From Schmidtea polychroa (taxonomy: Eukaryota), in NCBI GenBank assembly GCA_044892525.1, contig CM097885.1:35836001-35900000 (forward strand): a DNA stretch of 64,000 bases, in the 5' to 3' direction. Under the pieces are notes generated by a model. The model had not been told where the DNA came from, did no database searches, and saw nothing but the letters and a program-made list of their open reading frames with translations. Every line of letters begins with the position of its first letter. The stretch's first letter is position 1. The translations under genes were made by a program, and so were the position numbers. Below, in pieces: positions 1 to 64,000 of this stretch.

Positions 1-645
1 GTATTTGCTGTATAAGCTGTTTTTCAATTGTTATGATGATATCCTGATTGTTTATTATCTCATTCGCAAGGTTTTCAAGTATTGTATTAGGATATTTAAC
101 ACCAAGTTTGAGTTGATTTTGGTTGCTTTATTGATGCCAACTTTATAAAGTTTGGCAATAATTTCTTCGTGATTCTGTGCATTAGATGTTTTGAATCTTG
201 TTACGGTAAAGTATTCATTATTATACTGAGAAACTACATTTCGAACAATTTGTGTTCCTCTTCTTTTAACAAAATAGCAACGATAAACTTCTTTCGATCC
301 TGTATCTGTATAATAATCCTTGAGATAGGAACAGATTATATTTGCGTTTAGCTATTCCTTTGCTGTTTCATTTATTTCAAATAGCTCTGCAAATCACAAA
401 TTTTAAGTTCGTCTTCTTTTGTTTACTGTTTCTGTGTTATCATCGTATGATTTTGATTTGGATGTCTGGTAATTCACCACTTGGTCATATTCAGCACTTG
501 AATTCACTTTTTATTTTATTTTGTTTTAAACTTAAAATAATAAACTTAAATAATTTAGTAATATAATTATTTGAATTCAATTCAATAGTTATTTTATGGA
601 GACAACTTAATTTATTAATTTATATTTTATTTTTATATAATTTAT

Positions 646-670
646 GCGAGCCGGCTCCAGCACACCACTG
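646..670. mobile_element. Terminal inverted repeat of a hAT (Tip100/Zaphod-like) element, abutting the transposase fragment to its right
   Basis: The minus strand reads CAGTGGTGTGCTGGAGCCGGCTCGC, a typical hAT-Tip100 terminus. It shares the GGCTCGC/GAGCCGG motifs of the subterminal region at 6600-6697. Confidence 0.6.
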
Positions 671-779
671 CCTGTTTCATAATATCCTTAATTTTCAAGT
701 GTGCGTTAGATAAGGAATGTTCTTTAATTTTTTTGCGAAGAGAAGCCTGCCTACTATCTTTTTTAGTTCCATTTGGAGT
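671..779 (-). pseudogene. KIAA1586-like hAT transposase, downstream piece
   Basis: Translates (T)[35 protein letters not shown], matching the recalled KIAA1586/hAT segment [27 protein letters not shown]. It joins in frame to the piece at 5933-6320. Confidence 0.8.
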
Positions 780-2339
780 TGTTGGGCTAGAACTGATTTC
801 TAGACCCAAAGTTGGGAATGGGACGAAATGTGTCAGTACACAACACGCATACCCAGCATTAAGTTTACTTAAATAAAAATATATAAAACACCAAGTAAAC
901 AATGATAATAGAGAGATAATATACCCAAAAATAAAACATCTGAATTAAAAATAAAATAAAACACGAGCAAGAAGTATTACACGAAAACTTACTCAAATAT
1001 AACCGAAAGACATAAAACAACAAAAAACAAATTCGAATAAAGGCGATTAGTAAAAATTAAAAAAGAAAATTAAAGAAAATCTTCATAAAATCTTACGTAA
1101 AGAAAATTATATCGATATTTTGAATAAAAATCCAGAACAATTCATAAAAATGGCGAAATCCATCATGACGGCCAAACGACCCAATAAAATTTATAAAAAA
1201 TAAATATTTTAGTTTAAAAAATAAATATTTTAGAAAAGAAATCATAAAAAACAATTTAAAAATAAGAAATAGATTAAATTTAGCATGGACTGTTCTGGAA
1301 ATGCTGAAATCTATCATGGAGGCAAATTTAATAAAAAATAATTCGAAAATAAAATTTCAAAAATAAAAACAAAAATTCTTACTGAAAAATCGCCATCAAA
1401 ATCGATAAAAATTAAAAATCGAATGTTCGAGAATTAAAATAATCTGAATTTGTTTTACTGCATCAATGCACGCATGTATACTTACACGTCAAACAGAGGC
1501 TATATAAACTAACACATTTCGTCACTTTGAAAGCAAGGAAAAAAAAATGCAAATGAATATTTTTACTCTTATGCCAAATTTTTGGTTTTGATTTCTCTGA
1601 GATTGTAGGTAAGGACGATTTCATTGTGAATTATAAATTATTATTATTGAAAGCTTGTTTTCATTATTTCTTTTTAACTATAGAAATGTAGGTTTGAGTG
1701 AGATCGTCGGTTATCATTGATTTTGAAGCGAGATCCCAGCCAACCCTGCACCTATGCACTTTATCATCGATGATTAAACAGCCCACAATGATTGCAGGCC
1801 ACTGCCTGGCACGCACTTATCAATATTATTTGTTTTTTTTGTTCAGGTCATTCGGAGGTCGCACCACTTCATGGTTCTGCCATGGAGTTAAGTCGATGAA
1901 ATCCTCCGTCTGACTCTACCTATTTATTATAGGTCAGCCGTAAAGGGTTGACTTACCACACAACAGTAAGGTTTGTCGTAGTGGTCACAGTGGGGCCGCG
2001 AAAGCAAACACTCTTCCCGACTTTCAATACATGAATAACTTACATAGTTAAAATCTACATCCAAAATCATCACAATACAATACACTAAGGTTAATAAACC
2101 GAGTAGATCTCAGACCTAAATTAATCACAAATCTACAATTCATAATTCATGTAGACGGTTAAATATCATCAAGAACCCACTCTACCTATACGTTTGTCGA
2201 ATCTAGATTCATGAATGTCTTAAATAAATTTTTTTAGTAATAGTGTAAAGCAAAGATTTTTAAAGATGATTAATTTAGTAGTGATAGTATTCATAAAGGT
2301 GTTCGACATGCGCATCAGCAAGACTTGGATTTTAAATTG

Positions 2340-3130
2340 AATAGACTCTAAACTAACTATAAAAATACCAATCGTAAACCCATAAAAGTATAAACTATCC
2401 TCTCAATTTCATAAAAATATGAATTATACTTATAGATTCAATTTCTTCAAAATATAAATTATGATTAGTTATAAAAGTATAAATTATAAATTTAATTTCC
2501 TAAGAATATAAATTACAAATCTATATTGACGGTAAAATTATAAATTATAACTCTAAGTTAATTACAAAAGTATAAATTATAAAATTATATTAGCCTTAGA
2601 ACATAAACTATAAATTTAACTTAACCTCATAAAAATATAAATTATAAACTTAAAAGTATAAATTATAAAGTTATATTAGCTTTAAAAATATAAATTATAA
2701 CCTTAACTTCATAAAAATATAAATTATAAAATTATATTGGCTTTAAAATATAAACCATAAATTTAACTTCATAAAAATATAAATTATAAACTTAAAAATA
2801 TAAATTATAAAATTATATTAGCTTTAGAAATATAAACTATGAATTGAACTTCACCAAATATAAATTATAAACTTAAAAATATAAACCATAAAATTAGCTT
2901 CATAAAAATATAAATTATAAACTTAAAAATATAAATTATAAAATTATATTAGCTTTAGAAATATAAACTATAAATTGAACTTCACCAAATATAAATTATA
3001 AACTTAAAAGTATAAATTATAAAATTATATTAGCTTTAAAATATAAACCATAAAATTATCTTCATAAAAATATAAATTATAAAATTATATTAGCTTTAAA
3101 ATATAAACTATAAATTTAACTTAACTTAGA
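2340..3130. repeat. Complex AT-rich minisatellite built from ATAAATTATAAA-based subunits
   Basis: Many recurrences of aaatataaattataaa alternating with cttaaaa or attatattagcttt spacers. Confidence 0.85.
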
Positions 3131-3149
3131 TTGCCTTTAACATCATAGT

Positions 3150-3690
3150 TGAAAATTTTTCATCAAAGACCCCCCCATAAACCATATAGTCATCAACTAC
3201 CACCTAAATATACTAAATTAGCTTATCTTAATATACATTTAACTTATATTATATTTAAAACTATAAATTGTAAATTTTTATGAATGACCCCCCTCAAAAT
3301 CATACAGTCATTACCCATTACCTAAGCATACTAAATTGACTTATTTTTAATATATATTTAACTTACATTATAATAAAAAATATAAGTTGTAAAATTTCAT
3401 GAATGACCCCCCTCAAAATTATACAGTCATTACCCATTACCTAAGCATACTAAATTGACTTATTTTTAATATATATTTAACTTACATTATAATAAAAAAT
3501 ATAAGTTGTAAAATTTCATGAATGACCCCCCTCAAAATTATACAGTCATTACCCATTACCTAAGCATTTTAAATTAACTTATCTTAATATATATTTAACT
3601 TATATTATATTTTAAAATATAAATTGAAAATTTTCATAAATGACCCCCCTTCAAATCATGTAGCCATTAACTATTCCTTAGGTACACGAA
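3150..3690. repeat. About 119-bp tandem repeat, about 4.5 copies
   Basis: The GACCCCCC landmark recurs near 3168, 3286, 3405, 3524 and 3642. The central copies are nearly identical. Confidence 0.9.
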
Positions 3691-3811
3691 ATTATATCAT
3701 CTTCGTATAGAGTTAAATTATATTTCAAATCAAACCAAAAATTAAATAATTCCATAATTTTCGCAAAAGATACCCCCATATGTGGGAATCTTGTAAAAAA
3801 ATAAACTTACA

Positions 3812-3962
3812 TTTATTATTATTATTAACATTATTATTATTATCGTTATTAATATTATTATTATTATTATTACTATTATTATTATTATTAGTATTATTAC
3901 CATTAACATTACCACTCTTATCATTATTATTACTATTATCATTACTATTATTATTATATTAT
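3812..3962. repeat. Imperfect (ATT)n microsatellite
   Basis: Direct reading; it explains the spurious poly-I and poly-L ORFs at 3742-3965. Confidence 0.95.
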
Positions 3963-4487
3963 TAAAATAATTATCTTTATTTCAAAAAATAAAATTATAA
4001 AACCGATTATTGATTTTGGGATTCCCCTATCTCTAAATTTAGTCTCAATGGCCCTATCTTCCAATAAAATTACGGAAAATCACTAAAATCTATTTTTAGT
4101 AACACCCCCCCCCCCGGAAAACGACATCAATATTATTAATTTAAATTATATCCATATATAGGTATGTGTGTATATGTATATGTATATATATATGTGTGTG
4201 TATATATATGTGTGTGTGTGTATGTACATACAGATTTATAAAGCAACCTTATAAAAATACGATAACCTTCCCCCTCAAGACCCCTGTTATGTGATGGTCA
4301 CAACCCCCTTAAGGTGATGGAGCGAGGTTAGAGTAGTTTACTGAAGTAATTTAGTAGAATCATTTATTGATTTATTAGAATTATTGGATTTATTTTTAAC
4401 TAAATCAAAAGAGACTAAATTTATTTTTAACTAGATCAAAAAAAAAAGAAAAACAAAGACTAAGTTTATTGATTTCGATCATCAACT

Positions 4488-4898
4488 TTATTCATATAAT
4501 TGTTTCTTTGAATCATAGTTATACCAAGGTCCTTCGAGCACGGTTGATGGACCATCCCAATGAAATACATTTCCTGGAGTTGGAAGACTTCTGGATAATT
4601 CCTTATTTTCTGCTTCGTTCCTTTTGGTTCAATGACTTACATATTGATTTGACGTAATATTGTTGGATGGCCAACTATATTCCTTGCATCTCTTTTTGAG
4701 TAGTCATTGTCAGATAATTCCGCCAGGAAGATTAGTTGGTGGAACTGACCTTGGGGCAATCAAACCTTCGTACCTCACTGAATTATTATCAACTCGATTG
4801 CTAAGGAAATTAATGAAGTTAATTAATTAAATTAAGGAAGTTAATTACAATTTTCTCATTGGTGTTGTCAAACGATCTTTGCTCATTCGAGATGTCAT
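4488..4898 (-). pseudogene. NDUFA7: NDUFA7 (complex I subunit B14.5a)-like unprocessed pseudogene
   Basis: MSKDRLTTPMRKF | 48-nt GT-AG intron (4848-4801) | NRVDNNSVRYEGLIAPRSVPPTNLPGG /frameshift/ LSDNDYSKRDARNIVGHPTIL /frameshift/ ELSRSLPTPGNVFHWD. This matches the recalled NDUFA7 motifs LRY..I..R..PPP.LP.G, LS.NYY..RD.R and the invertebrate C-terminal LPTPG..Y.WD. Confidence 0.7.
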
Positions 4899-5932
4899 AA
4901 TACATTATTGATCAATAGTAATTGTTCGGAGATTCGGCCAAATGCTGATATTCCTGAAATATTATGAAATTTTAGGATATAAATGCTTAAAATTTTAATT
5001 TATTTACATTATTATATCAAAGTTAACTAAAATCATATATTTATTCAAAATTTGTTATTTAACATTAATTATAATTACTATAATAAAACAACGAAAATTT
5101 AAATAATGTTAAATAACTTTAACAAAACAAAAAGTAATAATGAAATCAAAATTCCATTACTTTATTTAAATTATTAGTTACCAACTTGTTCTAGTATTTT
5201 AACATAATGAATTCAAGTATATTACGGAGTTAGTTTGGTCATTTGAGGAATATTATAAATTGAAAATTTAAGTAGATTAGAATTATTTACTCTTCATAAG
5301 AACTTTTATGATTGTAATGAATCTAAACTTCATATATTAATATTACCCATAATTTACAAGTGATATTTGGATTATGTTAAAATAGGTTGTAAGTTAACTT
5401 AACTAAATTGAAATTTTCTTTTGATCAGGTTATCGTGGGGAATGCATGTTATCTTTATCATTTCTATTGTTTCAGTTTATTAAGTTTTTTTTTTATTTTC
5501 TAATTAAATTCATTAGTCTCAAAAATTTCTTGAGGTTTGTTTAATAAACTATGGTTATGTTTCACTTAATTTATATTCAAACATTTTAGATGTGGTGTTG
5601 TATGAACAGGTTTTAATAGATTAATGTATGATTCCTGATGACTTATGATCGTTTGAGGATAGAAAGTTTGTATAGGCATAGTTGAGAAAGTAATTATAAT
5701 AAGGGACCTGCGTAAATCGGACATATATCTTCTAACGATAGTCCGTGAACCCCGTAGAGTGCTCGACAATTACAGTGCAAGTAGTGCGCTCACTTTTTGC
5801 GAGCACTCACCCTCTTGATACAGTACCAACGTTGATCATTCAACGGGTATCAAGCGGTAAACAATGTTGTATCTTGGGTTATGCTGGTAACAGCACTAAA
5901 GAGCAAAATATTTGATCATCAGTAACCCACCA

Positions 5933-6697
5933 GAGTTATGGAACACGAAATCCATTCCTTAGAAACATGTACTTTTTTTTCTGTCTCAGTTGCTAAATAT
6001 TTAATTTGCGAACAATCTTTACATCCTAATTTGCCATCTTTTATTATCAACCATTTATATTGTTCTGTAAATAAACTTACTTGCTTTTCATTTCAACAAT
6101 CAGGCAAGTGGGTATTAATATTGGTATTTGAAAATAAATCTTCCTCGATTTCTACAGGTACAACAGATGTTTCTTCAATATGTTCGTTAAAATCAGGTGT
6201 TATGATATTTGAGTTTATTTGTGTAACTGCAGAATTGTTTAATCTGTTGCCAATTGTTTTTTCAGTCATTGTCGGCTGCGGAGCAAAAAACGTCAATAAA
6301 TTTCCCTGTTTTCTCTTCATTTTGGATAAACAATCACTATAATTTACATAAAATTAGTATTCCTAATTTGTTTTAATATATTTTAATAATAATTATTACT
6401 TACCTATTAGAAATTGTAAATTTAGTTTTAATATTTTTATATTAAACTAGCTAGCTATTAATTTTATTTTATTAAACTGAAACGTGTACACATTAATACA
6501 TTCCAGCCTAATATGAAAGACTATGTAAATTGTTATCGCAATACAAAACTATATATAACACAAATTCAAATATCAAAGTCTACTACCATCAAAATAAGTA
6601 ATTAACGGTTAGTTTTAAATTTTTGTTTGGCAATTCAATTAATTTAACAACCGGCTCGGCGATTTTTTTTATTGCCAACAAACGGCTCACGCGAGCC
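5933..6697 (-). mobile_element. 5' part of a hAT-Tip100 (KIAA1586-like) transposon: subterminal region plus transposase N-terminus
   Basis: ATG at 6320: MKRKQGNLLTFF...[57 protein letters not shown], with one TGA at a conserved Trp position. Subterminal GGCTCGCGTGAGCCG/GAGCCGGTTGTTAAA motifs at 6620-6697; the terminus falls in the N gap. Confidence 0.8.
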
Positions 6698-7244
6698 NNN
6701 NNNNNNNNNNNNNNNNNNNNNNNNNNNNNNNNNNNNNNNNNNNNNNNNNNNNNNNNNNNNNNNNNNNNNNNNNNNNNNNNNNNNNNNNNNNNNNNNNNNN
6801 NNNNNNNNNNNNNNNNNNNNNNNNNNNNNNNNNNNNNNNNNNNNNNNNNNNNNNNNNNNNNNNNNNACAAAAATAGACTTAGAATTCAAACAATTCTCAA
6901 ACAAAAATTCAGGGCTTCATATTTAATAGTTATAAGATGTTTTACAATGCAGAATAAGAACCAGATCACAAATTTACATTTACATACAGTTTTGTAATTT
7001 TAAAATGCTACGATTTATTACACTAGGTGAAACGTTCCTCAAATATAACCCTTCATAGACAAACCTTTAGTGGATTATTGTATATAATCAATTAATATTA
7101 ATGATTTATAATTTTAGTTTTTAGGGGGGAATATTTTTGAAAATGTCCAAAATCATTTCTTATTCCATTCTGCCTATTATCACTAAAAAATAAAAAGGAA
7201 AACAAATTTCTTTATTTATACTAACTGATTTTTTTGATATTTAG

Positions 7245-10200
7245 CTTTGATAGCGGGCAGTCAGAATGAAATACAAATCGAGTTGGCAAACGCCCAAGTA
7301 GAAATACAATCTCATATTCATGCTAGAGACCAGTTAACTAAAGATCATGAAAGACAAATGAAAGAATTGAATGATTTATTTGATGCATTATCAGCTGAAT
7401 CAAAAGAAAAAACTAAAATCTTTGAATTTGATATTGAGGAATACAAATCTAAGATTTTGGAATATGAAAAGAAGAGTAATCAGGTTAGGCAGACCAAATT
7501 GCAAATTTATAATTGAAAACATAATTTCTTTCAATTTCAAATTAATATTTAACTAATTTTCACCATTTACTTTTAATGTTAAAGTATATGATGATCTTTG
7601 GTGTGATTTTTAATGACAGATTAGTTCAAGCTTATTTCGCTTTCATCAATATCATATGAGAAACTCGATCTCACCCAGGATAGAACTAAATGATCTTGAA
7701 ATTAGGTCCATTAATTATCAGAGGAGAGAAATTAATATTTACCTATATTTCTTGACGTATCTAAAAACCAACATATGTATTCAAAAAATAATAAATCAGT
7801 TATATATATAATATATAATATATATAACTGATTTATTATTTTTTGAATACATATGTTGGTTTTTAGATACGTCAAGAAATATAGGTAAATAATAATTACT
7901 ATCCTCTACCGACTGCCTCATTTCACATATCGAATTAGGTATACCTATTTTTACGGCTATTTTTACCCGTAAATCTAGTGTTAAGAGCATTACCTACTAT
8001 GCTACTCGACAATGTCGAATAATTTGAATGATTTAATTAAAAACCTTTATCTTCATTCTGACAAAAGATCATAAATATAATTGGGTAGAATTAAAATTTT
8101 ATTCTTTGTCAGAATGAAAATAAATGAAATATTATCGAAGGTGACCAAAAATATAAAACGTTTACTGTAGTGACATACAACTAATTCGAATAAAAGTTTT
8201 ATTCAAAAGAACATTGAAATAAATAATTGATATATCTGCTCCAATAGCCAATGTACCAACGAAAGTACCGACACTTGATCTGGCGATTGTATGGAGATTG
8301 TTGAAGATCTTGACCACCATCAGAGAGATCATAGCTAAGAAAACGAAGGCTTCAATTTCTTGAATGTCTGGCATATATTTGCTTTATTGTTTCTGACGAG
8401 ATTTAATGATTGGGAAGTTGAATGTTTCATTGCTTTTTTATATTGAATTTTGATTATCGAGAAAAAGTGAATATCATTTAAACAATGATTTTAAATTGAT
8501 TTTAATTTAATTAACTTAATAATATATTTTAAGTTCAATTATTAAATTGATAAAAGTGGGAGTCAGATGCACTACGATAGCCACTTGACATGTTTATTTA
8601 GCATAATAGCAACTCAGAGATCAACCCAATATATTTTGATTATTTAGAATGTTTCCATAATACTCAACTTCTTTTGTTTACATAATTATTCTCAGGATTA
8701 CTCTAAATTTTTTCATACTAAAATGGGGACTGATTTTTTGAATTTCCCATCTTTCATATAGTGCTAGTTATCAGATCGATTAATCGTGCCATTTAAACAA
8801 TATACTTTTAATATAAATTTCACCGATTACTAATATTTATTATTCCATTTTAATTATTTCAGTACTTTTAATGACCCCATACTGAAAATCTCAAGTGATT
8901 ATTAATATCTATTCTAATAATAGAAAATAAAACTACAAATGAATATTAAAAAACAAATTATAGGCTTAAATGTCATCAATAATCTCAGTACAATCACTAG
9001 ATCAAGTGGCGATGCTTTTGTAGAAATATTTGCTCCAGCAGTCAATGTTCCTAAGAAAGCATCGGCTTTTGATCTGGCGATTGTACTGAGGTTGTTGATG
9101 AACTCGCATATGGGCATGTAGACTCCAGTATTGTATAATGTGAAAGTATTGGAATCTTTATCTGGTATAACTTGGTTCATTAACTCCTTATGGCAATCGA
9201 AGACAAGTGGGTCAACCATGATCTCGTAACGAACTTCACCATGAGAATCACTAGAAACAAAAATTAGTATTCTAAGGAAAATCTCTTTGGTTGAATAGAA
9301 GGTGTTGATGATCAATCTCATCAACAGATAGATCACAGCTAGTAAAACAAAGGTTTCAGGTTCTCGAATGTTTGGCATATTTCTTTTATAGATTTTGATG
9401 ACAGTTAATGATTGGGATGCCGAATGATGCATGAATTGTTTTTGGAATGAATTGGTTTTGGAATGAAAAGAATATTTAAAAAATAATTTTAAATTAATTA
9501 ATTTAATAATATTAAAGTATAATTATTAAGTTGATATTTTTATTAACGTGGAAGTCAGAGAAGATCAAAAGTTATTAGATTTATTTTTCATCATTGATAG
9601 AAATTAAATGTTTTTTATTTTGTATATCAATAAATTCACACATGCAATTAAGAAATTACAAGCTAATTAATTAATTAATGAAAATTCTATTGATAATCTT
9701 TATAATTTCTTTTTGACAACGAAAAATATATTCTTTACTTAAACATTCTTAATTAATTAAATTGTATTGGACGTGTAAAATATACGGAGTTCTGACAAAA
9801 ACTCTAACCCTAATGTAATATCTGTGTAAAATTTGTAATCTAACAATTATTTCATTTCGATTTCAGAAGGAAAGTGAACTAAAAATTCAAACAAATCAAT
9901 TGAGAAAAGAATTATTAGAAAAATCAACATTTATCAAAGATTTAGAATTAAAAATACAATTGTTAGAAAAAGATTGTTTGGAAAAGGAGTCAAATATTTC
10001 AAAATTAAACATCGAAGTAAATTAAAAATGAAATAAATAATGAAATATATCGTTTTATTGCTAGGTTTCTCAACATAAAAATACCATCGAAAAGTTGAAA
10101 TCTGAAATTAAATCCAGAATTAATGAGTTACAGAGATTACAAGAAAGAAATGAGGAAAAAAACAATGANNNNNNNNNNNNNNNNNNNNNNNNNNNNNNNN

Positions 10201-13200
10201 NNNNNNNNNNNNNNNNNNNNNNNNNNNNNNNNNNNNNNNNNNNNNNNNNNNNNNNNNNNNNNNNNNNNNNNNNNNNNNNNNNNNNNNNNNNNNNNNNNNN
10301 NNNNNNNNNNNNNNNNNNNNNNNNNNNNNNNNNNNNNNNNNNNNNNNNNNNNNNNNNNNNNNNNNNNNNNNNNNNNNNNNNNNNNNNNNNNNNNNNNNNN
10401 NNNNNNNNNNNNNNNNNNCTTTTATTGTCCGAACTTGCACTTTAAAACTTTACACCTAAAAATCAATATTTGCACTTTAAAATCAATATAAAGACATAAA
10501 AATATAATGTTGTAAAACTCATCGATCAACGCATGGGATTTTGGCGGTGCTGAGAAATGGGCGGGTATGCGCGATAACTCATAATGGCCCAAGACGTTTA
10601 TTTATTTAATTAAAAAACTAATTAATTATTGTATTTATTTATACATTTATTTAGAGCAAATTAAAGATTTAAAAAGTATGTTTGAAAATCTACAACAAAA
10701 TTTAGCCGAGAAGGAGCGAGAGTTAAAAAAAGCTTTGACAGAAATAAAAATAATGAATGAAGAATCTAAAGAAATGGCAAATTGCTCTAAATCAGCGACG
10801 ACAGATTATGTTATACAAATTCAAACTCTGCAGCGGGCTTTAGAGGTGTTTTTTTAATTTTCATTCTAATTTCTTATAAAAATTTCTGATGCTTTTTTAC
10901 CTGAGATCGTCTCGTTTAGGACTAATTCTAGCACTGAGGAATTTAATTTACATTTAATTTCTAGTAATTTTACCAGTACACTTTAAAAAAAGATGTTATT
11001 ACTGGAATTTTAGTTTAAATAAATTTTTTTGTAGTTTGTACTCAAAATTTAAAATGAGTCAAAAACGGAAGTAAATTAGTTTAAGAACTAAAATTAAAAC
11101 GTTTTAAATTTGAGGAGAAAGCTGTTGATATTGGAAAAATCTTAGTTTATCTCCTTCTACAAATCTCCTGATCAAATAAGAGATCATTAAAATCTAAATA
11201 AATTACAAAAATAAGTCCTAAAAAATTAACCGTTTTTAAAACTCTATATATCTTACTCTTTCACATTATGTCAAAATTGAAATTTCAAAATGCTTGCTCG
11301 GTATTATGAAATACATGATTTAGGAACTATTAATCCCCGGACGATTCATCCAAGGAAAACTCATCGCAGGACAATTCATCAAAATTAAATACAAATTAAA
11401 ATAAATAATAAAAAGTAAAACAACCAAAAAAACATTTAAGTTAATGAAAAATCATCTACCCCAACTTAGAAGTTATTAAAATCCAAATTTTGTTTTACAT
11501 TTTTTAATAGTACAAGGTTATTTCGTCTAAAAATTATAACAAGACCGCTAGCAATATAATTTTACAGTCCGGAACATTTACACTAGCTTCCAGTAAATTT
11601 CTTTCCTTTTTATTCACCCCGTCCCTACACCATAGTTAAACATTCAAGTATCTCTACATCTAGTTGATTTTTCATAAACTTAAATGTTTTTTGGTTGTTT
11701 TCGCTGATGTTTGTATGTTTGTATATGCCACGAAAATTTTGTGAGGCGGAATTAACCTACTTTCCGTGATCGGACTGAGCTGAAATTCGGCAAGTAGATT
11801 CGTTGTTGAGAACACTGCATGCTATCAATATTTCAGATCTATCCGATCACGAAAAGTGGGTTAATTAAAAATATATTGATATGTCATATCTATTACAATA
11901 TAAATTCTTCATTCATTAACTTTAAAGAGATTAAAGAGATAACGTAATTAAAGAGATATCTAAAAAGATATCTAAAATATGTTATATAAGTTTGACCCTT
12001 ATGTCCATATAGGTACTTAAAGTGCAAAATAGTATGAATATTTATGGAGATTTCGAGTTGACATTTTTCAATATATTATATGAAATATATTGTTTTTGTG
12101 TTATAAAAATAAAATTTGGGATTTTATACAGTTGGAAAGTAAAGGTTGTTCTTCAATTGACTATTAAATTAATACTTCTTTTAAAATTTTAGTTTTGAGT
12201 GAAATTAAGAGAGTGGAATATACAGAGTTTCAAAAACCATGTTTTTTATGGTTGATTTTTTATTATTAATTTTAATTTGTATTTAATTTTGATGAATTGT
12301 CCTGCGATGAGTTTTCCTTGGACTATTGAATGAATGATCCGTGGATGAATGGCCCACATGCCAAATATTTATCACCTAGTTAAAAAATTACTTTGGAAGG
12401 AATATTTTATTAATATTTTGAAAGAAATTTTGAAAGTATTAATAAAATTGAAAATTTTCAAAATATTTAATTATAGCACCTTCAATCGATCTGAAATGTT
12501 GAAAGAGTGCATTGTTCTCGATGACGAATCTATCTGGTAAATATTTCAGTTCGATCCAATCATTGGTAGAAGGTTAATTTGCGATCACAAGATCTGCGTG
12601 GTCCATACAAACATTTATACATATATACAAAGTGAAGTTAATATAGAGTTTAAAAAATGGTCCAATGTTTTCTGAAATCTCACAAATTCCCTATTTTTGA
12701 TTTGTTTTAGAAGTTTTGCTTATTTTATTTAATCATTTTTTTATATTAATTCACAGTAAAAAATAATATAAATAAAAGTTTTGTTGCAATATGTATTATT
12801 GATAATAATTTGGATTTTTACAGATAAGATATAAAATATTTTTATATTCTTATTTTGGTCCTATAATTATTAAAAGTATAATTAGAAAGTTTTTTAAAAT
12901 TAATCTTTGATATTACAAGAACTATTTTCAATTTTCACATTTGATTTCTTTTTAATAAATACAAAGTAATTTTTTCTAGTTTTTATCTTTTATGTCTAAT
13001 TTCTATTTATTATTTTTTTCTGAAATACATAGGAACTTAACAAAGAGCGACTCGAAGAAAAGTCAAATATGGATAAATTAAAACGCTTTCATGAAATTGA
13101 ATTGCTTGAATCTGTTGGAAGAATGAAAAAAGAATGCGAGTCAGATATCGAGAAATCCAACAAAAAACGAGAAAAAGAATTTGGATTGCGTGAAAAAGGT

Positions 13201-16200
13201 TTTCAAGATGAAATTCAAAAGCTTAAAGATGTTATTCACTTAAATAAATCTTAAATTTATTTTTAATATTCTAATAATAGGAATTCCAGATAAAGTTGGA
13301 TGAAGAACGATCAAAAGCGTCGAAAATAATTGAAAAATTAAAGTTCGATTTCGATCAGTTGAAGAATGATTTGAATTCTAAAGTCAAAGGAAAAGATAAG
13401 CAGGTCTTGTTGACGTTTTTGTTTTAAATCTTTATTAATTTTTATCAATAGATAAATAGTTTGGAGGAAAGTATCATAGGAAAGGAAAAAGAAATTAAAA
13501 CTCTTTCCCTGCAACTGAAAGATAATAAAGAGAACTTATTAACAACCAAAAAAGATAATAATAGATTACAGAAGCTTAGTTCAGACAAGAATTTTGAAAT
13601 GGAAACCCATTTAAAAGAAATTGAAAAATTGAAGCAGGATTTGGAAGAACAAAAATTATTAAACGAAAATATTCGGAAAAACGTTCAAGTAAATCTATTT
13701 TATTATTTGTAAACCTTTCATAAATTCAATAATTTTCATATTAATATTTGTAAGACTATAGATCAAAACAATATACGGCATAGCCTTTATCAATGGTAAA
13801 TACAAACTTTATAAACGTTGTAACAAAATATCGTGTACCTAATACATTGTTTTGATCTATAGTCTTACAAGTATTAATATGAAAATTATTGAATTAAAAA
13901 AAACAAAGGTGAAACCAAAAGATAAATAAGATACTTTCCTAAAATCAGAGCCGTGGCTAGGAAGGCAGGGAAGGGGAATTCATGATATTCGTGTTAGACT
14001 TAAAATTTTACAAAGTTTCAATGTGTCACAAAATATGTATAAACATTATTAAGCTTTGTAATGACACTTGATAGCAATAATTAACTAAATAGAATCAAAT
14101 AGTTTTGGGTTTTCGGATGACTAACTGAATAAAATAAAATTTAAAACTTTGTTTAATTGTTTTAATTTAGATTCAAGAAGACATGAATGAAAAATATAAT
14201 AAACTATCAGCTGAATTAGATATGAAGTGGGCAGATACGTTGCGTCGGGAAACCGGAAGATTGAGGAATGATATGCTAGAATCTTTTGCTAAAGAAAAGC
14301 AGAAAGCAATCGAAATGGTAGAGAAAAAGAAAAACAGTGAAATAGATCTCTTGAAACTTAATTATGAGGATCATGAGTCAAAAATACAAAAGGATTTATT
14401 CAAAAACGAAACTGAAGTTGCAAAGTTGAAAGAAGAAATAAATTATTTGAAAACATTGAATGACAGGTAATAATTAAAATCTTTTACAATTATGAACATT
14501 TAAATAAACCTTATACAGAAAATACAATTAATAATAATAATAATAACAATTTTAAAAACGTTCCTAGTAGCAGTATCAATGTATAATTCATCGCCAAACT
14601 CATTTTCAGCAATTTTGATAACAGCATCATTGACTATCGATACATTATAAACACAGGCTTTATAGGACCTTGTAAAATGAATATTTCAACCTGTATAGCT
14701 TATGGTGTAAGTGGCATTGTAGACTTACAATGCATATGTGGACCTAGAAATTCCAAGAAGGAATATCTACTCGAATTTCATCAAAGTTTGACAAAATATG
14801 AAATATTTATCCCTAAATTTGAATAAACATCTTAACAAGATTCTTAAGAAAACCAAATAAAAATAGACATTTTGACAAATAATTTCTCATGTGTTGCAAC
14901 AATAATGTGACAAACATTGTCAGTCAACCTGAATATTTTACAATACAAACAGTTATTATAGTTGTTTTCTATATTTGTTAATACTTATTAGTATTCATAT
15001 ATTTTCTTATTATCTGTTTTTCTAGTTTCTAATGAAAATATATTATGTCAATAAATTCCTTAAGGAGTCCAAACCATCTTTGCATTGGGGCGCTATAATC
15101 CCTAGGGCCCCACTGTTGATACTGTTTATTGAATGTTCTATTTATGCATTATCATATGTTGAATTAAAAATCTTTGAGATTTACTTTAATAATATTCTTG
15201 AATAACATCTTTTTAATATCTAACGAAAAACTCTATTTTAAATAAAAATTTCAAGAAGGGTGCTGTAGATGTAAAAACAATAATAAAGTAGGTTAGAAAT
15301 GAAATAAAATAAAATGAGTTTTACAAAAAGTTTATAAAAAATATTAAATTATTATAATTAGTAAAATTAAGATGAAAATATCTTTTTAATTGAAAATTTT
15401 TAGCCAAATTACTGATAAAATTCAAGAAGTGCAAGTTCTGTTGTCCGAGACTCAAATAATTCACGCGAAAGAAATTGAAAAACTGAAGAATTCCTACGAT
15501 ATAACTATTCAAAACCTGAAAAAGAAATTCGAGGAAGATAGATTTCAATACGTGACGGAAACGCAGTTGATAATAGAGTCAAATGAAAAAGCTTGGACTG
15601 ATAAACACCAAATTGCAATTAATTTATTAACAAATGAACATGAAAAAGTAAAAATTTCATTTATGTTTCTCTTAGTAGTAGTATTTAAAATTTGAGTTTT
15701 ATTTTTGATGGAAAAGAAATATTTTTGTTATTAGATTCATTAGAATAATAATAAACTCCTGACAGTTCCTTGGAAAAATATAAGACGAAACTAAGAAGAA
15801 ACCAACAAAAGCAAATTATTGAAGCCATTCTCTCTAAGTGGTTTTAAGAAATGAATCAATATGTCAACTTCGGGTTTTTCCCAGTGATTCATGGGTTTTC
15901 TTTGAATAGTAGATGACATTAATTAATTAATTAATATATTTGTTTTTTTTTCGTTCTAGTCTCTCTTACGGAGGTTTCATCATTTTAAAATTATTCGACT
16001 TTAAATTTTAATTTAATACCGGTTACCACTTTTCTCTCACAAATATTGATTTTTACATTTTTTGAATATATAAATACCATTTAATTAATTATAAGAAAGT
16101 GTCACTCAAGGATTCGTTTTACGATATATTTCGACAGTTTTCCTGTCATCATCAGGTAGGATATAATAACTATATAAATTATAGATATTTGAACAAATTT

Positions 16201-16309
16201 ATTAATTATATCAAATTTTTAATAAAAATATTGATTCCTTCATAATTATAAAAATTATAATTCAAATAATAAATTATTTTTTAAATTGTGGAAATTAGAA
16301 ATAATTTTA

Positions 16310-16389
<80 letters not shown>

Positions 16390-19300
16390 CTATTTCAAAA
16401 CATTTAAAACACAAGTAGTCACGGCATTTTGCACGTTAATTTTCTGATCTATTGACTTTATCAATAACGTTTCACAAATTTAACGTTCCCAATAAATATT
16501 GAAATTTTTTAATAAAATTTTAAAATCAGACATACCAATATTTCTCTTACAGCCCTTATTGTACTCACTATTATTGGTCAATGCTTTCGGTCTATGCTGT
16601 TCTCGAGCTTGGATACACAAATGACGGGAAGCCTCTCCAATTTATGTGGTATTACACTCATTACGTGTAAATTGATAAACGAAATGAGAACCGACACAAT
16701 CAAACCGAAGTTTTAGACTTATTAATAAATATATTGTGTACTTTACATAAAATTGACACAATCTTATAGTTTAAATTACACGACTGCTTACTTATCTTTC
16801 TTTTATAATCTATAAAACCTTCTGAGTACAGAAATATCAACATAAATTTATGCTCATCATCTGTACACTCGCTATTTAATTTCTTTAGCTCATCAAACTC
16901 GCCAACACCAACAGAAACACATCCAGATTTTCTCAAATACGTATCATTAGGATTTTTAATCCCTGTTTTTATCTAATTTTCTGGATGGAGTATTTTTGTT
17001 TGAATTAAATATTATTTTTCAGAAAATGAAAATGAAATTAGATGAAATGGGAAACAAATATGTCAAACAAATCAATGATCAAATTCGAGATTTACAGACA
17101 CAGTTATCTGAAAAAGCAAATAATACAATTGATGAACATAAAGAAGAAATGAAATCTTTACAAAGAAAAATATCTTTGCTTGAGGAGCAATCTAAAACCA
17201 TTGTAAGTATTTAAACATTTAGTTAATATTAGAAATTATGAGATAAGTAATGAAAAGATTGAAAACGAATGTCACACTACAGTTCCGGATAGATATTTCT
17301 AGAAGGGAACAAAAGGATGATTAGACACTCTTAATTTTAGAAACCTAGGTGATTGTCGTAAGTCTTTCGAGACAATTTAATGACTTCTATAATCTTAAAT
17401 TTTATCTATTTGAATTTTTCGTATTCCATTATAAATATCACAGTACCTTGCTGCTCTGCTGATAGTGAAACTAAAATAATTTTATAGTACTTTTTTATCA
17501 TTCATCCTTTTCAGTTTCCTTTATTTTGACCTTTTTACTCAATAGAATAAATCATATCAATCAATAATTTATAACCAAGGTGCCAAAAGTATATAAAAAA
17601 ACCTTTATAAATTTTACTGAATATGTAATTATTTTAGTTATATTAATATAACTTACATTACTCTAAATAATATCTTTACCTTAGGGCGAAATTAAAATTT
17701 GCAAAGGGTGCCAAAGAGTTAAAGGCTCAATATTCGAAAAAAAATTGTTAGAAAATAATTTTTTTAAAGTTAATTGATTTGTATTTTACGGATTTTATCT
17801 TTTGCTTTCTAAAATTTTTTGTTAATATTAAATTCATTACAAAATCAATATATGTATTTCTTCTTATTTGATGATATAGGTATACTCGTATCTTGTTGAA
17901 ACTATATAAATAAGAAAATAGTACGAGGGAATTACGTTAAAAGTTTTATTAGCTAATAAACAATTTACTAGAAAAAAACATCAATTTAAAATCCTAATTT
18001 CTGAAAAATGTTATATCTGCATCAGATAATTTTTAACTGAATTTGTGAATACTTTAAAAATTATATAGGATGGAAGGTAGAAGTAGGAAGAAAGTAGAAC
18101 AAAAGAGATTAGGTGAAATGTGTATCTGCCTAGCGAGCAGTAAAGGGTTAAAGCCCTTTCCATTTTTACATATGAGATTATAAACAGTACCAAAAGGGCG
18201 CTCCATTACTTCTATGACAAGAGCGGCACCCCGACAAAATAGCCCAGGACAAAATAGCCCCGTCAAAATAGCCCCGTCAAAATAGCCTGCCCACAAAACA
18301 GCCCAAGACAAAATAGCCCCGTCAAAATAGCCCCATCATAAATAGTATATAGTAGTATATAATGAGGGGTGGCTAAAACCCCAAAAATTTTAAAGTTCAC
18401 ATTTTCAAGATGGCCGTCCCACCTCATCATTCGTAGTGGAGGTACCACGATGTACCACAGCCAGCGCGACTCGTTTACGGAGTAGCCGAGCATATGTCAA
18501 TAGTAAGACGGAGAATTTAATTAAAATGTCATGGTCGATTTTACATACAATAACGCAGGACCTCCACTACGAATGATGAGGTGGGACGGCCATCTTGAAA
18601 ATGTGAACTTTAAAATTTTTGGGGCTTTAGCCACCCCTCATTATATACTACTATATACTATTTATGATGGGGCTATTTTGACGGGGCTATTTTGTCTTGG
18701 GCTGTTTTGTGGGCAGGCTATTTTGACGGGGCTATTTTGTCTTGGGTTATTTTGACGGGTCACCGACAAGAGCGTTGAGCAACCTCGAGCCGGCACTGAT
18801 CTTTACAACCAATTTCGCTATATGTAAAATTTTTTGAAGGCGGAATAATTTTCAAATATATTTATTTCATTTGTTTATTTGTAATTATGATTACCGTATA
18901 TACTCGCGTATAAGTCGAGTAAATTTTAAGAGGTTTTAAGTCCTAAATTGGAAACCCGCGTATAAGTCGAAGTAACAAAAATAAAAAAAAATGGTTTAAT
19001 GATTTCATTAAAAATTAATTTGTACGTTTTTTGACCCGCGTATAAGTCGAAGTGGCTATTTTGACTTGAAAATTTGACGTAAATTTCCCGACTTATACGC
19101 GAGTATATACGGTATTTTAAAATTTGTATATTTTATAACTACTTTTTTTAATTAGTATAACCTAAGTCTACTAAATTTATTTTCAATATATTATTTCACT
19201 TCACGTGAAAATAAACTGAACACTGAGCTATACTTGTCGATACATTGTGTTAATTTTAGCACGGATTATTAATTCATAGAGAATTATATTAAACCGCGTT

Positions 19301-22300
19301 GCAATGGATGAAATTTCTTTTGCGTGTGTTGGCAAGATTTTATATGAAATTATGTAAATTTCACGGTTTAAATTATTTATGTGAATTTTAATGGCAAATA
19401 ATTTTTAAAGTTATTTTAAATTTAAAATTAATAAATCAATATCAAAATTTAAAAATTTTTTAACTCATTGACCCATAATTTACTATTTTATCAAATATAC
19501 TTTGTTAAATATTTTTTAAATGGTTTAAATGATTTTTAATAATTATTTTGTGTAGTGTATATTATCGTTAATTTACATGTTTGATTTATTATAGAAATTC
19601 CACCCTTCGTGCTTGTATGTTTCCTTAGCTTTTCTACCCTTACTAGAATCCTATAATAAATTGGCAGGTGTAACTGCTAATAAATTTTTAGCACATAGAT
19701 GAGTTTTTATTTATTTTATAATATAATTTATTGATTATGTTTTTAATATTATAGACTGTTTTTATCAATTGCAATGCGATGTATTAAGCAATATAAACAC
19801 ATATCGTTTTATTTGTTTATCTATCATAATTAAAAATTTCCAAAGAAACCATATTTGTCGGTGAATGGTTTTTGTTTTGAAGTAATAATAAACTTAAATT
19901 ATATATTCGAAGAGTACCATATTTTGGGAAAAGTTGGCATCATCTTAAAATGATTGAGATTCACTGGAATTTTGTTTTGTATTTAATTGAAATTTTTGGT
20001 ACATTTTTTTGAAAATTGCTTGAAAGTTTTTCTCGTAAATGTGTGTTACATGTAAAATATTGATTGATAGCCTAAAAGGAAATGAAGATGAAGAACATAA
20101 TTTTTATTTAAAGATTTTTTTATTTCGTTTTTTATAAAATACATTTAAATTATTTTTGAATATATTTTTGTAGCTTTATTCATTTCACTAATCAACAAAA
20201 TTCTGGGTTGATTGCAAATTGTAAGTTAAAACGTTTCACCCGATCAAAATTGCATGCACGTTTTCCTTGAACTTCACATTTTCTGCAACTATTATTGATT
20301 AGAATGTTATAGAATTCCATTTTTAGACTAACACGCACCGACTGGAAATGGAACGGGTGGCATCAGCGAAATTGAAATTGGATTGTAATTATCAAAAATT
20401 GGAAAAACAATTACAGAAAGCCAACAATGAAAATGCATATTTGAAAAAGCAGATTGATGATTTCGGAAACGATTACAGTCGTAGTCAACTAGATTTCTCG
20501 GAAAAATTGAGGTAAATACTATTTCATTTCACAATTCTTAGACAAAATAAAATCAAGGATATGGTTATCCATTTTACAGAGAACGCAATGAGAGACTGAA
20601 AATATTTGAGAGTAGAAAGAGGTACAGAAATCATTGAAATACAATGCCAGACAGCCTAATTCACCCACCCACATTTTTGCTTTTACTTTATTATACCACA
20701 TCCGATTAAGTTGACATTTTAAACTGACATATATCTCATCGATATTGACTAATGTGAGAAGAAATCTTTCGCTTTTGATAATATATTCTAGTTTTAACAT
20801 CAAAAATGTAAATTTTGCAATTTCTACACAATGTACAGAAAATATTAACGTGTAAGATTTACACAATTTACACTTCTACTGGAGATGGTTTCTTCGTGAA
20901 CGTTGAGTATACTGAATTTCTGATACGTTGTACACTATGATTGGCTGAAAAATATTGTGGACCTTTGTGAAACAAACGTATACTCTAATCGTGCCGTCAC
21001 AAACATTCCCTGAGAACTGTTGATCGAGTTATTGCATTTTGGCGAGGAATTGATAATGGTATCTCTCGGTAATTTGGTAGACTCGTAACGAGTCACAGGC
21101 TTACTTAGAGGATAGAATGAGCTTAACTGCCCGAAAAATTCGCGACGAACAAGGTTATGAAGCCTTGAACGTGTATGTACGTACGTATAGCCTATCGAGT
21201 ATTGGAGTGACATTGGCGCATTGTATATCAATCAGCAGCAGCTCCTGTTTTGAATTCAAAAAGGAAACGGACCCAAGGAAACGGTCCTACCAAAACTAAT
21301 GCACCATTGACTGTATTGTTTACAACTGTTCCAAATAAACAATTTTTCAAATCATTAGTTTTTGTAATTGAAAGTTCGAATGTTACCAAGTAAATTAATC
21401 TACTATAATTTTGGAAAAATCTAAATAGAGTTTTTAAAGGATACATTCCTTCAAATGAAAATTTTCACAACTCATTTTTATACAAAAAATATTTCTCAAG
21501 GATTTTCTTGTACTTGATACTTGTTATTTATTTTAATTCCATCAATCTTGCAAGAATGGCATTGGCTTGATTATACGTATTTAAATGTCCTGCTTTTGTT
21601 GCTCCTAATAATTTCACAAAATGTTCGAATAGTGAAATTGGATTATCTGGAAAATAAAATAAGTTATCTTCTAATCCTTTCTCTTTTGATTGTTCAGATG
21701 ATTTCCTAGATGATCTCCCTTTTGCTGATTCTGTTGAGGACCACGTTATGGAGGCTGTCTTAGAGTTCATCGTTGTCATTGATGATGCTTCAGGCTTTTA
21801 GACTGGATGTATTTCACTCACTAAATCTATATAATCTATATAATTTTGAAAAACCTATCAAACCTTCAGTTAAATCTAAATATACACGAACTGTATTTTT
21901 ATCAACTTCTAATTTCCCTTCATCATTAAAAGCATTCCCTTCAATACACAATATCAATTCTGGTGTTAAAGCATATTTTTTACTTGTATTTGTGTTGAAG
22001 ATGTAAAATTCATTATTTTCTAATGTAATTATAAATTTAGTTTGATTCATCCATAATTCTTTTTCTTCTTTATCCCATTCTATAACAACTGTTTCAATCA
22101 ATCGTGTGTGATTTAAAGCTTGAGGAGGTTGGTGGTTGGTCTTTATTTAATATAGCATTAATAATTGGTTTCTGTTCTTCTTCATGTTTCATTAAATTAT
22201 AATTAAAAGTCCTGTTAATGTTACAAATATTATTCCAAATCTGATTTTATTTTTCTATATTTTTGAAGTTGTTTTAATAATCTTTAGAATCAAAATCATT

Positions 22301-25300
22301 AGAGTTGGAAACTGTTATATTTTAATATTGATACATTTTTTAAATGATTTTTTCATATACAGGTGAACCCGTTTAATATCACCTCGGTTATTATCACGAC
22401 CCGTTTAATATCACTAAAACTCAAAATCCACTTGCCAAACACTATTAAATCAATCCATTTTTACTCTGTTAATATCATCTTGCATAATATCCATTTCCCG
22501 CTTATTATCATGAATATTTTTTGATTTTGATATTTCAAATTCGCTTAGTATCATGATTTTTTATGAATTTTTTTATAATCTTTTTTATCAAAGTTCACAC
22601 AAAAGAAGTTTAAAAAATTTAAAACTGAAACTTGATAAGTTTAATTTAAAATACATATATTTATTGGAAACAACCAAAATCTACAGGGTTTTGATATAAA
22701 CAGAGGTAAATTTTAATAAGTTTTCTTAATTTTTTTGAGATTAAAGTGATTGTTGTTTTAATACACATGTATGGAATTTATAATTTCTTACAAGGGCTAA
22801 ATCAAAAATGACAGAGCGTAAACGAACAGAATTGTGAAGCTTGAAATGCGTTTCACGGGTTAATATTGACATTTTCACCCGGTTACCAAAGATATTGATA
22901 TATTTTAAAGAATTAAAATGTAGACATTTTATAAATTACTAATTTATTTTTAGAACTCAAGAGTCCGAAATCAAACGCAATTTTGATCAAATAATCCTCA
23001 ATTTAAAAATGAAACACGAAGAAGAGACTAAACAAGCTTTAACCGACTTTAATAAGGCACAGCATCTCTTTAAAGAAAAGATAAAAGAATTAAACAACAG
23101 ATTAATGGAAATTGATGAACAATTCGTTAATAGGCCTTCTCGAGATGAAGATATGGAAATAATTCAGACGCTGACTGCTCAAACAAAATTGTACGAAAAA
23201 GAAATCGAAAGATTAAATGTTTGTTATTGTTTANNNNNNNNNNNNNNNNNNNNNNNNNNNNNNNNNNNNNNNNNNNNNNNNNNNNNNNNNNNNNNNNNNN
23301 NNNNNNNNNNNNNNNNNNNNNNNNNNNNNNNNNNNNNNNNNNNNNNNNNNNNNNNNNNNNNNNNNNNNNNNNNNNNNTATTATATTAATGTTAAATTACT
23401 TTATTTTTATATTGTCTCGTATATTAGGAAGAAAAGAGATTTCTGCAACTGGAACTGGTTAATCGAGAAACTAATTTCAACAAAATTTTCAACGCATCAC
23501 CAAACGTTGGAATATTAAATCCAAATCATGGAGCAATTAAAGTACGTTCCGTATTTTTTTAATTATCACTGTTACAATTTATTGTTTCATATGAAAATAT
23601 ATTAACCACTTCCCGGGCAAATTTTTATTGCAATAGTCGGTAAACAAAATTTTTTTATGTCAATAATTTGTTTTATATAATCAAATAATAACAAATATTT
23701 TTTTTAAATTTTTTGAATGAAATTACAATACGTTTTTCAATATGGAGAGTCACACGTAAACGTGTGATCACCTGGGAAATTGTTAATAAAATGAGTTTTA
23801 ATCCTTAATGATTTTATTGATGTACTGAAATTTTACAAAAAAAAACATGTTCTACTTGCATAAAATATTGAGCTCCGAGCCGAAACTGTTGGTGCACTAG
23901 AGGGCCGCGACGATATTTTTACACAAATGGTTAATTTATGGTAAGTTTATTTTATATTCAATTTTCGAAACCTTGTAATGATATACAGTGGCGTAGCGAC
24001 AGAAGTGCAAGGAGTCTATCATACCCCGGCCGCCACTCACAGAGGAGAGCCAAATAGTCCATAATACAAACTAGATTTTCGGGAAAACTTCAATTTTTAT
24101 TTTGGTTGATTTCTGGGGAAAATATTTTAAATTAATAATTATTGTAATATAATTAATTATTTCCTTTCTTGATTTGTCTGATAAAATATGTTATAAATAA
24201 TATTTGCAGTAAATCAATCAAATAGCTCAGTATAGAAAACAGTATAAACACTTTATTTTCCAAGATAGTGATGTATTCTTATTTTTAAACAAAATGTACT
24301 GATCGTCTTGCAGTTCAAACATGTTGATTATTTAAAATTCAGTAATAACTTCAAATAATATCGAAATGATTATTCGTGGATTCCGCATTCGTTTCAGAAT
24401 GAATCCAGTCTAAATGCAGTAAAATTTAAATCCTATTCTGTGCCTGTGTTTCTCCATTTTTCCCGAAAAATAGTATAGTATTTTGTAGAAGCGTAGTTAG
24501 TGACTATTCGAAATATATTATATCTTTTAAGGTAGTTACTGGATTATATTATTATTTGTATTATATTCATATTACGAATAAATTCTATATATTATATTAC
24601 TGTATGTTTTCTGGAGGTGTCAGAAAGGTATTGTGTCCGGGCGCCAGTTATAATCGCTACGCCACTGATGATAATCACAAAACATATATACATATCGGAA
24701 ATATCTGTTTCTCAGAAGTCTAAAGTGTTAAATTAATATATTTTCAAAAAATATATCAATGCAGAAAGTAATTATTATCCTAGAAATTTATGGTAATTTT
24801 GACTAAGAACGCCGCTACACAAAATGTGATTTTTTTTCAAGTTTGTATGACGAAAATTTTATTTTAAGTCTATCAATATTTAACAAAATATTAAATAAAT
24901 GTTAAAAATGGAGGAACATTATTATATGCTACCCTACCTTTGCTTTATATGAAAATTTTATGATATAGTCATGCCCGTTTAAGTCGGATTTGATAGGAAT
25001 GCCACATTTTAAACGATTTATGTCAAATGCGACTTATATCAAAAATATTGTTTTTGCCGTATTATTTGTTTATCGATGATTTAGTTTAGAATAAAAATGA
25101 ATGACTTTACATTTCATTGTTATGACAACAGTTTATATGGCACTAAACCAAATCTTGATGCCTTGATAATTGCCAATTTATTTCCTAACATAGAGGATGA
25201 AGATTGATACATAATTGAAAAATATAAGGAAATACAAAAACCAAACCGCTGAGTTATAATTACTTGTTTGTTGTTCTGGTATGTTTCTTGCACTTTCTTC

Positions 25301-25701
25301 TTGGTCAGAACAGGTGGGAATATTTCCAGAAAACTGTCCTTTTGACAAAACCCATTGAATAAAGACGGTTTTCAATAGATCTACATTTCACTTTATTCCA
25401 CGCAGACTTTATGGGTATCACTGCATCCAAAATATTTCACTGAAAGGGAGAATTTTCTTCAGCTGTGATCAAATGCTTTGTTGAGAGAATCTTTTGGATT
25501 GTAGAAAAAATCAATTGTTTTTAATTTTAATTATTCATAAATTTTAATTTTTTATTTATTTAGACAAAGAAAATAAATAACGACAAAATCAAATCCTTTC
25601 AGAAACTGACACCACTTCCAGGATCTCCATTTCACGATGATCCAATTAATCCAGCAAAGCCATTACCGCCATCATCTAGAAAATCATTTGACAATTCTTA
25701 G
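7245..25701 (+). CDS. FAM184A: FAM184A/B-like coiled-coil protein, 5'-partial. Exons: 7245-7483, 9867-10016, 10065-10168+(gap), 10655-10845, 13033-13230, 13281-13403, 13452-13688, 14171-14466, 15404-15647, 17023-17202, 20327-20511, 22954-23218, 23428-23541, 25564-25701
   Basis: GT-AG junctions are phase-consistent wherever both sides are sequenced. Heptad-rich K/E/Q/L protein. Hallmark C-terminus EEKRFLQLELVNRETNFNKIFNASPNVGILNP, plus LDMKWADTLRRETGRLR, DFNKAQHLFKE...RPSRDEDMEII and PLPGSPFHDDPINPAKPLPP, all matching recalled FAM184 segments. A versus B paralogy cannot be resolved. Confidence 0.85.
7737..7890. repeat. Perfect about 73-bp inverted repeat with a TA-rich loop of about 8 nt (fold-back MITE-like)
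   Basis: 7737-7809 is the exact reverse complement of 7818-7890. Confidence 0.9.
8226..8374 (-). pseudogene. HSP90: HSP90 5' fragment, internally deleted copy
   Basis: MPDIQEIEAFVFLAMISL / FNNLHTIARSSVGTFVGTLAIGADISII resembles HSP90 MP..ETFAFQAEI and [28 protein letters not shown]. Upstream flank is similar to that of the second copy. Confidence 0.7.
9022..9378 (-). pseudogene. HSP90: HSP90 N-terminal ATPase-domain fragment (about 119 codons), degenerate, followed by an inverted copy of its 3' end
   Basis: [57 protein letters not shown]...NTFTLYNTGVYM...FINNLSTIARSKADAFLGTLTAGANIS is colinear with the HSP90 signature [30 protein letters not shown]...GADIS. Key residues are altered (E to I and N to V in LRELISN). 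Confidence 0.85.
11322..12345. mobile_element. Non-autonomous TIR element with about 100-bp inverted ends and nested inserts
   Basis: ccaaggaaaactcatcgcaggacaattcatcaaaattaaatacaaattaaaa (about 11350-11400) is inverted at about 12270-12325. An additional inner inverted pair lies at about 11416-11460 / 11655-11700. Termini are approximate. Confidence 0.6.
11756..11860. mobile_element. Short TTAA-flanked inverted-repeat element (piggyBac-type MITE or DINE/Helentron-like piece)
   Basis: TTAA|CCTACTTTCCGTGATCGGA ... TCCGATCACGAAAAGTGGG|TTAA. Confidence 0.5.
13723..13895. mobile_element. MITE with about 50-bp terminal inverted repeats
   Basis: aattcaataattttcatattaatatttgtaagactatagatcaaaacaat is inverted at the right end with one mismatch. 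Confidence 0.7.
16316..16386. repeat. (TA)n microsatellite
   Basis: Direct reading. Confidence 0.98.
18225..18764. mobile_element. Mutator (MULE)-type MITE with about 215-bp TIRs and 9-bp TSD
   Basis: TSD GACAAGAGC at 18216-18224 and 18765-18773. GG...CC termini. Arms carry repeated CAAAATAGCCCC motifs and are near-perfect reverse complements. Confidence 0.9.
18894..19112. mobile_element. Tc1/pogo-type MITE with TA TSD
   Basis: TA|CCGTATATACTCGCGTATAAGTCG ... CGACTTATACGCGAGTATATACGG|TA. Confidence 0.9.
20600..21470 (-). pseudogene. Maverick/Polinton major capsid protein-like remnant (N-terminally truncated, multiple frameshifts)
   Basis: MYPLKTLFRFFQNYSRLIYLVTFELSITKTNDLKNCLFG resembles the recalled Maverick capsid segment IPLK.LFGF.EDY.K.I....HEL.L.R...D..ALF. 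Downstream pieces (RYESTKLPRDT, IRVYVCF, CVNLTR) match only weakly. Confidence 0.45.
21480..22340 (-). pseudogene. Conserved Maverick/Polinton accessory gene remnant
   Basis: KKYALTPELILCIEG...YLDLTEGLIGFSKLYRL*...GLEDNLFYFPDNPISLFEHFVKLLGATKAGHLNTYNQANAILARLMELK resembles the recurrent Maverick motif Y.PSDPNEL.ERL.LL.ASK.AGN...NEI..ILDEL.E. It has one stop and one frameshift. Confidence 0.6.
23986..24667. mobile_element. hAT-type MITE
   Basis: CAGTGGCGTAGCGA ... TCGCTACGCCACTG. The 8-bp flanks ATGATATA / ATGATAAT are a degraded TSD. Confidence 0.75.
25320..25500 (-). pseudogene. pogo/Tigger transposase C-terminal remnant
   Basis: NILDAVIPIKSAWNKVKCRSIENRLYSMGF resembles Tigger-family ILDA...I..AW..V....I.NCF.KAGF. 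Confidence 0.5.
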
Positions 25702-25966
25702 ATATTTGTGGCATCCGATAATCATTTGTGAAAATTTTTATAAATATAATTTTTTAAAAGCAAATTTTAAATCCAGCTCAACGTTTTTCTAAAATCAAAA
25801 ATAGAAATTAATATTTTATATTTTATAATATTTTTATTATAATATTTTAATTTTCCAATAATATATTTAAAAAGGTGAAAACACAAAATGATAGTAATAA
25901 TGATATACCCAGTGCAATAGTAGGCTAGTTTAGAGCTTTTGGCTCTCATCAATACTATGCATAGTA

Positions 25967-26027
<61 letters not shown>

Positions 26028-27040
26028 TTAAACAAGTAAATGAGGAATTTGGGACTTAACATATCTATATATTTTTGTTCAAGTATACTTATTACATCCT
26101 CAGCCGCTTTTCTCAGTAACTTGTAATTTGATTGTATAAATATGCTCTTTAAAAAAGATATTTTGTACGTTTAACACCAGTATGAACTAGCTCGTGTATT
26201 TTATTGAATTTTGCTTTTCTCACAGTTGGTGAAACAACTAACTTATTTTTATTTATTAGAACTGTTTCGTAAATGTGATTCAATTCATCTTTTTGTAACT
26301 TAATTATTTATTATACTGGCCATGGAAAACGGTTTCCTACATTAACACGTTAGTTGCCATCAGACATGCATTTCGTGTCTCAGATTTTCTCACTTACCCC
26401 TTTATATTTAGCCACGTGGACTGATAAATTACATTGGTCTATCCTTTTGTTCTAAAACTGCTTCAAGCATATCTCCAGATGTGTCGGTTCACAGTTAGGT
26501 TTCATTACCCTTTGAGAATTCAGCAAGTTTTCTGACTGAAATCACTATTTTCTTCGTGTTAATAAATGATGTTTCTTTATGTAAGTGAATCTATATATAA
26601 TATTAATTGACTTATTGCAGAAATCATTGTTATTAGCTTTATTTAAATCTAACTGATATTTTATTTATATAAATTTAAAAATTGTTTTTTAGGGAAAATG
26701 AGAAAAAAATTAGTGAAAATAAATTATCCTTTTTTTTCCAATTCTCCGGGGTTTTATGAATGACTCCAGGTGATTGTAAAATTTAGGTGGTCACCCTAAT
26801 AGTTTTGCTATTTTTGAGCTTCACACATTCTAAATTTTTCTTTTTCATTGAATACAACTAGTAGAGAAGGTGTACAGGATTTTGATAGTCTGCACCTCCC
26901 AGCTTTGATCTCATCATCAAACCATAACTTTGCTGCTCTAAGATTTTCTCCAAAAGTAGTAGGATGTGTCACCACTGGCACATGTCACCTCTGGCACACA
27001 CCCCCCCGGGGGGGGGGGGGGTAAAAAGAAATTTTTTTTC

Positions 27041-27547
27041 AAGGTCAAATTTTAAACAAAGACATATGACTCATCAAGGTCATTGAAACAAAGGCCATGA
27101 CTCATCCTATGACTCATCAAGGTCATTGAAACAAAGACCATGACTCATCAAGGTCACTGGATGACTCATCAAGGTCATTGAAACAAAGACCATGACTCAT
27201 CCGATGACTCATCAAAATTCTTAAGGTCATTTAAACAAAGACCATGACTCATCCTATGACTCATCAAGGTCATTTTCAAGGTCATATGACTCATACTATG
27301 ACTCTTCAAGGTCATTTTCAAGGTCATATGACTCATAGTATGACTCATCAAAATTCTCAAGGTCATTTAAACAGAGACCATGACTCACCCTATGACTCAT
27401 CAAGGTCATTTTCAAGGTCATATGACTCATAGTATGACTCATCAAAATTCTCAAGGTCATTTAAACAAAGACCATGACTCACCCCATGACTCATCAAGGT
27501 CATTTTCAAGGTCATATGAGTCATCGCGATGAGTCATCAAGGTCATA
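27041..27547. repeat. Irregular tandem array of ATGACTCA(T) and TCAAGGTCA motifs (candidate enhancer or terminal repeat of the PolB element)
   Basis: Manual count: about 20 TGA(C/G)TCA heptamers and about 17 AAGGTCA motifs, linked by TTGAAACAAAGACC, TTTT or AAATTCT spacers. It is preceded by a C7-G14 run at about 27001-27021. Confidence 0.9.
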
Positions 27548-27953
27548 TTATTATTTTTAAAAAATATTATTATTTTTATTATTATTTTTAAAAAATATTA
27601 TTATTTTATTTTTAAATTTTTCAAAGTTCCCGCCAACGAAAAATAATAATCGATAGCTCATTTTAAAGCTCAATCCAAGACCTTTCCANNNNNNNNNNNN
27701 NNNNNNNNNNNNNNNNNNNNNNNNNNNNNNNNNNNNNNNNNNNNNNNNNNNNNNNNNNNNNNNNNNNNNNNNNNNNNNNNNNNNNNNNNNNNNNNNNNNN
27801 NNNNNNNNNNNNNNNNNNNNNNNNNNNNNNNNNNNNNNNNNNNNNNNNNNAAAATATCATTATTATTATTACTTTTATTATTATGAAACATATATATATA
27901 TATATATAAATAGGTCTAATAACTTCACTTACAACATTCACAAATATTCATCG

Positions 27954-28522
27954 ATGTCTTCAAACGATCCACAGGTTTGATGTTATAATTATTTAGTAAT
28001 TTAATTATTTTAAATAAGGTACAAGGATTGTCTATTGATTGGGGTCATTCCTTTTTAATAATAGATAAACTTCTAACAATAAATGATGAAGATTATATAT
28101 TCCTGGCCAAAATAAATAAATCTTTCAAACATCAAGTAATTCAAAATCTATTTGATAAGTTTGGCTTCAATATATCGATGTTGAAATTAACCAGCTGTAT
28201 AATATCTATAAATAATATTAACCATACAGAAATTAACATGCTTAAGGTTTTTTGGATATGTATGGATTTCAGGTTCGGAAAATATCGCGAGCTTATTGAA
28301 ATCTTCCTTCTTAATGCATATAAACTTGGTATTAAAATACATAATTTACTGAATGAAGTCAGAAAACAGTTTATTACATGTTGTATATGTCGAATTCGAG
28401 AAGTTTCTATTCTATATCTGCCTTGTGGTCATATCATTATTTGTTCCTTATGTTTGAAAAACTGTAGTAGATGTCAGAGTTGTGGTGTCATAATCGATGA
28501 ATCTCATTCAGTGTATTTTTGA
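27954..28522 (+). CDS. Spliced RING-finger protein (C-terminal C3HC4, IAP/neuralized type, no BIR domain), 174 aa; exons 27954-27974 and 28019-28522
   Basis: ATG TCT TCA AAC GAT CCA CAG|gtttga...aaataag|GTA CAA GGA TTG gives a 44-nt in-frame intron. TATA-like TATATAAATA about 45 bp upstream. C-terminus CCICRIREVSILYLPCGHIIICSLCLKNCSRCQSCGVII. Confidence 0.8.
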
Positions 28523-28870
28523 AATAANNNNNNNNNNNNNNNNNNNNNNNNNNNNNNNNNNNNNNNNNNNNNNNNNNNNNNNNNNNNNNNNNNNNNNNNN
28601 NNNNNNNNNNNNNNNNNNNNNNNNNNNNNNNNNNNNNNNNNNNNNNNNNNNNNNNNNNNNNNNNNNNNNNNNNNNNNTCACAAATGACTAAAAACATAGT
28701 GGATTATTATAAAATTTATAACACAAAAATTATACCATAAAAAGTTGACAAACAAAAATAACTAAATATTTACAAATTTTTTATTCGCCATCATATTTAC
28801 AAATTTTTATTCAACATCGTATTTACACAAATATAATCACAATGTTAAATAATTGGCCCAAAATAAAACT

Positions 28871-31800
28871 TTAAATTATTGAATTGAATATTTGATCGAA
28901 TTGTTGATCTCGAATGACAGGATCCGTTTCAGGCATGACGATATTACCACTACCATCTAAGACATCAACCCCTCTATAATGTCCATATGCAAAACTTGAG
29001 TTTTTCCCTACCCAAGCTCTCTTATCGTCGTGATTATTTAAAGCTATTTTTGAGTTTTTAAAAGTAAATAGCTGATGATTCCGGGTTCCTATTCTAGTTT
29101 GAGGAACCGACATGACTGTGTTGTTGTTATAGCAGTCTAAATAAGATTGATGTTTGATGTCGGTCCCCGGTAATTTTACGCCCTTAGCCCTCATTGTTGA
29201 CTTATTTCCTAATAGGCTGTAACATTTAGGACGTAAGAAAACCCATTCACTATATCCTACCCCTTTACTCTCATCCTTAAACTTGCCTATAACTGAGTCA
29301 AGTCGCCTGGAATATAAAGGATGAGAGGGATCGTAATTTGAAGTATCTAAAAGGTCATCCGAAATCATCGCTTGTAATAAGATATCTCATTTTAAATTTT
29401 TAACCTCTAAAAAGAAAGAGTCGGTATCACCCGCTACTAAATTAATTTCACAATTATAAATATCCCGATATCGTTGTAGCTCTATATACTGTAACTGATA
29501 CATCCGTAGTTTGGATAGATCCAGTACTGATTGTCCGATGTAGCTGGGTCTATCCAAACATATAGAGTCCTTATTGAGATGCGCGGCAAACAGATCATCA
29601 GCTATTTCAATTGTTTTTCTGAATGCCGGTTTTGACGAATATGTAATTAATTTTTCAGATGAATTACATAGTCGCAAATTCATCCTCTTTTTAAGGTTCT
29701 CTACGGATTTACCGTACAGACTATTATTATATAATTTAAATAAATCTCTATATATTTCACTAACTGCATTAGCACGCAAGTTAGTGTTTTTATCGATATA
29801 ATGTTTAAAGATATAATTTTGTTTATATTTTATAGCTCTGTGTATATTTACAACCTTAGCCCCAAGTGAAAGATAAAGCCTGAGAAGCCTCCAATGAAGA
29901 ACATAGTTCTTCTTTGGATAATGCGTGAGCATTAGCTTCTCAACTTTTGAGTTAGGTGGGCACATCTTTTCCGGTCCAATCGGAAAGTCATTTAAAAAAT
30001 CATGGAAATCAATCGGAATCTCGATATCAACTTCCATAGTATATCCATATGGAAGTGTTTCGATATCCGCAACATTCACACACTCATCCAAAACTTCATT
30101 CAAGCCATCATACACCCAAGTAAAATCACCATAGGGAAGACTTTGGCTAAGAGCCCAACCATACAGATTATTTATATCAATATACAATAATTCTGTATCA
30201 TCTGAAGCAGCCGTGTAATGTTTGTTAACAAATGTTAACCCACCCCGTATTCCTCCCTCGTAAAAATTGAACATTTCCATGTCCTGTAAAAGTTCTATGG
30301 GTTCCGTTAATGTCATAAGCGCTGAGGCCCATGACATACCGGGAATTCCATAGAAATTTAAAGGTTCCAATCCATTGTATGCAATGGCATTGGCCCGGAA
30401 TTGTTGAAAGTAATCAGCGAGTAGGAATACATCGAGTTTGAGGTAGGTTAACATATAGTCACGCAAATTTATACAGTTTTGCTGCGTCCAGATTAGTTGT
30501 GCCTTAGCGTACTCATCTTCGCTAACACCAGACCAAATAGGAGGTAGTTCATATGTAGTCTCAAGAACATCAAACGAGGTAGCAAAATCATACGGAAAAA
30601 TACCTTTACAGTCAACTATAGTACCTTGAAAGACAGACGAAGTTAAAGGAAGAGAAGTTAGTGTTTTCACAGCCTTAGCTAAAGAGCAATTAACAAATTG
30701 CATAGAATCTATAAATCTCACAGCCAATTTATTAATATGTACAATTAACGAAATAAATTTTTCGGTTGAGGTAGGAATTATGTTCAAGTCCCAAGATGGA
30801 AAGCCATTGAGACCGTGTTTTAAAATATGGTGGAGGTCATAACCTCGTAAATTATGAAAGACAACAGGTAGTAGACGATAAATTCGACGAGCAACATTAC
30901 ATTTTCGGCAAGATGCCCCTAGATATTTACCAGAGAAATGACAGTGGTCTCTTACCGGATTTACTATAGGTTTTTTACATAAGTAGCAATTTCTACAAGA
31001 TTTAAACTGACGTTCCTCAATGAAAGACATAGGTCCTATCAACTTATTACCTTCCATATCATAATACGGTATCACAACAGTAGTAGCAATTTCCTCAACT
31101 TTTTTAAGAAAATCAGTAATACAGTCAAGGCCATAAAATTCAAAATATTGTTTAGTATTTTTATAATTATTTATTAATAAAAGGCCTGCTGAACTAGGCA
31201 TATGAATTTGATGATGACGAACATCAGGGGGTAAAACCGACTCAAAATCGGCATAAATTACAAAAGGTGGTGTTATTGTTTTTGAAAAATTTTGAAATTC
31301 GAGATTTTTATTTGAGGGTAAAGTGTAAAGGGTTGTACCTGTCTGATTTTTGGCACATAATGCGACATGAATATTAAACGCGTTATCTAATCGGAACCCG
31401 TTAAGACAGTGTGGACACCATTGACATCTTATTTGAACGTTACAGTCCGGGTTCCGATGGCAGTTCATTAGTCTATTGATATTGGTCACAGCAGTATAAT
31501 GATATCGATCCTTATTTTCTAATAATAACAAATAAATTGGGTTTCCGTCAGTGACCTTAGATCGATGGATAAGACTTAAATGAGGATGGTGAAAGACATA
31601 ATTATCAGGGGTTTCATCGTCATCAATTATTATAGTTGGAGTGTATGAAAGCACATTAATGGCTAATTTTAAATTTATGTTTTTCTTTTCAAATTTAGGA
31701 ATGTTGATTAATTTCATGGGACAATCCGTGACTTCGTCATATTTTAATTCACTCAAAAATTCAGTATATTTAGATACTCTTTGAGGATTTTCACCTATTT

Positions 31801-32869
31801 GATCTTTCTTTAATAAGTAAAGAATGGAATACAGAAAGCATTTATCGTCGCTATTTTTGATGTTAAGTATAGCTTTCTTATTTCTCAATTCAGAAGGGGT
31901 TTTAATATATTGATGTCCTGCCAAGCGACTAATTGGTTCATATTTAGTGATAATAAAATGTATCTCAAGAATGTTGATAACGCGCCATCCACTGCCTAAA
32001 TAAGTAAATTGTTCTATTTTTTCATTAAGTTTATAAACCCCTTCGTTTAAAAAGTCATCAGAAAATGTCGTTGCATTATTAGAAAAGTAATTGTCACGGA
32101 TTTCACTATCTTTTTCAAATCGAATTAATATCGCAAATTGAATTTTGACGCTCCCCATTTTAGTAATTTCTTTTATTAATTTCGTTTTGATTTTATCAGT
32201 TAAAATTATTTTAATTAATTGCGCATCTGATACATCAAAACGTAAAGTCTTGATAGCGCCATTTAAATTTATTGTGATTAAGGGTTCATTCTCTAAGGAA
32301 GAACCTCCAAATTGAATCAACTCATTATTTATAATATCTACATTATTTATAATAGGTATAATTTCATTATCTACAATATTTTCATTATTTATAATTTCAT
32401 TATTTATAATAGGTATAATAGGTATAATAGGTACAATTTCATTATTTATAATAGGTATAATTTCGTTATTTACAATAGGTATAATTTCATTATTTATAAT
32501 AGGTATGATTTCATTATTTACAATATTTATAGAGTCATCATCATCACTGATTTCGATGACTTCCTTTTTAATAATTTTATTAGGTATATTATTTTCTATA
32601 TTTTCAGCAGGTCTTTTATTTTTTGATGTTTTATTTTGTATAATATTTAAAATATCACAGTTATTTTTATTAATTTCCCTAAATAGGTCTTTTTTATTTA
32701 CTTTAAAAGAATTTAAATGATTTGAATGTTGTTTAAAAAATTCTTTATATCTAACGCTCTGGGAAGTTTTGCATATGGGGCATATAAAAAATTTGATGCC
32801 ATTAAATTTATGCATGTAATATTTTTTCATGTTTTTATAGCATGAAATACCATGACCGATTGACGACAT
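28871..32869 (-). CDS. polB: Protein-primed family B DNA polymerase of Maverick/Polinton type (1332 codons, interrupted by one in-frame TGA at 29389-29387)
   Basis: Exonuclease motifs YADFES, FHNLRGYD and YLKLD. Polymerase motifs YIDINNLYG, KLYNNSLYGK, GDTDS and (after the TGA) DTSNY...GKFKDE...LRPKCYS. Also a GSGW / INIKNSDDKCFLYSI N-terminal region, zinc fingers and an endonuclease-VII-like CYLC...RDHCHFSGKYLGASCRKCN insert. The 1160-aa and 165-aa ORFs are in the same frame, 6 codons apart. Confidence 0.92.
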
Positions 32870-33149
32870 GCAATATCTTGGGAAAAAAGAACCTGATAAA
32901 AAAAAATTATATAAATTAATTTTTAAAAATTAATTCATTAACATATAAATAATAATAAAAAATCAAATATCGCAATGTCGATATTTTGATGTTATTATCA
33001 TTCATTATTATACAAGTCTTTGTAATGAAAACTTGTATAATAATAAATGTTAATACTTAACTATTTAAGGTCATGTCTTTGTTATAACTTGCACATGTAT
33101 TGGATGAGCACTGTATTTTCAGCATAATATTTTCTTCATTTTCCTCATT

Positions 33150-33150
33150 T

Positions 33151-33232
<82 letters not shown>

Positions 33233-33342
33233 AAAGAGAAGTAGCTACATGCTCACTGTAGACTACTATGTAGCTGCATGCTTACTGCAAACTACTGTAG
33301 ATGGGGTCTGATTATTATTTATATATTATTATGATTATTATG

Positions 33343-33398
<56 letters not shown>

Positions 33399-33460
33399 AA
33401 AGAGAAGTAGCTGCATGCTCACTGCAGACTACTATGTAGCTGCATGCTTACTGCAAACTA

Positions 33461-33497
<37 letters not shown>

Positions 33498-33500
33498 TTC
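33150..33500. repeat. (ATT)n tracts interleaved with two copies of an about 67-bp unit
   Basis: ataaaagagaagtagct(a/g)catgctcactg(t/c)agactactatgtagctgcatgcttactgcaaactac at about 33229 and about 33395. Confidence 0.9.
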
Positions 33501-33512
33501 ATCATTGAAAAT

Positions 33513-34160
33513 TACTACGAAATAATCAATATATTAAGCCTAGTATTTTGCCGATATACTAACAATTATATTTAAGACAATCAACCAATCACAATGAAAT
33601 CGCGTGATTAAGTGTAATTGTGCAAGTGATTTATGCAACACAAATAACAGCTCAACATTATTATGCAATGTTGAATCCGTTATGCAATATTTCTTATAAT
33701 AACAATGGCACGATCAATTTAATCACTAACCTGTCCATACTCGCTTTTCTTAACTCCATTTCCATTTATTAAAATGGCATTTTTACTAGGAATTTCTTCT
33801 TCTTCACTTGACTCGCTTATTAGAGTTAAATTATTTTTGTGTTTAGAATCTTTTTTCCTCAAACATGGATATGATCGAGAAAATCTGAATATAATTGAAA
33901 ATGATTGACATAATCTCAGGAATTGTTGCAAACAATATTAAAAATTTCGAAAAAATAAATCAAATCACATTGAATATAACATTTGTTAAACACAGACAAA
34001 AATCAGTCCCGCAAACCCGCTTTTATGTAAATAATATTATAACATGAAATAATAAAGATGTGTAATTTTATTAATGTTATATTTTGTTACAAGGGAATTT
34101 TGTCAGCTTCTAATCACGAAATTCAGGGAATTCGTATCAATTGAAGATTATAAAATTGTT
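33513..34160 (-). repeat. Copy A of a 648-bp inverted duplication (partner 45770-46417); contains an exon-like segment at 33884-33731
   Basis: Reverse complement of 45770-46417. Identical wherever compared, except three substitutions near 34108-34146. The identical 70-aa ORF appears in both copies. Confidence 0.95.
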
Positions 34161-35329
34161 TCTTAGTATTCAGTATTACGGATCCAAAATCTTTCGTTGG
34201 TGGAGTTGAAAAATCTCATTCAGCGCCATAATCTGTCTGAAACAGAAGCAAATTCTCCCAAAGAAATGGTCATCAAATGTCCAGCTCCAGCTATTCCTTC
34301 ATCTTTTCTTTTTCCTCTTCTTTCAATGTTCTTTAGGGGTCCACCAACATTCATTGGCCCTAATGCGATAGTCACCCCTTCACCAGTTCCGACAAAGACA
34401 TTAAAAAAACCCCACCTGTACCAAGCACAGAGAAATCGACAACGATGACTGCAAAAAGAGACGATAGCAGAACAGCAACAGGCTGCAATTCCAGAGATCG
34501 AACCAGAATTCGATCTCGCGACATCTTCTTTTCCGTAGATATAGACAATGAAGTCATTTTCAACTTGGACTATCTCCTGGAAGGCACTCAAGTCAAGTAT
34601 ACTTGACATTGAAAACACCTTACATCGTGAACCTTTATATTGTTTTATATCTTTTTGTTGTTTTGTCTGTAATTAATACAACTTATGATTCTTTATTCCA
34701 AGATTTGATTTTAGTCATTTAAATTCTGATTTTAAATGAAGTTAATTCACGTATAATTTTGATATTGATTTGTTCATTGTGTCCTCTCGGAAGTCCACTC
34801 TTAATAGACGTAAGACATTCTATCGGCCATCTAGAATCTCCGATGGGTGTCAAGTAGAAGTAGTTTTGGTAACAAGGTTCACCTGTCTGCTCACATCCAG
34901 CCAATGTATAGAGTATTAACATCGTCTGTCGCCATGTATATACAAAGGGTTAGTTTCAATAGTTATGTGGTCGATTACCTTTGCTTTCTTCCTAGATGTT
35001 GACATGATATTGTCTTCAGTACGACGCAACACGGTAATTAAATTAAAATAAGACACTCTCTAATTTAAAATAATTCTATTAAATGACCAATTAACACTAT
35101 TAAATACAAGGTTGTAATAAAATATGAAAAACCTAATAAAATAATACTTCAGAATAATCCAAAAAGTCAATTACATTTAAAAGTTTAGTTTTATTTTGAA
35201 AATAAAAATTACATTGTATATGTAATGTATATAACATTTGTAATCTTGGTAAATAATGTGATGTAGTAATTTTAAATGAATTCGAACTTAATGTAATTTT
35301 TGAAATTGGTGCTTTTTAATATATATGCT

Positions 35330-36242
35330 TTATTTGGTGGTATGAAAAATTCTTTAAATTTGTGATGGTTTAATGCACGAGATCTTATAAAATTTATGGT
35401 TGACACTACTATGTTCATAACACTATCGAATTTTAATTGTTTTATACAGAAATTTTCAATAGGCAAAAGGTGTCCATCAGTTGCTATGCCGCTAAGTTTG
35501 GCAAGTGGAAGTTTATACTTTTCCAAAGTCTCATGTACTGCTTGCTAGATATCTGAAGCTGTTGTTATTCTTTTCATGCTGACCAAGTCTATTAATTCTT
35601 CGGTTACGATCAATTCTGTATTCACGCCATTTACAAAAATTGCAAGTTATGCAGTATCAGAGTTATTCGTGGATTCATCCAAACAAATAGAAAATATTCA
35701 TAAGTTATTATATTATTAGCTATATTATTAGTTATATTATTAGCTATGTTTGATTTAATTGCTCACGATATTTTCTGCCATTTCTTCAATTCAACTACTC
35801 ATAGTATACCGCGATAAATTACTAAATAGATTTTTTTTTCAGGACAAATTATTCCAGCGGTTATTCTGAAACATTCTTTTATTAAACTATCGTCAGAAAA
35901 TAAAGGTTTCTTAGCTAAATCTTGGCTCATTTCATATGTAGCTCTTTTACAAACCTCCTCATCAGTCGACAGTTTGTAAATAAACTCGGTTGTCCCATCT
36001 AGCTATTTTGCATTATATTTAACTTGTCTTTTCATAACTGACCTGTAAACTTTTCATATTTTTTCGTGTTTTTGCATGTAGTGACGTTTAATATTGCATT
36101 TTTTCACCGCGGCATGCTTCGCAGAACAAATTATGCAAAAAGATGAACTTTTGTGATTAATAAAAAATCAGTCATTTGTCCCAGAATCATTGAATGTCCT
36201 ACTTTCATCTTGAATTGTTCGTTTTTGTTTTAATAATGTCAT
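35330..36242 (-). pseudogene. hAT transposase remnant of the SPIN/GTF2IRD2 type
   Basis: CIICSAKHAAVKKCNIKRHYMQKH (BED-like zinc finger), FSICLDESTNNSDTA*LAIFV, EELIDLVSMK..TTASDI, KLSGIATDG, VMNIVVSTINFIRSRALNHHKFKEF; many stops and deletions. Confidence 0.8.
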
Positions 36243-39200
36243 TTATGGGTTCTACAAAGAAATTTTATAAAAAGAAGTAATAATGTTGAAATTAATTTTA
36301 TGAGAATAACAATTTTAACTTACTTTTTCATTCTAACAGTATGAATTGTACTGCACTAAATATAAAATACACAATCTAGTTAGCAAAATAAATTTTAACT
36401 TGTACTATTATATTTTTATAACTTGTATTATTATATTTTTACATTATCAGTCGATCAATACACAATTATTTGTAATAAATTAATTTGCTAAAACAAAACT
36501 AGTATAATAAAAAATGATTCTAAATGTTTGCTCTTCAAAGATCTTTCGTAAATAATGATGCTCGTCTAACAAATTTCTATTGGTGTGGTACCAACCTAAT
36601 AAGTAAATCTAATGCATTCGAGTAGCAAGTAGACAGCAGAAAAGCGCGCTCATAATCAATCCTGTCGAAATATTCCAAACGTAGTATCGATATGTTGGCT
36701 TTTATTAATTCAAGTCCGTAACTCCTGACTCCACTAGTCTCTTTAATTGAAAATCACAACCAACAAATTACCCAACGTGTATTTGAATCACAAAAATATA
36801 TTTCTCTCAACACAAAATAATCAATAACCAAAATTTTATGAGTTTGACCGAACTTCCGCTCGGTGTTGATGCCTTGACAAAAGCTAATATTCACTTGTTT
36901 ATTCACTACCTTCTTTTGACCAACTCTTTTCTTTTTATATATGATTTAATTCCTTTTCACTTTTCTAAGCATCTCCTGATTCTATCTTTTCGTTTTCCCT
37001 AAACTTCCTATTTTGTCTTCTCCATTTTCCTACTTTTGATTTCTTCGAATTTTCCATTCCTTATATTTTTCGATATCAGGATGACAAATGGTTATTGCCG
37101 AGCCAATCTCTCTCCTGACATTCGACACCACATATCTGCTTCGGTTGTCACCCAGAATGATCCGAAGAACAAAGATAATTAATGGCCCATACGGGCCTTT
37201 CTCCACGCAATATCCTTTTCTTGGTCTTCTCCCATTAATCATTGTGACTAGATAATGAACCTAAATTTTCCTACTGTCTATTTTTCTATTTGTTTACCCA
37301 ACTCGGGATTTCTTTCTACTGGTTAATTAATTAATTAATTAATTAATTTCAGTTTCTTGTTTTTCATTTTTTACGCACCTTTTCGCACTCTTCCAAGCAC
37401 TTTCTGAAAATTCTGTTTTTACTATGTATTTCCTCGCTACCGGTTCTTCCATGACTAATTTTTCAGATTTTAATTCGAATTTATGAATCTTTATCGATTT
37501 TCCTCAATTCACTTTTTTTGGTGCTTTTCCCATATACTGATGTACCTTTTCGAACCTTTCTACCCATTTTATTTCTTCGCGTTTTCGATTCTCTCCCTGA
37601 CGATTCATATACTTCTCTCATTCCTTTAATTACAAATATAATTTAATTTTACTTTTAATTATTTTATAACCTCAGCAGATACAACAATTATTCAAATTTC
37701 GATAAAAGGACGACATTAATTATAACACTAATGTACTTATAAAATAATTATTATTTGATGAAATTATAACAACTTTTGTAAATTAATATGATTTTAAATC
37801 GCTTGGGCAGAAAGTGCTTACTTTTTCCACTGCTTACAGCAGGAAAAGTCACGCTTCAGCTTCTTGGCATATAAAATATAACACGCAACTCGGAGAAAGT
37901 ATTTTTAAACTCGTGGTGTCGCAACCTTCGTCTGCTGTTCGAATAACAATTTTCACACTAGTCCAAAAAAATTTCTCCCTAGTTACGTAAATAACTATTG
38001 AATTAATTTTAATTGCATTAGGATTAGAAAAATGGTGGAACACAACATCACTATTAGAACATCTTTGATTTAGAATCTAAAATTAGTAAAATTATAGAAT
38101 TTATAAATTAAAATTTTTAAATATGTCCAATTTAAATATAAATTATAAATTGTAAAACTTTAAGTCTTAAATTGCAAAATAGAATTATAAAATTTATTGA
38201 ATGTTATTTAATTATTAATTTAATTCTGAAGATGCTCAATTGTTTATTTACTCTACTTTAATTTTTGTCGAATCTATTAATTTTAAACTTTTACATTATA
38301 CAAATTAATATTTTTTTTCATATTTAAAACTGTAAATTTAATCATGTATGTCATTATATTATTTCATTCTTTTTAATAAATATAATTATTTTTTATTTAA
38401 ATTTTTTAATGAGTATCTTATTTAATGTCAAATTAGATCTATTATTTAAATTTCATAATATTTTACTGGCTTTTTTATATATTATTTTTTTAGTGAGTGC
38501 AACATAAAGATTATGTGCATTTGTCTACCTAATGGAAAATTCAATTTCAAGTAATTTCATTTTTATAATTTTATTTAATGAAATCTTTATTTATCTAAAT
38601 TATAGTTTACACATAAAATCATTTCATTTATTCATTTATTCATAATATTTAGATTTTAAACGATTTTTAAACTTCAAAAGTTGTTTACCTAAAAAGTAAT
38701 ACAGTTTAAATCTTTTAATATTTTATACAATGATTATTATTTTTAATGTTATTTTATTAACACGCATAATTGGCCGATAAATAGCTAAAGCCTAATAAAA
38801 ATATGAATTAATATAACATTTTTATCTAATGATTTGTTGTGATTTTATTCAAATTTATATGAAATATTTTTACAAAATAATATATTGATATAGAAATCTG
38901 AATAATTTTTTAATTAAGTATTATTCTGTAGTGCATTGATTTCATTTTGTTTAATTTTTGCACATTTTCGGCAAATAAACTCAATAAACACCAATCCTTA
39001 ATATTTGTTTGAATTTTCTAAGCCCACTGAAAAAATAAATTATGTCGTTTTAGACGCAGGCTTTCTGTCCGTGGCTCCATTTCTTTTTTCTAACCAAATA
39101 GACAGTGATCATAATGTCATAAATCTCCCTTTGCATGTAGCGTGATAAGACTATATCTTTCAATACATTCGTGGCATTTATTCTAAAAGAGGTGAGGTTC

Positions 39201-39897
39201 TAGAAATTGTCAAAAATAGAGTTAATCTTCATAATAACCTATTGACATTGGATTAGAACATATATTTGATCAATAATGTTGAAATTTAATTTATTCAAAT
39301 CCTCTGCCTAGGTGATATGGTCGACCTATGAGAGTTTATTATTAGTTACTAATGAAAAGTAAATTATCCCTCTCTGACAAATTCGAATTATTATCATATT
39401 AACAAGTGATTTAATAATAAAGAAGTAAAGAAAATTAACAATTGTTATCGTGGCTAACGGTAATTAGTGAACCCGGAAATTATTTTTGAAAATCCAGGAT
39501 TTATATAGTGTTTTGAAAAAAAGTGCAATAAAAAATAAAAACACGGAAAAACTTTCTGCAAATTCAATTTTTTAAAAATTTATCTTCTTATTTCCAATTA
39601 TTTGTACCAAATAAGAGACGATTTGCGCATTGATGTTCATATTGAATACAAGTGCAGATATTTTAATTAAAAACTCGCAAAAGTAGATATAATAGTTATA
39701 AAGGAATTGTACGTTTTCTAGATGCCATAGATATTTATAATGCCAAGTGGAAGATTATTGCTAGTCGAATGGAGATTTCCAGTTGTTTGAACGATCTGTT
39801 TTCTGATTTTCGAACTTTTATGAAATGCAAAAACGACTGAGTAATCGTATACACTATTTATACATTATAAATATCCTTGTTATATATTCCTATAAAG

Positions 39898-40633
39898 CAG
39901 TCTTTCCCAAAGTGGGCGATAACGCTCCCTTGTGGCGTTTGAGACCTAGAGGGGACGTTAAAGGGCCCAGAAAAAAATGGGGAGCATTGACGTGGGTTAA
40001 GAGGGCGATGGTAGATTTGTAATTTCATTTACTTTATATTTTAAATTTCACACAATAACGAATAATTAGTTTATATTTCTACCCTGTATGATGGTATAAA
40101 AACTTAAGATTTCGTAGGATAGCCCGCACGCCGTACGCAATCAAGTTGTAACAAGTTTCTGTTAAATAACACTATTGGAGCTATCCGGTAGCAATCGGGT
40201 GGTTCATCGATACTTGTCCTAACTTGCTCAGTACGATTGAGCGTCGAAAGAGATATTTATATATTATATAACCTCCTTTTTTACTAATCACTAAATTCCT
40301 TATTAGTACCATCATTACCTATCTTGATCATCACTTTCCATATTTGTTAATTATTCCCCATCTGGGAATCACTTTCCTTTTCTGATCAATCAGATTNNNN
40401 NNNNNNNNNNNNNNNNNNNNNNNNNNNNNNNNNNNNNNNNNNNNNNNNNNNNNNNNNNNNNNNNNNNNNNNNNNNNNNNNNNNNNNNNNNNNNNNNNNNN
40501 NNNNNNNNNNNNNNNNNNNNNNNNNNNNNNNNNNNNNNNNNNNNNNNNNAATTGAAAAAAAAATCCAGGGGGCGCTGATTAATATTTTTTGTGGAAAGGG
40601 GGGCGGTAGATAAAATAAGTTTGGGAACCAATG
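39898..40633. mobile_element. hAT (Charlie/Buster-like) MITE with 8-bp TSD
   Basis: CTATAAAG|CAGTCTTTCCCAAAGTGGG ... AAGTTTGGGAACCAATG|CTATAAAG. Confidence 0.85.
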
Positions 40634-43600
40634 CTATAAAGATATAAAAACAATAAACTTATTCCACTAACTCTATTCTTGATTTCTCTTTAATGAAATT
40701 AATTGTTTTAATATTACAAAAACGAACGTATACATTTTAAAAATTGAAGCATCACTATCATCCTTGTAAAATTGGCACTCTTTCTTAATGCGTTTAAAGC
40801 TATAAATATATTTATTTTGAAGTCAGAATTATTTCGATTAAAGAGAAGGTGAATTCGGTACTTTTATGATTTTCATGATTTGATTTTTACGATCGTATAA
40901 ATTACATGGCCAATGAATTAGGAGTGTACTTAATATATAAAAATTGCATTCAGGAGTCAAAAGCTTATGGATAAATTGATTTCCATCAAGATTTTGTCTT
41001 TAATTTTCTAGTACTCTCTACTTTTTTAAAATATAAAGCGAATTACACTTATGAATTTTTCAAAGATTGATATTCATATTAACAGTGTATTACATGACAG
41101 AAAGATGAGGAAAAATCTCAAACTGAATGAGCATTATTATTTATCTAATAATATACACCGACAACATGGGCTTTTTATTTATTTTTTTTTTTAATTTTAC
41201 CATATTTAGTTTCATTATATTTTCCCTTTTACTAAAATTGAACTAAAGAATGTAATTATGAATTTCTTTTAATGACTTTCGAATTTCTTTAAAAAGAGAT
41301 CCCTGTAGTTGCCAGGCAAGTTGATGTATGGATGATTAAATTAATTAATCGTCTTTGACAAATTCCTCCAGAAACAGATGCATCTTATTAATATTTAATT
41401 TCTTTGGTGCGATTTTATATAAACAAATAAAGTAATATAAACTGAGATCAGTTAGTATCCAAAGAATCATGCGGTAGGTGGCAGAGTTGAATTTAACAAA
41501 GAGAATTGTTCTATCTAAACAAAACTTTCTGTGATTCCGGTTTCCAGTAAATTACAAAAGTTCACCTAATTAATTCATATTTCAACTCTATCTTTATAAT
41601 GAATTCTCAAATGAATAATTGTTACTGACTCATTTCAATTTCAAGATCAAAATGAGGTTATTATTCATTTCAATTGTAACATAATTATTTATGTTATTAC
41701 TCATTATTTTGCATTTAGATAAAAAATAGAAAAATATTTCCTAATATTGAATTTGAGTGCTCTAATTTTAATTTATCGCTATTTTTTAAACTTTTTTGGA
41801 TTTTTGGTGAAATGACATCAATTTTGTATGCTTGTTTTGATCGGGTCAAGGTTTTATGGAAATGATTCATTTTCTTTGACAAGACTGTTTTATTTCAATA
41901 AGTAGAATCGCAAAATTATGATATATTGTATGTATCAATACCATTTCTTATTCAATTCTCACAATTGTAGCTATTTTACAACACTAGTGACAGAATTACA
42001 ATGAGTTAATTATCTACAATCCTTGTGACCATATATTATAAGTTTTGTATCATTAATACAATAGGTATAATGTATAAAATAACTTTATGAATTTTTTGCA
42101 AAAACCATGTAAATTACCAGGTTGTGACCCATCTTCCTTTCTCATAATATTATAATCAAATAATAAAAAACTAAAGGAAAAAAGCTTCAGCTTTCAGTGA
42201 TGAAAATTATAATTTCTTAAAAATTTAAATTGTGTTTATAGCAAATGTTATAATTTTTCATACAATCTGATTTTTAACCCAATATTATTTTGATTATAAC
42301 ATTATAAAAACCTAAGTATATTAAAATCAACGAATTTAGGTAGTAGGTTGTTTTAATTGGTTCATGACAGCCAGTTCAAATAATAAAAATTAAAAAATTT
42401 TGATTATTGTCTTTATTGCAAAAACATATATTAAGTAAAATGAAATTAGCTAACATTAAATACACAACAAAGACTTTTAATTTAGTTTTTCTTCTATAAA
42501 ATTTCTTTCGTCTTAAAAATTCCTCTTTTTTAAAGTTACACCTAGATCGATTTCTTATACAAACTTTAGACTAGTCTCAATCAGTTTAAAGTCTTCAGTT
42601 AGTTTTCCAACTTACATTGAAATGATGCGTTTTGATTCACCCACTTCAGCTTCATTGACAGTCTTATTGTATGAATTTCTAGTGTGATCTCTTGCTTATG
42701 GAACTCTATGAAATTCCTCAAGTTTTAGCAGGATGATTGAAAACTAGAAAAAGAATTACTAATTACCATATGCTAATATTAAAATGTTGAAGTATTTTCT
42801 ATGATTTAGTAAACAGGAAGCATTCTTCTTAATTTAATTTAAGTTCCGTCAAATTTCCAGTATCTTGTGGATTTTATAGTTTGTTCTGATTTACAATTAT
42901 GTATAAACTTGGCACTGTTTATCAAATCATGAAAATAATTTCTAATTATATTTCAATTAGATAAAATTTTGTTAGATGTTCGATTTTTTGTTTTTGCTTA
43001 ACCGTTATTATGCCAAATTTGTTTTCATTATTCTACTGTCAATATTAAAAATAAAAGATGATTATTTCGAATGCTCAACTAAATTGATAAAAATTCATTT
43101 CCTCATATATTTAATAAAAATAAGGTCAGTAAAAGATGTACTCTTTTTTGCTATGGGATAATATGAAAGGAAGAAATTTAAACAAAAACATTAAGAAATG
43201 AAGGAAATTTTGTATTGACCTAATTTATTGAAAATTTGCAAGTCAATCAGGCTTTTAGTGACATAATGACATAATTATTTGGAAAACGATCCTTTACAAA
43301 TACAACTTTCCTTTTCCCAGTACTTTTGTGGTCCACGCGCATCTTTTTTGTTAATGTTTTACTTTAAGTATTCAATCTTTAGTAAACTATTTTGTTATTT
43401 TCTTTTTATTAAAGTCGTAATTCATTTGTTTGGCTTCATTTTTCCAGTTACTCATAGATATAACCTTTGCAAACTTAAATGCTCGATGAATATACTTTTT
43501 GCCGCTTGGCACAATAAGTTATTGTAACGGTGACGATACAAAATAAAATATTAGTTAAGCTCTCATTCAGTAATGGAATAATTTCATTCATAAAATTGAT

Positions 43601-43755
43601 AATTTTCTTTACAAAATTGATATGAAGTTATGTATATCTAGACATAATGCTTCTTGAATTCCCTGAAAGTTAGATAAAATTGAATTATTGAAAAACTATA
43701 CGTTCGCCTTTTTAATCTCCGAGTCTCAAAAATCATATTTTTCCTATTTTAAATA

Positions 43756-43968
43756 CCGTATTAGCCCGAATATAACGCGACCTCGAATTTAGAAAAAAAT
43801 ACTCATAAAAAATTAAAATTAATGGATATCCAATCAGTCAAGCGTTTGGTTAGGTAATTAAAAGAAATACATAGGTTATATTCATGACAATAAATTTAAT
43901 TAATTTAAACCAAAATTGAATAAAATTAAAATGTTAAAAATTGTCGCGTTATATTCGGGCTAATATGG
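43756..43968. mobile_element. Tc1/pogo-type MITE with TA TSD
   Basis: TA|CCGTATTAGCCCGAATATAACGCGAC ... GTCGCGTTATATTCGGGCTAATATGG|TA. Confidence 0.85.
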
Positions 43969-44518
43969 TAAATATACAATTGAGACATAATTTATATTGA
44001 ATATTTGCACATTAACGTCAAAATTGATTGTTAAATTGTGCTTGCTGATAAAAACTGAAAGTAGAGTACTTACATATTATCATTTCATTTTTTGAATTTT
44101 ATCTAATTCTTATGTTTAAAATTTTTTTACTACAGTATTCTTTCAATTTCTTTTATATCCGACAGAAACTAACGCCGATATTTCTAGTAGAAGGTTACTA
44201 ATTAAACTTGTACAAAATGTAACATTTTAAATGTTGCCTAGTAAAAAAAACAAAGATGCATATTTTTTAGTACAATAAAATCAAGGAAACTTGTTTTAAC
44301 TACTTTGTTGAATTAAAAATCTTTTCTATTTCGGAATTAAATCAACGACGTCATGATTAGAAGTAAGAAAGATGAAGTTATTAGAAGTTCAATATAAAAC
44401 CTCTTTAAAAATTTTAAATATTTACAACATTTGACGTCTATTTACATTTAATTTCGAAATTTTCAATATATGTATAGCCATTTATGGGTTTCTGGCATTT
44501 TAAAAATATAAAAATTTT

Positions 44519-44934
44519 GGTAGGACCCGGGTTTGGGAGGGGGCAAAAGAATATAAAAACATTAAAAAAAAGTTATTTGAGTTTATTTATTCTTAAATAC
44601 AGTTCAAATCTTTCATAAACATTAGAAGCACATTGGTTTTTTTCCATGAATATTCGATTAAGATGTTTTAAGATGTTTAAGATGTTTTATTTGGACGACT
44701 GATCACACCAATTATCCAATATCTTTCCTCGGCTAGGATCCTCTATCTTCCATCTCGTCAATTTCAGCAATCTCACCTGGTCCACCAATTTTTCCGACCA
44801 GTTTAGTTACATCAACTCTATCCATGCATAAGATAAACTTGTTAATAAAGTTATTAAGGGATTGAAAAAATAAGTAAAATAATTAATTTTTATGTTTTTA
44901 TTTTTTTGCCCCCACCCCAAACCCGGGTCTTACC
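44519..44934 (-). mobile_element. Internally deleted Merlin (IS1016/ISXO2-like) element
   Basis: TSD AAAATTTT on both sides. TIRs GGTAGGACCCGGGTTTGGG / CCCAAACCCGGGTCTTACC. Internal minus-strand KIGGPGEIAEIDE and WIIGVISR match Merlin IGGPG.IVEIDES...WV.G..ER. Confidence 0.8.
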
Positions 44935-45555
44935 AAAATTTTAATTAAAAAATAGCAATGTAATAAGAGCACCCCCACATATAAAAGTGTGAATACAGTG
45001 TCAAAGTTACACTTATGAAAAATATTTCATAACAATCCAATTCCATTTATCATTATTCAGATTTCGAAATCTAAATGAAGATAAATGAAATTATAAAAGA
45101 AACAAAACATCAAAGATGAACAAAATGATAAATAAAATATAAAAAATGAACAAGTGAACTAAATAATTGTGATTAGATTTCCCATCAACAGGGTAAAATG
45201 CAATGCGAATTTGATTTAATTCACCTAATAAATAGATCATTGCGCATGATTATTCATAATTATTTTGTTTTCTATTCTACTTGTTATTATTTTATGAAAG
45301 TGAAATAGATCATAATAAAAATCACATATTTTTCACTAGCTCAGGACCGAGAGATCAGATTTGTAACTGATGTATTTTGATGAATTAATCATTGAATAAT
45401 TTGTTCAGATTGATTTCTAATGTGTTTTTCAATATATATCATAATTTTGTTAGAGTAATTAAAAAATAATGAAAAAATATTATTTTTTTATCTTACAATG
45501 ATTATATAATTTGGAATATAATTATTATATATTTATTTTTTCCAAAAATTTCAAG

Positions 45556-45612
45556 TCTTGAATACACAGATGGGAAAAACAATGAACCGATTAACCGCGT
45601 AATTCGAGGGTA

Positions 45613-45701
<89 letters not shown>

Positions 45702-48700
45702 GATATTCAATCTTTAAAACTGATAATGATAAATTCGTTTTCTCATTACATGTAAAATCATTATAAAGGAACAATTTTATAATTTTCAATTGATACGGAT
45801 TCCCTGAATTTCGTGATTAGAAACTGACAAAATTCCCTTGTAACAAAATATAACATTAATAAAATTACACATCTTTATTATTTCATGTTATAATATTATT
45901 TACATAAAAGCGGGTTTGCGGGACTGATTTTTGTCTGTGTTTAACAAATGTTATATTCAATGTGATTTGATTTATTTTTTCGAAATTTTTAATATTGTTT
46001 GCAACAATTCCTGAGATTATGTCAATCATTTTCAATTATATTCAGATTTTCTCGATCATATCCATGTTTGAGGAAAAAAGATTCTAAACACAAAAATAAT
46101 TTAACTCTAATAAGCGAGTCAAGTGAAGAAGAAGAAATTCCTAGTAAAAATGCCATTTTAATAAATGGAAATGGAGTTAAGAAAAGCGAGTATGGACAGG
46201 TTAGTGATTAAATTGATCGTGCCATTGTTATTATAAGAAATATTGCATAACGGATTCAACATTGCATAATAATGTTGAGCTGTTATTTGTGTTGCATAAA
46301 TCACTTGCACAATTACACTTAATCACGCGATTTCATTGTGATTGGTTGATTGTCTTAAATATAATTGTTAGTATATCGGCAAAATACTAGGCTTAATATA
46401 TTGATTATTTCGTAGTANNNNNNNNNNNNNNNNNNNNNNNNNNNNNNNNNNNNNNNNNNNNNNNNNNNNNNNNNNNNNNNNNNNNNNNNNNNNNNNNNNN
46501 NNNNNNNNNNNNNNNNNNNNNNNNNNNNNNNNNNNNNNNNNNNNNNNNNNNNNNNNNNNNNNNNNNNNNNNNNNNNNNNNNNNNNNNNNNNNNNNNNNNN
46601 NNNNNNNCACGGTGGATAGGTACCGTGTAAAAAAAATCGTGTAAAAAAATCGTGTAAATTTAAATAAATCGTGTAAAAAAAACCGTGTTAAAAATAATGT
46701 AAAAAAATTACTAACAAAGAAAAAAAAAGCATTTTCGTAGATTAGATCCAATAACAGCAGAATTAAGAATTTTTTTTTATTTAATAACAATAGTTTAGAA
46801 AAATAAGCATATTCAATGTATATATGTATAGACATTACGAAAAAATAAATTTATAATTAACAATTTAACAAAAAATAATCTTTTAATCACTGTCAGTGTC
46901 TGAAGAAATACGTATGCGCTTTCTTGAGACTGGTTTAAAATTGATTTCACATTCAGATTCCTCGCTCGAAATTTTAGGTTCTTTATTTTCATACAGAAGC
47001 TGTGAAGTCAATGAAGTCAATTTATTCGTTATAACAGAAACATACATATTATTAATTATGACACCGCTATCAATTTATATTATACGTTTGTAATTTGATA
47101 ATAGAATCTTTATTGCGTAAATTAAGAATGACGGATTCAAATCAATTAATAAGCGGACTATTAAAAGGCCTTTTAGACTTTATACAGGATTAATCTAATT
47201 TGTCGAATGTAAGGAGTTATAATTGTAAAATATACATTCCGTTATGCATTTAAACGTCTTTATAAGAACAAAGTTATTCGATATGCTGGTCACTTAGTAC
47301 ATGCTTAATAGTTTAGTTTGAAAATTTTATGTTCATTTTTGACTGTTTGACCTCAGCATCATCGACCTTTATTTAAAGTTTTTGAAGACAATTGAAAAGC
47401 AATTTAAAAAAAAATTATATTTGATAAAAAACAACAAATCAAAATAGTAAATATTTTGAAAAAAGAATATATGTGAATAATTAACAACATTTACTGTATT
47501 TCAAGTTAAAGTGAATGCTATAACGGACAAATTTCCAATGTTATATAAAGGCTTACAGTACATTTTTATAATATTTAAATAAAATATATTCCGACAAATT
47601 TATTTATAAACAAACGAAAATAGGGAAGTTCAACAATAACTATATATTTGTGATAATATCATAAAGATTTGCAGTCTCTAATTCAAAATAATAACATTTT
47701 TAAGTATCCCCAAATTTGCCTGAAGATGAAGCATAACTGGGAAAATTCAAAACAGTTTAACATAGATAAAAATTATAAAGCGCTCGAAAATGAGTAAAAA
47801 TCTGAGATTTATTTAAATGCCATATTAATTAAATTTTTTATGAAAAATTCCCCTATGTGAATTGTATAATTATCCTTTAACATTAAAAAATTTATCTCAT
47901 TTCTTATGAATGATGAGTCGAATGAGTCAATACCAGAAATTTTTGTACAATAATTTTACCGGTGGGATATTATTATCTTATCATGAAATTTTGTTGAAAT
48001 ACAATTTAATAATTGCCAGAAAATGAAATCTGGCTCATGTAAAAGCAACATTTTTGGAAATGAAATTCGAAATTTCAATTGGTTTCTGGCAGATTGGTCA
48101 GTTTTCCCAATCCCAGGATTAATTGCAGTTTTCTGATTCACCATGTGTTGTATGAATTTGGTTTTTATTTATCTTTTCCATATGGTGATAATTGAAAAAT
48201 CTCATCAATTTATTCATATATAATTATAGGTCATTATTTGTGGTTTTAATAGATCTCTTTGTAATTTAATCAATTCTTTTTCATTATTATTTTTGATTTA
48301 GTAAGGAAAATTGCTTGAGAAACACATTAGGTTATCAAGTCAGATTCAATTTTCTACATTGTATGCTTAAAAGCATATTTGAAATTGTTATTTCAATCAT
48401 TGACTATGTATAAGTATTGTTAGCATATATAAGCATTTTTATTTTTTATTAATATCTGGATAAATTTATAGTTTATCTAATAAGCATAATAAAATTTATA
48501 AATGATAATAATGATAATTTTTAACGATATTTTGTATTTCTATTAATTTTGGTATTTGTGAGTAGGGTAAAAATAAAACAAAAAGAAATCTTTAAAATAT
48601 ATTAAATGTAAACATTAAAATTTACAATGATTAAGGCTATGCTATAACGGAAAATTTCTATCAATAAAAACTCAACGTCTTGTTATACATTTGTATTTTA

Positions 48701-51700
48701 TTAAACACTTTCATGGACAATGACTGCATAATATGCAGTGCATATGCAGTAAAATTAGTATTTTGATTTGTAAGGAAATGTTTTGCAGACAAATTTTATA
48801 ATAACATATTATTAAATAGTTTCTGTCCTCCTAAATTGCTAGTCTTATAGAAAAAAAGCACATAAAAAACTTTATGCAATCAAACAATTTCGCGGAAACT
48901 CCGGTAAAAATTGTGATTGAGATTAATTTTTTATGAAAAGAAAATTGAAAGTGTNNNNNNNNNNNNNNNNNNNNNNNNNNNNNNNNNNNNNNNNNNNNNN
49001 NNNNNNNNNNNNNNNNNNNNNNNNNNNNNNNNNNNNNNNNNNNNNNNNNNNNNNNNNNNNNNNNNNNNNNNNNNNNNNNNNNNNNNNNNNNNNNNNNNNN
49101 NNNNNNNNNNNNNNNNNNNNNNNNNNNNNNNNNNNNNNNNNNNNNNNNNNNNNNNNNNNNNNNNNNNNNNNNNNNNNNNNNNNNNNNNNNNNNNNNNNNN
49201 NNNNNNNNNNNNNNNNNNNNNNNNNNNNNNNNNNNNNNNNNNNNNNNNNNNNNNNNNNNNNNNNNNNNNNNNNNTTCAATATTTTTGATTATATTACTTT
49301 TAAATTTCTGCCAATTTTCTACATCCTTATTTTGTAAATAATTGCAGTTTGAATCTAAAAATATTCACTAATATCTTTTACGACAATTTTTTGTAACCGC
49401 ATTAATCACAATTTTATTTATATACATTGCTTGTGTTCTTTAGGTTAAATGTATTCTAATTTGTTTTCGATTTTTCAATTATATATTAGGTATTTTCATA
49501 AGCAAATGTTCTATTAAAGCTCAGTGATTCATGTGATTTATGCAATTTCTGCAGAAATGAGTTTGAAAATAAATACAATTTGATTTAATAATGACTTCAG
49601 ATTTTGTTGTTGAATTTAATATTTGCAGGTCAAGCCGGAAAATGACAAACACCAAGGGTTGGGTTTTATTTTACTGTTCCCTAATTATATATACATATAT
49701 TGTTATTTATGAAGACATTATCGTCAGTTATCACGAGATCGACAATTGCCCCCAGTTCCCGACACTGGGGATTTTGTTATGATTCAAGCAAATAGTTTGC
49801 GGAAACCAAGTTTCAAGCAAAACAAAAATAATGATTCTTCCCAAAAAACCAAAGAACAACCTAAACTAACTTCAGAAGATTATGGCAGCATTACAGAATC
49901 GGATACTTACTGTGACTCAAGAAATAATAACCAATTTTCAAATAATAATCAGGTTGGAAATTTTTCAATAGCTTAATTTTAAAAATTTTACAATATTGAT
50001 TNNNNNNNNNNNNNNNNNNNNNNNNNNNNNNNNNNNNNNNNNNNNNNNNNNNNNNNNNNNNNNNNNNNNNNNNNNNNNNNNNNNNNNNNNNNNNNNNNNN
50101 NNNNNNNNNNNNNNNNNNNNNNNNNNNNNNNNNNNNNNNNNNNNNNNNNNNNNNNNNNNNNNNNNNNNNNNNNNNNNNNNNNNNNNNNNNNNNNNNNNNN
50201 NNNNNNNNNNNNNNNNNNNNNNNNNNNNNNNNNNNNNNNNNNNNNNNNNNNNNNNNNNNNNNNNNNNNNNNNNNNNNNNNNNNNNNNNNNNNNNNNNNNN
50301 NNNNNNNNNNNNNNNNNNNNNNNNNNNNNNNNNNNNNNNNNNNNNNNNNNNNNNNNNNNNNNNNNNNNNNNNNNNNNNNNNNNNNNNGAATCGAGAAACT
50401 GAATGCCAATTCTAACAGAATCAGTTTATTTTTATCCTTATTGGCCTAATGTATTATCGATGACGTCATCGAAGCATTGAATTGCCGTGATTCATTTCTG
50501 GTTAATAAATTCAACTAGTATAATCTCTATGAAAAATCAGTCAAGAAAATTGATAATCTACTGCATGGATGTTTGTTGTTAATTGATTGATCTATACTTT
50601 AAATTACACAAATCTCTCATTGAATTCGGTTGGAATATATTAACATAGGAAAATTATTAAAAGATTTAATTAACATTTGGCATTCGTGCATAAATCATTA
50701 AGCGGCATGTCAATATTTAATTGTGTTAGTAATTAATCCAGATCATCCATATTGATGTCTCTATCTTTCTTTTGATGTTTTTTTTAAAAATACTATCAGT
50801 TTTGGTTCTTAAATATTTCAATTTTATGATTCTATTGATTTTCTCATATTTTGGTGACATATTTTTAATAATTTTTTTAATTATAATTATTGATTTTTTA
50901 AATTCGATAATTTTAAACCAAATGTTCGGACAAGTTCAATTTACACAAAATCAATTGTTATACCTGGATATTTCTTTGCGCAATGAAAAATTCAATTTTA
51001 ATCGAATTAAATTAATATTAATTAATAAATATCAATTAATTAATATTGATTAATGAATATCGATTAATTTATATTGATTAATTATCATTGAATATAATTA
51101 TTAAATATATTCGTAATTTGTTTTTGAAATATTTGCATTGCTTAAAACTCATATTTGTGGTTTCACTGTTTAATGAAGAGTTGTAACTATGACTAAATCG
51201 ATGTAAGAGGCGATGAATTCGGAGAAAAAGATTGCACTTGAAGCGAATGACAGTTCTATTATTTGGTGTGCATTTGCAATTAAGGTTACTTTAAACTATT
51301 AACTCAAAAAAGAAATTTTAAAATAATCTGTACTAAATTGAATACATTTGGCAACAATTAAATTTAATAGTCATATATTGTTAATAGATAGGGAATGGTG
51401 GATAACAACCAAAATCATATCCTATTTTATGAAAATCTATTCATATTTTACAAAGGTTGCAAGATAATATCAAGTTTCGCAAGCACTATAATTTATATAA
51501 CATCAAATTTATTAGGAAATTTTCAAGTGCCGACTAAGTTTTAGCTAATTGTTTCCCTGCAGAATTAATAAACATAATTCATACAAAAGACTACTCTTAC
51601 TGGAAGCAGGAGCTTAACAGAATTTCTACTTTTAAATTTCCTTATGAGCGATTAATATATCTGCTCTGTGAAAATGCAAAATGGAAATTTCATTGCAAAA

Positions 51701-54119
51701 AACTTTTTTCATTTATAAGTCTAAAAATCCCTGAACAAAGCAATTTTAATTTGCGTGAAATTTTAGTCATTTTAATCTCTAAATGGTAAAAATAATCGTA
51801 AATAAAAATGTTTGTTTTGAAAGATAATTCAAACGAATGAAATCCTTTATCTTTTACATTATTGGTTTTTTTTATATTTCATTAATCATCATTTCTTGTT
51901 CTAGATTAAGGTTTCCCAAAGTTTTCCTCTGATAGAATATTTCTTTAATCCTGAAATTTTATTAAGTAAAAAAACCTAAAACACACCAGTATCATCTGAA
52001 TTTCCCGATAGACGTTAATCCAAAATATAAATGGTCTATTCATAGTTGACTCTTGTTCTTTAATATTAGGTTTTTGAAGAAACAACAGTTTATATATCCT
52101 TCTTCAATCGTAGATGTATCGTTCTAATTACCAGTCTTTCTTTTATCTAAGTTTCTGTCTTTAACAATTTTGTCACAATGTTATTTTTAGGGAAATTTAT
52201 ACAGTTTATATTTCCAACAGTATGTATAGGTCTAATGTTATGTGAATAATTTGCAATCAGTTTCGATTCAAATTCGATTAAATTTTAATGATTAAAACAG
52301 CACAGACTTACTTGTGAAACATGTAATATGTTGAACACGTATCCACACTCTGTTTTGTTTGATCTTTTATCTAGATTTGAGAATAATATTAATAAGCTCG
52401 GTCAACCGATTTGACAATCTTGGAAACTGTTGACAGAATAATGATAGTTGTCCATCCGGTGTTTTCGAGGGACACCTATTTACTTTCATTGAAACAAAAA
52501 TATTCCGTGGGACATAGTTTGAGAAACCCTGTTTTACACTATCGATCAATAATTTATTTTATATTTAATACTCGTTGTTAAATGTACACCGCGGTTCAAT
52601 TCATAAAGATCGTTTATAATATAAAACGATAATCAATAAATTATTTTATAAGAAACCTACAAACACGGCACACGTAATTTCTATAGTAAATCAAACATCT
52701 AAACAATCGATAAAATACACAACCTACAAAGATGGTCATTTTTAATCAAATAATTTCTTTTAAATAAAATTGGAAAACATTTCGTAGGCCAGTACTTGAA
52801 GTACACTTTCATTTTTGGAAAAATTAAGAAAGAAATTCGTGAGTTTTGATTGTTTATTATTACTAATTGTTGTTGAATTATTTTTAAATAATCATTTTTT
52901 ACCTTATTAAAAAATCAATTACAAAATTTTTGATAATAATGGAAATTAATGTGCTTAAACAAATTTTTTAATCTTGATAGTATAATAAATTTAACAATTG
53001 AAAATATCTTATATTTTTTGAAAAATCCTCCATTAAAATCCACGTAGATAATTTAGAATATGAAATTCCCAAAATTTGATAAAAAATCTGGACAATAATT
53101 TGCTAGCGCTAATACTGCACTCCATAAAGTTTTATATTTTGAAACGTGGTATAAAACAAAATATCGATCGATAGTTTAAATAAAAAAGATAAAAGTTTTA
53201 ATTGATTTGAATTAGCTTCCAAATTCCCAAAATCTGCCTAAATAACAATTGAAACAGTTAAGTAAATAAAACTAATGTTTCACGATTTAGAGATTAATTT
53301 TTATTACCATAAAGCTTTACTGGATGCTGAATAACTTATTGTCTACTAGCCATTTGATAATTTTAGAATAAATGCATCTGGCTTACGATCTAAAATGAAT
53401 TTTTTTAAAATATTAAATTTATTGGAATTAAAATTATTTCATTTTCTACAGCCAGGTCCATTTAAATTGGGCATTTGTGATGAAATAAAAGATGTTGATC
53501 CCCTTTATGCCAGTGTATTACCTCATGCAAAGAGATCAGAGAGTCATGGTAGTTTTAACATTTTGTATTAAGATTTGTATAAATTATTTAATCAGAAAAA
53601 TCAAATATTCCACAGAATTTTGATCACGATGATTTCCTTCTCAATAATCTTAACGATCACGGATATTCTATTATAATGAAAAAATCGTCAATCAATGAGT
53701 TTGTAAGTCATTGCAATATTGCATATAAATTTTATTATTTCTATCATTTTTTATTTTTATTATCAAATTAATTTCATGATAATTATATTCGATGAAAATT
53801 TCGATGACATTAACAATCAAAATTTATTGCTTTTATCTCTTACATTTTATCATTTATCTTCTATCCTTGCCATTTTCACAAGTTATATTTAATCATATTA
53901 TATTCTCAAGATTAAAGTGAAATTATTAGTTTTCTAATTCATAAATTATTTTTTTAGTTCCTAAAATAATCAAGTAATGTTTTATTATTAAAATGTCTAA
54001 AATACTGCTATTTATCATTTTAATTTCTATTTTATTCAAACGTCATTAAATCATAAAAATAATTAAATTAAAGTTTAATATTTGATTAATTTTAGAGAAA
54101 CCTCTGAAATAAATTTTTA

Positions 54120-54173
<54 letters not shown>

Positions 54174-57100
54174 ATTATAAAAATAATAATAATTAATAAT
54201 AATAGATATTAATTTTNNNNNNNNNNNNNNNNNNNNNNNNNNNNNNNNNNNNNNNNNNNNNNNNNNNNNNNNNNNNNNNNNNNNNNNNNNNNNNNNNNNN
54301 NNNNNNNNNNNNNNNNNNNNNNNNNNNNNNNNNNNNNNNNNNNNNNNNNNNNNNNNNNNNNNNNNNNNNNNNNNNNNNNNNNNNNNNNNNNNNNNNTTTT
54401 GTACTTATCGTTCAATATTACTTAGAAACGGTTTATGCTAGTATCTTTTATCATAGGTTGGTGAAGCGAAGCNNNNNNNNNNNNNNNNNNNNNNNNNNNN
54501 NNNNNNNNNNNNNNNNNNNNNNNNNNNNNNNNNNNNNNNNNNNNNNNNNNNNNNNNNNNNNNNNNNNNNNNNNNNNNNNNNNNNNNNNNNNNNNNNNNNN
54601 NNNNNNNNNNNNNNNNNNNNCAAGATTTTTTGCTTAGTTTTTTTAATCCTATGATCATTCTCATTATCAAAATGATGCAGGATAGGATAAATTTCAGTTT
54701 CTAACTTACAATATCATTACTGATACATAGTCAATTCTTTAATAAAATCGGAAATGAAAATTGAAAAATGTTCTTATAATACAATATTATTCCAAATATC
54801 AAAAAGAATTCATATATTAATAAGTAATATTTCATTCATATATAAAATAATTCAAATGACGCAATCCCTTATACTCTATGTACATCAGGAATCCCACCCT
54901 ATTTATTGAAGATGAAATTTGGTACATTTGTTATGTTACTAATAAATCTTAATCCGAAGAAAAGATTGCTCAATGACACCATATTGAATATTAATAGTTT
55001 ACATCAAAGCAGAAATTATAACAAGTAGTAATAGCGATGAAGAAATTTGCATTATTCGAATTGATTTGGTGTCAATTGATAGTGGTATGCCGTTTAGATA
55101 ACGCATGGTCAATATCCGGAAATATTGATATTAACAAAACCCGAAGCCAGTCTCTTGATCACGTCGGTGTTCATTGATGTCTTCATCACAATAATCTAAA
55201 GGTGTCATTACATTTTCATCCTTTATTTTCCTCTATTTCTTCAGATTTTTTATTGTTTCAATATTTTTTATCCAAGAATTTCGCTTTAAAAATAAAAATA
55301 AAAATAACAATATATAATTTTAATAAATCATATTATTTAGTATTTTCTGGTAAATCAGGAAACTATTGAATGAAATAACTGTTGAGTTTGTAACTTAATA
55401 TAACTCTGCCATCATATCAGGCGGAAAATTGAGCCAATTACAACGTTAATATGTAGTCTAGACTTTCAGACCACATTGTAAAAATATATATAATTTTTAT
55501 TATTATTGTCACTTTCANNNNNNNNNNNNNNNNNNNNNNNNNNNNNNNNNNNNNNNNNNNNNNNNNNNNNNNNNNNNNNNNNNNNNNNNNNNNNNNNNNN
55601 NNNNNNNNNNNNNNNNNNNNNNNNNNNNNNNNNNNNNNNNNNNNNNNNNNNNNNNNNNNNNNNNNNNNNNNNNNNNNNNNNATAAAGTTAAAGGAACCAA
55701 ATACTTTTTTTATCAACGACACATGTAGGATTTATTTTTCAACAAAATTTTCTTTAATACTGATGAACTTTTTCCAACATCCATCTTTGATTTAAAAGCC
55801 ATTTTGATGAATTCTTGTCCCTTCTCTACAAGAACCTTCTTTTTCATGCTTTGATTACAATATTTGACTTCTTAAATCCCACGTTAAGTGATTAAACAAC
55901 CAAAAATCACTAAGTACAACATCTGGCCTGTATGGTGTTGGTCCAACGGCACAAACACTTATTTTGCTACTACTTCCTGTGTTCGATAAGATATGTGGAG
56001 CGTTATTATAGACCAAGGCAGTGTAGTACACTGAGTTGGAATAATCCACCTCAAGGACTGCGTTACCACCAAAAAATGCACTTGACATCACGCATTTTTT
56101 ATATGAAATACATGAACCTTTGTCCGCTTCTCTCCAAGTAATGCATACTCTATATTATTGTCTAGATCAGGGGTTGGGAACCTGCGGCCTCCGGAGCCTT
56201 ATCGAAATAAATCTTAATTTATATAGAAAACCTTGAATTTTGAGGATTTACAAATAAAAATACTTGTAACTACTGAACTGTATATATACCGTACTGTACA
56301 AGCAACCCGCCGAGTACACAGAAATATAAATGTCAATCATTCACACCCATAAATACAAAACGTATGTAGAAGAATAAATAAGAATATTGAGCACTCATTT
56401 TTGAAATGATGACTTATTTGCATCAATTTTTCGATTCAGAACTAATAAAAATTTTCCAGAATATTTCGTACAGCTGCATATTTTCAAATCTGGAGACTAA
56501 ACAAAAGATTTAAAATGAAATTAATTAATGTTAAAATACTGTTTGACTGCGGCCCCATTTGGAGGCGACAAATTTCAATTTGGCCTATGGAAATAAAAAG
56601 GTTCCCCATCCCTGGTCTAGATTGAGGTATGTAGAGACTCAAATGTGTTATGATATTTGCCAGAAAGCTTGGTCCGGTGCAAATCAATAGGAAAAGTTTA
56701 TTTCCGCAAGCAAACTTTCGTCTATCCATCATCTCAGCCGTCAAATACCACGTAACGAAACTACTACACATTTCTAATTCCCAATTGTTGAAACATAAAC
56801 TTTCAAACATTTAGTTTAAGAACATCTCCGTTTGTATGAGTTTTCACCATTAGTTCTTCCATTTCGTTGATTACCAAAAACACTTGTTTTGCCGCACGAA
56901 ATCCAGTTATATATTGTTGCTATTGAAGGAGCTTCTCCTCCATATGCTTCTTCAATCTCTTTATAAATTTACTTTTCTACCTTCCTTAAAAGTAGAAATC
57001 GTATTACGCTTCTCAATTCTACTGCATCAAATATTTTTTTAAAAGTCTCAGAATAACTGAGATCAAATTATATTAATACATTAAAACAAACTTTAGATTT

Positions 57101-60100
57101 ATAACTTTGTGTTCAAATATAAAAGAACATTATCATAACATTATTATTTCTATGCTAATATAAGGACTTTTTAGTCTTACCACGTGTTTATTTTGTTTAT
57201 TACAATTGCATTGATAAATAATACTATTAATTTGCCTCTATTTCATAAACCAGACAAATTAAATTCGAATTAAATTAAGCTAATAGCATTAAATAATTAT
57301 ATACGAAATTATATTATTCAGTAAACATTGGTATGTAGCATATATAGATAGGTAGTATTCGTATACTGACTATCAAAAAAATGTGAACAAATGAGTTGAC
57401 AATCAAAAATTTAATAAATTTAAGTTTTTTATAAATGCCTCTATGAAATTCAGACTGAATTGTTTATGTCAGCAATCTTTTCTTAAAAAATATAAAATTA
57501 AGATTTAATTTGTTTGTTTTACTTTTATCGGTATCATTTGAAAATTTTCTGTTGCGTTTCCTGAAATTTCTTTTGCTTCATCATTGAAATTTTATCGGAA
57601 ATATTCTTATAGAACTTCATATTAAAATTAATTTTTAATTTAGCTAAGAAACATATAAGTGGGTTGGTAATTTTGTATATTTAGTGAAAAGAACATAATT
57701 TAAACATATTTAAACACATATTTAAACATATACTATGAATCTTGATTATTTTCATCGAATTTTTCAACATCTAAACTGGTTAATGATTGTAACAATTCAT
57801 CATAGTGATAAAAGCAGCAGTTGAGGATAATTGCTCAAAGCATTAATTCGAAACTTGTTCTTGGTCAACTTTTACATTGCTTTCTGTTTTCTGTACTTTA
57901 CTTGTATACTTCATACATTATATTTCCTCAAGTTATTCTAGCTGAAGTACTAATATTTATGAAGAGCACATTTAAAGCTTTTCATTAAAATTATTGTTTA
58001 ATATTTTCTAACCATACATTATAAGTTTACATAATATTTAATTTTCGAATTGTTACCAACCATATTTATCATATTTATAACCATTTAGATTTTTTATATG
58101 AATATATTTTTAATTAGTTTAATATATTTATTATTCTTTCATATTATTTCATTTTTCACCTTCATTACCCAAGGAATTTCGTTTTTACCTTTTTTTAAAT
58201 AATTTACTGTTTTAACTTTGAATCTTATCCCCTAGTTTCTAACATGAAGAATGATATTTTTGTAGTATTTTCCATCAGTCACATTTTTCTTTCCAAATTT
58301 AAAATAGTCAGATCTTTAGACATAAAGGTTAAGTTGAAAGTAATTATATGATTATATTTATTCATATTTAGAATTCTTCTATTTACTTTTAGTTTGTTAA
58401 TTTGTTGAATTAAGTATGAATCATGATTATAGGCAGTGAATAAAACATAAACACGACGTTTAGTCACGCCCAACCTCTTCTTTAAAAGAAATTACGTTAC
58501 CTCAGTGTATCGATTTCGTTTTAATAGAATAATTGATATTTTACTTTCTTTATTAAAAAAGAGCGTTCATATCTCATCTGACCAATATCTTCAAATGGCT
58601 TTTCCGAGTTCTGGCTACAGGTGTACTTTTATTATTATTTCATTTATGTTAATTATAAACTGACATGTCTGTTGAGCGATACAGAGACACTTATAGTAAC
58701 AAGTACACTTGAAAATCGCGTGTAGATAGGTAAAAAACTGCTTGGTTAAAGCAACATTTTCTAGTAACTGTTTTAAAGTAAACAAATTTTTTTCACACGC
58801 TTTAAAATTGATGTACTTAAAATAAATTTACTTGGTATATTTTAATTTTTTATAACTGGAACAGTCATGGAGTAAGAAAAATATTTATTCAATGACAAAT
58901 TTTTCGATTTTGATATAGAAATCTACCTTAGATTTAAAGTTATTCACCAAGTTGTTTCATCGTAATAATCAAATTTTTTTAATGTTGAAATTTAAAGCTT
59001 TAACGACGAAAATGTTTAGTAGATTCCAAACTATATATTAAAAATAGATAAAATTCATCTGACGACACAATTAGGTACCTAAATTTACTGGATATAATTG
59101 TATAAATGTATAATTGACCTAAATATGACTGAAAATTTATTTAAAAAAAATTAAAAATGAAAAGTAAATTAATATTTCGAAACGCGTAAAAGCTTATGAG
59201 AAATTATGTGAATAATGTTTCAAATCATACCTTATGTTGTTGTCTATATCTAGCGCTATCTTTATAAACGATTTGAACTATCTCAAACTGAACTATAGAT
59301 ACACTTAAAACACGTGTTATTCTTAAAGAAGATTGAGCATATTTCGTTAATATTTACTGAAATTACCCCTGTTGTTTTAGATTTTACTTTTTCACTCAAA
59401 ATATAACCATTGACAAGTATTTAAATAATACTAAACCAAGATTGGTGAGAAACTAAATCCAGGTTTTGCAATTCAAATTCTACATTTTATAATATTTTAC
59501 TAGTGTTTTGTAATATTTCATTTTCTTTCAATTTTATAATATATTATCTAATAAAATTATAATTATATTAAAATTACTTTCAACTTACCCTTTATGTCTA
59601 AAGATCCGGCTACTTTAAATTAGGAAAAAATCGACTGATATGGAAAATATTACGAAGATATCAATCTTCATGTTAGAAATTAGGCGATAAGATTCAAAGT
59701 TAAAGCAGTGATCGAGACACCGGGATAAATTACTCAAAGAGAAGTAAAAGTGACATTTTTGGGGTAATGAAAACAAAAATATATAAATATTATTTAGATC
59801 AATTGAGACTCAATTTTAACTTGAAGGGGTAATATCGACTTAAGCAATTATAGTTTAGGTTAATAAAGTTCCGCGATCCCTAATTTTAAGTAAAATCGTT
59901 GGATTTGAAAAATTTATCAATTTATGCATAATTTTGTATGTCTAACTTTATCTTTTTTTTAATATATAATTTCATTACTTTGTTGACCATACCAATTTTG
60001 CTTGAACTTACTATTTGCATTTTTCACTGAATCCTTTAATTGAATTACTATTTTCTCCATTCTCTCCGATATAATTTACTATTCCATAAAATAATATTTT

Positions 60101-62629
60101 ATATAAATTTAAAATTATTGAGTATTTCTCAGAAAAGGGGAAAATTAATTTTATAAATTTGTTGCTTTTTAAAAGATTAAATTACACATAAATTTCATTT
60201 TAAAGTTTTTAGACAAATATTTATTCAAAGAACTTTTTTTCCAATTTCACTACTGATTTTTTTCCCATTGAAAAACTAGAAAGATTATAAATCAGTAATA
60301 TATCGAAGTTTTTGATAGTCACGAATTTTCGGCACTGCCTTTTTCAAGTGAATTCAAGCTCTTTTTTTAATAAATATTTATTCATTTATAAACCAAAAAC
60401 TCGAGGTTATAAAAAGTCATAATTGTGTAAAAATTCCGAAGCACAAGTAAGAATCATAGCTTTCGTTGAAAAAATGTTATTTTATTAGTGTTCGAACAAA
60501 TACCTAATTACTAATAATTTATTGTCATTCTAATCTTTTTATTTCCGATATTAAGACTGAAAAACATTTAAAAGAAATTATTTTCCATGGATCTTCACTT
60601 GTTCTCAAAACTTCGTTAACAACAATTTCAAACATTTATTCCAAAATTATGCACATAAAAAAAGAAATTATACAAATAAATTACCACCTAATAGCCAAAA
60701 TATTTAATGAAACTAAAAATATCCAAACTTTTGAAGTACATCACATTCATATATTATGCTTAGTTAGATGAGCAACCTCTTAAGTCTTATAGTCCTCATT
60801 AAAACATGATTGTTTAGAACTTTTTTTTATTATGAATGTTTATGCAAAACTTCATTACATTGTATTACACTACTTGGAGTGTTATATATGGTGGACAAGA
60901 AAAAAGGCAAACTTCCTATCTTATAATATTTGTTCTTGGATCTCAAGAGAAGACAAATTGTATCCAATTATGATTTAGAGAATACTTTATTTTGTATTTT
61001 CTCTAGCAATTACATATATTACCTTCATTTTTGAACAAAAACTGATTTATTAAAAGAAACAGTTGATATAAGTTGCTTAAGTATCAAATCCAAATTAAAA
61101 GTAACGTTCGAACTTACAATTGGTCCATTCACTATAAAATATCGTAATTTACGTTGCAAATATGCATCGGTGGGTCAGTTAAAACTAAAGAAAGCGCTTC
61201 GTATATTCTTGAAAATAATTCAAATCTATTTTCCAGAGTATCATTTTTAGAATCGCCTAAACCGAAATTTCCCAATTTTTTGAAGATAGTGTATCTGTTA
61301 GTAGAGTACAATAAGTAAATGGTTTTGAAAAAACGAGTCCTAAAATAATTTCCCTTTTACGTCACTTGTCTTTATAAATTTTGTCAAGCTAAAAAACGAC
61401 TAGCTCTAAATAGTTATAAAGTTTTTCTAAATTATCAACTGGTTTTTTTTAGAAAGGTTTGCATACATAAACATGTATCATAAATTTTTATGAATGTGGT
61501 CAACATAGAAAAACATATTATATTCATTATTAATTCATCATTTCTCATGTACTAGTATCGTACCAGAGATTGGGAACGGATGGTCTAAACTGACAAATCT
61601 ATTTCGTTGTTAAATCAACGATTAATTCCCAGCTGATCTCCATGAATTCCTGAAATTTCTTAATATATTTTCTATTTTATATTACAAAAAACCAATTTCT
61701 TTTTACTTTTTATTAAAAAATCTGCTTATAAAAAATTAATATTTACACAAATAAGAAAATGTGTCATTTCTTAACATTTCAATCCGCAAAATATTTTATT
61801 AATTAACTTATCTTAAATTTTATTATATATCATTTCTCTAATTATTATTCTACCGTTTTAACACCTTTATATGACCGGAACAATATCAGTTTTGAAATAA
61901 GTCATTTGTTATAAATCACACATAAAATCATTAAACACATTAGTAAAGATTTTTAAAATATTTTCTTTTATTAAATATATTTACTCAAAGTATATAATGG
62001 AAATTTTCAGAGTTCCTTAAGAAAGCCAGATAGATCAAAGAATTCAACAAAGGACTTCTGTCGAAAGTCTCTGCAAAGTCTTAACAATCCACCTCCAGGT
62101 GTCCCTATCCGACAATACAAATTAAGTGAATTATTTCATCTGAAAAACGGAGAACGCCCTATGGAATCCGAAGTGAAAATTCGTGAAAACAATTCCTCTT
62201 ATACCTCTAATTTCGCCAGAAGGTTTTCCCAGCCTGTGTCTTTTTCTAAAGAACGAAATACCTCATCTTATATTGATGATTCAAATAAGCAGGATCACGA
62301 TTTATTAAAAAGTAAATAAAGATTTTTTGTAATTTCATTCCTTTGATTTAGGCCTTCAATCGACTTATAACACACCACCTGTCAAACGAGCATCTTTGAG
62401 TAATTTGTGCAAAACAAATTTCAATGATAGCAATTTAAATCTCAATGAATCCAATTTACAACCGGACGAGAATCAAATGAGCAATGAAAATATTCCTGAA
62501 CAAAAAGAAACTTCAGACTTTTACCGTCGAATAACGGTTCGAGAATCCTTGGCAAGCCTTAGAGCTAGAAACGCATTACCGGAAGATACATCATTTTTAA
62601 ATTACCAACCGACACAAACTGCAGCCACA
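45556..62629 (+). CDS. Unidentified multi-exon gene encoding a Ser/Asn/Lys-rich, probably disordered protein; partial. Exons: 45556-45609 (tentative), 46046-46199, 49629-49657, 49715-49952, 53452-53548, 53596-53702, 62011-62311, 62352-62629+(gap)
   Basis: Open, phase-compatible exons with GT-AG sites and 40-57-nt short introns like those of the FAM184 gene. Motifs include RQLPPVP, DPLYASV and HGYSII. No family recognised; further exons may lie in gaps. Confidence 0.6.
45615..45695. repeat. (TA)n microsatellite
   Basis: Direct reading; it explains the IYIY ORF at 45502-45789. Confidence 0.98.
45770..46417 (+). repeat. Copy B of the 648-bp inverted duplication; runs into an N gap
   Basis: Reverse complement of 33513-34160. 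Confidence 0.95.
54860..55210 (+). pseudogene. Helitron PIF1-type helicase C-terminal remnant
   Basis: SGIPPYLLKMKFGTFVMLLINLNPKKRLLNDT...IKAEIITSS...IIRIDL...MPFR...INKTRSQSLDHVGV matches Helitron SGLPPH.L.LKVG.PIMLLRNL....GLCNGT...INKSQGQTL..VG. Confidence 0.8.
55750..57000 (-). pseudogene. mariner transposase remnant, interrupted by a hAT MITE
   Basis: N-terminal HTH-like EAYGGEAPSIATIYNWISCGKTSVFGNQRNGR (about 56950-56850) and C-terminal TPYRPDVVLSDFWLFNHL (PPYSPDLAPSDF.LF motif, about 55930-55880). Confidence 0.75.
56168..56614. mobile_element. hAT (Charlie/Buster-like) MITE with 8-bp TSD GTCTAGAT
   Basis: GTCTAGAT|CAGGGGTTGGGAACCT ... AGGTTCCCCATCCCTG|GTCTAGAT; the TSD fits the NTCTAGAN target preference. 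Confidence 0.92.
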
Positions 62630-63441
62630 NNNNNNNNNNNNNNNNNNNNNNNNNNNNNNNNNNNNNNNNNNNNNNNNNNNNNNNNNNNNNNNNNNNNNNN
62701 NNNNNNNNNNNNNNNNNNNNNNNNNNNNNNNNNNNNNNNNNNNNNNNNNNNNNNNNNNNNNNNNNNNNNNNNNNNNNNNNNNNNNNNNNNNNNNNNNNNN
62801 NNNNNNNNNNNNNNNNNNNNNNNNNNNNNNNNNNNNNNNNNNNNNNNNNNNNNNNNNNNNNNNNNNNNNNNNNNNNNNNNNNNNNNNNNNNNNNNNNNNN
62901 NNNNNNNNNNNNNNNNNNNNNNNNNNNNNNNNNNNNNNNNNNNNNNNNNNNNNNNNNNNNNNNNNNNNNNNNNNNNNNNNNNNNNNNNNNNNNNNNNNNN
63001 NNNNNNNNNNNNNNNNNNNNNNNNNNNNNNNNNNNNNNNNNNNNNNNNNNNNNNNNNNNNNNNNNNNNNNNNNNNNNNNNNNNNNNNNNNNNNNNNNNNN
63101 NNNNNNNNNNNNNNNNNNNNNNNNNNNNNNNNNNNNNNNNNNNNNNNNNNNNNNNNNNNNNNNNNNNNNNNNNNNNNNNNNNNNNNNNNNNNNNNNNNNN
63201 NNNNNNNNNNNNNNNNNNNNNNNNNNNNNNNNNNNNNNNNNNNNNNNNNNNNNNNNNNNNNNNNNNNNNNNNNNNNNNNNNNNNNNNNNNNNNNNNNNNN
63301 NNNNNNNNNNNNNNNNNNNNNNNNNNNNNNNNNNNNNNNNNNNNNNNNNNNNNNNNNNNNNNNNNNNNNNNNNNNNNNNNNNNNNNNNNNNNNNNNNNNN
63401 NNNNNNNNNNNNNNNNNNNNNNNNNNNNNNNNNNNNNNNNN

Positions 63442-64000
63442 GATCGATAATTTTATTTTCCGCAATAGAAGCACATATTATATAGTTAGTTATTGTCTCA
63501 TCGTTTCTGATGGAGAAATAGATGTCGGCAATTTCTACATTATTATCCTCTAACACGAATGACAGATAGTTTTCACTTGAGAAACTTTTTATATTGAATG
63601 GCATTCTTTGACCAATTTTTCTTCCATTGAAATACACACAATCATCTTCTATGAGTAGAACTCCTACATTTGACTCGAATCGTTGAACTTCTAATTGTTG
63701 AGTAAGTACATGATGCAATTGCTTGATACGCCTGGGGCATTCTATATTCATAAGTAATCGAAAAGCATCTTCAACATTTTGAAAATGCTGATTTTCAATT
63801 AAAAGCAATCCAATAATTGAGCTTTTCGGATCGCTCTTCGAGGCAACATTATTTATCGTCTCATTTTGAATTAATTGAATCTCATGGGAACAAAACTTCT
63901 TTGACGTTAATTCCTTGGATGATTCGTAAATTAAACAGCTATTCGGACCAACAAATGCATTCATTTTATCACCATCTGATAATTCACAATTGTTTTCTTC
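63442..64000 (-). CDS. Unidentified coding exon, about 186 uninterrupted codons, open at the window edge and at the gap
   Basis: Stop-free frame from 64000 to the gap (EENNCELSDGDKMNAFVG...IAENKIID) with globular-protein composition, in a region where long chance ORFs are rare. Confidence 0.55.

Follow-up and report, generated by a model that had tools for sequence, protein, structure and literature searches.

A compact RING and PolB unit in Schmidtea polychroa is most likely the left arm of a young, high-copy Maverick

How should one read a RING gene and a protein-primed PolB that face each other within about 6.5 kb, far better preserved than the transposon debris around them? The unit lies in a 64,000-nt stretch of the Schmidtea polychroa genome (assembly GCA_044892525.1, contig CM097885.1, positions 35,836,001–35,900,000; hereafter the window), and an initial annotation, made from the letters of that stretch, offered two readings: a truncated young Maverick, or a separate element, minimal or satellite, with a putative E3 ligase as its sole cargo. 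We consider it very probable that the unit is the left 6.5 kb (TIR, RING, PolB) of a young, high-copy family of 18.7-kb Mavericks, its right 12 kb having most likely been lost through a one-off deletion after insertion. The locus, as a truncation of an abundant transposon, carries little weight in itself; it illustrates how a single-window view makes a deletion remnant look like a “minimal element”.

The answer comes from the closest copies in the same genome, represented by the 40 scored among about 2,900 search candidates. The unit aligns at 97–98% identity to the first 6.75 kb of Mavericks of 18.6–18.8 kb, for one of which (L001) the alignment runs colinearly from offset 1166 to 6751 at 96.9–98.3%, which supports the truncated young Maverick. 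Three siblings, 18,588–18,824 bp long, each have a TIR pair and a 6-bp TSD, and the 6-bp flanks are identical at all 14 sites, out of 34, at which both exact termini were captured. The siblings encode a protease (PF00770, Peptidase_C5; E 5e-6), an A32-like ATPase (Pox_A32; E 2e-7), an integrase (rve plus chromo; E 1e-5, below the curated cut-off) and a double jelly-roll capsid. Searched by sequence, the capsid ORF had no match in the PDB, and fold comparison alone placed it: its model (pLDDT 92.4) matches an iridovirus capsid in Foldseek with an E of 3e-16, the matches comprising SGIV, PBCV-1 and mavirus capsids. A 355-aa ORF adjoining the integrase, which has no Pfam or PHROG match, may from its position be the single jelly-roll minor capsid protein.

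Across 35 sibling sites, integrase, ATPase, protease and capsid are all present at 19, some of them at 7 and none at 9, where none means that no core gene lies within 20 kb. Left-arm-only loci are thus common, one of the nine being a fold-back with its own TSD; none of the nine ends at the break point of the window copy, and other truncated copies end at offsets of about 2678, 3189, 5148, 5584, 5730 and 8730. Dispersed copies sharing both ends, by which a minimal or satellite element would be known, were not found: the right junction is unique, and the other truncations end elsewhere. Together with the full gene set at those 19 sites, the local origin of the post-break sequence and a private stop in PolB (both described below), this means that a distinct element with a putative E3 ligase as sole cargo is not supported. 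RING and PolB are indeed linked in other copies, as the normal left arm of a full Maverick. The window copy is a fragment of an ordinary Maverick whose other copies include full-length ones, the very outcome that the initial annotation had named as telling against its proposal. Because complete copies carry integrase, packaging, protease and capsid genes, the window copy is most likely a dead fragment and no new minimal element.

The left end is sharply defined. The window copy begins at 26955 with the Maverick terminus AGTAGTAG; the 27-nt terminus has 300 exact copies in the genome, as against none for the reversed control. The family terminus carries the Maverick/Polinton start motif, (AGT)2 or (AG)3, and siblings have paired TIRs about 1 kb long, of which the part visible in the window spans 26955–27690 (+ strand). 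Within it lies a tandem array of TGACTCA and AAGGTCA motifs (27067–27536, unstranded): TGA[CG]TCA occurs 20 times and AAGGTCA 17 times in 26955–27690, as compared to six occurrences of TGA[CG]TCA across the remaining window, and the array is found at both ends of full-length siblings. The motif array noticed at the outset is therefore real, and the accompanying statement that no TIR could be identified fails, since the terminus is present and the array belongs to the TIR; what is absent is the right TIR, together with the second copy of the TSD. An inverted-repeat search of 20000–45000 returned 719 pairs, the 25 longest of which were all microsatellite pairs.

Immediately to the left (26050–26954, − strand) lies the insertion target, the RT/RNase H region of a decayed LTR-retrotransposon pol. 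With stops read as X, RT_RNaseH_2 matches this remnant at an E of 7e-4, and RT_RNaseH matches the retroelement paralog L082 at 4e-12. Alignments of the host retroelement to three paralogs stop at 26955, 26955 and 26957; it is interrupted exactly at the Maverick terminus, and its continuation was not found nearby. From the sequence, the left 6-bp TSD copy is expected to be TCCAAA (26949–26954, + strand). No exact right end bearing a TCCAAA flank was found in the genome, and the single match with one mismatch lies at an unrelated terminus inside another Maverick, which gives no support to a displaced partner end.

On the right, an internal intergenic repeat block (33150–33497, unstranded; a 166-bp unit with (ATT)n tracts) corresponds to sibling offsets of about 6420–6750; the annotation saw the block correctly, but it is internal to the element and marks no end. 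The element stops inside the last (ATT)n tract of the block and gives way to a 667-bp inverted duplicate (33498–34164, − strand) of 45766–46432 (+ strand), its likely template, beside which the sequence is partly N. Over 652 aligned bases, duplicate and template show 4 differences (99.4% identity), and the post-break segment occurs just twice in the genome, both times within the window. As first reported for the unit itself, integrase, ATPase, protease and capsid are missing: no match to any of them was found in the window, 20 kb to its left or 30 kb to its right, and neither the window nor five 10-kb stretches next to it contained the rest of the element, save for three PolB matches in L092. 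These features are consistent with a sequence of events in which a full-length Maverick would have inserted into the old LTR retrotransposon, and a later break, repaired by template switching, would have removed the rest of the element and the adjacent host DNA. The switch may have copied 667 bp in reverse from about 12 kb away, leaving a remnant that would now be under neutral drift. Since it keeps a single terminus and its PolB is cut short, the window copy would neither replicate nor integrate.

Alternatively, the chromosome may hold a full-length Maverick from which the assembly departed on reaching the (ATT)n tract. Such a local error would suit a break that lies within a microsatellite, in a young repeat of high copy number, and is followed by 667 bp that duplicate nearby sequence; however, the duplicate departs from its template at the four positions noted above, and the assembly contains neither a TSD-matching right end nor the host retroelement's continuation. 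We regard an assembly error as very unlikely.

A further possibility is raised by a 14.5-kb fold-back (L026/L027) arranged as TIR-RING-PolB / PolB-RING-TIR, which has its own TSD, TACTAT, and whose arms are 99.4% alike over 4,259 bases. Other fold-back joins occur at L056 and L080/L081, and some of the rearrangement joins fall at internal microsatellites, that of the fold-back with its own TSD among them. It is conceivable, if highly improbable, that opposed (ATT)n/(AAT)n tracts drive polymerase template switching into copy-back genomes with both termini, a capsid-less, defective-interfering class integrated by helpers, of which L026/L027 would be one member and the window copy a damaged one. 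More broadly, a capsid-less satellite class of RING plus PolB might be spread by helper integrase, with the window copy as a damaged member such as half a fold-back. The fold-backs would fit such a class, but the joins differ between loci, the L026/L027 junction is spanned by itself alone among the 40 scored candidates, and the window copy lacks both an inverted second arm and a second terminus and carries a stop of its own; we regard such a class as very unlikely. A literature survey by title and the start of the abstract returned nothing on PolB+RING-only or fold-back Mavericks.

The two genes themselves agree with the reading as a deletion remnant. PolB (28871–32929, − strand) has exonuclease and polymerase catalytic motifs, and these motifs and its homologues identify it as the protein-primed PolB of a Maverick/Polinton. 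It reads for 1180 codons up to a premature stop (29384–29386, − strand) eight codons past the GDTDSF motif, beyond which lie 170 more; the stop is private, occurring in none of 47 alignments to sibling loci. The gene called “near-intact” is thus present but deprived of its last 170 codons. Relative to its nearest copies it has 1–2 synonymous and 12–13 nonsynonymous differences in 3,447 nt, which look neutral, as far as a claim resting on only 14 substitutions goes. The window copy as a whole, with one terminus and no partner, two genes and this stop, is not a complete Maverick, and its good preservation likely reflects youth, not selection.

The RING gene (27954–28522, + strand) was rightly recognized, with a zf-C3HC4_3 match (PF13920) at an E of 8.5e-7. 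Splicing is plausible: a 7-codon exon 1 (27954–27974) and a 44-nt GT–AG intron (27975–28018) are predicted, and exon 2 ends in an IAP-type C3HC4 RING behind a helical N-terminal part. Contigs of two presumed RNA runs do not reach across the predicted intron and show no splice joint, and so speak neither for nor against it. Among PDB sequences, cIAP/XIAP RINGs match the gene product best (E 5e-8), and as in cIAP1/2 and XIAP (PDB 6hpr, 3eb5, 4ic2) the RING is C-terminal and its last residue aromatic. Unlike in whole IAP-family ligases, the similarity of this putative E3 ligase spans only about 45 residues; no BIR match was found in Pfam or the PDB, and it therefore lacks the pairing of BIR and C-terminal RING that defines an IAP. 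The protein database held no full-length relative among 27 candidates, an ESM Atlas search returned RING clusters only, below 0.9, and the structure model, from a five-sequence alignment, has a pLDDT of 39.5. Domestication of RING or PolB by the host is exceedingly unlikely: the RING frame, open in the window copy, is also open in the majority of young siblings and, within a second subfamily, in 144 of the 150 matches scored, and PolB combines its private stop with neutral-looking differences.

The siblings resemble animal Mavericks/Polintons, in the cited sections of PMC8097293 and PMC6431247, in their (AGT)2 terminal motif, TIRs, 6-bp TSDs and a length in the range of 15–25 kb, and in encoding pPolB, integrase, ATPase, protease and capsid; the window copy differs from complete animal Mavericks in retaining one terminus and two genes only. 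It is degraded as are, in the same sections, 96% of vertebrate Maverick loci, many without discernible TIRs; intact vertebrate elements are described there as intronless, whereas this family has predicted introns in RING and integrase. PolB has 3,662 homologues, many labelled PF03175/PF02945 (precomputed PF03175 labels), though it has no PF03175 match itself at E ≤ 0.1 and holds a weak endonuclease VII (HNH-type) insert; the last two traits would suit a placement with Beta adintoviruses (PMC8502044) or the pPolB2 Polintons of nematodes and oomycetes (bioRxiv 10.1101/2023.08.22.554363), but the PF03175 labels of the homologues make any such placement tentative. IAP and Bcl2 homologues are already known as adintovirus accessory genes, according to the cited part of PMC8502044. 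Unlike that IAP cargo, the RING here has a helical N-terminal part and no BIR match, and this BIR-less, IAP-type gene is a fixed TIR-adjacent cargo in two subfamilies, between which the RING proteins share just 37% identity.

The PolB and RING genes of the window very probably sit in a truncated, one-off remnant of a Maverick family that is ordinary and abundant. Its left end is present: AGTAGTAG begins at 26955 and carries the (AGT)2 end motif, a terminal motif of Mavericks (PMC8097293), so that the initial annotation was mistaken in finding no terminus or TIR. The 27-nt terminus has 300 exact copies in the assembly (145 forward, 155 reverse), and its reversed control has none. The sequence left of 26955 is the decayed pol region of an LTR retrotransposon; when it is aligned with three paralogs, the matches run out at 26955, 26955, and 26957, which marks position 26955 as a true insertion boundary. 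The motif array noted initially was found, as was the right-hand repeat block, and since it occurs at both ends of complete copies, it forms part of the terminal inverted repeat. Its words resemble AP-1 and nuclear-receptor half-sites.

Both reported genes are present. The RING ORF, on the + strand, ends in a C3HC4 RING (PF13920, E 8.5e-7), the best solved-structure relatives of which, in a PDB sequence search, are the cIAP and XIAP RINGs; IAP homologues are reported among adintovirus accessory genes (PMC8502044). The predicted intron at 27975–28018 (44 nt), which is plausible and would join a 7-codon first exon, is GT-AG in 34 of 34 instances among the matches listed, a conservation that says little among copies about 97% identical. 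The protein-primed PolB, on the − strand, retains recognizable exonuclease and polymerase motifs in a 1180-codon frame (29387–32929), followed by a stop and 170 more codons; 3,662 of the 7,994 scored candidates are PolB homologues. It gives no PF03175 match and has a weak endonuclease VII insert, and may thus be Beta/pPolB2-like (cf. PMC8502044 and bioRxiv 10.1101/2023.08.22.554363). Protease, capsid, integrase, and ATPase have no match in the window, in the 20 kb to its left or in the 30 kb to its right.

These missing genes are found in siblings. Three siblings with paired termini and 6-bp duplications are 18,588, 18,760, and 18,824 bp long, and wherever both exact termini were captured (14 of 34 sites), the 6-bp flanks are identical. 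Siblings encode an adenovirus-type protease, an rve integrase with chromodomain, an A32-like ATPase, a TBP-like gene in full-length copies (L009:4625-5086, − strand; PF00352, E 1e-14), and a 406-aa ORF whose predicted fold (pLDDT 92.4) matches the double jelly-roll capsids of an iridovirus, PBCV-1, and mavirus. Mavericks of 15–25 kb bearing this gene set are well known (PMC6431247); in vertebrates, 96% of Maverick loci are degraded, and discernible TIRs are missing from 2,166 (PMC8097293). For the siblings, 20 kb was fetched at 35 sites, which account for 37 of the remaining 39 best matches, the two left out lying in a tandem cluster. The four core genes (protease, integrase, ATPase, capsid) are all present at 19 sites, some at 7, and none at 9; these proportions apply to the 40 nearest of about 2,900 candidates, not to the genome as a whole. 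In a second subfamily (150 scored matches) a RING gene again separates TIR from PolB, and RING is thus normal left-arm cargo. In this subfamily (L015/L016, L018, L102–L126), which has the TIR array and capsid-side genes in common with the first, the PolB DNA is about 75% and the RING protein 37% identical, and the left arm was likely swapped. Sibling integrase genes (e.g., L002, L003, L049) contain a GT-(ATT)n-AG insert within the QTDLG/KEF motif; all 24 instances have GT-AG borders and measure 33–210 nt, a multiple of three in 22 of them. A putative minor capsid ORF exists as two alleles (e.g., L045:793-1860 vs L049:1036-2103) with common ends and very different middles, their best identity to one query being about 55% vs 95–100% in copies otherwise near-identical.

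At the right, the window copy is colinear with the complete 18,760-bp sibling up to 33497 (offset 6751; 96.9–98.3% identity), where it breaks inside an internal (ATT)n tract, and about 12 kb of the element is missing. The 667 bp that follow repeat window 45766–46432 in inverted orientation at 99% identity and have no other match anywhere in the assembly; bases adjoining this template read N. No right terminus with the expected target duplication was found in the assembly, the single near match being unrelated, and the continuation of the host retroelement was not found in the window or neighbouring stretches. Since the nine core-gene-free sites end at other offsets or are broken by a long insertion (L028/L029 being traced only as far as its insertion), and since the 667 bp match only their template, the junction appears private in this assembly. 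Farther right, 34175–34910 is decayed coding-like sequence, with one paralog (72%) on sequence C3 of the assembly; none of the three + frames gives a Pfam match. We envisage that a full-length Maverick integrated into an old retroelement and later suffered a break, mended by a template switch starting in the (ATT)n tract. This would have removed the right 12 kb along with the host DNA next to it and put in a reversed 667-bp copy of sequence lying about 12 kb off. Microsatellite joins also occur at two other rearranged copies, L026 and L056; of 14 break positions checked, 4 have a tract, so tracts account for some breaks, not most.

The good preservation of the window copy reflects a recent insertion, since its differences from the nearest copies look neutral and a selection signal appears only against other copies. 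Relative to L004 and L006, its PolB shows 1–2 synonymous and 12–13 nonsynonymous differences in 3,447 nt, the neutral expectation, computed from the same alignments, being about 3 synonymous of 14. These two loci are not independent insertions but a single duplicated one, as a full-length copy's end and flank recur inverted about 13 kb away. Against the remaining 29 alignments pN/pS is 0.19–0.83, which fits selection in active source lineages. The PolB stop (29384–29386) is private, since none of the 47 alignments to fetched loci shows it; it falls 8 codons past the GDTDSF motif and removes the part that holds the KCY and RAKG motifs, so the product would likely be inactive.

Could the window copy instead be a minimal RING-and-PolB element, as initially proposed, or even belong to a class of copy-back satellites? 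Loci with the left arm alone are frequent (9 of 35 sites), and a real RING-and-PolB-only element does exist, both of which count against a one-off fragment. That element is a 14.5-kb fold-back (TIR-RING-PolB/PolB-RING-TIR; L026:924 to L027:5405, G000:C4:87206126-87220607) with both termini, TSD TACTAT, no protease, integrase, or ATPase, and a join in an (AAT)n tract. Its junction is spanned by itself alone among 40 scored of 2,657 candidates, hence it gives no sign of spread within that sample, and a copy-back class seems very improbable. The minimal-element proposal is not supported for the window copy, very probably a truncated fragment, and finds its nearest real counterpart in this fold-back. 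Other derived forms were seen. L052/L053 and L097/L098 (G000:C2, about 188.4–188.6 Mb) are tandem arrays of a short unit comprising part of the TIR, the RING gene, and the PolB 3′ end, breaking at reference offset 2678. L012:533-8906 (8.4 kb, both termini, TSD GTCGAC), the interior of which does not align to the reference, is a possible non-autonomous derivative. Within the window, an inverted pair of 14-bp tandem arrays at 18229–18759 (195 bp, 97%) is probably a small non-autonomous DNA transposon.
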